Assembly: GCA_965215885.1 (NCBI GenBank) | Contig: CBDCEW010000082.1 | Coordinates: 24,728 to 88,727, forward strand | Source of the DNA: Candidatus Moanibacter sp. | Lineage (GTDB): Bacteria > Verrucomicrobiota > Verrucomicrobiia > Opitutales > UBA2987 | Direction: 5' to 3' | DNA length: 64,000 bases | Shown here: positions 1-64,000 of the stretch, piece by piece | Numbering within the stretch: position 1 is the first letter of the stretch | How the letters are laid out: each line of letters begins with the position of its first letter | Program-made: the position numbers and the translations under genes | Notes under the pieces: generated by a model | The model's database searches: none | What the model saw: the letters and a program-made list of their open reading frames with translations, nothing else | Told to the model about the DNA's origin: nothing

Positions 1-1
1 C

Positions 2-1899
2 TTCACACGCCTCAGTCGTCTTCCCCTCACCACCGTCTCCGCCATTCATGGGGCGTGTCTTGGAGGCGGGTATGAGCTGGCGCTGGCCTGCGATTACCGG
101 ATCGCCTCCTTGCATTCGGCGACAAAACTTGGATTACCGGAGGTCCAGCTCGGCCTCATTCCGGCGTGGGGAGGGTGTACCCGATTGCCTCACCTTATCG
201 GCCAGCGCAAGGCGCTAAAGTCAATCCTGTCAGGAGAGATTTATTCCGCCACAAAGGCGAAGAGATTCGGGATTGTAGACGATGCTGTCTATGTCGAACT
301 TCTTCTCGAAGCCGCGAGCAGGATCGCTTCAGGTCCCAAGCGACCGAGGGTGGTCCCCTTCTTCGCCGGTTCGGTTTTCGCCTCCTCCATTATCCGCTCG
401 ATTAGCCGGCGAAGAATCCTCGAAAAGTCGCATGGCAATTATCCCGCCCCGATGAAAGCGCTTGAGGTCGTTACGCAAGCGCTGCGCGGTAGCGTGGAAG
501 ACTCCCTTAAGCGCGAAAAGCAAGCACTTTTGCAGCTCATCGAGACCGAAGCTTGTCGAAATCTCGTCAACGTTTTCTTCCTTCAGGAGCGCTCCAGGAA
601 GCTTCAATCGGCGCCGACTCGCCGACAATCTTCTACGATCCGTACCCAGTCCGTAAAGCAGGTGGCGGTGGTAGGCGCCGGGTTAATGGGCGCCGGTATC
701 GCTCAGTGGTGCAGTTCCCGGAACTGCTCCACGTCCTGCTAAGAGATGTCGACCGCGGAAAGTTGGCGCTGGGCCTTGCATCTGCGCGGCGCCTCTACAG
801 TGCAGGAATCAGAAGAGGAATCTTTACGCCACGGGAAGCGCAGTCGGGAATGGATCGGATCTGGCCAGTCGAGGGCGAAGACTCGATGCATCGTGCCGGT
901 CTGGCCATTGAAGCAGTCTTTGAAAGCCTGGATCTAAAGAGGCGGCTCTTCCGGGATTTGGAACGCAGGGTGGGCTCTGAAACGATACTTGCTTCGAATA
1001 CTTCGGCGCTGTCGATCACAGAGATTGCGTTAAACCTGAAACAGCCGGAGCGCTTTGTCGGTATACACTTTTTCAATCCCGTGCACCGAATGAAATTGGT
1101 CGAAGTGGTTCGGGGGAGGCTTACTTCGGAGAAGACCCTCGAGGCGGCTCTGAATTTCGTAAAACGTATCGGTAAACTGCCTGTAATCGTCAAGGACAGT
1201 CCGGGTTTTATCGTAAACCGAATACTCATGCCTTATCTCCTGGAATCGGTCCAGCTCCTGCGAGAGGGACACGGCGTTAGTCGATTGGACGAACTCGCCG
1301 TTCGCTTCGGAATGCCGATGGGACCGCTGCGCCTTATTGACGAAGTCGGTCTCGAAGTGGCTCAAAAGGTTGCCCGCTACCTCGGAGAGCGGCTCTCCTA
1401 CGATTCTAAAACCACGGATGACCTGGACGTCATGATTACCTATGGGTGGACTGGGAAGGGCGCTGGAAAAGGGTTCTACAGCTATGATCGAAAGGGGGAA
1501 ACGCTTGAAGAAAACCACGAGATTTACTCGGTTCTAAACGTGAAGGAAGAGGGGCACACCGATCCAAACATCATCATCGATCGCATGCTACTGCTTATGG
1601 TCAATGAGGCGGCACGCTGCCTCGAAGAGGAGGTTGCTGAAGCGCCCGAGGACATCGATTTCGCCATGATCATGGGCGCCGGTTGGGCGCCGTTCCGAGG
1701 GGGGCCCTTGCGCTACGCCGATTCAATTGGCATTCCCACCGTGATTGAAAAATTGGAGGGATTTGTTGAACAAGCCCGCAACCTATTTCAGCCATCCCCT
1801 CTTCTCGTCGACATGGCCAGACAAGGCAGAAACTTTTATTCGGCCCACACGACATCGGCGACCCAACCGGCTGCGCCGGAAATACAAAAAGTGTCATAA
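2..1899 (+). pseudogene. fadJ: Fatty-acid oxidation multifunctional enzyme alpha subunit (enoyl-CoA hydratase / 3-hydroxyacyl-CoA dehydrogenase, FadJ/FadB-like); 5' end outside window; frameshift near 720-730
   Basis: Frame 2 from base 2 gives AIHGACLGGGYELALACDYR, LGLPEVQLGLIP and VVGAGLMGAGIAQW, then stops at 742. Frame 1 continues LHVLLRDVD..IEAVFE..ASNTS..GIHFFNPV..PGFIVNR to 1899. Confidence 0.8.
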
Positions 1900-1910
1900 A
1901 AACTCAACCC

Positions 1911-3812
1911 GTGCTTGAGGCAAGACCACCGTCTAAGGAGGAACCGGCACCCCGGATCGACACTTCGAAAATGTCGCGGGGCAAACGGGAAGCCCTTGAG
2001 CTCACCGAAGCCGCCCGCGAAGGTGTGGCTCGAAACAAGGGGTTCGCCTCGGATCTATTCATGGGAAAGCTGTCTTTGAAGACGGCTTATCCTTTCCCAA
2101 AACAGTCCGAAGAAGATAAAGCGGCGGGGGCGCCTTTTCTCTCAAACCTCGAAGACGTATTGCGCCACGAGGCCGATCCCGACGCGATCGATGCAGAAGG
2201 GGAAATTCCCGATTCCCTCTTCGGCCGGTTGGCCGAAATCGGAGCCTTCGGAATCAAGACTCCCCGCGCATACGGCGGTCTCGGGCTGTCGCAGTCGAAC
2301 TACTCTAAGGCTGCCATGCTTTTGGGCAGTCATTGCGGTAACCTCACCGCTTTACTTTCCGCCCACCAATCGATCGGCGTTCCCCAGCCGCTGCTCCTAT
2401 TTGGAACGGACACACAGAAACGCGAATACCTTCCACGCCTGGCCGCCGGGGAGATTTCCGCCTTCGCCCTGACCGAGCGGGATGTCGGATCCGACCCGGC
2501 CCAGATGAAAACCTACGCCGAGCCAACCACGGATGGTGACAGTTTTATCCTTAACGGTGAAAAGCTCTGGTGCACGAATGGCACCCGAGCCGGGGTAATT
2601 GTCGTTATGGCACGTACTCCCGATAAGGTCATCGGGGGGAAAAAGAAGAAACAGATCACCGCGTTCATCGTAGAGATGGACACTCCCGGCGTGGAGGTCG
2701 TGCAACGCTGCCACTTTATGGGGCTTAAAGCCCTCTACAATGGCCTCATTCGGTTCAATGACGTACGCCTACCTCGTGAGAACATAATACTCTCCGAGGG
2801 CAAAGGTCTGAAAGTCGCCCTCACGACTTTGAACACTGGACGAATCACTCTTCCCGCCGCTTGCGTCGGATTCTCCAAGCGCTGCCTGAAGGTTACCAGG
2901 AAGTGGGCGGTAGAGCGCAAACAATGGGGAGGTCCTATCGGTAAGCACGCCGCCATCGCCGAGAAAATCGCTCGAATGGCGGCCGACATCTTCGCCCTGG
3001 AGTCGATGGTGCTCACAATCTCAGCACTGGTTGATCGCAAGGACCACGACGTACGGGTGGAGGCGGCCATGTGTAAACTGTGGGGCACGGAAATCGCCTG
3101 GCGCATCATTGACGATACCATGCAAATCCGTGGAGGGCGTGGCTATGAAACCGCGGATTCTCTCAAAACTCGCGGCGAGGATCCCGTTCCCGTAGAACGG
3201 ATGATGAGGGATAGTCGAATTAACCTGATTTTCGAAGGATCGAGTGAGATCATGCGGCTCTTCCTCGCCCGAGAGGCCCTCGAGCCGCATCTCGCTGTGG
3301 CGGGAGGAGTCCTGAATTCAAGGCTACCCTTACCCAGTCGTTTTCGAGAGGCCATTCGCGCAACTATCTTTTACAGTGGTTGGTATCCCCAACTCTGGAT
3401 CCCTTCCTGGACCTATTTACCGGGAGAACTGTATGGATCATTGCGAACGCCCTTCGCCTATGTGTCCGCAACTAGCAGACAATTGGCTCGCGCTCTTTTC
3501 CACTCTATGGCGCGCCACGGGCCAAGGCTCGACAAAGAGCAGTGCCTGCTAGGAAGGATCGTTGACATTGGGACAGAACTCTTCGTCATCACCGCCGCTA
3601 CTCTCCGAGCCGACGCAATCCTGAAAGAGGGTAATTCAGAGATTGAAAAGGAAAACGTTCTTCAGCTTGTGGATTTTCTCTTTAGAGAATCGAGATTAAG
3701 GATCGAGCGGAAATTTCATGATCTTCGACACCACAACGATCGACGGGGATACAAGCTCGCTCAAGACATCCTCCACGAGCGATTCATCTGGCTCGAAGAT
3801 GGTATCATATGA
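1911..3812 (+). CDS. Acyl-CoA dehydrogenase (long, ACAD9/VLCAD-like with C-terminal domain)
   Basis: Motifs AFALTE..GSD, LNGEKLWCTNG, QIRGGRGY, IFEGSSEI; directly follows the fadJ-like gene. Confidence 0.9.
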   Translation: MLEARPPSKEEPAPRIDTSKMSRGKREALELTEAAREGVARNKGFASDLFMGKLSLKTAYPFPKQSEEDKAAGAPFLSNLEDVLRHEADPDAIDAEGEIPDSLFGRLAEIGAFGIKTPRAYGGLGLSQSNYSKAAMLLGSHCGNLTALLSAHQSIGVPQPLLLFGTDTQKREYLPRLAAGEISAFALTERDVGSDPAQMKTYAEPTTDGDSFILNGEKLWCTNGTRAGVIVVMARTPDKVIGGKKKKQITAFIVEMDTPGVEVVQRCHFMGLKALYNGLIRFNDVRLPRENIILSEGKGLKVALTTLNTGRITLPAACVGFSKRCLKVTRKWAVERKQWGGPIGKHAAIAEKIARMAADIFALESMVLTISALVDRKDHDVRVEAAMCKLWGTEIAWRIIDDTMQIRGGRGYETADSLKTRGEDPVPVERMMRDSRINLIFEGSSEIMRLFLAREALEPHLAVAGGVLNSRLPLPSRFREAIRATIFYSGWYPQLWIPSWTYLPGELYGSLRTPFAYVSATSRQLARALFHSMARHGPRLDKEQCLLGRIVDIGTELFVITAATLRADAILKEGNSEIEKENVLQLVDFLFRESRLRIERKFHDLRHHNDRRGYKLAQDILHERFIWLEDGII

Positions 3813-3829
3813 TATCCCCTAGCCTATAA

Positions 3830-4159
3830 ATGGATACCGATAGTTCGTGGGCGGTACGAATTGTAATTCTCGATATTCCGCCCGACGGTTTCAAAAATGC
3901 TTCTGAATGTGGCACTGGATCCTGTAAAGTAAACTCCTGCCAGCTCCCTCTGCGGGAGACATCTTCCTATTTCCGGACAGCGGCGAAACCGCCTCCGAAA
4001 AGCTTTGATATTGAGAGAATTGGTTTTGATAGAGGAACAATTCCAGAGGATCAACTCGAGCACTGTGCAGGTCCTGTCTTTAATGGCGCCACTGGTTCAA
4101 TTACCGATTTTTCAGAATTACCCGCAGCCAAGAAGGCGGCTCAAGGTGAATCATCGTGA
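3830..4159 (+). CDS. Hypothetical protein (possibly a degenerate HAD-hydrolase C-terminal remnant)
   Basis: ATG 17 nt after the ACAD stop; KPPP...ITDFSEL only loosely resembles HAD C-termini. Confidence 0.25.
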   Translation: MDTDSSWAVRIVILDIPPDGFKNASECGTGSCKVNSCQLPLRETSSYFRTAAKPPPKSFDIERIGFDRGTIPEDQLEHCAGPVFNGATGSITDFSELPAAKKAAQGESS

Positions 4160-4184
4160 AATGGAATTTCGAAGACCGTCAGGC

Positions 4185-4252
4185 GTAGGAAGGCCGCTAG
4201 CGGCCGAAAGGAAGACCGATGTATTCGAATCGCTCGCGAGCGAGCTTCCTAC
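4185..4252. repeat. Inverted pair of 23-bp GTAG-type REP elements (REPIN-like)
   Basis: GTAGGAAGGCCGCTAGCGGCCGA (4185-4207) and, on the minus strand, GTAGGAAGCTCGCTCGCGAGCGA (4230-4252); the differences preserve the internal palindrome. Confidence 0.65.
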
Positions 4253-4280
4253 CCTCGGACCCCTCTTATTTTTAACTTGG

Positions 4281-4484
4281 TAATTCCCCGTAGCTTGCTA
4301 CGGGGTCGGTGACTTTCTCAAGAATCATCGCGCGCGGAGCGCCCGATCCACCCGTAGCAAGGATGCTCGTGGTGGAACGGCCCCTCCGGGGACGTTTGTA
4401 GTAACTTGGAGTAAAGCATGGGCAATTCCTGTCCAAACGGCGAAAGAGTTAGATACCCCGCAGCTTGCTGCGGGGAGTGTTCAT
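4281..4484 (+). mobile_element. Non-autonomous IS200/IS605-like element (two subterminal hairpins, no transposase)
   Basis: CCCCGTAGC-TT-GCTACGGGG (4286-4305) and CCCCGCAGC-TT-GCTGCGGGG (4456-4475), followed by AGTGTTCAT, which resembles an IS200/IS605 right end. Confidence 0.6.
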
Positions 4485-4652
4485 CAGGCGGTCATTCAGG
4501 AAGCCCGCGGAAGACTTCTCTCCACTATTTCAGTGGCCAGGCGGGCGAGGAACTCCTCAATGCGGGGAGTGTTCATCAGGCGGTCATTCAGGAAGCCCGC
4601 GGAAGACTTCTCTCCACTATTTCAGTGGCCAGGCGGGCGAGGAACTCCTCAA
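4469..4652. repeat. Exact 92-bp tandem duplication (4469-4560 / 4561-4652)
   Basis: The unit TGCGGGGAGTGTTCAT...GGAACTCCTCAA occurs twice; it includes the thrS 3' end and the last 16 nt of the IS-like element. Confidence 0.95.
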
Positions 4653-6420
4653 TTGTGAAGTTTCCGTTGTTCGCTTTGTTCGTTCTTGAGCGGACCGAAA
4701 CTTCCTTCGCCTCGACCTCTTTGGCGCCGACCACGAGCATGTAGGAGACTTTGTCGGTTTCGGCTCGCCTGATCTTCGCGCCCAGTTTGTCGGATTGCGC
4801 GTCGACCGTCACTCGAATCTTCGATGCCACAAGCGTTTCCGCCACCTTTTCAGCGTAAGCATTCTGGTGGTCGGTTATGGGCAGCAGCCGAACCTGCTCG
4901 GGCGCCAGCCAGGTTGGAAAACTCCCGGCAAAGTGCTCAATAAGAACGCTGACGAATCGCTCCAAGGAACCAAAGGGAGCGCGGTGAATCATTACCGGAC
5001 GATGCGGCGAATTGTCCGGGCCGATATAAGAGAGACCGAATCGCTCCGGCAGACTGTAATCCAATTGAACGGTACCGAGTTGCCAATCACGGCCAATTAC
5101 GTCTTTGACCACAAAGTCAATCTTGGGACCGTAAAACGCAGCCTCGCCTATTTCTTCGGAATAGGGTACGCCGAGCGTTCCCGCCTCCTCCCTCAAAACC
5201 GTTTCAGCCTTATCCCAGAGTTCCGGATCCCCGGCGTATTTGTCGGATTCGCGATCCCTGAGACCGATCCGCACGCGATAATCGTCTACTCCGAGTGTAG
5301 AGAGGATGACATTTACGAGTTCGAGACAACCGGAAAGCTCAGCCTTTACCTGTGCTTCCGTGCAGAAGATATGGGCATCATCCTGAGTCATTCCGCGGAC
5401 GCGCGCCATGCCGTTCAGCTCTCCCGATTTTTCCCATCGATAAACGGTTCCGAACTCTGCCAGCCTGACAGGAAGATCGCGATAAGAACGCGGTTGGGAA
5501 GCGTAGATCTTGATGTGGAAGGGACAGTTCATCGGCTTTAACATGTATCCCTCCACATCTCCCTCCTCCAACCGGTTAGAGAGATCGGCGCAGGAGCAGC
5601 CTTCCTCGGCCAGCTTTTCGATTTCCTCGCGGTCCACCAGAGGAGGGTATTGCGAGTCTTTGAAATATGGAAAATGACCGGAGGTCCGGTAGAGCTGCAA
5701 TTTTCCGATATGTGGAGTAAAGACCTGTTCGTAACCCTGTTTTCTCAACTCTTCTGCAATGAAATCCTGCAATTCCTGCCGAATAATCGCGCCCTTTGGG
5801 GTCCACAATACCAGACCTGGTCCGACCGATTCGTCGAGATGAAAGAGGTGTAGATCCCTACCAATAATTCGGTGGTCGCGCTTGCGCGCTTCCTCCAGTT
5901 GATGAAGGTATCCGTCCAGTTCCTCCCTCTTTGGAAAAGCGGTTCCGTAAATGCGCTGGAGCTGCGCATTCTTCTCATCACCGCGATGATAGGCACCCGC
6001 GATGCTGAGGAGCTTGAAGATCTTGACCTTCTTTGTGTACTTCACATGGGTTCCGGCACAGAGATCGACAAATTCGCCATTTCGGTAGAATGAGATCGAG
6101 TCACCTTCCGGTATATCCGCCAGACGTCCCAGTTTGTATCGATTTTGACCGATCTCACGGATCAGCTTCTCCGCCTCTTCGCGCGACGTCTCGATCCGCT
6201 CAAACTTCTGATTCTCCTTGACCACCTGTTTCATCTCGGCCTCGATGCGCTCGAGATCCTCGGCAGTAAACTTGTGGTCGAGGTCGAAATCGTAATAGAA
6301 TCCGGAGTCAGTCGGTGGGCCGATATCCAGTTTGGTTTCGGGATAGAGACGCAATACTGCCGTAGCCATCATGTGCGCGGCGGAATGACGAAGTTCCTCT
6401 AATGGTGACATTGTTTTCAT
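4588..6420 (-). CDS. thrS: Threonine--tRNA ligase
   Basis: LRHSAAH, DLCAGTH, KPMNCP, AFYGPKID, IHRAPFGSLERF. Start placed at ATG 6420 because the upstream in-frame extension runs through the attenuator. Confidence 0.97.
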   Translation of the reverse strand: MKTMSPLEELRHSAAHMMATAVLRLYPETKLDIGPPTDSGFYYDFDLDHKFTAEDLERIEAEMKQVVKENQKFERIETSREEAEKLIREIGQNRYKLGRLADIPEGDSISFYRNGEFVDLCAGTHVKYTKKVKIFKLLSIAGAYHRGDEKNAQLQRIYGTAFPKREELDGYLHQLEEARKRDHRIIGRDLHLFHLDESVGPGLVLWTPKGAIIRQELQDFIAEELRKQGYEQVFTPHIGKLQLYRTSGHFPYFKDSQYPPLVDREEIEKLAEEGCSCADLSNRLEEGDVEGYMLKPMNCPFHIKIYASQPRSYRDLPVRLAEFGTVYRWEKSGELNGMARVRGMTQDDAHIFCTEAQVKAELSGCLELVNVILSTLGVDDYRVRIGLRDRESDKYAGDPELWDKAETVLREEAGTLGVPYSEEIGEAAFYGPKIDFVVKDVIGRDWQLGTVQLDYSLPERFGLSYIGPDNSPHRPVMIHRAPFGSLERFVSVLIEHFAGSFPTWLAPEQVRLLPITDHQNAYAEKVAETLVASKIRVTVDAQSDKLGAKIRRAETDKVSYMLVVGAKEVEAKEVSVRSRTNKANNGNFTIEEFLARLATEIVERSLPRAS

Positions 6421-6454
6421 TTGTATCCTGGTTAAAATAAACGGAATCTGTATA

Positions 6455-6547
6455 AAATAAAAAAGCCCAAAAGCATTTCGCTTCCGGGCTTGGTTGAGTT
6501 TTGTATTGAAAATCTGTTCAGGCAAATACAGGCCAAGCCCCGAAGCG
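6455..6547 (-). promoter_or_regulatory. Transcription attenuator upstream of thrS (terminator 6455-6491; antiterminator arms 6533-6547 and 6479-6493)
   Basis: Minus strand AAGCCCGGAAGC-GAAAT-GCTTTTGGGCTT-TTTTATTTT terminator; upstream CGCTTCGGGGCTTGG pairs at 14/15 positions with CCAAGCCCGGAAGCG, the terminator 5' arm. Confidence 0.8.
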
Positions 6548-6592
6548 GCAAGTTCGGGTCAAAGGGGTAGTGCCCTCTATCGTAGAATGCAT
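6518..6592 (-). CDS. Putative Thr-rich leader peptide MHSTIEGTTPLTRTCRFGAWPVFA (alternative in-frame ATG at 6604)
   Basis: Five Thr codons within 11 codons, immediately 5' of the antiterminator arm; TTGACT-like -35 element just upstream at the cysS end. Confidence 0.7.
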   Translation of the reverse strand: MHSTIEGTTPLTRTCRFGAWPVFA

Positions 6593-6616
6593 TAGCTCAG
6601 GCATGAAGGTGTGTTT

Positions 6617-8041
6617 TCAATGGAAGTCAAGTCTTCTCTGCAAATCGAAGCCGTCTTTTCGGTCGAGCACCTTCCACCCCTTTTTCCCGATCTCGTCCCG
6701 AAGGGCGTCGGCGGAAGGATAGTCCCTTAGCTCCTTAGCCCTCCAACGCTGTTCCGCGAGTTCGCGAATCTCGACCGGCGCCTCTGCTTCCTGCGCTTCT
6801 GTAAACGGTTTCAGCCCTAGCGCGAAGAGCAGGCAGCTAAAGGCAGGCAGCGCTGAACCAATGGCGCCACTGTCGTTCCGATTCAGGATTCTAAAGAGTT
6901 CTCCAAGGCATTTCGGAGTATTGAGATCATTGCACAATTCCTCCCACGCCTCTCCGAATAAACCCCAATCGGAGAATTCTCCGCGGTGAAGGTCACTGAA
7001 GTTCTCTTCCGAGATGTCCCTCATTTCGAGTAGTGGTCTCAGCGCCGTATCCAGTTTTTGAAGGGCGCTGGTTGCAGCATTCAAACTGTTGCGGGTGAAA
7101 TTCAAGGGTTGTCGATAGTGGCCTGAGAGCAGTGCCAAACGCAACGCCATGGGAGAAAAGCCCATCTCCAGGATCTCGTTTACAGTGTGAATATTTCCCA
7201 GACTCTTGCTCATCTTTTCACTTTCGACGCGAAGCATGGCGCCATGCATCCAATGTCTGGCGAAGGGCTTGCCGGTAGCGCCTTCGCTCTGCGCAATTTC
7301 GTTATCATGATGAGGAAAACAGAGGTCGCTGCCGCCGCCGTGAAGGTCGAATGTATCGCCAAGGTATTCCATGCTCATGACGGAACACTCTAAATGCCAA
7401 CCAGGTCGCCCTTCCCCCCATGGACTTGGCCAGTAGTTTTCGCCATCCTCCGGCTTACGTGCTTTCCAAAGGGCAAAATCCGCAATCGACTCGCGATCGT
7501 AGTGATCGGCCAGGTTTAGAGCGCCCCCACTGGTAGTCTCCTGCGATTGCAATTCTCGTCTCTCCAATCGTGTCAACCTACCGTAGCGCGGGAAGGAGCT
7601 CACTTTAAAGTAAACAGAGCCGTCGGCCGCCCTGTAAGCATAGGCATTTTCGATCAGCTTTTCGACTATTGCGATCTGCTGGGGAACGTGATCGGAAGCT
7701 CTTGGCTCAATGTCGGGGACGAGGAGGTTGAGTTTGGCACAGTCCTCGTGAAAGACCCGGGTCCACTTTTTTGTAAATGACGATAAAGGCTCCCCCTCTT
7801 TTTGACTCCGCTCGATTGTGCGATCGTCCACATCTGTGAGGTTTCGCACGTATAGCGGGTGCATACCGGCCGACTGCAGAACACGGTAAAAGACATCGAG
7901 GCTTATGAAGGTTCGGAAATTGCCGATGTGTGTGAATCCGTAGACAGTGGGGCCGCAACCATAGAATCGAAATCGTTTTCCGTCTTCTGCTCGAAGCGGT
8001 CTGACTGTTCGGGTCAAGGTGTCATAGAGTTGCAGTGACAT
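6617..8041 (-). CDS. cysS: Cysteine--tRNA ligase
   Basis: CGPTVY..HIGN, DFALWK, GRPGWHLEC, FPHHDNE, KMSKS. Confidence 0.97.
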   Translation of the reverse strand: MSLQLYDTLTRTVRPLRAEDGKRFRFYGCGPTVYGFTHIGNFRTFISLDVFYRVLQSAGMHPLYVRNLTDVDDRTIERSQKEGEPLSSFTKKWTRVFHEDCAKLNLLVPDIEPRASDHVPQQIAIVEKLIENAYAYRAADGSVYFKVSSFPRYGRLTRLERRELQSQETTSGGALNLADHYDRESIADFALWKARKPEDGENYWPSPWGEGRPGWHLECSVMSMEYLGDTFDLHGGGSDLCFPHHDNEIAQSEGATGKPFARHWMHGAMLRVESEKMSKSLGNIHTVNEILEMGFSPMALRLALLSGHYRQPLNFTRNSLNAATSALQKLDTALRPLLEMRDISEENFSDLHRGEFSDWGLFGEAWEELCNDLNTPKCLGELFRILNRNDSGAIGSALPAFSCLLFALGLKPFTEAQEAEAPVEIRELAEQRWRAKELRDYPSADALRDEIGKKGWKVLDRKDGFDLQRRLDFH

Positions 8042-8096
8042 AAGTAGAAAAACAGGGGAGCTCGTTTATCGTGAACAACGAGATTGTGTTCGAAGC

Positions 8097-8352
8097 CTAA
8101 CCCGAAGATTCCACAGATCTTCGGGTTAGACACCAAAACCGCTCCGGAACCATTTGATAGAAAAGGGATCAAAAGCTCTCAAGTGAACCATTCACTTGGG
8201 CAAGCAGAAACACACTGTTGCAGAATCTTGCCGAGCAGGTCCATTTCCTTTTCTTCTGATTTTTTCAACAACAGCCCCTTCCGGATGCGGTTTTGGGCTA
8301 GCCCGGAAATTGCAAGATGTCGCTTCGCTCAGTAGTGAGATTTCCGGGCTAA
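8097..8352. mobile_element. Cluster of three abutting MITE-like inverted-repeat elements delimited by YTAR tetramers
   Basis: CTAA-CCCGAAGAT..ATCTTCGGG-TTAG (8101-8125); CCAAAACCGCTCCGGAA..TTCCGGATGCGGTTTTGG (8133-8296); CTAG-CCCGGAAAT..ATTTCCGGG-CTAA (8302-8348). Confidence 0.55.
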
Positions 8353-8367
8353 CTGGACAACACGCCC

Positions 8368-10887
8368 TTACCCAAGTCGTGATAGCATTTCCCGTTGCCG
8401 CGAGAGCCGGCTTTCCCGCTCGTCGGCGAAGCGCTTGATGCCGTGAAATATTGATTCGGCATCGAGATTTGCCTCGGCGATGACATCCGCTTCGGTCCCG
8501 CCGGTCAACCATTGGTGATCCCAATCCGAAGTCATCGAATATTCGTCGGTGAGGGGCCCAACATCTTGAATCGGCCACACCCTGCGAGTACCGGAACTCA
8601 CGATCATGAGATCGTATCTCGCTTCCGTGGGGAGGACGGCATTGCGATATTCTTCCGGTTGGAGGGCAAAGAGCTCTTCGCTGACCGCGGCAACGATCTT
8701 TACATTTACGCCGGCCTCCTCCAGACGCGGCAAGACTCTTATCAGATTTACGGTAGAGTTCGAGCCCTGCACGACAATAGTGCCGTGTTTCGGTTTATCG
8801 GCATCGAAATCGCGAATGACATAGTGACCTTTGGCTGCGGCTTTCGGGTCCGAATCGGCGAAACCGGAGCGATCGGCTACCGGAAAATCGGGTCGCGCCA
8901 CTTCGATGATGATGACGCCGACCTTTGGATCCCGCGCCGCCACGTCAGCGGCCGCAAAATATCCGGAAGCCACATCATTGTAGTCCCAGAAACTCAAATG
9001 GATCGCCTGGCCGCGTGGAAAGAGTTTCCACACTTGAGGAGCAAAGATTCCGAAGTGGGTGCGGGCGTCGGCCGCTGTTTCAGGTCCGGAGTGTCCAGCT
9101 AGGATGTGTAGCACGCCCATACGGAAGCGGCTATCCTGGTTTTGCTGGCTCCAGACTCGCGCCGGGAGATACATTAGGGGAGTGAAGGCGCCGTAGGTGC
9201 CACTGAGGGCCCAAACGCCGGAAAACTTTCGAGGGTCAAGGGAAGCGCTCTGTCCTACCAGGCCAATGGCCGTCGAAGCGTTGCCGGCTTCCTCAATAGG
9301 CGCTTTGAATCGCGTACCGCACGGATTATTGTCCGGACTGTAGTGTCCCCAGAAAGAGCCTTTCTCCACATTTATGGAGTCGGAGAGATCGGCCGCGATA
9401 GTGATGAACCGGCTATCCGTAACATAATTCATCCATTTGATAATCTCCGAAATTGCGCGCCGGGTTCCCGCATTCTCCCCAGGTTTTTTATAGAGGCTTA
9501 TCGATATTTCCTTTTCTTCGTCCGAAACCGGGTTTCTTACCCTAACCGTCTGTGGTTCAATCGGTAAACTCTTCACAGTGAGTCTCTCATCTAGAAAGGG
9601 ATCCCCCGTGTTAACCAAACGCATCGGGAGATCATCGGGCACGGAATCACCGAGATCGACGAGACGGTCCGCCAACCAGTCGCCGAGGCTATTCTGCTCC
9701 AAAACCGACATGGCTATATCTATGTTAGTCTTGAATTGGATCAGACATTCGCGAGGATCCGCTACGGGCCCGTTTCGAATTCCTTCAAACTCGACTCCGA
9801 ATCGCTTCTCGAAAGTTTCGGCGAGCGCGACAAAGTATTCTGAGTTCATCTTGAGGGCGTAGGGGTGGCTCGGATAGCTGACCAGCTGATCACCGAATCC
9901 ATCGATCTTGCCATCCTGGGCGGTGGGCCAGTAGCCCTTCGTGGTTTGACCGATTACGATCATGGGGCGCCGGTCTTCCGGATCCCAATCTTCCATCGTC
10001 TTCAAGGCGGAAAGAATCTGGTCGTAATCGTTTCCGTTATCCAGGGAAAACACGTTCCATCCGTAAGAGGTCCACTGGTCAATAAGATCGTAGGCATCGT
10101 ACTTTTGGTCTATGACGCCGCCTATAAGGCTGTCATCGATGCCGGCATTGTTATAGGAAAGCAGAATACGAAGTCTCTTCCCCACCTGCTGTGCCAGCGC
10201 TTGGGTCTTCAACTCTTGCGCGTGTCCTTCGGTCATGGCAAATTCTCCCTCCAAAGCAAGCACTTTGAGGGAAGGATCGGCTCCGATGAAATCCCAGAAA
10301 GCTGCCTTACCCGCTGCCGTGGCCATACCGATTCCGGAGGGTCCGCCGTTGACATCGTTTGTTAAATCCGTCGTCTCCGCGTGACCGGCGAGGGAACGGA
10401 TGCCCCTGATTTTGGCTTGAGCGAAAAGGGAGTGGTCCTCCAAATCGTAGTCGCGGAGGAGCGTTTTCAAGGCACCAGCCCCTCGTCGAAATCCCATCGC
10501 ATCGATCGATAGCATTGCGATCTCGGGCGAGACGTGATAGCGGGAATCGCCGGTTGCGGCGTGTTTCCGAGCCAAGGCTTCGCCCATAATCATCCAAAGT
10601 GCGTAAGCGCTGGGAATATTGTGACCTCCCGCCAGCATGAATTTGTCACAGAAGGGATGTTTTGGTCGACGGTAGTCATAGCGAAGTCCCCCCAATTTCG
10701 GGCCGACAAGGTGCAAAGCCACATTATAGGGAGTGTAGGCGAGAGGACCTCCAAAGTGACCAGTCTGTGAGTAATTCCCCAATAGGACGAGTGTCATACA
10801 GGTCATAAACCCTATGTCTTCGATCTGTTCCCGATCGTAGGTTTCAGTACAGGGGGCGACAAGTGACAGTTGTGAATATTGTGTCAT
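8368..10887 (-). CDS. Divergent transketolase-family TPP-dependent enzyme (839 aa)
   Basis: Equivalents of transketolase motifs: TGHFGG, GGH, AGHAE, GPSGIG, NNAGID, TTKG, ADLSDS, HSGPETAADARTH. Confidence 0.75.
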   Translation of the reverse strand: MTQYSQLSLVAPCTETYDREQIEDIGFMTCMTLVLLGNYSQTGHFGGPLAYTPYNVALHLVGPKLGGLRYDYRRPKHPFCDKFMLAGGHNIPSAYALWMIMGEALARKHAATGDSRYHVSPEIAMLSIDAMGFRRGAGALKTLLRDYDLEDHSLFAQAKIRGIRSLAGHAETTDLTNDVNGGPSGIGMATAAGKAAFWDFIGADPSLKVLALEGEFAMTEGHAQELKTQALAQQVGKRLRILLSYNNAGIDDSLIGGVIDQKYDAYDLIDQWTSYGWNVFSLDNGNDYDQILSALKTMEDWDPEDRRPMIVIGQTTKGYWPTAQDGKIDGFGDQLVSYPSHPYALKMNSEYFVALAETFEKRFGVEFEGIRNGPVADPRECLIQFKTNIDIAMSVLEQNSLGDWLADRLVDLGDSVPDDLPMRLVNTGDPFLDERLTVKSLPIEPQTVRVRNPVSDEEKEISISLYKKPGENAGTRRAISEIIKWMNYVTDSRFITIAADLSDSINVEKGSFWGHYSPDNNPCGTRFKAPIEEAGNASTAIGLVGQSASLDPRKFSGVWALSGTYGAFTPLMYLPARVWSQQNQDSRFRMGVLHILAGHSGPETAADARTHFGIFAPQVWKLFPRGQAIHLSFWDYNDVASGYFAAADVAARDPKVGVIIIEVARPDFPVADRSGFADSDPKAAAKGHYVIRDFDADKPKHGTIVVQGSNSTVNLIRVLPRLEEAGVNVKIVAAVSEELFALQPEEYRNAVLPTEARYDLMIVSSGTRRVWPIQDVGPLTDEYSMTSDWDHQWLTGGTEADVIAEANLDAESIFHGIKRFADERESRLSRQREMLSRLG

Positions 10888-11018
10888 GTTCTCTTGGTTG
10901 AGGAATTCGAATTATGAGACTCGACCCGAAGGTGTTATCTCAGGCAATGGATCCTTGGCAGGGTTTGTAAAAATGCGAACGGAGGTCTCACCATTCAAGG
11001 CTAAAATTGGAGTGGGTC

Positions 11019-11114
11019 AGGAATCTGTCGGATTTAGCATTCCTAAGATCCCCCTGGTAAATATCTCATAGTGACGGATCGACATTCCGACCCAGATGAG
11101 ACCGACAGATTCCT
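11019..11114. mobile_element. 96-bp MITE-like element with perfect 13-bp TIRs (IS5-like ends)
   Basis: AGGAATCTGTCGG (11019-11031) and CCGACAGATTCCT (11102-11114), 2 nt from the permease stop codon. Confidence 0.5.
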
Positions 11115-11116
11115 TT

Positions 11117-12454
11117 CTAGCCCCCTTCCTCTCGCGGCAAAATCAGATTCAGTGTCGTGGCAGTGATACCCGCCACGGCAAGCCCCGACTGGAGCACGAT
11201 CTTTACTGAACTGAGTATCTGCTTCAGTATGACATATTCTCCTGAGATCCGGTCGATGCCGTCAAATGCCTCCGGTACGAGAGTCACTCCGAGCCCCAGT
11301 GCCAGTGTTATAGCGAGGATAAACTCATTTCTCGGGTTGAGACCATCGGAAGCGACGAGTTTAAAGCCGGCTACCGCCACAATAGCGAACATGACGATGG
11401 TGGCGCCGCCCAGGACGGGCTTCGGCATCACGCTGATGAGCGCGGCAAGTTTTGGAAACAGGCCAAGGAGAGCGAGCACCAAGGCGACAACAATTCCGGC
11501 GCGTCGGGATGCAACCCCCGTGAGACCGATCACACCATTGTTTTGAGAGAAGGTAGTGGTGGGCATGGCGTTAAAAAACCCTGACAAAACACTACCCATT
11601 CCATCTGCCAGTATTCCGCCCTGAAGCCTGCGAATGTAGACAGGACCCTTAACGGGCTCTTCCGAAACCGCCGAAGTTGCAGTCAGGTCGCCTATCGATT
11701 CGATTGTAGTTATGAAATAGCCCACCATCCAGGGAATCACATAGGCGAAGTTAAATTCGAGGCCATACTTGAGTGGGTGCGGGAGCGTTAGAAAACTCGC
11801 TTCCGTTACTGTCGAAAAATCGATGCGCCCGAACGCGGCAGCCAAGACGTAACCGACCACCAATCCAAATGCAATGGATACAGTTCTCAGGAAGCCCGGG
11901 CCAAATCTGTTTAGCGCAATGATTGTCGCCATTACTAAGAAGCCGAGGCCGACGTTTTCGAGACTTCCGAAGTCGTCAGCCCCAAATCCTCCGGCCATAT
12001 CAGTCATTCCCACTCGAATTAGACTGATGCCGATCAAGAGCACGACGGAACCGGTAACAACCGGTGGAAATAATCTCCGCACAATCCCGATGAATCGACT
12101 GAGTACCATCTCCACCGGAGAGCAGGCCATGGCCATTCCGAGTATCAGGGGAAAACCACCTGCCCTACCCGTCTCCATAGCCAAGGTCACAAAGGTAAAG
12201 CTTGTGCCCTGGACACTGAGCATACCCGACCCTATGGGTCCAAATCGGTTCACCTGCATGAAGGTCGTTACTCCCGAGGTGAAGAGCGCCATGCTCACGA
12301 AAAATGCCGTTTCCGCGTGATCGAGCCCCAGGACTCCACAAATGATAAGGGGCGGGGTAATGATGCCAACAAACATTGCCAGCACATGCTGCAAGCCGCA
12401 GATTATCGCTGTAAAAGGACCAATCTTCTCATCCAGGCGGTATAATCGAGACAT
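11117..12454 (-). CDS. NCS2/NAT-family nucleobase permease (xanthine/urate type)
   Basis: GLQH in TM1, IESIGD, NAT signature FSQNNGVIGLTGVASR, PVLGG. Confidence 0.92.
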   Translation of the reverse strand: MSRLYRLDEKIGPFTAIICGLQHVLAMFVGIITPPLIICGVLGLDHAETAFFVSMALFTSGVTTFMQVNRFGPIGSGMLSVQGTSFTFVTLAMETGRAGGFPLILGMAMACSPVEMVLSRFIGIVRRLFPPVVTGSVVLLIGISLIRVGMTDMAGGFGADDFGSLENVGLGFLVMATIIALNRFGPGFLRTVSIAFGLVVGYVLAAAFGRIDFSTVTEASFLTLPHPLKYGLEFNFAYVIPWMVGYFITTIESIGDLTATSAVSEEPVKGPVYIRRLQGGILADGMGSVLSGFFNAMPTTTFSQNNGVIGLTGVASRRAGIVVALVLALLGLFPKLAALISVMPKPVLGGATIVMFAIVAVAGFKLVASDGLNPRNEFILAITLALGLGVTLVPEAFDGIDRISGEYVILKQILSSVKIVLQSGLAVAGITATTLNLILPREEGG

Positions 12455-12634
12455 GATTTTCTTAGTCTTCTACGCCCTTTTCCAAGTGTCGCGCGACAGT
12501 TAGTTACAATCCCACAGTATTTCCGGGTCAAGCCCGAAAGGTGCTAAGATGGCGGGTCTTTCGTTCGCTCCGCTCTACATCAGAGTCTGCGACAAGCGCG
12601 CTTCCCATCCCGGCAAGCCGGGAAGTAAATATCT

Positions 12635-12697
12635 GTAGGAAGGCCAATTGTCAAAGACCCTGAGTCCCGGCCTGCAGGGATCGAAGGGCGGCCGAAA
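12635..12697. repeat. REP copy interrupted by nested palindromic sequence
   Basis: GTAGGAAGGCC[..]GCGGCCGAAA matches both halves of the REP at 4185-4209; the insert contains CCCTGAG-TCCCGGCCTGCAGGGA-TCGAAGGG. Confidence 0.4.
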
Positions 12698-12733
12698 TCA
12701 ACGGCGTCCAGTTTCGCCTTCACAGCAATAAAA

Positions 12734-12916
12734 CAGGGTCTGCCGCCTGGATTTCACGATGCCTAATGGGGATAACTTCCTGACCATACTTTGGCACGGC
12801 AATTTTACCCGCTCAGATGCGAGCAATTCTCCGCGCTCCAGATGGCGCCCTCAAGCCGAAAGACAGTTCTTGGTGAAGAGGGCAGTCGGTGAAGCGTGAA
12901 CAGGCAGCAGACCCTG
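12734..12916 (-). ncRNA. 183-nt rod-like structured RNA candidate, 6S RNA-like (alternative: MITE with CAGGG ends); strand uncertain
   Basis: Ends pair over 16 bp (CAGGGTCTGCTGCCTG / CAGGCGGCAGACCCTG), with nested TTCACG/CGTGAA, TGCC/GGCA and CTTC-ACCA/TGGT-cag-GAAG; size fits 6S. Confidence 0.45.
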
Positions 12917-12918
12917 AT

Positions 12919-12946
12919 AAAAAAGTATCCGCCTTCGAAAACGGAT
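12919..12946 (-). terminator. Intrinsic terminator of the ssb-like gene
   Basis: ATCCGTTT-TCGA-AGGCGGAT followed by ACTTTTTT, directly after the stop. Confidence 0.6.
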
Positions 12947-13293
12947 TACGCCTCTACCATAACCTTGCGATTGGTGTTGGGAGCGGATCCATATTCATCG
13001 GATTTGGGTTTGGGGCCCAGGAACTCCACGGATTGCCCTACCAGAACCAGGCGACTACGTCGCTCTCCCTCTTTATTCAACCAGGTATTCTGTTTCAGAA
13101 AACCACTTACAAGGACCTTCGAACCTTTTTGGAGGTAGTTCTGCAGATGATCCTGATTCCAGACTTCGACAGGAAGAAAAACGGTTCGATCTCCCTGACT
13201 GCTCGCCACAGTGAATTTACTCAGCGATTTGTCATTGATCGGCACGTTTTCGATGTCAGCGGTCAGATTTCCTGTGATGTGTGTGATATTCAT
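12946..13293 (-). CDS. ssb: Single-stranded DNA-binding protein paralogue (OB fold only, no acidic C-terminal tip)
   Basis: MN...ITGNLTAD, FTVA, VEVW, YLQKGSKVLVSG.L....W..KEGERRS. Confidence 0.85.
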   Translation of the reverse strand: MNITHITGNLTADIENVPINDKSLSKFTVASSQGDRTVFLPVEVWNQDHLQNYLQKGSKVLVSGFLKQNTWLNKEGERRSRLVLVGQSVEFLGPKPKSDEYGSAPNTNRKVMVEA

Positions 13294-13418
13294 GTTACAT
13301 ACTTTCTTTTACTATTCATACTCTAAGTGTAATTTTGTTTACTAATGGAAAAATGTTCACTATTTTTGGCAAATTGCAAGAATAAATTCGGATTTTTTCG
13401 GTTTAATGCCCTGGGCCT

Positions 13419-15587
13419 TCAGGAGGGTCTACCAGACTCCGTCTCCTGAAACTCGATAGCTTCGACATCGTTGTCGATAGAGAGTTCGTCTTCGGAAGAG
13501 TCCGAATCGGAATCATCTCTACTACTGTAGTAGTAATAGTTGCTAGTGTAGTAATTATAGTCTTCGTCTCCAGCTTCCGGCACTTGATTGAGAACCGTAC
13601 CGAGAATCCTGGCTTCCACATTTTCCAGAATCTGTTTCGCCCTCAGAGTCATACTCTGGGGATTACGGCGGTGTTGAACGATAAATATCACTCCATCGAC
13701 CTGACTTGCCAGTACTGAAGAATCGCTGATACCGATCACAGGGGGAGAATCCAGCAGAATTTTGTCGTACTGATGCCGTAGCTTTTCCAACAACGTACCC
13801 AATTTCCTGCCGTGTAGAATGCTCAGAGAAAAGTGGGAGCCCCCACCGCTTGGAAGCAAATAAAGGTTATCAAACCTGGTGGGCACAATATACTCCTCAA
13901 CCTCGTTCTGCCCAGTTAGAAGATCGATAAGACCTGGCTTACGTGGCTTCTCGAAGAGCTGGTGCTGGGAGGGACGCCGCAAGTCAGAATCAATTATGAG
14001 CACTTTCTGTCCTCCCAAAGCCATCACCACACCCAGATTATGCAATGTAGTCGATTTCCCTTCGCCGGGGCCCGCCGACTGTACGGCAAGGACATTTCCC
14101 CCTACGTCTTCGCGCGCAAGCTCCAAATTAGTCTGAATGACTCGGAACGGCTCCGTCTCAAAACTCCTGAAATTCCCTTCGTCGACGATTACAAGATTCT
14201 TCGTACCCACGCCCAAGACCGGCAACTGAAGCTTACGTTCCATATCGTCAACGGAGCGAAAGCTCGTGTCAAAAAACTCAACCAGAAATGCACAGCCGAC
14301 ACCGAGAACTATGCCCACCACAAATGAGAGTCCAACATTTATGATCCAATTGGGCTTGGCCGCCCTTAGAGGGGGCACCGCTTCGTTCAATACTTCGATT
14401 GTACGCTTGGGCACTTGAAAATCGATCTCCCGCTGACGAAGCGTAAGCCTGAAAGTCTTTAGAAGATTCTCCTCATCGCGCAATTTCTGCACTGCATCCT
14501 GGAACGGACGCATCCTGCTTTGCGCATCGAGGATCTGGTCGGCACGGGCCAGAACGAGTTGCTTCTCCAGTTCCTCCGTCCTCGCCTTGGCCTCAAGATA
14601 GGAGATTTTAAGCGATTCTTCGTAGCCTTCAAGCAGATCGGCAAGTTGCTCGCGAATCTTGTTGAGTGACTCCGTGGCCCCTATGAAATCGGGATGGGCT
14701 TCGCCAAACCTGCCTTTCAAACGTGCATAGTTCTGTTCCGCGACAAGGTAAGCCTGCATGAGATTCTGGATATTTGGATCAGGTATCAACTCCGAGTTCA
14801 CCATTTTGAATCGTTCCTCGGCTGGGATCGATTTGAAAAGTTCCCAACGTGTCTTTCGGGACATCGTATCCACCCTCAGAGCGATATGGGTGCGTTCCAA
14901 CTGCCTTAAATTGTCAATATCCAACTGAGTGGTCTCCGCATTGAGATCGACTCCCGCAATCTTCCACTTTTTGCGCAGGTTTTCGACCACATCCCTCTGC
15001 TGCGAAACAATCGTTTCCTGCAAATGGAGTTCCTCTTTCAAATTCTCGATCCCCTCCGTTTGCCCGGAGGTGGCAAAGGCGATTCTATCCTCGGCGTAGA
15101 TGCGCGCGATCTCGTTGGCAATGAGAGCGGCCAGATCGGGGTCCTCCTGAACCAGAACACCAATATCGATAAGGGAGGTGCCGGGTCTTGATTTCACATC
15201 GAGCATTCTCTTCAGCATATAATAATAAGTGTCCTCGAGGGATAAAAAGCCTCCCAGCTTTTCTTGGAGCAGCTTTTGCAAATCGAGACTCTCAATCACC
15301 TTCTTGAGGATCTTCTTACTCTGGATTATCTCGAATTGCTCCTGAATGAAATAGGGATCAAAACTCGCTGAAGTCTGGTGCTGAAAGACCGAGACTTCGC
15401 CTTCCGGCTTCTCTACCCGTATACCGGAAACAGCCATAAACCATTTCGGCATAAAATAGGTTACAGTTGCTGCTATCAGCACCGAAATTAGAACAAAGAC
15501 AAAGATAAGCGGCCAACGATTCTTAAGGATCTTAAGAAAATCGGTTAGTGTTACCCCTTCGGGAGATAACTTCTGGAAAGGTTCCAT
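13419..15587 (-). CDS. wzc: Polysaccharide co-polymerase / BY-kinase (Wzc/GumC family)
   Basis: Two TM segments around a coiled-coil region, Walker A GPGEGKST, IIDSDLRRP, LLDSPP, C-terminal Tyr cluster YNYYTSNYYYY. Confidence 0.9.
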   Translation of the reverse strand: MEPFQKLSPEGVTLTDFLKILKNRWPLIFVFVLISVLIAATVTYFMPKWFMAVSGIRVEKPEGEVSVFQHQTSASFDPYFIQEQFEIIQSKKILKKVIESLDLQKLLQEKLGGFLSLEDTYYYMLKRMLDVKSRPGTSLIDIGVLVQEDPDLAALIANEIARIYAEDRIAFATSGQTEGIENLKEELHLQETIVSQQRDVVENLRKKWKIAGVDLNAETTQLDIDNLRQLERTHIALRVDTMSRKTRWELFKSIPAEERFKMVNSELIPDPNIQNLMQAYLVAEQNYARLKGRFGEAHPDFIGATESLNKIREQLADLLEGYEESLKISYLEAKARTEELEKQLVLARADQILDAQSRMRPFQDAVQKLRDEENLLKTFRLTLRQREIDFQVPKRTIEVLNEAVPPLRAAKPNWIINVGLSFVVGIVLGVGCAFLVEFFDTSFRSVDDMERKLQLPVLGVGTKNLVIVDEGNFRSFETEPFRVIQTNLELAREDVGGNVLAVQSAGPGEGKSTTLHNLGVVMALGGQKVLIIDSDLRRPSQHQLFEKPRKPGLIDLLTGQNEVEEYIVPTRFDNLYLLPSGGGSHFSLSILHGRKLGTLLEKLRHQYDKILLDSPPVIGISDSSVLASQVDGVIFIVQHRRNPQSMTLRAKQILENVEARILGTVLNQVPEAGDEDYNYYTSNYYYYSSRDDSDSDSSEDELSIDNDVEAIEFQETESGRPS

Positions 15588-15689
15588 GACTGGGTTCCCT
15601 AAACGCCTACCCCGCGACTCGCAAAATAAACACGGGTTAATTTCTGAACCGTCCGGCTGGCTGTTACCCGATCGATATCAGCGGCCTAA

Positions 15690-15718
15690 GAGCGTGTCGG
15701 ATGCCGTCCGGCACGCTT
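15690..15718. repeat. 29-bp palindrome flanked by CTAA direct repeats (collapsed IS5-like MITE or terminator)
   Basis: CTAA-GAGCGTGTCGGA-TGCCG-TCCGGCACGCTT-CTAA; the second CTAA overlaps the stop codon of the barrel gene. Confidence 0.4.
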
Positions 15719-16901
15719 CTAAAGCCCAAAAGTGTAGCGAACTGTAAATCCGACACGGGAACGATCTTGCTGACGAAAGAAATCATCAGAATCGGTTTTA
15801 TCGTGGTCGAAACTCAAAATAAGTGACAACTGCTGGGTCGGCTGATAAGTCACTCCGATCCCGAGACGTAACGATTGGTCGGTGATATTCAAGGGAGCAG
15901 TCTGTGCCTGAAGCTCGGCATCATCAAAATAGATTGATCCGGAAATGAAGAGGGACGGTGAGATCGCGTGCTGCATATTTGCAAAAATCGAAAACGTCTT
16001 TTCATCCGTGAAAGTCAACGTGACTGATGTCTCACGGGTGTCATAAATGACTCCGAAAGAGGCAAACGAATCCGACAGATATTGATACAACACCGTAAAT
16101 TCGGCATAGAAATTTGTATTGCTGGTACCAATAGAACGATTACGATCCTGCACTCCGAACCGCCCATTGGTAAGAAATGTAGGACTGGGCTGATAATCCG
16201 CGCCGAAAAGGAAAAAACTTGAATCGCTGTCCTTGAGATTACCGTCGGCGTCGTAGCCTATATTCCTCATAACGATATTCAACAACCACTGAAGTATCCG
16301 GTAGGAGCTTCCAGCCCGCCTCTAAACCAAAAAGGTGGTCATTGCGGTCGAGCGACTCCGCGATACTTGCATCGTCATAAGAAAAGTTCGTATTGCGGTA
16401 TTTCGCCGTCAAGCTCAAGGCCTCGGTCACCTCGGCCCGAAAGCGAATATTGAAGATGTTTTGATTGAACGATTGGTTCGTTTGCAGCAACCCGTCGAGG
16501 AAAGACTCCGGATTGTCGATTATGGAAAAGGAATCGGAAATATCCAGGAAGGTGCTCGGGGAAAAAGTATGGGACAGTTTTCCGAGGAGCTCATGGTTGA
16601 ATAGGGTATCGTCCGACGGACGCTGTTCGTAAAAAAAGCCTCCCAGTTTGTAATGAGCAGTCAGGAAACTCTGCTCCGCGAGGGAGACATTGTATTTGAT
16701 CTGAGGTGAAACGGTAAACACCATGCTATCAATTTCATTATCCGGGGTACCCAGGATATTGGAATCGAAGTGCACTCCCCCTTCCACACTGACAGTCAAG
16801 GCACTTCCTGTTTCCTGGGAGGGAATCGGTGCATAGACTCCCCACGACGGCATTGGTAGAATGAGGAGAACCAGAGGTAGTAAGATAGACTTTCTATTCA
16901 T
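15719..16901 (-). pseudogene. Outer-membrane beta-barrel protein of the polysaccharide locus, frameshifted near 16262-16270
   Basis: Signal peptide MNRKSILLPLVLLIL.., alternating beta-strand pattern and terminal ..VRYTF; ..VVEYRY (ORF 16239-16919) joins RNIGYD.. (ORF 15719-16285) if one nt is removed. Confidence 0.75.
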
Positions 16902-16962
16902 AGGCCTGGGAACAAACACTGAGCGTGAGGCGATTTTTCAAACCAGGGGTCAACAACATAAT

Positions 16963-17544
16963 TCATCCTCCCTTCCAAGCCAATGGGTTGAGGAGCACAT
17001 ACATATCTAACATTAACTGCTGCACCACCTGAAGGGGAAAGAATCGCGGTATTTTACGTTCTTGCAATCCGCCATATACTACTCCCCAATAGCGGTTCTT
17101 CCGATACTTCTCGCCACTATCCAAATCGGCTCGAAGAAGCTGCGTAAAGTAAGGTTTATTGAGGACTTTCGGGGAGAGGAATAGAGCGCCTATATCCTGT
17201 CGTATCAACACTTTAACAAAATCCGGGTACTCTTCGGGCTGCGCCCATACAGCCTGCTGGGAATACCATGCCGTCCCCGCGGGAATATCCGACATGATTC
17301 CATACCCGGGGAAAAACTTCTCCGTCACCATCGTTCGTGTTCTCACGAGAACGGAAGGAACATAAGGAGGAAAAGTAAAGGGGACACGTCGCGGCTCCAG
17401 TAAATTGTGGGCCAACGGCATGCCGTGCAGCAAAAGCAGCACGATTATGCTGAGCGTAACTTCCCAGAAGGAACGCCGGCCGGTGCTCTCGAGCATAACA
17501 AGAAAAAACCCCGCCCCGAGAATAATAACCAATGGCGATAGATA
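16963..17544 (-). pseudogene. 3' part of an IS-interrupted membrane glycosyltransferase-like (GT-C/ArnT-like) gene
   Basis: Removing 17545-19467 restores the in-frame sequence ..MRIPMFYLSPLVIILG..; contains IMSDIPAGTAWY. Confidence 0.8.
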
Positions 17545-19461
17545 GACCTTATCCGAAAAGCTACTGATTGGCCGCAAAGAGGCGCAAAAGGCGCAAGAAA
17601 AACTTGAGAAAAATCATTTTTTGGCTTGATAAAAAGTGTCGCAACATGCTAGTGTTTAACAACCTAAGATTAAGAAAGGAGTTAAACATGCCAACATGTG
17701 CGACAGAGAAGAACAAAAGCGATAAGACGCCCCTTAGCAACCTCATTCTGCCGGTTCCAGACACGGATTTCCGTGATTTTCTGGATGAAGTTGAAGAATT
17801 GGCCGGGTTCGCGCCGCAAATCATCGAGGCGATCGAGAAGGATCTGGACGCCCATGCACGTGAGAAGAAGAAACTTCGATTGGAAGATCGAAGGTTCTTT
17901 GAAGGGCGCACAGCGGACCTGCCGGAGCTGGACATCGAGGAGGAGAATATTCTGGCTGCTGAATTGAATCTTGGGGCAGGCCGGCCGCGGATGCCGGCTT
18001 ATGCGGTATACGTGTTCGTGATGCTTCGAGGGTTTCTGGGTTCGTTGACCACGAAACCGGCACGGCGGTTTGTGCGCGAGTCGATGAGCTTGTACGGATT
18101 TTTGCAGAGCGGGGGACTGAGAATGCCGGCGGTGACGACGATTCTGGAGAACGTGAACCTGGTCAGCCATACGACCCGCGAGTTGATCTTTGATAAACAG
18201 ATTGGGTTTATCCTCCAGGAGCAATGGGACGATTTCGGGAAGCTGACGATCGACAGCACCTCGGTGAAAGCAAACAGCTGCTGGCCCACCGATGGGAAGA
18301 TTCTGAGCGGTCTTTTGATGCGGGCCAATCGTTTGGGTCAGAAGTTGCATGTCTTCGGGCTGGAGGATTTTCGCAAGGGATGGGTTGGGCGTTGGCTGGA
18401 GGAAATGGACAAGCTGGAGTTTCAGATTTGTCTGGCCGCGGGCAAACCGAAGTCGAAGGGCAAGCTGAAGAAACACTACCGGCGGTTGCTCAAGCGGGGC
18501 CGCAAGGCGGCCGACTCACTAACGGGGGAACTGAGCCATCTTGAAGAGGGCCTGTCGATGGATTCACTGCCTCCCACTCGCCGGGAGCTTCTGGAGCGGG
18601 CATTGAGCCAGATCAGGGGCGATATTGCCGACGCCAAGCGGGTTGTTGAGTATGCTCATGATCGGGTGTTTCACGAAAAGAAGCTACCGTCCACACAGAA
18701 GGTCCTGAGCCTCTCGGACGGATCGGCGGCCTACATCAAGAAGGGCAGCCGCAATCCAGTGATCGGGTACAAGCCACAACTGGTTCGCAGCGAAAACGGT
18801 TTTGTCACCAGCCTGATCGTACCGCAAGGCAACGCGGCAGACTCCATTGAGCTGGCGCCGGCCATCGGCGATTCGATCAAGCGCACCGGTGTCATTGCTG
18901 AACTGGTCAGCACCGATGACGGATATGCTTCGGCGAAGGGACGCAAGGAGGTGCTGAGCATGGGGGTAAAGCAGATCAGTATCAGTGGGGCGAAGGGCAA
19001 GAAGTTGACCACCCCCGAGGACTGGGAGAGCGAGGCGTATCGCGAGGCACGCCGCGATCGCTCCGCAGTGGAGTCGCTGATGTTCACGATTAAAGATGGA
19101 TTTGCCTTTGGCGAACTCGGCCGCCGCGGCATCGATGCGGTAGGCGATGAACTGCTCGAGAAGGTTCTGGCCTACAACTTCTGCCGCATCATACTGATGA
19201 AGAAACGCCGAGGGGAGGAACTGGAACAGGCAGCCTGAATCTGACCGCTTTGAAGCTCAGAGAAAAAAGCACCACGGGATGAGTATGCCTCCAGACAGCG
19301 GCAAATATACGTATTGTGCAGCAAGCCACGCCGATGGCCGCTCAATACCTGCTCATCGGCAGCGCCGGCAGCCTAAAACCCGAAACCTGCCAGCCATAGG
19401 CTGGTCCGCCCGTGGCGGAGAACCTTAAACCGCCCGCTCGAAAGGCTTTTCGAATGGGGTC
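17545..19461 (+). mobile_element. Insertion sequence, 1917 bp, DDE type (ISNCY/ISDol1-like, IS5-related)
   Basis: TIRs GACCTTATCCGAAAAGC / GACCCCATTCGAAAAGC (14/17); 6-bp TSD TAGATA at 17539-17544 and 19462-19467. Confidence 0.92.
17688..19238 (+). CDS. DDE transposase
   Basis: IDSTSVKANSCWPTD, DDGY, RSAVES motifs; AAGGAG RBS before ATG 17688. Confidence 0.9.
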   Translation: MPTCATEKNKSDKTPLSNLILPVPDTDFRDFLDEVEELAGFAPQIIEAIEKDLDAHAREKKKLRLEDRRFFEGRTADLPELDIEEENILAAELNLGAGRPRMPAYAVYVFVMLRGFLGSLTTKPARRFVRESMSLYGFLQSGGLRMPAVTTILENVNLVSHTTRELIFDKQIGFILQEQWDDFGKLTIDSTSVKANSCWPTDGKILSGLLMRANRLGQKLHVFGLEDFRKGWVGRWLEEMDKLEFQICLAAGKPKSKGKLKKHYRRLLKRGRKAADSLTGELSHLEEGLSMDSLPPTRRELLERALSQIRGDIADAKRVVEYAHDRVFHEKKLPSTQKVLSLSDGSAAYIKKGSRNPVIGYKPQLVRSENGFVTSLIVPQGNAADSIELAPAIGDSIKRTGVIAELVSTDDGYASAKGRKEVLSMGVKQISISGAKGKKLTTPEDWESEAYREARRDRSAVESLMFTIKDGFAFGELGRRGIDAVGDELLEKVLAYNFCRIILMKKRRGEELEQAA

Positions 19462-20691
19462 TAGATAGAACATAGGAATTCGCATTGACTCGCCGCTATT
19501 AAGAAAGGGTTGAAATAAGAGAAGAACGATCACAGAGATAGCCATATACCATCGAATGTGGTTAGTCACCGGATTACGAAACCGATAAAGGATCCCTGTA
19601 AGAAAAAATGCAGCAAACAGGTAGGAGCCTCCGGACCAAAAGTGGTTCCGAATGTTCTCCCCGATTCCTTTCAATCCCTTGTTTCCAATCTTCCGCAGAC
19701 TGATCTTCGGACCTGCCGATGTCATTGCCTTTCGAAAATACTCGGGTTCTGCTGTGGAATCACCTACCCTTAGTGCGAGATTCTGGCCCGCAAGGCCCAG
19801 TGGGTGTCCCGTCCAATATACGTTTCTGGCTAACCAGGGCGTCGCAAGAAGCAGGAAACCGATCACTACGGGCAAGACGATTTTCAGTAAATCGCGTCCA
19901 CGATATGTATAAAAGGCATATCCGAGAAAAACACCCAAAACCAATCCCGCGCTATACTCGGTGAGGAAGATGAGTCCGCCTGTCAGGCCGACTCCAAAAC
20001 TGACCGGCATAAAGTACTTTGGCAGAGCACGCGCTTCTTCCTCAAGTCTCGCACTCTCCAGAAAGCTCCATAGAAAGAAGATCAACAGTATCAGGCATAC
20101 CAGTATTGAGATTCCCGTTACCGCCATTACTTGATCCCAGAGCCCTACTGAAAAAAGGACCCCGAATAGCGATATGAGTCCCCCTCTTGGTGAATAAAGC
20201 CGGCGGCCCAGGAAATAGACCAACAAGCAGCTTATCCAGAAGAAAATAAGATTAATGACGAGCACATAGTAATCGGCATTGAACCCGGTTGGGATGACAT
20301 CCCCGACAAAGTAGGGGTCTTCCCACAAAAGTGACTCCAGTGACTCGGGAATCAGAAGCAATCCCCCGGCAATCATAGCCGGATATAATGGCGCATGGTA
20401 GAAATCCGGTAAGGCTTGATCCGGATCAAAGCTGAGGTTGTGCAGTTTCTCCAGGACAGCCACCGTCTGCGGAAAGACCACAGAGGTGGCGAAACCATCT
20501 CCTCTCGCAAGATGTTTCCCTATGAGGGTCTGTTGGATCACATACTCGGTCTGCGGACCGGCAAATCGCTTGTAGCTGTGGTAAGCCGAAAACAACAGCA
20601 CAAAAGCGACCAGCGCCAGGACGGCGAGTACCTTCTTGCCCTCCCCTATATCAAGCCAATGAACGAGGCGTTGTATATTGAATGAAAACAT
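19462..20691 (-). pseudogene. 5' part of the IS-interrupted membrane glycosyltransferase-like (GT-C/ArnT-like) gene
   Basis: Multi-TM protein with LARGDGF, HAPLYP and PWLARN..TGHP motifs; truncated at the IS. Confidence 0.8.
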
Positions 20692-20794
20692 GAATTCAGT
20701 AAGAGTCCTGAAATTCAGACAGGCGGCGATTTCTACACCCTACCTCCCTGCATAGAAGCAAGACCGACCCTCCTTTTCTAATTCCCGGGCAAAG

Positions 20795-22168
20795 CTATTC
20801 GTCCTCCCGTTCAAGCACGTCCAGTTCCGGCCACTGGGAAAGCTTGCGATGCAATGTCCTTCGGCTGATTCCCAGCAGTTTAGCTGCTTTTGTGCGATTA
20901 CCTCGCGATTCGATTAGCGCATTTCGCAGGAGCCGTTTCTTATTATCCTCTACTGACAACGGATTTGCCGTTTTTCCCGCTTCGGATACATCCAAAACTC
21001 CGCCCACAAAGTGAGGCGGCAGGTCGAATTGGGAGACCTCCCCGCCCCGCCTCATAACGACCATGTTTTCGGCCAAATTCCTCAGTTCTCTGATGTTTCC
21101 GGGCCACCGATAGCTTTCAAGAATTCTCATCGCAGTGGGAGCGATCTTCAGATCATCGGTCCCATTCTCTGTCACATAGTATCTTACCCAGTGATCGATC
21201 AGAAGAGGAATGTCCTCCTTTCGCTCCCGCAGAGATGGTAGTCTGATGGGTACGACATTCAAACGGTAGAAGAGGTCTTCTCTGAACGCTCCCTTTTTCA
21301 CTAATTCGTTCAGATCCTGATTCGTTGCCACTACCAGGCGCACGTCTACCTTAATCGGCTTGACGCTACCGAGACGTTCAAATGTCCGCAGATCGAGAAA
21401 CCGCAGAAGTTTTACCTGTGTGGAAGCATCGATTTCACCCACTTCGTCAACAAAAAGCGTACCGCCATGGGCCGCTTCAAAACGACCGATCCGTCTCTCT
21501 ACCGCTCCTGTAAAGGCTCCTTTCTCATGCCCGAATAATTCGCTCTCAAGGAGGCTTGAGGGTAAGGCCGCGCAATGAACAACGACAAACGGCCGGCGGG
21601 CGCGTTCACTGTTTTGGTGAACTGCCTGCGCAAAGAGTTCCTTTCCTGTTCCCGTTTCACCCTCCAGGAGAACAGTTGCCTTCGAGGCCGCTACCAACTT
21701 TATTTTCTCGACCACCTCCATAAGCGGTCGGGAGTTTCCTACGATCTCCTCAAGATTGAATTTCCTGTCTAAGCGCTCATGCAGCGTCTGATTTTCCCTC
21801 TCGAGGTGACGCGATTTGAGTTCGCGTTTAATTACTATCTCAAGGTTTTCCAGATTAACCGGTTTGGTGAGAAAGTCATTAGCGCCTCGCCGCATCGCTT
21901 CCACCGCGGTCTCGACACTTCCGTAGGCCGTCATCATTATCGTGACGGGAGGTTTCGAAAGACCGATTGTATGATCGATCACCGACAACCCGCTCTTTCC
22001 CGCCATCTTCAAATCCGTCAAGACGACATCAAACTCCTCGGAATCCAGGAAATTAAACGCCTCCTCGGCGTTTGCCGCCAGGTAGACTTCATACTCATTT
22101 TCGAGGGCCGCACTCAGGCCTACCCGAGTATGTCTTTCATCATCTACAATTAAAACGCTCGCCGGCAT
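20795..22168 (-). CDS. Sigma54-dependent response regulator (NtrC family)
   Basis: REC domain (VDDE, TDLKM), GETGTGKE, ESELFGHEKGAFTGA, Fis-type HTH. Confidence 0.95.
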   Translation of the reverse strand: MPASVLIVDDERHTRVGLSAALENEYEVYLAANAEEAFNFLDSEEFDVVLTDLKMAGKSGLSVIDHTIGLSKPPVTIMMTAYGSVETAVEAMRRGANDFLTKPVNLENLEIVIKRELKSRHLERENQTLHERLDRKFNLEEIVGNSRPLMEVVEKIKLVAASKATVLLEGETGTGKELFAQAVHQNSERARRPFVVVHCAALPSSLLESELFGHEKGAFTGAVERRIGRFEAAHGGTLFVDEVGEIDASTQVKLLRFLDLRTFERLGSVKPIKVDVRLVVATNQDLNELVKKGAFREDLFYRLNVVPIRLPSLRERKEDIPLLIDHWVRYYVTENGTDDLKIAPTAMRILESYRWPGNIRELRNLAENMVVMRRGGEVSQFDLPPHFVGGVLDVSEAGKTANPLSVEDNKKRLLRNALIESRGNRTKAAKLLGISRRTLHRKLSQWPELDVLEREDE

Positions 22169-22174
22169 CGTGAT

Positions 22175-22270
22175 CTAGCCCGCTTTTCTCACAAATTTGT
22201 AATTTAGCCTGGAAATCTTTTGAGATTTCCGGGCCAGGGCAGCCTTCAGTCGGCAAATGTGTGAAAAAAT
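22175..22270. mobile_element. Nested MITE-like remnants of the CCCG/YTAR family
   Basis: CTAGCCCGCTTTTCTCACAA nearly matches the sequence from 25118; inner TTAG-CCTGGAAATCT..AGATTTCCGGG-CCAG. Confidence 0.5.
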
Positions 22271-22289
22271 GTCACAGTTCGCAAGCCTA

Positions 22290-23474
22290 TTACGTCTCCA
22301 ATAGGCGCACGCGGCGGTGTTTCTGGGGAAATTGCAGAGTAACGACAGTGCCGGTACCCGACAGACTGTCGATCCCAATCTGACCCCCATGATCACGCAT
22401 GATTCTCTGCACAATCATCATCCCGAGACCGTGACCTTCCTTCTTCGTAGAGAAATAGGGTTGAAAGACTTTACTGAGGTACTCTTTATCGATACCGCTG
22501 CCAGAATCGCCGATCTGTAGAAAGACAAATTCGTCATCGCTACGTGCCCTCACCTTGATAGTTCCACCCCCTTCCATTGCTTCCGAGGCATTCTTGAGCA
22601 AGTTGAAATAGACTTGCTTAATCTGATTTGAATCACCTGAAACAACAGGTAATTTCTCACGAAACTCCACATCCACATGAATCCCCAGATCTTCCAGCTC
22701 CTGCCCCAGAAACTCCAGGACTTCCTCAAGAACCGCGAACAAGTCGAGGTCCCGAAAATCCGGCTCACGGGGACGGACGGCATCGAGAAAGTTTGCAATA
22801 ATCCCATCCAACTGGTTTAATTCATCGGTGCAGATATCCAGGGATTTTCGAATACTATCAATCGCCTTCTTGCTCGACTTTAATGGTCTAAGGCGACGCT
22901 TGATCAGTTGGAAATGAATCGTCAGGGAGTTTAGAGGATTCCCCAATTCATGAGCGACTCCGGCGGCAAGCATTATGATTGATGCTGTCTTCTCATTTTC
23001 AATCATCTCCTGGTTCGAGAGCTTCTCCTCTGTAAAATCGGAGAGTATCACGGCGAATCGTAGCGACTTCGAAGCCGAGATGTGCTCATCTTGAAAGGGC
23101 ATCAAGTAGAGACGCACATACCGGTTCTCCGGATAAGTTAGCTGTATCTCTCGAGTCACGATCGAAACTTCGGCGTAGGTCCCGTCGGCATTAAAATTCA
23201 GGGTCCGAGTCAAGTCGGGCACTAACTTCCAAAGAACCACCCGCCCCAGGTCTTTCAATTTCAAACCGATCATTTTACCCGCCGCCTCATTGGCATGCTC
23301 GACGACACCGTCTTCATCGATGACCAGGATACCCTCACGTAGTGTATCCAGAACCGTTTCAAGGAGTTTTCGCTCTTTAACGAGTCTTTGTACGAGTATA
23401 GCCAGATTAGTAGCATCGAGCTCATCGACTCTGTCCAGAAGCTTCTCCAGAGAGGTAGTCTTTCCGAAGGGCAT
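22290..23474 (-). CDS. Soluble PAS-domain sensor histidine kinase (NtrB-like)
   Basis: AHELGNPL H-box, NLLKNA, DSGSGI, GHGLG; no TM segment. Confidence 0.93.
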   Translation of the reverse strand: MPFGKTTSLEKLLDRVDELDATNLAILVQRLVKERKLLETVLDTLREGILVIDEDGVVEHANEAAGKMIGLKLKDLGRVVLWKLVPDLTRTLNFNADGTYAEVSIVTREIQLTYPENRYVRLYLMPFQDEHISASKSLRFAVILSDFTEEKLSNQEMIENEKTASIIMLAAGVAHELGNPLNSLTIHFQLIKRRLRPLKSSKKAIDSIRKSLDICTDELNQLDGIIANFLDAVRPREPDFRDLDLFAVLEEVLEFLGQELEDLGIHVDVEFREKLPVVSGDSNQIKQVYFNLLKNASEAMEGGGTIKVRARSDDEFVFLQIGDSGSGIDKEYLSKVFQPYFSTKKEGHGLGMMIVQRIMRDHGGQIGIDSLSGTGTVVTLQFPQKHRRVRLLET

Positions 23475-23482
23475 AATTCAAA

Positions 23483-24151
23483 TCACGGTCTCTTTTCCTG
23501 CAATGAAAGCAAGTTGCGGGAAAATTCTTCAATGAGCAGGGAGGCCAGCCTCTTCTTGGTGTCCGGACCTAGATTTCGAGCGCTGCCGTCGGAACCGACT
23601 ACGGTCAGGCGGTTAACATCGGAACCGAATCCAGAACCCTCTTTACCTACTTCATTGGCGACTATGATATCAACATTTTTCTCTATTAGCTTCTTTCGCG
23701 CATTGGCCTCAATGTCCTCAGTCTCGGCCGCGAATGCGACCACATACTGCCGCAATTTTCGCATCGTAAGAGTCTTCACAATGTCTCTAACCGGTTCCAG
23801 TGCGACCTCCAAGACGTCCCCACTTTTCTTAACTTTCTGCTCGGAATAGGTTACAGGGCGATAGTCCACCACGGCCGCCGACATTATCAATACGTCGCAA
23901 TCGTCGAATCGGCGATTCACCTCCAGAAACATCTCATCGCTAGTAATTACTCGAGTTAGAGAGACTCCTCGGGGCCCGCTCAACGATACGGGACCGGATA
24001 CTAATTCGACCTCCCAACCTGCATAGGCAGCGGCCTCCGCCAGCGCATAGCCCATCTTGCCGCTGGAAGGATTGCTGAGAAATCGCACGGGATCAAAATA
24101 CTCTCTCGTGGGACCCGCGGTTACGAGGCAGCGTATCTTGCTTGCTTTCAT
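23483..24151 (-). CDS. coaB: Phosphopantothenate--cysteine ligase (stand-alone CoaB)
   Basis: [38 protein letters not shown]; no CoaC domain. Confidence 0.9.
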
Positions 24152-24190
24152 CTCAATTGAATTAGAGGCTGCGTCAACCGACCACTGGGA

Positions 24191-24943
24191 ATGAATAGCA
24201 ACAATAACCGCGATAAAGACAACAGGGAAGTTGCCTCCAAAAGAGCGGAAGAATCGAACCCGATGAGGCAGGAGCATCTCTTTGTAAGTCTGGGACTTAA
24301 CATACTGCTCCCCTCGATAATTCTCATGAAGGGCGGCCCGTGGCTCGGACTCGATCCGAAGGAGGGGCTGATTCTGGCTTTAGCATTTCCTCTGAGCTAC
24401 GGAATTTACTATTTCGCGGCGAGGAGGAAGTACAATTTCTTCTCCATCGTTGGTTTAATCAGTATTCTGATTACAGGCGGGGTAGGATTACTGAGAATCG
24501 ACAAGGATTGGATCGCCGTGAAGGAGGCGGCTGTTCCTTCCCTCTTCGGTCTCGCCGTCCTGGTTACTTTGAAGACGCCAAGACCGCTCGTCCGGATGTT
24601 TCTCTTTAACGACCAGATCCTGGATGTTCAGAAAGTGGAAGCTGCCCTTGAGGAAACGAACAAGAGAAGCGCCTTCGAGAAACTGCTCGTGATTTGCACG
24701 ATGCTTCTCGCACTCTCATTTCTTCTCAGTGCTGCATTGAACTTTATCCTCGCGAAGATTCTCATTGTGAGCGACAGCGGGACCCCTTCCTTTAACGAAG
24801 AACTTGGACGGATGACAATATGGAGTTACCCCGTTATTGTGGTACCCTCGATGATCGTGATGATGTTCGCGCTGACAAAACTCGTCTCCGGCATTAAAGA
24901 GCTTACGGGCCTGGAGTTGGAAGACATCTTCCGGCAGCCCTAG
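24191..24943 (+). CDS. VC0807-family integral membrane protein (start may be 24263)
   Basis: [43 protein letters not shown]. Confidence 0.75.
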
Positions 24944-25117
24944 CCCGAAAATTTCACAAACCTTCTGCTACGACCGCGGATATCACTGCGTCTCAACCCC
25001 TTCCCTTGCTCGGCGACCTCAGAGGGTTCCAACACACTGTCGCCCGCCGACCTGCGAAAAGGCCCTGATACGCAGCGATCTACGCTTTCTCGCTGCGAAG
25101 TGTGTGAAATGTCCGGG
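24944..25117. mobile_element. 174-bp MITE with CTAG target duplication (IS1380-like CCCG ends)
   Basis: TIRs CCCGAAAATTTCACA / CCCGGACATTTCACA (13/15); CTAG at 24940-24943 and 25118-25121. Confidence 0.7.
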
Positions 25118-25121
25118 CTAG

Positions 25122-25216
25122 CCCGCTTTTCTAACAATTATCCGAGGAGGGCATTGCGACAAGATGCTCTTCCCAACTCTGCCCTACGGCAGAGCTTACA
25201 GGCGACAAAAAGCGGG
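25122..25216. mobile_element. 95-bp MITE abutting the previous one
   Basis: CCCGCTTTT..AAAAGCGGG flanked by CTAG and CTAC (gltA stop). Confidence 0.55.
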
Positions 25217-26527
25217 CTACTGAGACTCCTGGTTTCGCTTCGTTATTGGCACATAGTCGCGAATTTTGGAACCTGAATAGATCTGGCGTGGACGATGGAT
25301 GCGCCCTTTTGGATTTTCCGCCAATTCCTTCCAATGGGCGATCCATCCAGGCAACCTGCCGATCGCAAACATGACCGTAAACATCTCGATCGGAATTCCA
25401 ATCGCTCGAAGAATGATTCCACTGTAAAAATCCACATTGGGGTAGAGTTTTCTCTCTACAAAATAGTCGTCGCTTAAGGCGGCATCTTCGAGCCGCCGAG
25501 CAATCTCGAGCAGGGCATCCTGGCCACCCAAAGTCTTCAACACCCGATCGGCAGCCTGGCCCAGAATCCTGGCTCGCGGGTCGTAGTTTCTGTATACGCG
25601 ATGGCCAAACCCCATCAGCCGCTGTCTGCCACTTTTGGCTTCCTCAATAAAGTCGCTTCCATCGTCCCCGGAATCGCGAATATCCTCCAACATTCGGATC
25701 ACGGCCATATTAGCGCCTCCATGCAAGGGGCCCCAAAGCGCATTGATGCCGGCGGAAACCGAAGCAAAGAGATTGGCTCCCCCGGAAGCAACCATCCGGA
25801 CAGTCGAGGTGCTGCAATTTTGCTCATGATCGGCATGCAGGAGGAGAAAGAGATTGAGCGCGTCCGCTACATCACGATTCACTTCATAAGCCTTGAAAGG
25901 CTCTGTAAACATCATGTGTAGAAAATTGGAGCAGTAGCCGAGTTCCCGGTTTGGATATGTCACCGGCAACCCCTTCTGGATGCGATGAGTCATCGCCGCG
26001 ATCGTTCTGATTTTCGATATCAGGATTGCCGCCGCCTCGTCAAAGTGTTCCAGATCCTGCTTGCGATTATTGCTGGCCATCTGGGGATGATGACAGCCTA
26101 ACGTATTTGTCAACGCCGAGAGGACCGCCATTGGATGCGAATCGGGAGGTAAAGCTTCAATGACCCGCTCCATATCCACATGGACTTCAGCGTTCTGGAG
26201 TGCCTCCACGGAGAATTCATCCATCTGCTCCTGGGTCGGCAATTCCCCATAGATAATCAGATAGGCCGATTCCAGGAAATCAGACTTCTCCGCCAGTTGC
26301 TCGATGGGATATCCCCGATATCTCAGGATGCCTTTCTCACCATCGATAAAAGTGATCTTGCTTATGCACGAGCCGGTATTTCCATAACCCTCATCGAACG
26401 TGATGTAGCCACTTTGCGATCGAAGTGAACGTGTATCGACGGCGTACTCTCCCTCAGTACCCTCCAGCACAGGATAGTTAAAATTCTCGTTCTCAATCCG
26501 AATCGTTACCGTTTTGTCCAGTTTCAT
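25217..26527 (-). CDS. gltA: Citrate synthase
   Basis: [40 protein letters not shown]. Confidence 0.97.
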
Positions 26528-26539
26528 AAAATCATTCTT

Positions 26540-27139
26540 CTAAACCAGGAGGCCTTTTGTCGAGGGCAACTGACCGCTCTGCCGCTCATCAATCGAAGTA
26601 GCCAAATCGAGCGCCCGCGCGAAACCCTTAAAAACAGCCTCGATAATATGGTGAGGCTCCTCTCCGTAAAGCAGAGAGACATGGACGTTCGCTCCGGCTG
26701 TATTCGCGAAAGCCTGAAAAAACTCCCTCACCAGACCGATATTAAAATCACGCACAAACCTGTCCTCCGCCCGCACATCGTATACAAGCACAGGTCTGCC
26801 CCCCAAGTCTAGCGAAACTCGTGCCAGTGCTTCGTCCATCGGCAAAACATAAAATCCGTAGCGCCGAATTCCGAGTTTCTCTCCCAAGGCCTTTTTTACA
26901 GCCATACCGAACACGATTCCGATATCCTCCACCGTGTGGTGGTAATCCACTTCCACATCCCCTTTCGCCTGGAGTTCGATGTCGAAGAGGCCATGCCGTG
27001 AAAGCAAGTCAAACATGTGATCCAGGAATGGTATGCCCGTCTCCACAGATGCCATACCAGTTCCATCGAGATTCAAAGATAGCGAGATCCTCGTTTCCTT
27101 TGTTTCCCTCTCGATCTCGGCTATGCGCCCTGTCTCCAT
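26540..27139 (-). CDS. hisB: Imidazoleglycerol-phosphate dehydratase
   Basis: [33 protein letters not shown]. Confidence 0.97.
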
Positions 27140-28215
27140 CTATCAACGTTTTCTATAAATCGCAGCATTTCTCCTTCAGAGCCTATACTGATACGGAGGA
27201 AACTGGCTGTCAATGAGTTACCACCGAGATAGCGAACCAGAATTCTCTTCTCGAAGAGGAAATCATAAAGACTCCTGGCGACTTCCTCTCCCGAGGAGCC
27301 GTTCGCATCGACCGGTTCAGAGAAAATGAAATTCGCCTTGGAGGGATAGGTAAACCAACCGCGGGTCCGCAATTTTCTAATTATAGTTTCGCGTGATTTC
27401 ACGATCTTTCGAATAATTCTACCATGATAATCCCGATCTTCCAAAGCGGCCAATGCGCCGACTTGGCTTAGCCGATTAACATTGTAGCTGTCTCGGGCTC
27501 GATCGAGATATCGAATTATTGTGGACGAAGCGAGGGCAAAACCGACGCGCAATCCAGCCAGACTGTGCGATTTTGAGAACGTTCGAACTACTACAAGGTT
27601 GTCATGCTTTCCAAGCAGCGAAATCGCGCTTTCGGGGGCAAATCCCGCGTAGGCCTCATCGACCACTAAGAGACCCTCGAATTCATGGGATAAGGCAGAC
27701 AATTCCTCACTCTTTACCTCGATCCCGGTCGGAGCATTGGGGGAAGATAGGAAGAAAATATTAGCGCCGCAATGAAGGATTTTCTCCCGGTCCAATTCCA
27801 TCGCGCGTCCGTAGGGTATCGTGATTAGAGGGGCATTCTGCAATCCTGAGAGAACGGGATAAAGGGAATATTCCGGATCCATCGTGCCTGCAGGCCTGGC
27901 CGGACCGCTGAAACACCTGACGAGGAGGTTTAGAATGTCGTCAGATCCATTTCCGACTATTACCTGGTCCACTGCGAGGTCATGAAAAAGTGCGAGCGCT
28001 TCCCTCAGAGGAATACTTTGCGGATTCGGATAGAGAGGAATATTCTCAATCTCCGATCGAATCGCCTCTTCAACTCTCGGACTTGGAGGATAGGGGTTCT
28101 CATTCGTATTGAGTTTTATCCACCCATCGCTCTTCGGTTGCGTTCCCGGAAGATAGGGCTCGTGACTGTCGATGTGAGACAGAACATACCGCTCTGCGCT
28201 GCCCTTTCCGGTCAT
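27121..28215 (-). CDS. hisC: Histidinol-phosphate aminotransferase
   Basis: [28 protein letters not shown]...LAGLRVG. Confidence 0.95.
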
Positions 28216-29522
28216 GGGGAAAGTACTTCTTTTCCAAACCTCACCTCCAGCGAGCGGCCGTGCGCATCAAGCTGCTCCAGCGTACTAAACGCTTTCACGA
28301 CGGACCGGGCTTTCGCCAGACTGCGTGTATCGTATTCCACCACACTGCTTCGACGAAAAAAATCGGACAGCTTCAGGCCGCTGCAAAATCGCGCAGTGCC
28401 ACCGGTAGGGAGCGTATGGCTTGGTCCCGCCGTAAAGTCTCCCAAAACCGTCGGCGTGTTTTCTCCGATCAGCACGGCCCCGACGTTACGTATTCCTTTC
28501 AGCAACCTGCCACACTTCTTACGATCCAGCAGGAGCTCAAGGTGCTCAGGAGCCACTAGATTGGCTACAGTGACCGCCTCATCGAGATTGTCGACGAGAA
28601 CTGCCAGATATCCTTCTCTCAAGACACTTTCAATTATTCCCCGATGACGTTGTTTCTCCGCTTCCTCTTTCAACCTCGCGGATACAGTATTGATTAGTTT
28701 GAGGCTCGTCGAAACAAGGTACAATTTGCCCCCTTCACCGTGCTCTGCCTGCGCCAACAGATCAGCCGTTACCAATCCAGCCCTGGTTCGACTGTCAGCG
28801 ATCACCATAACCTCACTCGGTCCCGGTAAGAGATCAATACCCACTTTTCCAAAGACCTGACGCTTTGCCTCAGTGACATATACATTACCCGGCCCGAAGA
28901 TCTTGTGCACTGGAGGTATCGACCGGGTCCCGTAAGCCATGGCACCCACCGCCTGAGCCCCGCCCACCCGATAGACTTCACTGGCACGGCACATATGAAG
29001 CGCCGCCAAAAGTCCCGAATCGAGCGAGCCATCGGCACGCGGGGGAGTAAACACTGCGATCTCTGGCACCCTGGCCAACCTTGCCAGGAAGACAGTCATA
29101 AAAACTGTAGATACGAGCGGAACGTTACCCCCGGGAATATACATCCCGATACGTTCAAGCGGAATGTAGCGCTCCCCTACTTTCGCTCCCTGAAGATTCC
29201 TTCCCTTCCACGAGACTGGGAAACCGTGGCCATGAAAACCCTTTATGCAATCCATCGCCGCTCTCATCGCCTTGCGGTGCCCGGAAGAGAGGGATCCAGC
29301 TGCCGCAATGAGTTCCTCGGATTTAACGCGGAGATCATCCCTTCGCAGCTTGGCACCGTCGAGCTTTCTGGTGTAATCAACTATCGCCTTATCGCCCTGC
29401 TTCTTGACACTGGCCAAAATCTCGCGCACGACGGTTGCAACTTCGACATCGCCTGGTGTCTCGGCGCTGAATCTCTCGAGTTCTCTTCGCACACCTGGGG
29501 AACTATACTTTATTAGGCGCAT
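28212..29522 (-). CDS. hisD: Histidinol dehydrogenase
   Basis: YIPGG, GPGNVYV.EAK, GPSE, DLLAQAEH, APEHLE, GPSHTLPT. Confidence 0.97.
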   Translation of the reverse strand: MRLIKYSSPGVRRELERFSAETPGDVEVATVVREILASVKKQGDKAIVDYTRKLDGAKLRRDDLRVKSEELIAAAGSLSSGHRKAMRAAMDCIKGFHGHGFPVSWKGRNLQGAKVGERYIPLERIGMYIPGGNVPLVSTVFMTVFLARLARVPEIAVFTPPRADGSLDSGLLAALHMCRASEVYRVGGAQAVGAMAYGTRSIPPVHKIFGPGNVYVTEAKRQVFGKVGIDLLPGPSEVMVIADSRTRAGLVTADLLAQAEHGEGGKLYLVSTSLKLINTVSARLKEEAEKQRHRGIIESVLREGYLAVLVDNLDEAVTVANLVAPEHLELLLDRKKCGRLLKGIRNVGAVLIGENTPTVLGDFTAGPSHTLPTGGTARFCSGLKLSDFFRRSSVVEYDTRSLAKARSVVKAFSTLEQLDAHGRSLEVRFGKEVLSP

Positions 29523-29603
29523 CGGTTATGAAACGCGATTTCTCCGTCGGAAATTTCCCGAATCTGGCGCAATTAAAGGGCCGCGCAAGCCGGGCATCTC
29601 CAT

Positions 29604-30389
29604 TCAATCGACATCACGACGCTTCGATGGAATGAAAGACGGTATCTCGAAGAGTGAATCATCGATTGCTTCGTTCACAATAATCTCCTCGAAAAAAACA
29701 GTATTGAACTGTTTGCCTTCTACCAGGCTTTCTACCCTGTCAGGAAATTTCACCCCAGCAATCACGACTTTCCCCTTTTCCCTCATCTCTATCCCCTGAT
29801 CCGTAACGGTGGCAATGAGTTCGCCGGATTCGACATCGAAATAGCGTTCGTAGTAAATGTCATCTGCATATTGAAATACGAGCAGATGCGTACTCCTGCC
29901 GTCTTTCATCACTTCGCCTTTGTCCGTTATTTTACCCTGTAGCTTTTCGATACCAGTAAAAAAGCTGAGGTTTTCGAAGGTATTGGCACGCAGACGCTTA
30001 AGCTCGCCGGCCCCTAGAATCTGCAGTTCCAGTTTATCGGGTTCATTGAGTCTCTTAATACTACGCCAGCCATCATAATTATCCACCACCGTAATCCGGA
30101 CCACATCTTTCTGCTTTACAACCTGCCTCTGCCGCATGGGCTTTTCGAGGATGATCTGAATTGTTCCTTCGCGATCTTCATCTTCACTCGAAGCTTCTTC
30201 TTCTTGTGGATGCACTTCGAACCTGCCGAAGTACTGAATAGTGACAATCGCGTCGAGATTAGCATCTCCACCCAGGTGAGCTCGCGCTCTCGCGATAACC
30301 TCATCCTTTCCGGCAGTGCTCTCGTTTGGCAAAATCACGAGAGTCGAGAGGCCTATAGAAAGAAGGAATTGCTTAGTATGCGGGTTCAT
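29604..30389 (-). CDS. Exported protein, outer-membrane lipoprotein-sorting (LolA-like) fold candidate
   Basis: Signal-peptide-like N-terminus; ARAHLGG..L, YFD.E.G.L, GVKFP, VN..IDDSLF pattern. Confidence 0.6.
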   Translation of the reverse strand: MNPHTKQFLLSIGLSTLVILPNESTAGKDEVIARARAHLGGDANLDAIVTIQYFGRFEVHPQEEEASSEDEDREGTIQIILEKPMRQRQVVKQKDVVRITVVDNYDGWRSIKRLNEPDKLELQILGAGELKRLRANTFENLSFFTGIEKLQGKITDKGEVMKDGRSTHLLVFQYADDIYYERYFDVESGELIATVTDQGIEMREKGKVVIAGVKFPDRVESLVEGKQFNTVFFEEIIVNEAIDDSLFEIPSFIPSKRRDVD

Positions 30390-30427
30390 CCTGAATTTCA
30401 GAGCTTTTCGGAGGCGGTTTCGATGCA

Positions 30428-30454
30428 GTCCGGAAATTTGTGAAATTTTCGGAC
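30428..30454. repeat. Short palindrome resembling fused ends of the CCCG MITE family
   Basis: GTCCGGAAATTT-GTG-AAATTTTCGGAC. Confidence 0.4.
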
Positions 30455-30539
30455 CAAGTGTTAGATCTGCGGGTTTCAATGTCCAGACGCAAAGCGAAAG
30501 GGCCGCATAGCATTCCGACAGCAATTTAGGGCAGTAGTT

Positions 30540-32078
30540 TCACTCCCATTCAATTGTGCTGGGCGGCTTCGAGCTGATATCCAGACAAACGCGGTTCACA
30601 CCCTTCACCTCGTTAATGATACGGGAAGATATCTGCTCCAGAATCCTATGTGGCACTCGTGCCCAATCAACCGTCATTGCATCGGTGCTCTCCACAATCC
30701 GTAGCGCTACTACATTTTCATAGGTGCGGGCATCTCCCATGACACCGACTGTCTTCACCGGAAGAAATACCGCAAATGCCTGCCAGACACGATAATAGAA
30801 TCCGCTCTTCTTGATCTCTTCAATCAGTATCGCATCGGCCTCCCGCAGGATATTCAGGCTCCTGCCGGTAATCTCACCCACTACACGCACCGCCAATCCA
30901 GGCCCGGGAAACGGGTGCCTCCAAATGACCTCTCGAGGCAGCCCCAACTCCGCCCCGAGAGACCGCACTTCGTCCTTAAACAACTCGCGCAGTGGTTCCA
31001 GGAGTTTGAGCCGTAAACGGCTCGGTAGTCCTCCAACATTGTGGTGGGTTTTTATCAGCGCGGCGGGGTTATCTCCAATCGGGACGCTCTCGATTACATC
31101 CGGATAGAGGGTCCCCTGGGCCAGATACTCAACACCGGATAGATTCTTGATTTCCCCTTCGAACACTTCAATGAAGGTCCTTCCTATAATCTTCCTCTTG
31201 CGCTCGGGGTCAGACACACCTTTTAATCGGCCCAGGAATTTCCGCCCCGCCTTGACCACAATGAATCGGGAAGTAAAGTGCTTTTTATACAGGCTCTCTA
31301 CCTGCTGGCGTTCATTCCGACGAAGCAGGCCGTTATCGACAAATACGCAGGTAAGTTGCTTTCCTACTGCTCGATTGATGAGGGCTGCCGAAACGGAAGA
31401 ATCCACTCCACCACTAAAACCAAGAATGACGCGTTTATCTCCTACCGTCTCACGAATCGTCCGGACGGAAGATTCTATATAGTCTGCCATCGACCAATCA
31501 CCCTTGCAGCAACAGATTCTAAGAATGAAATTTCTCAGAATCTTCTCACCGTCATCTGTGTGCGCAACCTCCGGATGAAACTGCAGCCCATAAATTCGTC
31601 GGTCCCTGTTCTCGATGGCGGCAAATTCTGAGTTTTCAGTCCCTCCCAACTTCGTAAAACCAGGTGGAAGTTTGTTGAGTCTATCACCGTGCGAATTCCA
31701 AACCCGAATTTCGCTTTTTACTCTGGCCAGGAGGTTTCCCTTCCTCTCAATTTTCAGTACGCCATGACCGTATTCACGGTGTTCGCTCGCCTCGACACTT
31801 CCGCCAAGGAGATTTCCTATCAACTGCAGACCGTAGCAGATACCCAGAACGGGAACATCGATTTCAAATATACCCGCATCCGGGAAAGGAGCCTTCGCAC
31901 CAAATACGCTCGATGGGCCTCCTGATAGAATAATGCCCTTTACTCCATCTTTCTTCAACTTTGAGGCCGACGTTGAAAACGGGTAGATCTGGGAGAAGAC
32001 GCGATTTCCCCGAATGCGCCTCGCGATCACCTGGGTATATTGTGACCCAAAATCGAGTACCGCAATTGTCTCTCCCAT
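30540..32078 (-). CDS. guaA: GMP synthase (glutamine-hydrolysing)
   Basis: [39 protein letters not shown]. Confidence 0.98.
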
Positions 32079-32195
32079 AACCCCAAAATTACCATTTTAG
32101 CCCCCTTGCTGAAAGGTAAATCCCTCTAACTCGGAATTCGCTCGATATACATCCGTCGAGCGTGATCATCGCAGGGGTCAGCTCTTACGGGACTG

Positions 32196-32444
32196 TCAGA
32201 ATATAAGCCGGGAATTCTCAAAGCGACAGTGCGGACAGGCGACGAGGTCGGATTCCCTTTTGGCCGTGTAAATCGAGTCACACTTTATGCAATGAAAGAG
32301 CACAGGAAACCTCTCAAGTTCGTAAAGGCTCCTGTCCCGCCAGTCGTAATAAAACCATAACCCGATAACAAGAGAGAGCCCCGCGGAAAGAAACAGAAAG
32401 AAGAATACATCGAGGCTTAAAGTCACCATGACGGCGAAATTCAT
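32196..32444 (-). CDS. Small membrane-anchored zinc-ribbon protein
   Basis: One N-terminal TM helix, then CIKC..CPHC. Confidence 0.65.
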   Translation of the reverse strand: MNFAVMVTLSLDVFFFLFLSAGLSLVIGLWFYYDWRDRSLYELERFPVLFHCIKCDSIYTAKRESDLVACPHCRFENSRLIF

Positions 32445-32493
32445 TATCGAGAATAGATCCGAAAAATCAAGTGGACCTGAAATCCAGTTTTAT

Positions 32494-33105
32494 TCAACCG
32501 GAAACGGACTTCTCTTTATCCTCTTCGTCATCTTCCGCTGCCACGACGTCACTTTCGGATTCTCTCACTTCATCTTCGGCTGACTCGGCCACTCCGCTCT
32601 CCTCACCATCCGGCGTTCTCTCTTGGGACGAAGACTCCGATGCCTCCGGTTCGGAGTCCTTGGACTCTCTCCCTGCTTTTGTCCCTGTCTTCTTACTTTT
32701 TCGACGCGATGACCTGTAACCTTCATCCTCTGCGTCGATCAATTCAATAATCGCCATTTCCGCGGCATCGCCAAGACGCCTCCCGATCTTGTAAACGCGC
32801 GTATATCCCCCGTCGCGATTGGCGAATTCCTCCACTCTTTCTTCAAAAAGTTTATGGACCACTGTTTTGTTACGGACTCGCGAAATTGCAAGTCTCCTCA
32901 GATAAAGAGCGCGGTCAGGGCTAGCTTTCTGAGCCCGTTTGGCCAACGTGATCGTCTTTTCCACGAATGGCCGCAAGGCTTTCGCTTTGGCCAGAGTCGT
33001 ATGAATGCGACCGTGCTCGATGAGCGCCGACGCCATGTTTGCCATAAGGGCAATCCGGTGCTCCTTCTTCACCCCTAACTGATGATGATGCTTTCGATGG
33101 CGCAT
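32494..33105 (-). CDS. rplQ: 50S ribosomal protein L17 (acidic C-terminal extension)
   Basis: MRHRK, TTLAKAK.LR, R.GGYTR, GDAAEMA. Confidence 0.97.
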   Translation of the reverse strand: MRHRKHHHQLGVKKEHRIALMANMASALIEHGRIHTTLAKAKALRPFVEKTITLAKRAQKASPDRALYLRRLAISRVRNKTVVHKLFEERVEEFANRDGGYTRVYKIGRRLGDAAEMAIIELIDAEDEGYRSSRRKSKKTGTKAGRESKDSEPEASESSSQERTPDGEESGVAESAEDEVRESESDVVAAEDDEEDKEKSVSG

Positions 33106-33117
33106 CGCGCAATGGGA

Positions 33118-34119
33118 CTAAGCGTCGCTTCGGCTCTCCAACAACCGCTCGTCAATTTTCATACCGAGTGAAAGCCCCAGCTGCTCCAGCTTGGCCTTGA
33201 TTTCGTTGAGCGATTTTTTACCAAAGTTGCGGTACTTTAGCATTTCCTGTTCAGTTTTCATCGAGAGTTCTCCCACCGTCGTAATATTTGCATTGTTCAG
33301 ACAATTGGCCGCACGAACTGAGAGCTCGATCTCATTTACGCTCATATTGAGAAGCTTGCGGAGTTTATTCTGTTCTTCACTCACTTCGGCTTGTTCGCTC
33401 TCAAACTCGACCGAGTCTTCGCTCACCTGGTCGAAAACGTCGAGATGATACTTTATGATCGAGGCTGACTGTTTCAGCGCTTCATCCGGTGTAATGCGGC
33501 CGTCCGTCCAAACTTCGAGGATGAGCTTATCGTAATCGGTCATTTGCCCTACACGGGTATTCTCGACCGCGTACTTAACAAGACGAACAGGGCTGAAAAG
33601 AGAATCAATAGCGACAACACCAATGGGTTGATCCTCGGACTTGTTATCTTCTCCGGAACAGTAGCCGCGACCGACTTTGATCTCAAGCTCCGCTAAGATT
33701 CGTCGCTTCTTATCAATCGTACATATTATCTGCCCTGGATTTATTATCTCAATATTCGCATCCGGCTGAATTTCCGCCGCCGTCACCTCTCCCTTTTTCT
33801 CTACATCGATAAGCAATCTTATCGTTTCGCGCTTATGCGATCGAATGAGTACCCTCTTTAGATTCAAGACTATGTCGGTTACATCCTCTTCCACACCTTC
33901 GATGCTCTGAAATTCGTGGTCTACTCCGTCGATGTTTACTGAGGAGATTGCCGCCCCCTCAATTGAGCTCAACAGCACCCGCCGAAGCGAATTCCCTACC
34001 GTGTGACCATATCCAGTTTCAAACGGTTCAGCTACAAACTTCGCATAAGTATCCGTAGCGGTTTTTTCCTCTTTCACGAGGCGTTTCGGCAACTCGAATT
34101 TTCCTAATCGTACAGGCAT
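33118..34119 (-). CDS. rpoA: RNA polymerase alpha subunit
   Basis: EPFE.GYG.TVGNSLRRVLLSS, ELSVRAANCL, NFGKKSL. Confidence 0.98.
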   Translation of the reverse strand: MPVRLGKFELPKRLVKEEKTATDTYAKFVAEPFETGYGHTVGNSLRRVLLSSIEGAAISSVNIDGVDHEFQSIEGVEEDVTDIVLNLKRVLIRSHKRETIRLLIDVEKKGEVTAAEIQPDANIEIINPGQIICTIDKKRRILAELEIKVGRGYCSGEDNKSEDQPIGVVAIDSLFSPVRLVKYAVENTRVGQMTDYDKLILEVWTDGRITPDEALKQSASIIKYHLDVFDQVSEDSVEFESEQAEVSEEQNKLRKLLNMSVNEIELSVRAANCLNNANITTVGELSMKTEQEMLKYRNFGKKSLNEIKAKLEQLGLSLGMKIDERLLESRSDA

Positions 34120-34277
34120 TTTTTCTCTTCTGTTTAAGTTTTGCGACCGACGTTAAAATTTACTCTCAAATTGAGCGTGCTCCCAGTTCTCACAGCGGCA
34201 GGACAGCGTATACTATATACTCCAATTTGAAACTGCGATGGACCCGCGAAGCGGGACCGGATATCTTTTCCACATTC

Positions 34278-34886
34278 TTAGCGGCTGTAGAATTCGACGA
34301 TAAGCTGCACGTTTACTCCCGGCTCTATCTCTTCCCTTGTCGGCAAGCGATTCATTTCAGCACGAAGCGAATCTTCATGACGCGTCAGCCAGGCCGGTGG
34401 AGTCCGCATTCGGGTATCTTCAATGCTACGGGTAGCCAATTGTCTCGATGAGGTACACGCCTTGACTTCGATCTCATCGCCAGGTGTCGCAGCAAAACTC
34501 GGAATATCAACTTTGTGGCCATTGATCCTAATATGCCCATGATTAACAAATTGTCTCGACTGCTTGCGAGTCTTGGCGAATCCCAGCAGATATATGACAT
34601 TATCAAGCCGGGTCTCCAGCATCTGTAGAAAAATATCACCTGTGATGCCTCGTCTTTTCTTCGCTTTCTCAAAATAGAGGCGAAACTGCTTTTCGGTGAG
34701 TCCGTAGATGTAGCGCAACTTCTGTTTCTCACTGAGTCCCAAAGCATAATCAGATATCTTCCTCCGATGACGCTGTCCATGTTCCCCAGGCAGATACGGC
34801 TTCCGCTCAAAAGCCTTATTGGGCGGAAAGATTGCCATACCGAAACGTCGGTTTATTCGAGTGGTTGGTCCTGTATAGCGTGCCAT
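34278..34886 (-). CDS. rpsD: 30S ribosomal protein S4
   Basis: MARYTGP, EKQKLR, LETRLDN, IVEFYSR. Confidence 0.98.
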   Translation of the reverse strand: MARYTGPTTRINRRFGMAIFPPNKAFERKPYLPGEHGQRHRRKISDYALGLSEKQKLRYIYGLTEKQFRLYFEKAKKRRGITGDIFLQMLETRLDNVIYLLGFAKTRKQSRQFVNHGHIRINGHKVDIPSFAATPGDEIEVKACTSSRQLATRSIEDTRMRTPPAWLTRHEDSLRAEMNRLPTREEIEPGVNVQLIVEFYSR

Positions 34887-34945
34887 CTTATTTGTAAATT
34901 CCCTTAAGAATACGAGCGTAAGGTAGTCCAGCGTCGTGTCTCAAA

Positions 34946-35587
34946 CTACACTCGCCGCCTCTTGGGAGGCCGGCAGCCGTTATGGGGCACAGGGGTTACA
35001 TCGGTTATGGAAAGGACTGAAAAGCCTAACGACTGCAACGCCCTCACCGCGGAATCGCGCCCCATCCCCGGCCCTTTCACTTTCACCTCAATTTCCCTGA
35101 GACCATGCCCCATGGCAGCTCGACCTGCATCCTGAGTTACGATTTGAGCGGCATACGCGGTCGACTTCCGGGAACCTCGAAAACCGCACTTGCCCGCACT
35201 TGACCACGATATTACATTTCCGCTCAAGTCCGTAAACGAAACTTTTGTGTTGTTAAATGTAGCCAGAATGTGGACCACACCGGAATGAATATTCTTGCTG
35301 CCCTTGGCACGGCGAATCTTAATATTCGCAAATTCGTCCTTAAGGAGATCAGCTGCCGTCGGGGCCTTGGAGACTTCTCCCTCTTTCTCAGCATCTTTCG
35401 CATCCGCCGAAACGGTCTTTTTCGGTTTTTCCTTGCTCTCTGCTCTTGCGGCAGGGTCTTCACTCCTTTCCGCTGCTTTCTCCTCGCCGGCACTATTCCC
35501 GTTTCCGGCCTTTGTCTCTTTCACGGGCTCATCAACCTTCACCGCCTCACTGGACTCAGATTGTTCTCTATTTTCCTTTTCATTCAT
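34946..35587 (-). CDS. rpsK: 30S ribosomal protein S11 (long charged N-terminal extension)
   Basis: [34 protein letters not shown]. Confidence 0.97.
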
Positions 35588-35600
35588 TGCTTTAGTAAAA

Positions 35601-35975
35601 TCATTGTTTCTTCATAATACCCACTGTTTTCCGCTTACCCTTCCGCGTGCGCGCGTTGCATTGAGTCCGCTGTCCACGAACCGGAAGCCCCCGCCGGTGG
35701 CGCAAACCGCGATAGCAATTTATAGCCTGAAGTCGTTTCATGTTTGCCGACCATTCCCGCCGCAAATCGCCCTCGATCAGTAGGTTCTTCTCGTTAAGAA
35801 CTCGAGTAATCTTTGTGATTTCTTCTTCAGTGAGTTCATGTGCACGGCGGTCCGGATCCAGTTCCGCGGCTTCGACAACGAGATCCGCCCGGGACGGCCC
35901 GATACCGAATATGTAGCGCAGGGCAAAAGGCAGCTTCTTGTTGCCGGGTATGTCTACTCCAAGAATACGTGGCAT
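35601..35975 (-). CDS. rpsM: 30S ribosomal protein S13
   Basis: [32 protein letters not shown]. Confidence 0.98.
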
Positions 35976-36051
35976 CCCAGAAATCCTCGGTTCATGTTGG
36001 TTTAGAGAGGGATAAGGAGGTGAAAATCACGAAAAAAGAGTGTTAGAAAAG

Positions 36052-36819
36052 CTAATTCTTCGCTCTTGTCAATATTTCAGGAGGACCATCCGTAACCAGT
36101 ACCGTGTGCTCGAAATGCGCTGAGGGCTTGCCGTCCTGAGTAACTGCGGTCCAACCGTCCGGCGCCAACTCAATTTCCGGCCCCCCCAGATTAACCATGG
36201 GTTCGATGGCCAGCGTCATGTGAGGTTTCAAAAGCATCCCAGTCCCCGGTCTTCCAAAATTCGGAATCTGCGGCTCTTCATGCATGGAGCGCCCCACACC
36301 ATGACCCACGAAATCCCGCACAATGGCAAATTTATGCGGCTCGATATAGTGCTGCACGGAATGGGATATATCGCCCACCCGATTGCCCGACCGCGCCCTT
36401 TCGATTCCCCGGTAAAGCGCTCTTTCCGTCTCCCGCACCAGCTTCTCCACGACCGGATTGGCCGGAGATATTAATACGGTTCTGGCGTTGTCTCCTATAT
36501 ATCCATCGTATATCACAGTGACATCAATAGTCACGGCGTCACCCGAATGCAATACTCGCTTAAGAGAACCTATACCATGAACTATCTCCTCATTCACAGA
36601 AATGCACGTGTAAGCAGGAAAGCGCCGATTCCCGATTCTGTAATTGTAACAGGCGCTAGTCGCTCCGAAATTTTGAATTAACTTCCTTCCCGATTGGTCT
36701 AGGTCGTAGGTGTTAACTCCCGGTGACACGAAAGAGGAGAGTCTCTCAAGAACCAGCGCTGCGATCTGGCAGGACTGTCGCATCTTGTTAATTTCCTCTT
36801 CTGATTTTATTGGTATCAT
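36052..36819 (-). CDS. map: Methionine aminopeptidase type I
   Basis: CISVNEEIVHG, GHGVG..MHEEP, AIEPM, SAHFEHT. Confidence 0.97.
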   Translation of the reverse strand: MIPIKSEEEINKMRQSCQIAALVLERLSSFVSPGVNTYDLDQSGRKLIQNFGATSACYNYRIGNRRFPAYTCISVNEEIVHGIGSLKRVLHSGDAVTIDVTVIYDGYIGDNARTVLISPANPVVEKLVRETERALYRGIERARSGNRVGDISHSVQHYIEPHKFAIVRDFVGHGVGRSMHEEPQIPNFGRPGTGMLLKPHMTLAIEPMVNLGGPEIELAPDGWTAVTQDGKPSAHFEHTVLVTDGPPEILTRAKN

Positions 36820-36852
36820 AAACGCAATCACGCAATATCTGAATCATCCGCT

Positions 36853-38349
36853 TCAAACGTACATCTGTAATATCCAACAAACGGTTCCGACAGAAAATGC
36901 GACAGCCAGCCATACCCAGAAAATATTGAGATTTTTGATCTCTTCCATATGCACAACCTGTCGAGTACGCCCGACACTACGTCCCCGTATACGCCCCTTG
37001 TTCAGGAACCCATCGTAGTGGCGCTGGAGGAGATACGTCTCGATCTGCCGCAGAGTATCCAACAGGACGCCAACAACAATCAGCATTCCCGTCCCGCCGA
37101 AAAATTGCGCAACCTGGTAGGGAATTCCGAAATAAAACAAGAGGCTATCGGGAAAGACTGCGATTACAGTAAGGGCCAATGCACCAAAAAGAGTCAAGCG
37201 GGTCATAACGAAATCGAGAAATTTCGCTGTCGGCTCGCCCGGACGTACTCCGGGTATATAACCACCGTTTTTTTTCAGATCGTCCGCAATCTGAATGGGT
37301 TTGAACATTACGGAGACCCAAAAATAACTGAAACAGAGAATAAGAAGCCCGAATATCAGATAATATGTCTTGTTGCCCTGCTGCATGTAGCCGGCAAAAT
37401 CCCTGATGAAGGGAACGTCAATAGCAGCACCCAGGTATTGGGATATCGATTGAAAAAACAAAAGAATCGCACTTGCAAATATGACGGGCATAACGCCGGA
37501 GTAATTTACCTTCAAAGGAAGGAAAGAACTCTGCCCGCCGTAGACCTTGCGACCCACCACTCGCTTCGCGTACTGCACGGGTATCTTTCGCTGCGCCTGG
37601 GTCAAAGCTATAATGCCGGCGATGGCGAGGAATAGCAACAGCAGCATCAGGATTCCCTGGGGAGCCCCTAGCCCTTCAACTCCCACAGGCGCGCGAAACA
37701 ACCGATAGGTCAGGGCAGCCGCCGCCGGCAAATCGGCGAGGATTCCGACGGTAATGAGTAGGGAGATTCCCTGACCTATTCCCCGCTGGGTAATCTGTTC
37801 TCCCAACCACATGAGCAAAACAGTCCCCGCTGTGAGAAATATCACTGAAGTTATGATAAACCACACCTGATCGACGAGCACTATTGGCCCATATTCCGCA
37901 ATCGTGAATCCGGAGAAGAGCTTACTGGGATTACGCAATGCGAGAAGAAGCAAGAAGCCCTGAATCAGGCAAATAGCCACCGTCGCGTAACGTGTATACT
38001 GGGTGATTTTCTGGCGACCAATTTCACCTTCCTGCTGAAGACGCGCCAGGGTTGGAACTACCGCGGTCATCAGCTGAAAGATAATTGAAGCACTGATATA
38101 GGGCATAATGCCCAGTGCACAGACCGCGCCCTTTAGCAAGGCCCCTCCCGTGAACATATTATACAACCCTACAAGCGATCCACCACCTGCCGCACTCTGG
38201 TCACGGAAGAAGCTCTGGAGTGGACTCGGATCCAGTCCAGGCAAAGGTATGTTCGCTCCAATACGCGCAATAAACAAAAGCCCGAGGGTGAACCCGATTC
38301 GCTTTTTCAATTCGGGTATCTTGAGGCAATTGACAAATGCCGATATCAT
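36853..38349 (-). CDS. secY: Preprotein translocase SecY (extra C-terminal hydrophobic helix)
   Basis: LGIMPYISASII, WLGEQIT..GIG, GVMPVIFA, IPGVRPG, GGTG.LIVV. Confidence 0.98.
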   Translation of the reverse strand: MISAFVNCLKIPELKKRIGFTLGLLFIARIGANIPLPGLDPSPLQSFFRDQSAAGGGSLVGLYNMFTGGALLKGAVCALGIMPYISASIIFQLMTAVVPTLARLQQEGEIGRQKITQYTRYATVAICLIQGFLLLLALRNPSKLFSGFTIAEYGPIVLVDQVWFIITSVIFLTAGTVLLMWLGEQITQRGIGQGISLLITVGILADLPAAAALTYRLFRAPVGVEGLGAPQGILMLLLLFLAIAGIIALTQAQRKIPVQYAKRVVGRKVYGGQSSFLPLKVNYSGVMPVIFASAILLFFQSISQYLGAAIDVPFIRDFAGYMQQGNKTYYLIFGLLILCFSYFWVSVMFKPIQIADDLKKNGGYIPGVRPGEPTAKFLDFVMTRLTLFGALALTVIAVFPDSLLFYFGIPYQVAQFFGGTGMLIVVGVLLDTLRQIETYLLQRHYDGFLNKGRIRGRSVGRTRQVVHMEEIKNLNIFWVWLAVAFSVGTVCWILQMYV

Positions 38350-38417
38350 AAATCGAATTTGCTTCTCAGTGCGGTTTTCTAAAAGAGTCCGGATATTGAG
38401 ATATCCGGTTTAGTCGC

Positions 38418-38933
38418 TTACTCAGAGGCCTGATCTTCTGACCGGTTCTGCTCTGACTCGTTTTGCGTATCAGACTTGTGAAGGCAAGCTCCTGTTACGA
38501 TAGCCTCACCGCCGGCATCCTTTATTTTCTGAACGGCGGTGTCGGAAAACTTATCGGCCGTCACTTTCAGAGCGCGCCCGACCTCTCCATGGCCCAGGAT
38601 TTTAATCTTGTCCGCGTTTCGCCGCACCAGCCCTGCCTTTTTGAGAACTTCGGAGTCAATCTTTTTCACCCGCTTTATCCTGTCAAGGCTTCCCACGTTG
38701 ACTACGGCATGGTCGCTGCGAAATCTGGAATTGTTAAATCCTCGACGAGGCAAGCGCCGATAGAGGGGTACATGACCGCTCTCAAATCCGGGTCTCATGG
38801 AACTTCCCGATCGCGACCGCTGTCCCTTCTGGCCGCGTCCTGAGGTTTTCCCCCGCCCCGATCCCCGTCCATGTCCTACGCGCCTGCGAGGCTTACGCCC
38901 CCCTTTGGCTACCGGTAAATTGTTCAATCGCAT
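38418..38933 (-). CDS. rplO: 50S ribosomal protein L15
   Basis: GSG.GKTSGRGQKGQ.SRSG, GFE.G..PL.RRLP.RGF. Confidence 0.97.
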   Translation of the reverse strand: MRLNNLPVAKGGRKPRRRVGHGRGSGRGKTSGRGQKGQRSRSGSSMRPGFESGHVPLYRRLPRRGFNNSRFRSDHAVVNVGSLDRIKRVKKIDSEVLKKAGLVRRNADKIKILGHGEVGRALKVTADKFSDTAVQKIKDAGGEAIVTGACLHKSDTQNESEQNRSEDQASE

Positions 38934-38949
38934 CGCAAATTAAGGTTCC

Positions 38950-39477
38950 TCAATCGGCATTTCTAATCTGCATTATTCGATCTGCGCTGCGCAACTGCTT
39001 TAATGCGTTCATGGTAGCGGCGACCACGGCGCCGTGATTATTTGAACCGAGGGATTTCGTCAGGACGTCTCTCACCCCGGCCGCTTCCAATACGGGCCGT
39101 ACACCACCTCCGGCGATGACACCGGTTCCTGGACTGGCGGGACGCAAGAGTACTTTACCCCCATCTTGCAACCCTATCACGATGTGTGGAATCGTGTTAC
39201 CCTTCAGCTGAACCGGAACAAGGTTTCGGTGAGCGCGTTCAGTGCCTTTACGAATGGCTTCGGGAACCTCTTTGGCCTTTCCGTAACCGACACCGACTTT
39301 ACCTTTCTTATCGCCCACAACGACGAGAGCAGAGAAACTGAAACGTCGACCTCCCTTGACAACTTTTGCACAACGATTGATGAAGACAACCTTCTCAACA
39401 AACTCTGGCGCTTCTTCCTCTGCCATTACACTTCCCTGAGTGCGTCTGGAGCGACTTGTAAATGCCCTGCTCTTCAT
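38950..39477 (-). CDS. rpsE: 30S ribosomal protein S5
   Basis: [19 protein letters not shown]; start at ATG 39477 avoids overlap with rplR. Confidence 0.96.
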
Positions 39478-39490
39478 AGTCCTACCTAAC

Positions 39491-39853
39491 TTAAACCACC
39501 AATCCCGTTTCACGCACTGCATCGGCAAAAGCCTTCACTGCTCCGTGATAGTTGCGTCCGTTCCGATCGAAAACGACCGCACTTACACCTTTTGCTCCAG
39601 CCTTCTCACCGAATGCCTTTCCCAACCGGCCGGCGCTTTCCACGTTCGCTTTCAATCCATCTTGGCGCATTCCTTTTCCAACACTGGAAAGGGAGAGGAG
39701 CGTCTCTCCTTTTTCGTCGTCGATCAACTGGGCATAGACATGCTTATTGCTCAGATGGACGCACAAACGCGGACGCTCGGCCGTGCCTCGAACCTTCTTC
39801 CGAATCCGCCAAATACGTTTTTGACGCAGAATCTGTTTCTCTAGCGAGTTCAT
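39491..39853 (-). CDS. rplR: 50S ribosomal protein L18
   Basis: [23 protein letters not shown]. Confidence 0.97.
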
Positions 39854-39878
39854 TTAATCCTACCTTATTCTCATAGAC

Positions 39879-40415
39879 TCAACCAGCCTTCTTGCCTTCC
39901 TTCCGGCGAACAAACTCCCCCAAGATGCGAACTCCTTTTCCTTTGTATGGTTCCACTGGATATAACCGCTTGATACGCGCCGCCACCTCACCGACAAGAT
40001 GCTTGTCCATTCCTTCTACTTTGATTTTGGTATTCTCCTGCAACGTGATCTGAATGCCTTCCGGAATCTGGAATTTTATTGGATGAGAATAACCGAGATT
40101 TATGTCGAGTATGTCTCCTGTCAATGCGGCGCGGAACCCGACTCCCTGAATCTCAAGATCCTTGCTGAAGCCTTCCGTTACTCCTTTCACCATGTTCGCG
40201 ATGTGTGAGCGCACGGTTCCATGCATCGCTCGAGAAAAGCGCGATTCCAGTGCCGGATTCACATGAACCTTACCCTCATTTACCTCGATTATAACCGGAG
40301 CATGGAACTCTCTCTCCAACCTGCCTTTCGGCCCTTCCACCTTTACCAGCGTATCCTCCGCCGTGACGTTTACCTTCTCCGGTATTATAACCGGCAATTT
40401 TCCGATTCGGCTCAT
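39879..40415 (-). CDS. rplF: 50S ribosomal protein L6
   Basis: MSRIGK.P, EPYKGKG. Confidence 0.97.
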   Translation of the reverse strand: MSRIGKLPVIIPEKVNVTAEDTLVKVEGPKGRLEREFHAPVIIEVNEGKVHVNPALESRFSRAMHGTVRSHIANMVKGVTEGFSKDLEIQGVGFRAALTGDILDINLGYSHPIKFQIPEGIQITLQENTKIKVEGMDKHLVGEVAARIKRLYPVEPYKGKGVRILGEFVRRKEGKKAG

Positions 40416-40437
40416 CTTTCTTAAGTATTCCAAATTT

Positions 40438-40830
40438 CTACCAGACCGCGCAGATCATCTCCCCTCCCACTCTCGTGCGACGAGCTTCTCTGTCATTCAT
40501 CACCCCCTTCGAAGTTGTCAGAATGCCAACTCCCAACCCACCCAATACTCGGGGGATGTCATCGTAGCGGTAATAGAGGCGCCGGCCCGACTTACTCCAT
40601 CTTTGCAGGCCCGTTATAGCTGGCAACTCATCGACATACTTCATAGTCAGCTTTATGGAACGGTGTCCTCTCGTATCTTTACTTTCGGCTGCGTCCCGAA
40701 TATATCCCTCATCCTTAAGGATCTTTGCTATGCTCCAATGCAGCCTGGAGTATTTTCCCATGCAGGAATCTTTCTTCGCCTTGCAGGCGTTTCGGATGAC
40801 TGTCAGAAAATCGCTGATGCTGTCTGCCAT
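40438..40830 (-). CDS. rpsH: 30S ribosomal protein S8
   Basis: D.ISDFLT.IRN, LGGLG..ILTTSKG, GGE...VW. Confidence 0.97.
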   Translation of the reverse strand: MADSISDFLTVIRNACKAKKDSCMGKYSRLHWSIAKILKDEGYIRDAAESKDTRGHRSIKLTMKYVDELPAITGLQRWSKSGRRLYYRYDDIPRVLGGLGVGILTTSKGVMNDREARRTRVGGEMICAVW

Positions 40831-40864
40831 ATTCGAATTCTCTTTATTTATGAAGCCGGCTCCC

Positions 40865-41170
40865 CTACCATGAGGACTTCGTCACACCAGGTATGCGGCC
40901 CTGTGAAGCTAATTCACGAAATGTTATCCTGGAGAGTTTGAACTTGCGTAGATAGGCGCGCGGGCGGCCCGTTACCCAACAACGGTTCCGAATTCGGACG
41001 GCTGAAGAATTTCGCGGCAACTTGGATAATTTGCGCTGAGCGGCGTAGAATTCCTCATCGGAAGTAGTCGAATCAGCCATAATCTTTTTAAACGCCGCCC
41101 GTTTTTCGGCGTACTTTCCCACCATCTTGATGCGCCTCAAATTTTTCTGAACCATTCCTTTTTTTGCCAT
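40865..41170 (-). CDS. rpsN: 30S ribosomal protein S14 (long, zinc-independent form)
   Basis: 101 aa, [19 protein letters not shown]; only one Cys. Confidence 0.97.
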
Positions 41171-41210
41171 ACGATCCTGCCTTTTCTACAATTGCTTTGA
41201 CCTTGCCCAA

Positions 41211-41753
41211 CTATCGTCTGCGAAACGGCATTCCTATGAGTTTCAAAAGTTCGAAACCTTCATCGTCAGTTTGTGCGGTTGTCACCATTGTTATATCCAT
41301 TCCGACTGTCCTGCGATTGGTATCCATCGTAATTTCGGGAAATATCGTATGATCGGATATTCCCAGGGTATAATTGCCGCCTCCATCTAATTTCCTCGAA
41401 GTTCCGCGAAAATCCCGTATTCCAGGGAGCGCCACGCTCAAAAGGCGCAAGAGAAACTCATACATAATAATGCCCCGCAAGGTCACCATAACTCCGACTG
41501 GATAACCTTCGCGCACTTTAAAGTTGGAAATGCTCCGACGCGCCTTCGTAACGACCGGTTGTTGACCCGTTACTAACGCTATGTCTCGAACCGTCCCTTC
41601 TAGAGCGCTTTTGTCGAGGCTGGAATTTACTCCGGAATTTATAACGATCTTCTCTAATGCCGGCACTTCGTGCTCATTCTTGTAGCCTCGGGATTTCATC
41701 ATCTCGGGAACCACTTTATCGAAAAAATGGGTCTTTAGTTGCGGAGCCTGCAT
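41211..41753 (-). CDS. rplE: 50S ribosomal protein L5
   Basis: KIVIN, GQQPVVTKA, RDFRG, GMDIT.VT. Confidence 0.97.
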   Translation of the reverse strand: MQAPQLKTHFFDKVVPEMMKSRGYKNEHEVPALEKIVINSGVNSSLDKSALEGTVRDIALVTGQQPVVTKARRSISNFKVREGYPVGVMVTLRGIIMYEFLLRLLSVALPGIRDFRGTSRKLDGGGNYTLGISDHTIFPEITMDTNRRTVGMDITMVTTAQTDDEGFELLKLIGMPFRRR

Positions 41754-41797
41754 CTGCTTTTTCTCAAGGGATTGGAAAGATCATCGAGCTAATTCAA

Positions 41798-42076
41798 TTA
41801 CTTGGAATCGGCCCCCGCTTCCTTCCTGGCGCGCCTGGCCTCATAGCGTTCCAACTTCATGATATTCGAAATATGAATAGGAGATTCCCTCTCTATGATT
41901 CCTCCTTCGGGTGCACTCTGATCGGCACCCTTTTTCTGGTGTCGCTTGATTTTGTTTATTCCCTCTACCAGGACCTGCTCTTTCCTAGGTAAGACTTGCA
42001 ACACTCTACTGCGCTCACCCCTGCTGTCGCCACTCAGCACTACGACTTCATCACCCGACTTTATCCGAGTCTTCAT
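41798..42076 (-). CDS. rplX: 50S ribosomal protein L24
   Basis: GDEV.V.SG, VEGIN, ESPIHISN. Confidence 0.96.
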   Translation of the reverse strand: MKTRIKSGDEVVVLSGDSRGERSRVLQVLPRKEQVLVEGINKIKRHQKKGADQSAPEGGIIERESPIHISNIMKLERYEARRARKEAGADSK

Positions 42077-42173
42077 CTCAACACACCTTTCTCACGGTTA
42101 CAGAGTAAATTAACGGTCAATCTTTTACGGTGCGGTATCGCTCTTTCCCCTGAAATATTGCGAGATTTCCCGG

Positions 42174-42539
42174 TTAGAGAACCTCAGGAGCCAAACTAAC
42201 AATTTTCATAAAATTTTTCTGGCGTAATTCGCGTGCTACGGGCCCGAAAATGCGTGTTCCCCGTGGATTATTGTTCGCATCAAGAATTACAATAGCATTA
42301 CTGTCAAATCGCAGGTAACTCCCGTCAGACCTTCTGATGGGCGCCCTTGTCCGCACGATTACAGCCTTTGCCACAGTCCCCTTTTTCACGGCAGCCTCAG
42401 GGGTACTTTCTTTTATATTCACAACGACGACGTCTCCCACTGAAGCGGACCTCCTATTCTGCCCGAGACGCCGAATCAATCGGGCCGATTTCGCTCCCGT
42501 ATTATCGGCCACCTCAAGTCTGCTCAACAGTTGAAGCAT
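42174..42539 (-). CDS. rplN: 50S ribosomal protein L14
   Basis: [27 protein letters not shown]. Confidence 0.98.
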
Positions 42540-42587
42540 ATTTCCGCTCTCCTTTTGCGCATAGTCTTTAAGTGTTGGCGACTTCGC

Positions 42588-42863
42588 CTATTGGCTCGAC
42601 TTGGGCTCACTCTCTATGCGACGAACGATTCGCCAACGTTTGAGTTTGCTCAAGGGTCGCGTTTCCATTATCTCCACCCTGTCTCCTATACTACACTGGT
42701 TCTGTTCGTCATGGACATGCACAACAGTTCTTCTATTGATCTCCTTGACGTAACGAGGATGTGACGCTTTGTATGCATACGTTACCTTTATCGTTTTGTT
42801 GCCGGAACGACTGGTTACGGTCCCCATCAAGGTCTTTCGCTTCTTCCGTAGTTGCGTATCCAT
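42588..42863 (-). CDS. rpsQ: 30S ribosomal protein S17
   Basis: HDE, GD.V.I.ETRPLSK.KRW. Confidence 0.96.
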   Translation of the reverse strand: MDTQLRKKRKTLMGTVTSRSGNKTIKVTYAYKASHPRYVKEINRRTVVHVHDEQNQCSIGDRVEIMETRPLSKLKRWRIVRRIESEPKSSQ

Positions 42864-42895
42864 ACTTATCTCTTCTTCGAACCTCGCGAATCAGT

Positions 42896-43105
42896 TCAAT
42901 CTATTCCCGCGGGCTCGGAAACCCCCTTCTCTCTCAGGACTGTTTCCAATCTCGCCACATCCCGTCGAATCTGCCGCAAAAGATGAGGTTGTTCCACCTG
43001 CCCGGTCTCCTTACGTAAGCGCATCTGGAGCAGTTCTTCGCGTGTGTCGCGCACTTTTTTCTCAATCTCCCCCAGAGACAACTCTCTGATCTCCGCAGCT
43101 TTCAT
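42896..43105 (-). CDS. rpmC: 50S ribosomal protein L29
   Basis: MKA.EIR, TGQ, RRDVARL.T; expected position in the S10 operon. Confidence 0.95.
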   Translation of the reverse strand: MKAAEIRELSLGEIEKKVRDTREELLQMRLRKETGQVEQPHLLRQIRRDVARLETVLREKGVSEPAGID

Positions 43106-43108
43106 GCG

Positions 43109-43534
43109 TCAGGCGCTCCTCCTTTCCTCACGGCAAACGAAACGGCAGCGAAAGGGCAACTTCCCGTCAGCTCGACGCAGCGCTTCACGGGCAGTCGACT
43201 GATTGGCGCCTGAGACTTCAAACAACATCGTACCCGGCTTAACGATCGCCACCCAGAATTCGGTTGCCCCTTTGCCTTTACCCATACGCGTTTCAGCAGG
43301 TTTCTTCGATACAGGTTTGTGCGGAAATACTCGGATCCACACTTTTCCTCTTCGCTTCAGAAACCGGTTAACGGCAACCCGGCACGCTTCTATTTGAGAA
43401 GCTGTGATCCATCCTCTCTCCAGACATTGAATACCGAAACTCCCGAAAGCGAGTCTATCTCCTCGCTTTGCTCTCCCCCGCACCCGACCTCGCTGGGACT
43501 TCCGAAACTTTGTTCTCGCAGGCATTAACGACAT
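43109..43534 (-). CDS. rplP: 50S ribosomal protein L16
   Basis: KFRK.QRG, WIRVFPH, RMGKGKG. Confidence 0.97.
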
Positions 43535-43561
43535 ATAACGTCCTCCAACCAGGTATTCTTC

Positions 43562-44200
43562 TTAACCGAGTGGATCCTCGTCCCTACCGGTGCAGATCCA
43601 GCACTTTACGCCAATGATTCCGTATAGCGTTCTTGCTTCGGTAAATCCGTAATCGATATTCTCCCGTAGAGTGTGCAAAGGGACCCGTCCCGAGCGCTGC
43701 ATCTCAGTGCGCGCGATGTCAGAACCACCCAAACGTCCGGAAACTTGAACACGGATACCTTCTGCGCCAAGACTAATCGAAGTCTGCACGGCCTTCTTCA
43801 TGGCCCTTCGGAAAGAGATTCGCCGCTCCAGCTGCAACGCGACATTCTCCGCCACTAACTGAGCCACCAGATCCGGTTTCTTAACCTCCTGGATATCGAG
43901 CAGAATCTCATTCGTTACCAATTTGGAAAGTTCCTCTTTGATCTTTTCCAATTCCTGCCCTTTGCGCCCGATTACAATTCCGGGACGCGCCGTGAAAATC
44001 TTCACCCTTATTCGATTGCTTGCCCTCTCGATAAAGATTCGCGGGACCGCCGCATACTTCAGCCTCTTATGTATAGTATTCCGAATCAAGTAATCCTCAT
44101 TGAGAAATTCCCCGAACTCCCCTTTGTCGGCATACCAACGAGACTCCCAATTACGTCGAACCTGGAGCCGAAATCCGGTCGGATGTACCTTTTGTCCCAT
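43562..44200 (-). CDS. rpsC: 30S ribosomal protein S3
   Basis: MGQKVHP.GFR, RPG.VIG..G, GRVPLHTLR. Confidence 0.97.
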   Translation of the reverse strand: MGQKVHPTGFRLQVRRNWESRWYADKGEFGEFLNEDYLIRNTIHKRLKYAAVPRIFIERASNRIRVKIFTARPGIVIGRKGQELEKIKEELSKLVTNEILLDIQEVKKPDLVAQLVAENVALQLERRISFRRAMKKAVQTSISLGAEGIRVQVSGRLGGSDIARTEMQRSGRVPLHTLRENIDYGFTEARTLYGIIGVKCWICTGRDEDPLG

Positions 44201-44207
44201 ATCGCGC

Positions 44208-44552
44208 CTACTTACTCTCCCCTTCGTCCGATAGGACAATTCGAATGTGGCTCATACGCTTTCGTATCGGCTTTACCATACCCCGTGGACCAGCCCTCCA
44301 CCTCTTCAGAACTGGAGCATCTTCAACTACGGCCTTTTCGATTACGAGGGAATCAGAGGAGAGATTGCTGTTATTCTCCGCATTCGCTACCGCCGATTTT
44401 AATGTCTTCGCCACCAACCGGGCAGACTTTCTGGGAACGAATTCGAGCAGCTCGAGCGCTTCATTGGCGGGCCGTCCCTGAATCTCGCGGGCTACTTCCC
44501 GAACTTTCTTTGGAGACATCCTAACGTATTTTGTAAGTGCCTGGACCTGCAT
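44208..44552 (-). CDS. rplV: 50S ribosomal protein L22
   Basis: SPKKVR, SAVANAENN, SHI.IV. Confidence 0.97.
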   Translation of the reverse strand: MQVQALTKYVRMSPKKVREVAREIQGRPANEALELLEFVPRKSARLVAKTLKSAVANAENNSNLSSDSLVIEKAVVEDAPVLKRWRAGPRGMVKPIRKRMSHIRIVLSDEGESK

Positions 44553-44560
44553 GACTCTAC

Positions 44561-44833
44561 CTACTTCTTCTGGGTGTGAGGATTGTGCGTTTTGAAAGAG
44601 CGAGTGGGAGCAAATTCACCCAACTTATGGCCAACCATATTCTCCGTTACGTATATTGGGATAAACGCCTTACCATTATGTATTTCCAAGTTCAATCCCA
44701 CAAAATCGGGCGTGATAGTCGATCGACGCGACCAAGTTCGAATCGGCCTCCGGGAATCCTCCCGGTTGGCCGCCCCTACCTTATCCATGAGGTGCGAATC
44801 AACAAAGAAACCCTTTTTTATAGATCTTCCCAT
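44561..44833 (-). CDS. rpsS: 30S ribosomal protein S19
   Basis: [24 protein letters not shown]. Confidence 0.97.
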
Positions 44834-44853
44834 CTTTACCTCCGTTTCCAATC

Positions 44854-45696
44854 CTAGTGCTTTACCTTGCGGCCATTACGCCGTATCAGGATCATTCTGT
44901 CTGAAACCTTCGATCGGGAACGGGTGGGGTATCCTTTTGCCAATTGGCCCCAAGGCGAGACTGGATGGCCCCCACCGGAACTGCGGCCTTCCCCTCCTCC
45001 CATGGGATGGTCCACCGGGTTCATCGCCACTCCGCGCACCCTGGGGCGCCTCCCCTTCCAGCGATTGCGTCCGGCTTTTCCGAGATTGGAGCTGCGGTGA
45101 GAAGCATTACCTACTTCTCCAATCGTCGCCCTGCAATCCGCATGGACAAGGCGAATTTCTCCACTCGGCATCTTAATTGTAGCGCGGTTTTCCTCAATCG
45201 CGACCAACTGCGCCGCCGCGCCCGCCGACCGTGCTATCTGCGCTCGTTTGCCCGGTTGCATGGAAACGGCATGTATCTTGGTTGACGGCGGAATATCACG
45301 AAGCGGCATATTGTTGCCCGGCTTGAATTCCGCAATTTCCGTCGCATTGACAAGCTTCTCGCCCACTTTCACTCCATTCGGTGCAAGGATGTAGCGCTTT
45401 TCTCCATCCGCGTAAGCCAACAATGCGATATGGGCAGTACGGTTGGGATCGTACTCAAGTGCCACCACGTTCGCGGGTATATCAAGTTTCTCCCTTCGAA
45501 AATCAATAATTCGGTATCGCTTTTTATGTCCGCCGCCACGTCTACGCGAGGTAATTCGGCCATAGCAGTTTCGCCCTCCCGTCCTGCGTTTCGGCCGTAT
45601 CAGTCTCCTTTCGGGTCGTTTCCCGGTAAATTCTCCCCTTACCTTGACGTGAAAACGCTCGCTTGGAGTTACCGGTCTCTGTTCTACTATGGGCAT
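44854..45696 (-). CDS. rplB: 50S ribosomal protein L2
   Basis: [24 protein letters not shown]. Confidence 0.98.
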
Positions 45697-45718
45697 AGTT
45701 CTTCCTTCTCTGGGAGGC

Positions 45719-46012
45719 TCATATCATCTCGATGCTGTCGCCTTCGAGGAGCGAAACGACAACTTTCTTGTAGCCTCCCCTAAATCCGAACCTGCCGCGC
45801 CGCGTCCTGTCGCGCCGCGCCTTGGGCTTAACGTTGATGATATTGACCCCCTTGACCGTGACATCGAATGTCTTCTCCACAGCATGAGCCACTGAGAGCC
45901 GATTGGAAGAGGGGTGAACCTTGAAGGTATATTGATTCACGGACGAACTCAGCGCCGTCGCCTTTTCGGTTACAACGGTTTCCAAAAGAATGCCGTCTGC
46001 GCCCGTCGTCAT
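45719..46012 (-). CDS. rplW: 50S ribosomal protein L23
   Basis: VTEK, Y.F.V, KK..V.L; lies between rplD and rplB. Confidence 0.95.
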
Positions 46013-46644
46013 TGAGACTTTTCTCCCTTCACTCGTGTCAACACTTTCTCCATTCCCTTCTCACTCATTACGATTCTATCGTAGAGACTGAGATCGTAGG
46101 CATTTACGGAATCGGCCTCGGAAACGGCCACGCGTGCTATATTTCGCACTGCCAGGATGGTGTTATCGCTGAAAGAATCGTCCACTACCAGGATACTCCC
46201 TGATGGAGCAATGCACTCGATCATCGAATTAAAGAGGCGAGTTTTCGGTTCCGCCGTATCGAACTCCTCTATCACATCAAGTTCCCCGCGGACTGCACGA
46301 TCGGATATTGCTCTCCCCAATGCGACCGATTTCATTTTGCGGTTTATCTTTTGAGAATAGTCTCGTGGCCTCGGCCCGAATACAATACCGCCTCCCCGCC
46401 AAATGTTTGATCTCCTGCTCCCATGGCGAGCGGATCCGGTTCCCTTCTGTCGATAGGGTTTCTTTCCCGTACCCCGAACCTCCGACCGCGTCTTGGAGGA
46501 AGCGTTTCCCTGACGACCGTTGGAGCCATATGCGACCAAAACCTGGCGGAGCGCTTCAACCCCTTTATCTCCCTCGATTTCGGGAACACCATAGTCTCTC
46601 TCCTCGCTCTCTTTCCCGTCCGGCCTATAACACTTCAATTTCAT
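46009..46644 (-). CDS. rplD: 50S ribosomal protein L4
   Basis: KTRSEV.G..KKP.RQKGTG.ARHG, GGG..FGP.PR. Confidence 0.97.
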
Positions 46645-46664
46645 GAGCTTCCCTTCCTTGAGCG

Positions 46665-47306
46665 TCAGCCCGATTTGCGGGATTTCTTCGCCGTCCGCAC
46701 GAGAACCTGCGAGCCGTTAGCTCCAGGCACGCTTCCTTTCACCAGGAGAATGTTCTTCTCCTCCATGATTCTTACCACTTTGAGATTCTGCACGGTACGC
46801 CTTGTATGCCCCATTCGGCCCGGCATTTTTCGTCCCTTGTAGACTTCTCCGGGCCATTGACTCTGGCCGAATGAACCCCCGCGGCGGTGAAACATTGAGC
46901 CGTGCGATCGAGGTCCTCCCTTAAAACCCCAACGCTTTACGACACCCTGGAATCCTTTGCCTTTGGAAACGCCCACAATATCGACCTTTTGCCCTTCATC
47001 GAATCCGGTCACCGTCAATACCTGCCCCTCATCGTATTCAGGTTCTTCATCACAGCGCACTTCTCTCAGTCGTTCGGCAGGATCCACCTTCAATTTTTTG
47101 TAAAGTCCTTTTTCAGCCTTGATCAATCGGTTGTCCTTCTTTCTGCCGTAACCGATCTGAACGGCGTTATAACCGTCGCGGTTGAGCGTCTTCACCTGAA
47201 GCACCTGACAGGGTCCGGCCTCAATAACAGTCACAGGAACGAGGGTATCCTCCCCCTCGTATATCTGCGTCATGCCCAATTTCTTGCCTATAAGTGTGTA
47301 AAGCAA
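46665..47306 (-). CDS. rplC: 50S ribosomal protein L3
   Basis: [28 protein letters not shown] start. Confidence 0.97.
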
Positions 47307-47310
47307 AGTT

Positions 47311-47619
47311 CTATACGTTGATTGTTATGTCGACGCCTGCCGGAAGGTTGAGCTTCTTCAGCTCATCCACCGTTTGGGCAGTTGGTTCTATGATGTCGAT
47401 GAGTCGCTTATGCGTTCGAATCTCAAATTGCTCCATGGATTTCTTGTCAACGTGCGGTGACCGGTTTACCGTTATCTTTTCAATGCGCGTAGGTAGTGGA
47501 ACTGGACCTGAGACGCGCGCTCCTGAACGTTTGGCCGTGTCGACGATATCCAAAGCGGATTGGTCGATCACCCGGTAATCGTAGCCTTTGAGCTTAATCC
47601 TTATCCTCTGGCCTTGCAT
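47311..47619 (-). CDS. rpsJ: 30S ribosomal protein S10
   Basis: [25 protein letters not shown]. Confidence 0.98.
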
Positions 47620-47659
47620 CGGTAATCTCCACCTGTTCTTCCGTGCCTCAATTTACCTC

Positions 47660-49822
47660 TTAAGCGCGCGCCGGCTCGTGAGTCGCTGTTTCCACTAGTT
47701 GCTGCATCTTACCGGTCGGAACTTTCTCGAAATGGGAGGGCTCCATCGTAAAAGTGGCGCGTCCTTTCGAGAGGGAACGAACATCCGTGGCATACCCGAA
47801 CATCGTTTCGAGGGGCACGCTGGCGGTAATATTTGTCAAGTTCCCCTTCGTCTCCATACCCTGAATTCGGCCACGGCGCCGGCTAAGATCGCCTATAATA
47901 TCACCCTGGTATTCCTCGGGAGTGCTTACCTCTACTTTCATTATCGGTTCAAGCAGTATTGGCTTCGCTTTCCTTATGGCATCTTTGAAAGCGAATATAC
48001 CGGCCATCTTAAACGCCATTTCCGAAGAGTCGACCTCATGATAACTCCCGAACACCAGCTGCACTTTAATATCGACCACGGGATACCCCGCGAGAATTCC
48101 GTTCAGCGCCGCTTCTCTCAATCCTGATTCAGTGGGCTTCAGGTATTCTTTTGGAATGACGCCACCTACGATCCGGTCCTCAAACGCAATGCCACTTCCT
48201 CTCTCACCGGGCTCGATTTTGATTTCAGCGTGGCCATATTGTCCGCGGCCACCGGACTGCCGGATGAATTTCCCCACCCCTTCCGCAGCTTCTGTAAGGG
48301 TCTCACGATAAGCGATCTCAGGCCTACCCGCGATCGCCGCAACCTTAAATTCCCGAAACAGCCGGTCCCTCAGGATCTCGAGATGCAATTCGCCCATACC
48401 CGAGATTATCGTCTGCCCGGTCTCATGATCTGAGGAAACAACAAAAGTCGGATCTTCTTCCGCTAAACGTTGCAGACCAATGGACAGTTTCTCCTGATCA
48501 ATCTGTGTTATAGGTTCAATTGACATGGAAATGACCGGATCGGGAAATGTCGGTGGCTCCAGCCGGACATTCAGCCTTCTCGTGCAGAGAGTATCCCCGG
48601 TCCAAATCTGTTTCACCCCGATTATTGCGCAGATGTCGCCTGAATGTGCGCTCTCGATATCCTGTCGCGCATCCGCTTTCATGATCATCAGGCGACTGAT
48701 GCGTTCCATCCTTCCGGTGCGCGGATTAAAAACCGAATTCCCTTTTCTCAATTCGCCCTGATAGATCCGAAAATATACCAGCTTTCCCACATAGGGATCC
48801 GACGAGAGTTTGAACACGAGGCCCGCGACATCGGCTGCGTCGTCCGGTCTTATCTCCACTTTCGAATCCTCCCTGCCTTCTACATGTCCAACCACAGGCG
48901 GGAGATCGAGAGGGTTCGGTAGGTAATCCACGATCGCATTCAATAAAATCTGAATCCCCTTGTTCTTAAACGCACTTCCCGGTATCACGCCAAGAAAATT
49001 AAGCGACAGGGTTGCCTTGCGCACCGCCCTCTTGAGGTCCTCTTCCGATATCTCCTCACCATCGAGGTACTTTGCTGCCAGACTGTCGTCAAAATCGGCC
49101 AGCGCCTCGATAAGCCCCTCCCGATACTCCTCTGCCTGCTCAATTTGATTGGCCGGGACATCGACCACCTTATAATCGACACCGGTCTCATCGCTCTCAT
49201 CATAGAGACAAGCTTTCATCGCTATGAGGTCGATCAGCCCTCTGAATTGATCCTCTGCTCCAATCGGAAGAAAGAGAGGATGCGCATTCGCTCCGAGCTT
49301 CCTGCGTATGTCCTCAACCGCCCCAAAAAAACTGGCCCCGGTTCGGTCCATCTTATTTATGAAGGCCAACCGGGGCACTTCGTATTTATCCATCTGGCGC
49401 CAGACTGTCTCGGACTGCGGCTGAACCCCCGCTACCGCACAGAATACTCCTATCGCTCCATCAAGGACGCGCAGTGACCTCTCGACTTCGGCCGTAAAGT
49501 CTACATGGCCGGGAGTATCGATTATGTTAATCTGGTGGTCAATCCCCGCATACAGACCTCCCGTATTCTCCCACCGGCAGGATATCGCCGCAGCTGTTAT
49601 AGTTATGCCGCGCTCGCGCTCCTGTTCCATCCAGTCGGTCGTGGCATTCCCATCATGCACCTCGCCCATACGGTGCACAACACCGGCGTAAAAAAGCATT
49701 CGTTCCGTCGTTGTAGTCTTACCGGCATCAATATGTGCGGTTATACCAATGTTCCGTGTGTATTCCAGGGGCGTCCTCCGCTCTTTGGAATTCGCCGGAG
49801 AGAGTTTTTCGACAGCGCTCAT
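47660..49822 (-). CDS. fusA: Elongation factor G
   Basis: [37 protein letters not shown]. Confidence 0.98.
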
Positions 49823-49828
49823 TGCTTC

Positions 49829-50299
49829 TTACCACCTGAGATGAGCAAAGGCCCTGTTCGATTGCGCCATCCGATGGGTGTCCTCCTTCTTCTTAACAAT
49901 CGAACCGGTCCCGTTGTAGGCGTCCATTATCTCCTGCGCGAGAGCATCCTTCATAGGGCCCTTGCGCGCTCGGGAGGCATCGCGCAACCAACGAAAAGCT
50001 AAGCTCTGCTGCCGATCGAATGAGATCTCCAAAGGTACCTGGTAGGTAGTCCCACCCACCCGGCGGCTCTTTACCTCTAACTTGGGCCTGATTTTCTCGA
50101 GAGCCCCCATCAGCAAGTCTACGGGATCACCCTTTCCCAGCTTTTCGCTAGCCTTTTCAAATGCCCCGTAGACGATATCTTGTGCTACCGTCTTCTTTCC
50201 ATCCATCATGACCACATTGATGAGATGACTGACCAGGACACTGTCGTAGCGCGAATCCGGCCTATGTTCTTTCTTATCTGCTCTGCGTCTACGAGACAT
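49829..50299 (-). CDS. rpsG: 30S ribosomal protein S7
   Basis: DGKK, RRVGG.TYQVP, HRMA..NRAFAH. Confidence 0.98.
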
Positions 50300-50350
50300 C
50301 GTCCAAGCACCTTCCTAGGGGGGGGTATTTAGGGAGTCAAACCGGAGGGG

Positions 50351-50734
50351 TTATTTCTTCGCATCCTTGGGGCGCTTTACACCGTACTTAGAACGGCTGC
50401 GCCTCCGTTTCTCCACACCCAAACAGTCGAGTGCTCCTCGTACGATGTGATAACGTACCCCGGGGAGATCCTTTACCCTGCCCCCCCGTACCAGAACTAC
50501 ACTGTGTTCCTGGAGACTATGACCTTCATCAGGTATGTATGCGATAACCTCAATACCGTTAGTCAAACGGACTTTGGCAACTTTCCGAATAGCGGAATTC
50601 GGCTTTTTCGGAGTACGGGTCATGACCTGTACGCAAACTCCGCGTTTAAAGGCATTTTCCTTTAAAGCCGGCGACTTTGACTTACTCTTTATTATCTTCC
50701 GCGGTTTGCGGACAAGTTGGTTTATAGTTGGCAT
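50351..50734 (-). CDS. rpsL: 30S ribosomal protein S12
   Basis: [25 protein letters not shown]. Confidence 0.98.
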
Positions 50735-50766
50735 GCCGAGACCACCCTTTGAAGTGGAAAGCGGAG

Positions 50767-50794
50767 AAAGTAGAGTATCTGAAACCTAGTGCAA
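50767..50794 (-). promoter_or_regulatory. Candidate sigma70 promoter of the str operon
   Basis: TTGCAC-16 nt-TACTTT, about 32 nt upstream of rpsL. Confidence 0.45.
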
Positions 50795-50913
50795 GAACTT
50801 TTTGTGCATTTTTAACAAGACACCTATCCCCTCCGAAAGACGGCTTTCAAAGCTGCCTTTCAAGGGGGGGTCCCTAATCCGTTAAGAAGCTCTGGAGGTT
50901 TTGCGAACTTCCC

Positions 50914-53900
50914 TCAGCTCGCTTCCTCGGAGCCTGTCATTGCCTCGGCCAATTCGGGGCCGAACGTATTGATGCGAAGTCGGCGGTACTTGGGCAATCC
51001 AGTTCCCGCCGGAATCAGATGGCCCATAATCACATTCTCTTTAAAACCCTTCAGTCGATCCCTCTTGCCCAATGTGGCGGCATCGGTCAACACCCGGGTG
51101 GTCTCCTGAAATGAAGCGGCCGATATAAAGCTCTCCGTCTCGATGGAGGCTTTTGTAATGCCAAGCAAAATAGGCTCACCCTCGGCCGGTTTGCCACCCG
51201 CTTCAATGATACGTTCATTATCATCCATGAAATCCTGGCGATCGATCTGCTCCCCCCAGAAGAAGTCAGAGTCGCCCGGATCGGTTATTCGAACCTTTCG
51301 CAGCATCTGAGAGACGATCACTTCGATGTGTTTGTCGTTAATCGTCACACCCTGCAGGCGATAGACTTTTTGTATCTCCGCGAGAAGATACTCCTGAACG
51401 ACACTCGGCCCAAGGATATCAAGGATTTCATGCGGGTCAGCCGCTCCTTCCGTGAGGTGCTGCCCTTTCCGTACCAAGTCCCCGGGTTGCACGATAATGT
51501 GCTTACCGTGTGGAATGAGGTGTTCCTCCTCTAGGCCGTTCTCTTCATCGGTTACAATAAGCTTCTTCTTTGCCCGTATCGTTCCCCCCATCGAAACCTC
51601 ACCGTCGATCTTTGCCATCTCGGCCGCCTCCTTCGGGCGGCGAGCCTCGAAGAGTTCCCCCACCCTTGGAAGTCCACCCGTGATGTCCTGTGTCTTGGAA
51701 GCCTGCCTTGGCGTTTTCGCCAGCAATGCGCCGGGTGAGATGATGTCGCCCTGATTAACCACAAGCTGCGCACCGGTCGGAATCGAATATTTGGCAATCA
51801 GCTTTCCCCTTTTTACCGCGTTATCCAAGGCGCGATTGCTGGACGCTCTTTTTGGTGCTTCGTGAATCTCTACCTGCGGATTGAGGTCTTCCTTATGTTC
51901 GGTTACAACGGTAGCGATCTGTCCGGTCGCCGCATCCAGTTCTCGCTTCACCGTAACTCCAGGTATCATCTCTCGAAACGCGATGACCCCGGCCTTTTCC
52001 GAGAGAATCGGAACATGATGCGGATCCCACATGGCGAGTACATCACCCTTATTTATGGAGTCTCCGTCACTCACTGTCAGGACCGCCCCGGCTACGATGT
52101 TGTAATTTTCCAACTCCTTGTCCTCTTCATCCATTACCATTATGTAACCGGTCTTATTGAGGACAATACTCGCCCCCTCTTCCGTGGAAACGAGTCGTAA
52201 GCTCCGGTATTTTACCGTCCCGCTATTGCGCACGCGAATCTCCGGATTCTTAAAAATCTGACTGGCGATGCCTCCGATGTGAAAAGTGCGCATAGTGAGC
52301 TGAGTGCCTGGTTCTCCGATCGATTGAGCCGCGATTATACCTACTGCCGCTCCTACTTCGACCAGCTTGTTGGTGCCAGGGTTTATGCCATAGGCGCCGG
52401 CGGGAAGTTGGGAGCGACGTATATGAGTAAGAGGTGACATTATTTTGACCCGTTCGATACCACTCTCATCTATCTTTCTGGCAATCTCCTCGGTGATAAG
52501 CCCCCCGTTTCCAACGATCAACTCATCGGGATTAATGGGGTTGTAGATGTCATCGCTCGAACAGCGACCTACCAACCGGTCGTAAAGGTTCACGATCTCA
52601 TCGTCTCCCTCGTAAATGGCATATTTCCAAATACCATCCCTGTTGCCATCGTCCCCTTCGGTAATAATGACATCCATCGCGACATCGCAGAGCTTGCGGG
52701 TAAGATAACCCGCATCCGCTGTCTTCAACGCCGTATCGGCAAGACCTTTGCGCGCGCCGTGAGTGGAAATAAAGTATTCCAATACCGAGAGACCTTCCCG
52801 GAAGGATGAGAGGATGGGCCTTTCGATGATTTCGCCCGAAGGTTTGGCCATGAGACCGCGAGTTCCACACAACTGTTTTACCTGTGCCCGATTACCGCGG
52901 GCCCCGGAGTCCATCATCAGGTAGACCGGGTTAACTTCATCGCTACCTCGATTATCCTGCAATCCCTTGTAGACAGATTTTGCGATATCGTCCGTCGCGC
53001 TGGTCCAGACATCAATTATCTTGTTGTACCTCTCGCCCGAAGTAATAATGCCCTTACGGTATTGGCCCTCGATCTCCTTTATCTTGGATCTAGATTCCTT
53101 GATGATTTCCGGCTTGTCATCGGGAATAATCATATCCCCAATTCCGATGGAGAGCCCCGCTTTCGTCGCAGAGGTGAATCCCAATTCCTTAAGCGCATCC
53201 AATACCGACACGGTAGCTTGTTTGCCCACCAATTTGTAGGTCTCCAGGATAAGGTCCTCCAGATTCCCCTTCGCCACCGGAAAATTCAGAAAGCCGATTG
53301 CATCGGGCCAGATTGTGTTGAATTGAGCGCGGCCCACGGTCGTGCGAATCGTTTTCCGTTCCCGGTTACCGTAAACGGTCTCGCGGCCAAAGTCGGGATT
53401 CTGAATGCGTATCCAATCGTGAGTTTTGACGACTCCATCTCCCTGCGCCAGGAGGACTTCCCGTGGCTCCAGAAAGAGCGGCAGAGACCGCTCATCTGGC
53501 GGTTTTTTTCGAGGTTCAAGTGTCAGATAATAGGATCCCAATGGAATATCTTGCGAGGGGGTAAGAATGGGTTTTCCGCTCGAGGGCGAAAAGATGTTAT
53601 GATTGGCCATCATTAGCAGTTTGCACTCCAGCACCGCCTCAAGCGACAACGGCACATGCACCGCCATTTGATCGCCATCAAAATCGGCATTATAGGGTGT
53701 GCAGACCAGCGGGTGTATGCGCAATGCGTCTCCTTCGATCAATACCGGTTCAAACGCCTGTATGGAGAGCCGGTGCAGAGTCGGCGCCCGATTGAGCAGG
53801 ACTGGATGCCCCTTCGTCACTTCTTCCAGAATGTCCCATACTTCGGGCGACTTCTTCTCGATCATCTTACGAGCGCCCCTCACCGTATGGACAAACCCAA

Positions 53901-55068
53901 GCTCCTTGAGCCGGCGAATGATAAAAGGTTCGAATAGCACCAACGCCATTTTCTTAGGCAGACCGCACTGATTGAGCTTGAGTTCAGGACCGATCACGAT
54001 AACCGAACGACCACTGTAATCGACCCGCTTACCCAGGAGATTCTGTCGAAATCTCCCCTGCTTTCCCTTCAGCATATCGCTGAGCGATTTGAGCGGCCGA
54101 TTGCCCGCACCGGTTACTGCTCGACCGTGGCGCCCGTTGTCAAAGAGAGCATCAACCGCTTCTTGAAGCATTCTTTTTTCGTTGTGAATGATCACATCCG
54201 GCGTCTTCAGTTGCAGTAGATTCTTCAGGCGGTTGTTCCTGTTAATCACTCTCCGGTAGAGATCGTTTAAGTCGCTTGTTGCAAAACGTCCCCCTTCGAG
54301 GGGTACAAGAGGACGAAGATCTGGAGGAATCACCGGCAATACCTCCAAAACCATCCACTCCGGCCGCGTATTTGACTCAATAAAGCCACCGATCACCTTC
54401 AACCGCTTCGAAAGCTTCTTCTTGATCTGTTTCGAACGCGTGTTGTGCATCATCTCATGCAACTCTTCTACAGCGTGGGGAAGGTCCATCTCTAAGAGTA
54501 TATCACTGAGCGCGATCGCCCCCATCTTTGCCTCAAAGGCATCGTCGCCGTATTCCTCAATCGCCTGCTGGTATTCCTGTTCTGTTAGCAGCTGCTTCAA
54601 TTCCAGGGGAGTCTTTCCGGGAGCGGTCACCATATAGTTTTCATAATAAATCACTCTCTCAAGATTACGGGCCGTCATATCCAACAATAGTCCTAACCGG
54701 CTGGGCATGCTCTTCAGAAACCAGATATGCGAGACCGGCACCGCGAGTTCAATGTGCCCCATTCGCTCGCGCCGCACCCGCGAAACGGTGACTTCCACTC
54801 CGCAACGATCACATACCACACCTTTGTACTTGATCCGCTTGTACTTCCCGCAAGCGCACTCGTAATCGCGTACCGGTCCAAAGATCCTCTGGCAAAACAG
54901 CCCTCCCGGTTCCGGCTTAAAGGTGCGGTAGTTAATCGTCTCCGGATTTCTCACTTCTCCACGCGACCACGAACGTATCGTGTCCGGCGCGGCTACCGAT
55001 ATGGAAACCGTATCAAACGACTGGTCTTTTTCAATACCCAGAACTTCTCTTACTTCTTGCGTGCTCAT
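50914..55068 (-). CDS. rpoC: RNA polymerase beta' subunit
   Basis: [30 protein letters not shown]. Confidence 0.99.
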
Positions 55069-55091
55069 ATTGTTATCCCATCTAGAAACTG

Positions 55092-58000
55092 TTAGGCCGA
55101 GAAACCACCCATGCCGTGCTCTCCAAGCCTCACGTCCAAACAGAGGCTCTGCATCTCCTTCATAAGAACATTGAAAGACTGAGGAGTTCCTGCCTGCAGG
55201 CTGTTATCACCCTTAACAAGCGATTCGTATATCTTTGTGCGGCCCTGCACATCATCGGATTTTACCGTGAGAAGCTCCTGCAAAGTATAGGCTGCCCCGT
55301 AGGCTTCCAATGCCCACACTTCCATTTCTCCAAATCGCTGGCCACCGTATTGCGCCTTGCCCCCCAACGGTTGTTGAGTAATCAGACTGTAGGGCCCCAC
55401 CGCCCGAGCGTGAATCTTGTCGGCCACGAGGTGGTTGAGTTTCATCATGTAAATATAACCCACTACCACTTCCTGATCGAAGGCTTCACCCGAGCGTCCA
55501 TCGAAGAGTTTGCTCTTTCCTGAAACCGGCAATCCAGCCTCCTTCAGGTAACCGCGAATCCGCTCTTCCGAAATTCCATCAAAAACCGGTGTCGCCACCT
55601 TTATGCCAAGAATCTTACAGGCCCAACCCAGATGTGTCTCCAAAACCTGACCGACATTCATCCTGCTCGGCACCCCCAGGGGGTTCAAGCAGATCTCAAT
55701 CGATGTGCCGTCGGGCAGGAAAGGCATGTCCTCTTCCGGTACCACCTTGGCGACTACGCCCTTGTTTCCGTGTCTGCCGGCCATCTTGTCTCCTACCTGG
55801 ATTTTACGTTTCGTCGCCACGTAGACCTTCACATTCTTGATAACACCCGACTCGATATCGTCACCCGCTTCGATGGAGTCGATCTTACGCTCACGCTCAC
55901 CCTCAAGCTCTTCAAACTTAGTCTTAAAGGTACTTATGATTTCCATGATCTTAATACGAACTGGCGAGGGATCGATTTTGATCGTCTTGTAGACCGCCGC
56001 CAATCGCCGAAGGAGCGTCTTCGTAATCTTGCGATTGGCCGGGATTATGATTTCATCGGACTCACTGTTCACCACATCCAGCGGGATCTTTTCACCCAGC
56101 AGAATGTTTGAGAGTGATTCCGTCAGACTCTCCCGCAGCTTATCGGTCTGCGTTCGATACACCTCGTTGATCTTCTTCACCTGTCGCCGCCGATCGGATG
56201 GGCTCAACTTCTCTCTATCCGCGTCAATCCTGCTCGACACTTTCACATCCATGATAATCCCATAGACACCGGAGGGAACGAGCAGCGATGTATCCTTAAC
56301 ATCGGCCGCCTTTTCACCAAAAATCGCACGCAGAAGTTTCTCCTCGGGCGCCAGCTCAGTTTCGCTCTTCGGTGTGATCTTTCCTACCAGGATGTCACCC
56401 GGCTTTACCTCCGCCCCTACTCGGACCACTCCGTCGTGGTTGAGGTTCTTGAGCGCTTCTTCGCCCACATTCGGTATGTCACGCGTGAGCTCTTCCGGTC
56501 CCAACTTCGTGTCGCGGGCCGTCACTTCGAATTCCTCGATGTGGATCGAGGTAAAGACATCATCCTTGATCATCTTTTCACTGATCAGGATAGCGTCTTC
56601 GAAATTATAACCATTCCAAGGCATAAACGCAACCAGCACGTTGCGCCCAAGAGCAAGTTCACCCTTGTCCGTACTGGCGCCATCGGCGATCACTTCGCCT
56701 TTCTTAACGGACTGCCCTCTCTTGATAATCGGTTTCTGAGTAAAACAAGTTCCGGCATTCGACCGCATAAATTTGCGAAGCGGATATACGTGGATCCCAC
56801 TTTTGGGATCCGACTTCAGTTTGCGCAGTAAGCGGGGGGTCAACTTCCCGTCTTTCGTTACCACTATGCGCTGCGAATCTACCGTCGCAACTTTTCCATT
56901 CCCTTCCGCCACCACTACGGTTTTAGAATCGACCGCCACGTGGCCTTCGATTCCAGTGCCAACCAAGGGCGCTTCTGTTTGCAGAAGAGGGACACCCTGC
57001 CGCTGCATATTCGAGCCCATTAGCGCCCGATTCGCATCATCATGTTCCAGAAAGGGAATCAGGCCCGCCGCCACCGAAATTAACTGCTTGGGAGATACGT
57101 CCATGTTGTCCACCTCTACCGGATCAACTTCAAGGAAGTTATCTCCCTTACGTACCGTTACCTTCCCATTAAGGTATCCTTTCTTATCAATTTCGGAGTT
57201 AGCCTGGGCAATCACCAGCCCCTCCTCCTGATCCGCCGTAAAATATACTACATCATCGGAAACCTTTCCTTTCTTAACCACTCTGTAGGGAGTTTCAATA
57301 AATCCAAACTCATTGATTCGCGAATAGATGCTCAGTGAATTTATGAGGCCGATATTTGGCCCCTCCGGAGTCTCGATCGGACAAATGCGTCCGTAGTGTG
57401 ATGGATGCACATCGCGCACCTCGAATCCGGCTCGCTCCCGGTTTAATCCTCCCGGACCGAGGGCGGAGAGTCGCCGCTTGTGCGTCAATTCAGCCAGCGG
57501 ATTGATCTGATCCATGAATTGGCTCAACTGACTTCGCGCAAAAAAGTCGCGGATCACGGTACTGAGGGCCTTCGGATTGATCAGTTTCTGCGGCGTAATG
57601 CTGTCAACACTTTGATCATAAAGTGTCATTCTCTCCTTAACCAGTCTCTCCGTGCGGGCAAGGCCGATGCGACATTGATTCATAAGCAACTCTCCAATCG
57701 TGCGCACGCGCCGGCTTCCCAGATGATCGATGTCATCGACGACCCCGTCACCTCTCTTCAAACGAACAAGATACTTTGCCGCCTGCACGACGTCTTCGAC
57801 GTTCAGGGTCCGGAATTCCAGTTCCGTCTCCAAGTCCAATTTCTGATTTATCTTATAGCGCCCCACCCGACCCAGGTCATACCGTTTGGGATCTTGAAAA
57901 AGCCTTTTCAAGAGCGCCTTCGCATTGGCCACCGTAGGCGGTTCACCCGGCCGCAGGCGTTTATATATGTCCTTCAATGCCTCCTCTTCATTCCTCGTCG

Positions 58001-58874
58001 GATCTTTTTTCAGACATCGGATTATCGCACCATCGTCGTTTGAGGTATCGATTACTCTTATCGTAGTGATTCCAGCCGAATCGATTGAACGCACGATCGT
58101 CTTCGTTAGCGGTTCGAATGAACGTGCCAGAACAATACCTCGCTCAGCATCGACAAGATCCTCCACTAAAACCATTCCGGTGACGTTCGTCATCTTCAGC
58201 ACCCGGCTGACCTTGTACTCCTCGATCTCATAAAAAAGGCTCAAGATTTCGAAATCAGACCCATACCCCATCGCCCGCAGCAAGGTCGTTACGAGGAACT
58301 TGCGGCGACGGCGGCGTCTGTCCAAATATATGTAGAGGAGATCATTCTGATCGAATTGCACCTCCAGCCATGTGCCGCGATCCGGTATGATACGAAACGA
58401 AAACAATATCTTGCCGCTGGTATGGGGAGTCTCTTCAAAACAAATACCAGGTGAACGGTGCAACTGACTCACTACCACCCGCTCGGCTCCATTTATGATT
58501 ACAGACCCACGTTCCGTAATCATCGGCATCTCCCCCATATATATCTCTTCATCCTTGATGGAGTCTTCTTCCTTCAGTCGCAGCTTTACATAGAGAGAAA
58601 TCGAGTAGGAAATGCCCTCGCGCAGGCACTGCAACTCGGTCATCTTCGGTCCCGCCAGATTGTAGGAGACATACTCCAGAGTAGAGCGTCCATCGTAACT
58701 CTCGATTGGAAATACTTCCCGAAAAACCGATTCCAATCCTAAGGCCACACGCTGGCTCGGGCTGACTCCCGGTTGCAGAAACTCTTTAAATGACTTGATC
58801 TGGTTCTCAATAAGGTTGGGAGGGGCGATTACCTCTTCTAACCTTCCGAAGTTTACTCGATTCGCTTTAATCAT
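55092..58874 (-). CDS. rpoB: RNA polymerase beta subunit
   Basis: [39 protein letters not shown]. Confidence 0.99.
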
Positions 58875-59021
58875 GTTTCGACTTCCTCTATATTACCTGA
58901 TCGGACTGTCTCTTTCAAACTTATGAGAGATAATTAGTACATACCGCGCACCCGGGTTCAGACTTTTTCCATACCCGAAAACTTGCTGATTTGAACGCTA
59001 ATCGCTTAGGTTCTATGACGG

Positions 59022-59411
59022 TCAATTGACCTCCACTTCGGCACCAATGGCCTCAAGCTTCTTTTTCAGTTCCTCCGCTTCCTCTTTGGCGACACCTTCC
59101 TTAATCGGCGTCGGCGCACTTTCCACGAGTTCTTTGGCTTCTTTAAGTCCTAAACCGCTGATGGCTCGTACTTCCTTAATGGCAGCAATCTTGTTGCTGC
59201 CATAGCCCTTGAGAACAACTTCGAATTCAGTCTGTTCCTCGACTTCGGGCTCCTCTGTAGCATCTCCGCTCAACCCGGTTGTGGCGACCGCTACAGGCGC
59301 AGCGGCGCTCACTCCCCATTCCTCCTCGAGGTCCTTGACCAATCCGGCAATATCGAGTACGGATTGTTTACTCAACCATTCGATGACTTTGTCTTTTGTG
59401 ATATCAGCCAT
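59022..59411 (-). CDS. rplL: 50S ribosomal protein L7/L12
   Basis: [25 protein letters not shown]. Confidence 0.98.
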
Positions 59412-59416
59412 TTTAT

Positions 59417-59485
59417 CCTCCTTGAGCGATTAGCGCCAATCTCCTGGAGATGGACGTTTAAGGGCATTGTTCCCCTAACCTGCTT
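59417..59485 (-). promoter_or_regulatory. L10-leader-like RNA in the rplJ-rplL spacer, adjoining the rplL RBS
   Basis: GCAGGTTAG pairs with CTAATCGC, enclosing two hairpins joined by TTAAA; followed by TCAAGGAGG. Confidence 0.5.
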
Positions 59486-59576
59486 TTTTTCTTTTCTCTT
59501 TTATATTTCTCATCCTTCGTGGCGCGGCTATTGACGGCCCATCCGCCCCTTCCAGCGATCCACACAAATTCCTCAT

Positions 59577-60095
59577 TCATTCCTTACTCTCCCCTTCCGA
59601 CCTCGCCATAAGGACATTCAGCACTCCCTGCGGGACCGCTTGAATCACACGAACGAGCTGCTTTGCGGGTATATTGAGAAGACCCAACAGCTGAGCGCGA
59701 ATTACATCCATGGGTGGCAGTTTGGCCAGTTCGCTGATTTCGCCGGGATCCAACAGTCGATCTTCAAGAAGTCCTCCCTTTACCACGACTTTCTTTTTTT
59801 TCTTGAAAAACTGGCCCAGCGCTTTAGCCACACCTGCGGGGTCCTCTCCTCCCATGATTATGCTTGTGGGGCCTTCCAGCCACTTTCCTATGTCCGGCAT
59901 TCCCTTCTCCCGGGCTGCGGCCTTCATCACGCTATTCTTAATAACGTGAAACTCCGCTTCATGTTCCGACAGCGCGTCCCGAAGCTCTGCCGTCTCCACT
60001 ACCGAAAGACGCTCATAGTTGGCGAGGAAAACGTAGCCAGACTTGTCCAAATAGTCTCCTACCTCGTCTACCATGTACTTCTTCTCCGCCCTCAT
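59577..60095 (-). CDS. rplJ: 50S ribosomal protein L10
   Basis: MRAEK, LR, V.KN, L.GPT, LAKLP; lies between rplA and rplL. Confidence 0.96.
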   Translation of the reverse strand: MRAEKKYMVDEVGDYLDKSGYVFLANYERLSVVETAELRDALSEHEAEFHVIKNSVMKAAAREKGMPDIGKWLEGPTSIIMGGEDPAGVAKALGQFFKKKKKVVVKGGLLEDRLLDPGEISELAKLPPMDVIRAQLLGLLNIPAKQLVRVIQAVPQGVLNVLMARSEGESKE

Positions 60096-60129
60096 TGTTG
60101 TGTCGAGCAAATGCCGTATCCGGTCATTA

Positions 60130-60825
60130 TCAGTATTTCGCGTATACTCCGCTATCGAGTTTCACTCCCGGTGACATCGTCGCGGATATCGACATACTGA
60201 GTATGTAGCGCCCCTTAAGCGAATCCGGCCGTGCCTTACCGATGCTCTCCACCACGGTGGAGATATTCTCTACCAATTCCTCAGTCTTGAAGGACCGTTT
60301 TCCCACAACGACTCCAATATTCGCCGTTTTATCCATCTTGTATTCGACCCTGCCTCCCAGCTTAATCTCTTTTACCGAGGTGGCAACGTCGTCCGTTACC
60401 GTTCCACTCTTCGGATTGGGCATCAAACCTCTTGGTCCAAGTATTCGGGCGACTTTCCGCACCTCCTTCATCGCCGCTGGCGTCGCCACCGATACGTCAA
60501 AATCGACCCATCCTTCCTCTACTTTCTTTATCAGTTCTTCCAACCCGGCTATGTCGGCTCCTGCCTTTAATGCTTCATCCGCTTTATCAGTAAACACGGC
60601 AACCCTTACCTTCCTGCCGCTGCCGTTTGGTAGACTTACGATTCCGCGCACCATTTGTGTGCTCTGCTTGGGATCGACCCCAAAATGCACCGAGAGTTCA
60701 ATTGTCTCGTCGAATTTCGCCACCGGCATCTGAGATAGGATACTAACTGCTTCCTCCAAGGAATACAACTTCGTCAAATCCGCAATCTCATGCCCGGCTC
60801 TGAAACGTTTGCTCAGTTTTACCAT
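60130..60825 (-). CDS. rplA: 50S ribosomal protein L1
   Basis: KFDET, LGPRGLMPNPK.GTVT, TMSPG. Confidence 0.98.
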   Translation of the reverse strand: MVKLSKRFRAGHEIADLTKLYSLEEAVSILSQMPVAKFDETIELSVHFGVDPKQSTQMVRGIVSLPNGSGRKVRVAVFTDKADEALKAGADIAGLEELIKKVEEGWVDFDVSVATPAAMKEVRKVARILGPRGLMPNPKSGTVTDDVATSVKEIKLGGRVEYKMDKTANIGVVVGKRSFKTEELVENISTVVESIGKARPDSLKGRYILSMSISATMSPGVKLDSGVYAKY

Positions 60826-60863
60826 GACCTTCCCATTTTTCGCTCAGTCTATTCTCTCTTCTC

Positions 60864-61292
60864 CTATGCGTCTACAATCTCGATCCCCATGCTCCGCGCG
60901 GTTCCCGCGATTACGCGCACCGCCGCCTCTTCGTCTTTCGCATTTAGATCATCCTTCTTTGTCTCCGCGATTTCTACGCACTGCTTATAAGTGACTTTTC
61001 CCACCTTTTCGCGATTCGGAGTACCGGATCCTTTAGCAATCCCCGCCGCCTTCTTTAAAAGCACAGCTGCTGGAGGCGACTTTAGCACGAAACTGAATGA
61101 ACGGTCCTGGTAAACGGTAATCACGACCGGAAGGATTAAACCCGCCTCGTCCTTCGTCCTGGCATTGTATTCCTTGCAAAAACCCATGATGTTTACACCA
61201 TGTGCACCCAAAGCCGGACCCACCGGAGGGGCCGGATTGGCCGCTCCAGCCGGCAGCTGGAGTCGAATTTCTCCTATCACTCTCTTTGCCAT
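60864..61292 (-). CDS. rplK: 50S ribosomal protein L11
   Basis: [19 protein letters not shown]. Confidence 0.98.
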
Positions 61293-61304
61293 CGCAGTAA
61301 CCTG

Positions 61305-61883
61305 TTAGCTGGTTTCCAACCGTTCTACTTGCCAGTATTCAAGCTCCACAGGTGTGAATCGTCCAAATATCGACACCGATACTTTTAGTTTCCCTCGCTC
61401 CGGATCGATCTCATCAATCTGGCCGGAGAGATTGAAAAATGGCCCATCGTTGATTTTCACTTCTTCACCGATTTCATATTGTACCTTGGGCACTTCCTTG
61501 CCTTCCGCCTCCTGAACCTGAGAGAGGATATTCGATATCTCCGTCTCCTTTAGAGCAGTCGGTCGGTTTCCACCCAGGAAACCTATCACTCCATCCGCAT
61601 CTTTCACAAAATACCACGGCTTCTGCAATACATCCCCCTCTTCGTCGTAGAGCCGCATATTGATAAAGACATAACCCGGATAGAACTTGCGTACTTTCTG
61701 GAGTTTCCTTCCGTTCTTCACTTCCGTCACGGTCTCCGTCGGCATCAGGACTTCCTTGATAAACTCATCCATTTCCTCGCTAACCATATATTTGTCCAGG
61801 TACCGCTTTACGGCCGGCTCTTTATTGGAGAGAGTCTGCACCGCATACCATTCAGAGTCTTTTTGGATGGGCCTTTCGGTCAT
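61305..61883 (-). CDS. nusG: Transcription termination/antitermination factor NusG
   Basis: WY, YPGYV, KOW GE.V....GPF, IFGR.TPVEL. Confidence 0.97.
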   Translation of the reverse strand: MTERPIQKDSEWYAVQTLSNKEPAVKRYLDKYMVSEEMDEFIKEVLMPTETVTEVKNGRKLQKVRKFYPGYVFINMRLYDEEGDVLQKPWYFVKDADGVIGFLGGNRPTALKETEISNILSQVQEAEGKEVPKVQYEIGEEVKINDGPFFNLSGQIDEIDPERGKLKVSVSIFGRFTPVELEYWQVERLETS

Positions 61884-61914
61884 TTGTCAAAATCCACTCT
61901 TTAGATCGTGCTGT

Positions 61915-62139
61915 TTAACCGACGGAGCCGAATTCCGGCCTGATGAGTTTGGTCAGCAAGGTTACGACATTGTATACCGACCAGTCCGATAAAGTAATGT
62001 AAGCCCCCAGAATTATTATCGCAATCATGACGACCACCGTTGAATCGCGAAGTTCCAGCCGATTGGGCCATGAAGCCTTCTTTAGCTCCTGGATCATCTC
62101 GCCAAGAAATATTCGAGTTTTTCGGAACGGATTTGTCAT
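61915..62139 (-). CDS. secE: Preprotein translocase SecE
   Basis: ELKK.SWP...EL plus one TM helix; ATG 62139 lies downstream of tRNA-Trp. Confidence 0.93.
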   Translation of the reverse strand: MTNPFRKTRIFLGEMIQELKKASWPNRLELRDSTVVVMIAIIILGAYITLSDWSVYNVVTLLTKLIRPEFGSVG

Positions 62140-62148
62140 CGTTGCTTT

Positions 62149-62224
62149 TGGCAGGGCAGGAGGGACTCGAACCCCCAACCTGCGGTTTTGGAGACCGCCG
62201 CTCTGCCAGTTGAGCTACTACCCT
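62149..62224 (-). tRNA. tRNA-Trp(CCA)
   Basis: 76-nt cloverleaf, anticodon arm GCGGT-CTCCAAA-ACCGC, GTTCGAG T-loop, encoded CCA end. Confidence 0.97.
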
Positions 62225-62318
62225 GGGTTCGATTCCTGCAAATCTTTCTTACGTTAAGCAGTATGTCGGCTGCCCCTACTGCACGGGCTTCCTTTGCAAA
62301 TACGAGTATCCTCGGTCC

Positions 62319-63509
62319 TTACTCGGTTATCTCAGTTACGCGGCCTGCTCCAATAGTGCGGCCGCCTTCGCGAATCGCAAATCGTTGTCCTCTTTCCATG
62401 GCAATCGCTTTGCCGAGTTCAATGGCCACATTCAGATTGTCACCCGGCATCACCATCTCCACCCCATCCGGCAATTGGCATACCCCGGTCACATCAGTGG
62501 TACGAAAGTAAAACTGTGGGCGGTAACCGTTGAAAAAGGGCGTGTGGCGCCCCCCTTCATCCTTATTTAACACATAGACTTCCGCCCTCGCCTTAGTGTG
62601 CGGGTTAATCGTTCCAGGAGCTGCCAGGACATGCCCGCGTTGCACTTCGTGCTTTTCAATACCCCGCATGAGAACTCCAACATTATCTCCCGCCAGCCCT
62701 TCATCCAATGTCTTGCGAAACATCTCCACACCGGTGCACACCGTGGTTCTCGTCTCAGTCAGACCCACGATCTCAACATTTTCCCCCTTAACTACCTTCC
62801 CGCGCTCAATCCTACCAGTTGCTACCGTGCCGCGCCCGGTAATAGAGAATACGTCCTCAACCGACATCAGAAAAGGTTGATCAACGTCGCGCACAGGTTC
62901 CGGTATATCGTTGTCGACAGCTTCCAGAAGTTGCCCGATGGACTGAACATCCTCCTCGATTCCTTCCAGAGCACGCATCGACGAACCCCGCACGATCGTG
63001 ATATTGTCACCATCGAATTCGTACTTCGAGAGTAGGTCGCGCACCTCCATCTCTACCAGTTCCAAGAGCTCTTCATCGTCGAGAAGATCCACCTTATTTA
63101 GATACACGACTATGTTAGGCACCCCCACCTGACGGGCCAGGAGTATGTGCTCGCTCGTCTGCGGCATAGGCCCATCTGCGGCGCTAACCACCAAAACAGC
63201 ACCGTCCATCTGCGCTGCTCCCGTAATCATGTTCTTTACGAAGTCCGCGTGGCCCGGACAGTCTACATGCGCATAGTGGCGCTTCTCCGTCTCATACTCT
63301 ACGTGAGCAACCGAGATCGTCAGTATTTTCGATTCATCACGTACCGTGCCTCCCTTCGCGATTTCGGCATAGGTCATGAACTCAGCAAACTCCTTCTTAC
63401 TTTGTACCTTGAGAATCGCCGATGTAAGGGTGGTTTTACCGTGGTCGACGTGACCAATCGTACCCACATTTACGTGTGGTTTATTTCTCTGAAATACTTC
63501 TTTAGCCAT
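62319..63509 (-). CDS. tuf: Elongation factor Tu (divergent switch I)
   Basis: [31 protein letters not shown]. Confidence 0.98.
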
Positions 63510-63600
63510 CGCAATCTCTTATACTTTTACGGGTTGATACACAATACGGATTATCTTTCTAAAGTCAAAAATACTAATGTCCTTTACTAACGTAAACGCG

Positions 63601-63676
<76 letters not shown>

Positions 63677-63733
63677 GAAAATTGGGTGTTATTTCGCTGC
63701 CTGGGTCACCGGAGAAGACAAATAAAACCCCGC

Positions 63734-63762
63734 AATCTGATGATTTGGGATTTACCCGTCAA
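63734..63762 (-). promoter_or_regulatory. Candidate sigma70 promoter of tRNA-Thr/tuf
   Basis: TTGACG-17 nt-CAGATT with AT-rich sequence upstream. Confidence 0.5.
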
Positions 63763-63909
63763 TACTAAATTTTGAAAAATTTCTCAGGAATATTACGGTA
63801 AGTTATTTGTTGATTTATCATTAAAATTTTCCTATAAGTGCCGAATATTCTTGATATTACGCCTATATTGCGTTAGGCGCTTCGGGTTCACCGTAGATTT
63901 TTTGTCGCT

Positions 63910-64000
63910 ATGTCGGAAACGGATAAAGGGGATGCTCCTGAATCGGATACTATTATCCAGCGCTATTATGCCGCCAGGAGAAAGAGGGTTGCGGCCCGGA
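63910..64000 (+). CDS. Possible start of a divergent gene running off the window (MSETDKGDAPESDTIIQRYY..)
   Basis: ATG at 63910, frame open to the window end; too short to identify. Confidence 0.35.
   Translation, partial: MSETDKGDAPESDTIIQRYYAARRKRVAAR

Follow-up and report, generated by a model that had tools for sequence, protein, structure and literature searches.

A probable threonine-sensing leader-peptide attenuator upstream of thrS in Candidatus Moanibacter (Verrucomicrobiota, Opitutales)

The window analyzed here is a stretch of 64,000 nucleotides from a genome of Candidatus Moanibacter sp., in which the genes for threonine-tRNA ligase (thrS) and cysteine-tRNA ligase (cysS) lie on the same strand, with cysS directly upstream of thrS and a convergent gene following thrS (Table 1). 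The last codons of cysS contain a likely promoter, and the gap between the two genes holds a short reading frame, a pairing arm within that frame and a predicted intrinsic terminator. No second full-length copy of thrS was found in the genome. Its threonyl-tRNA synthetase (ThrRS) shares 66-70% identity with records named Opitutales or Opitutia and groups among them in a quick tree. The threonine content of ThrRS is 4.6% in leader-bearing genomes versus 4.6% in the comparison, so the enzyme is not depleted in threonine. Further upstream, beyond cysS, positions 8368-10887 of the reverse strand encode an 839-aa protein whose transketolase matches are weak and far below cut-off.

Table 1. Positions of the genes and of the observed or predicted regulatory features in the window, and of two further leaders elsewhere in the genome (G000, given as contig and position).
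Feature	Position	Strand	Remarks
thrS, threonine-tRNA ligase	4588..6420	-	610 aa; TIGR00418 673 bits, cut-off 383.65
cysS, cysteine-tRNA ligase	6617..8041	-	TIGR00435 426.7 bits, cut-off 340
Likely -35 element, TTGACT	6625..6630	-	inside the end of cysS
Position of the -10 hexamer	6603..6608	-	placed by 16-nt spacing; poor match
Leader ORF	6518..6592	-	24 codons; Thr codons 4, 8, 9, 12 and 14 are ACG, ACT, ACC, ACC and ACT
CGA-ACT (Arg13-Thr14)	6551..6556	-	the same in 9 of 12 homologues; lies where the switch is predicted to flip
Predicted anti-antiterminator (1:2) hairpin	6539..6558	-	6 bp, 6558-6553 with 6544-6539; -8.6 kcal/mol
Antiterminator 5′ arm (segment 2)	6533..6547	-	leader codons 16-20; 14 of 15 paired with 6493-6479
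Shared arm (segment 3)	6479..6493	-	antiterminator 3′ arm and terminator 5′ arm
Predicted intrinsic terminator	6454..6491	-	12-bp stem, 6491-6480 with 6474-6463, and U-tract
Leader of spare metG (L247)	G000:C74:549-690	+	25-codon ORF; Met-Met-Arg(CGA) and two later Met codons
Leader of spare ileS (L255)	G000:C7:2268-2540	-	45-codon ORF, Ile cluster near its end; terminator -26 kcal/mol

A first-pass annotation of this DNA had pointed to an unannotated frame of 24 codons with five threonine codons, and on re-reading both its coordinates and its codons agree. An alternative in-frame ATG at 6604 would make the frame four codons longer, and no Shine-Dalgarno sequence is evident before it. The frame is rich in codons cognate to the gene downstream: 5 of 23 codons specify threonine, and the probability of at least five in 23 is 0.004 at the 4.9% threonine of this genome. 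When the 12 leaders found before thrS (see below) are pooled, 74 of 243 codons are threonine codons, compared with 4.9% threonine in long reading frames genome-wide; the roughly sixfold enrichment is far above that of every other residue, with isoleucine (22 of 243) and arginine (20 of 243) next in frequency. The 12 leaders are kin representing about four lineages and are not independent. The number of threonine codons per leader ranges from 2 to 10 among the homologues, and ACA, ACC, ACG and ACT are all in use. The CGA codon that precedes the last threonine codon makes up about 15% of arginine codons in the genome, and a tRNA-Arg with anticodon TCG was not found by aragorn in this assembly, which is 90% complete. 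The same aragorn output lists a selenocysteine tRNA.

It had also been proposed that a TTGACT element makes the leader almost leaderless. The distance between TTGAC and the leader start is conserved, at 37-41 nt in 12 of 12 copies, and fits a promoter; on the other side, a consensus scan called no sigma-70 promoter at TTGACT because the -10 region is poor, and no -10 consensus emerged genome-wide. TTG[AC]C was also counted upstream of thrS in 97 relatives that have no leader, and there it is most frequent at 41-80 nt from the gene, with 42 hits in two bins compared with about 4 per bin elsewhere. We infer that TTGAC is the ancestral -35 element of thrS, and that the module sits between this promoter and the gene. 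Judged by promoter spacing, transcription is predicted to start at about 6598-6594, and the 5′ untranslated region of the leader would then be only a few bases long, making it near-leaderless.

Downstream of the threonine run, the proposed pairing of a 15-nt arm with the 5′ arm of a U-tailed, 12-bp terminator holds at 14 of 15 positions, and a mostly A+T spacer of 33 nt, close to the 35 nt first estimated, separates the terminator from the thrS ATG (6420). Segment 2 begins 3 nt past the last threonine codon. The antiterminator hairpin has a predicted energy of -30.5 kcal/mol (z -4.85), and the terminator is weaker, at -20.7 kcal/mol in the direct comparison and about -18 to -21 kcal/mol over all folds. 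The duplex of the two antiterminator arms reaches -28.3 kcal/mol, and 0 of 500 dinucleotide shuffles were as good. In a scan of the whole genome, 2964 sites with a hairpin and U-tract gave 329 candidates with a leader and terminator, of which this locus ranks second; the first-ranked site lies near position 21096 of contig C45 (reverse strand), where a -32 kcal/mol duplex precedes a pilin-like gene and may be a repeat element. Translational attenuation was considered and rejected, because the hairpin does not extend to the thrS start.

The upstream region of thrS was read in 183 of 190 loci (seven were dropped for a short flank or a truncated match) and in three extra loci from a second family, f32. 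All 9 genomes of the own family (f1) and 3 of 4 genomes of f32 have a recognizable module upstream of thrS, or 12 of 13 in total. Family f1 comprises the own genome, genus g2 (5 of 5 genomes, with 5-8 threonine codons) and genus g3 (3 of 3, with 5, 3 and 2), and the leaders in f32 have 10, 10 and 5 threonine codons. In f32, cysS is also found upstream of the leader and thrS. An alignment across Opitutales had been suggested as a check on the first-pass annotation: the threonine codons do recur, in 12 of 13 genomes from f1 and f32, accompanied by one covarying change, but the module is not order-wide and was found only in f1 and f32 among the families searched. Some relatives in which cysS abuts thrS have neither leader nor terminator.

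Model-based searches gave a similar distribution. A covariance model built from ten copies has full-length matches in 10 of 151 genomes of the order, all from f1 or f32; eight of these ten are members of the training set, and G066 and G088, which are outside it, match with E-values of 3.7e-27 and 1e-15. In 151 genomes of the class, the own copy was the sole full-length match. Matches to the terminator part of the model alone (8 in 7 genomes, and 2 in the class search) were rejected, since no thrS is present in those loci. Outside f1 and f32, a pattern search across 401 genomes gave results close to those of its reversed control, and 0 of 30 fetched loci adjoin thrS. Automatic screening flagged 11 of the 183 upstream regions, three of them outside f1 and f32; on reading, L054 and L079 were rejected as likely overlaps of adjoining coding sequence, while L021 is a 7-codon frame that starts within the TTGAC element. 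Separately, a locus recorded as Dehalococcoidia (L108) has, about 245-110 nt before thrS, a short ORF whose last codons are four consecutive threonine codons and Met; a G+C-rich hairpin comes next, and its U-tract is weak. This is possibly an independent threonine leader. The ThrRS proteins of f1 and f32 are separated by long branches in the quick tree; the distribution of the module needs two label changes on this tree, and one origin remains compatible with it.

Three copies show apparent decay or have no standard start. In G006 of genus g3 (L002, 3363-3538, reverse strand), the ATG or GTG of the relatives is replaced by ACG, although the frame, five threonine codons and both arms are kept; either the start is non-standard or it was lost recently. 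In f32, the fourth genome (G108, L226) retains a remnant (E 1.6e-4) in which the start codon, the open frame and the U-tract have been lost together, as expected if a terminator before an essential gene is not sustainable without antitermination. The copies of genus g3 are doubtful as a group, since besides the ACG of G006 there are no more than 3 threonine codons in G002 and 2 in G004, and the G002 terminator is weak. The g3 leaders at L003, L005 and L126 are shortened to 11 codons, have a GTG start and a stop directly before the antiterminator arm, and carry isoleucine codons at the places of threonine codons elsewhere.

Helix statistics were calculated for seven alignable copies, leaving out the five g2 copies because of a register shift in their arm. 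Of 56 cells in the 8-bp antiterminator core, 83.9% are paired, a level reached by 12 of 500 shuffles; in the terminator core, 41 of 42 cells (97.6%) are paired, and 79 of 500 shuffles reach that level. In f32, a C-G to U-A change in the shared arm is answered in the antiterminator in three of three copies and in the terminator in two of three. This is the only two-sided change, a single event that runs through both helices. The cognate pairing of arms is not always better than pairing across species. The register of the 1:2 hairpin is not conserved, and longer 1:2 hairpins are predicted in g2 and f32.

To model the switch, the RNA was treated as unavailable for pairing as far as 7 or 10 nt beyond each A-site codon. 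In the own copy, the terminator has a probability of 0.00 with the ribosome at codons 2-12 and of 0.92-1.00 from codon 13 or 14 on, so the polarity predicted when folding with the ribosome-covered segment had been proposed was obtained. The suggestion that stalling at threonine codons frees the antiterminator is borne out in the model for Thr4, Thr8, Thr9 and Thr12, which would act as sensors, but not for the fifth, since the flip at Arg13/Thr14 places Thr14 at or past the switch point. Control codons are thus positioned in the model so that stalling frees segment 2 and transit covers it, with a caveat at the stop codon: given its finite footprint, a ribosome at the stop could allow the antiterminator to re-form (P 0.73). 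A ribosome sitting inside the 39-nt antiterminator loop would probably block this sterically.

Modeling of the homologues was less uniform. In each of the 12 copies, nascent antiterminator pairing is greater with the ribosome at the threonine codons than with it at the stop, a comparison made without a null run and in which blocking more RNA lowers pairing anyway. Compared with shuffled leaders, the nascent antiterminator passes (at most 5 of 100 as good) in 5 of 12 copies, namely the own genome, G005, G039, G066 and G088, and in the other seven copies 14-66 of 100 shuffled leaders match it. Pairing that excludes the terminator is found in the own copy and is weaker in 7 of the 12 homologues. 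For 8 of 12 copies, the equilibrium fold is dominated by the terminator at every ribosome position, which means that the switch there would need folding kinetics in which the antiterminator forms first. Ribosome-free RNA of the own copy favors read-through at equilibrium, and that of 9 of 11 homologues favors the terminator. In the own copy, a 1:2 hairpin that could give termination when the leader is not translated is represented by the 6-bp hairpin only.

Eight RNA runs were consulted as assembled contigs, which cover the leader and in two runs cross the terminator; the contigs that cross it include X4, from a related strain (6159-6575), and X6, a contig guessed to be RNA. One contig (6471-6881) stops inside the terminator, in one study only, and another (X1) spans the end of cysS and the leader, which is not proof of a single transcript. 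These contigs were set aside as evidence because assemblies give no readable 3′ end, strand or level. The differences listed for the related strain include a change in leader codon 3 and a G-C to G-U change in one pair of the terminator, and none falls in the threonine codons or in either antiterminator arm.

Taken together, the element is very probably a classical, ribosome-mediated, threonine-sensing transcription attenuator of thrS. Its anatomy, conservation and mutually exclusive pairings come directly from computation, which recovers four of the six defining features of a classical leader-peptide transcription attenuator, and the match between the enriched amino acid of the leader and the downstream gene speaks for threonine sensing. 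In this mechanism, transcription would start within a few bases upstream of the leader ATG or continue from cysS by read-through. When charged tRNA-Thr is ample, the ribosome would pass codons 13-14 and cover segment 2, then occupy the antiterminator loop up to the stop codon, allowing segments 3 and 4 to pair and RNA polymerase to halt near 6458. When charged tRNA-Thr is scarce, the ribosome would stall at Thr4, Thr8, Thr9 or Thr12 and leave segment 2 free to pair with segment 3 while segment 4 is still to be transcribed, so that polymerase continues into thrS. Transcription of thrS would thus likely rise when charged tRNA-Thr is scarce, and the additional ThrRS would restore charging.

Other explanations have been weighed against this attenuator. 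The switch could be ribosome-mediated and yet sense the general speed of translation, or threonine together with isoleucine or arginine, rather than charged tRNA-Thr alone. Isoleucine and arginine are the next commonest leader residues, g3 has isoleucine codons at threonine places, CGA is invariant in 9 of 12 copies with no tRNA-Arg(TCG) found, and a stall at any of codons 2-12 yields read-through in the model. We nevertheless regard this broader sensing as improbable, given that threonine is about sixfold enriched, that the run lies just before the switch point and that it is cognate to the regulated gene.

Still less probable is a hairpin that terminates cysS constitutively but leakily, or that acts as a fixed rheostat, with a non-regulatory ORF and upstream arm. 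The position of cysS directly upstream, the X1 contig and the antiterminators that are weak relative to shuffles in 7 of 12 copies are in keeping with such a terminator, but it leaves unexplained a threonine run that is conserved despite synonymous variation, the fixed distance from TTGAC to the leader start, the double compensatory change and the joint loss of start codon and U-tract in G108; moreover, both elements are missing from some relatives in which cysS abuts thrS. We give an equally slight chance to an RNA switch that binds protein or tRNA, through ThrRS autoregulation or a T-box, with the reading frame incidental. Both are established controls of thrS (PMC6524683 for E. coli; PMC1262725 for T-boxes on Firmicute synthetases), and CGAACT, being invariant, might serve as a binding site. 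Against this, T-box covariance models gave no match in the window at gathering score and none in three copies at E up to 1, with no other Rfam match at these thresholds either, the terminator lies too far upstream of the ATG to hide an initiation region, and the threonine run is conserved at the level of amino acids.

The threonine-sensing attenuator of thrS may have counterparts in the same genome. The upstream regions of 18 of its genes were read (13 other synthetase genes, cysS, hom and three thrC homologues), and two have a cognate-codon leader and a terminator, namely spare copies of metG and ileS, which speaks in favor of the thrS attenuator; no leader was found before hom or the thrC homologues. 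The spare metG leader also has a predicted antiterminator, and its terminator is matched by the thrS model with an E-value of 0.007 genome-wide. The spare MetG protein has 2 methionines in 483 aa, compared with 8 in 509 aa for the main copy, and a partial second copy of the gene lies at the end of contig C60. This leader is likely a methionine-codon attenuator. The spare ileS terminator matches the Rfam Thr_leader model weakly, at 25 bits, below cut-off. Tetranucleotide use on both contigs is like that of the own genome. No close orthologues of the spare genes were found, the best matches being 37-40% identical in 200 genomes of the phylum and 43-51% in 30 relatives, with none in viral contigs, and among the relatives that were read, 14 for metG and 24 for ileS, a leader plus terminator was present in none. 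Many near-identical, transposase-like repeats are spread over the contigs of this genome, including beside the spare metG and ileS.

The similar terminator of the spare metG, and its Met-Met followed by the same CGA codon, raise the idea of a cassette that can be re-specified. Under a joint reading, a portable, near-leaderless cassette would have been inserted between the ancestral thrS promoter of the order and thrS and re-specified by a swap of control codons, the invariant CGA would make the ribosome pause and thereby set the timing of the decision, and the G006 leader would start at ACG. We consider this combination speculative and, taken as a whole, unlikely.

If the threonine-sensing attenuator is confirmed, it would be a third control of thrS beside autorepression in E. 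coli and T-boxes in Firmicutes, and classical attenuation would extend to Verrucomicrobiota. It would also imply that transcription is coupled to translation in this phylum and that initiation takes place there at near-leaderless short ORFs. With copies that are intact, decaying or lost within one clade, it is a compact case for the origin and erosion of a switch. Lopatovskaya et al., 2010, a survey of amino-acid and synthetase operons, and Vitreschak et al., 2004 may list thrS; in the parts of the literature available, no threonine-leader attenuator of thrS, and no such attenuator in Verrucomicrobiota, was found.

Among known systems, the element has the same predicted polarity as E. coli thrL (RF00506), with which it shares a threonine-rich leader peptide and alternative antiterminator and terminator. 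Both thrL and pheM are controlled by leader-peptide attenuation through the translating ribosome. The general scheme is laid out in PMC2659441 and PMC6614838. Unlike thrL, the element here controls a synthetase rather than biosynthetic genes, it has a near-leaderless start and a stop codon inside the antiterminator loop, and the ribosome-free RNA of the own copy favors read-through at equilibrium. No match to the RF00506 model was found at gathering score in the window, nor in three copies (L001, L008 and L026) at E up to 1, and there is thus no sign of homology to thrL.

Attenuators of synthetase genes offer a closer functional parallel. They include predicted trpS2 and leuS attenuators in Streptomyces and pheST attenuators in gamma-proteobacteria (PMC1262725, which also describes T-boxes on Firmicute synthetases), and a histidine leader before hisS paralogues in bacilli (PMC2965389). 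In these pheST, trpS2, leuS and hisS attenuators, as here, a cognate-codon leader peptide, a terminator and an antiterminator precede a synthetase gene, whereas the amino acid, gene and phylum differ, and neither thrS nor Verrucomicrobiota is named for this mechanism in the text available. In E. coli, thrS is autoregulated by ThrRS binding to a tRNA-like leader (PMC6524683). The E. coli operator and the Firmicute T-box have in common with the element described here a feedback on ThrRS level by the state of tRNA-Thr. Whereas the operator is bound by ThrRS and the T-box by tRNA, the likely sensor here is the translating ribosome; the mechanism is a textbook one, and thrS is an unusual gene for it.
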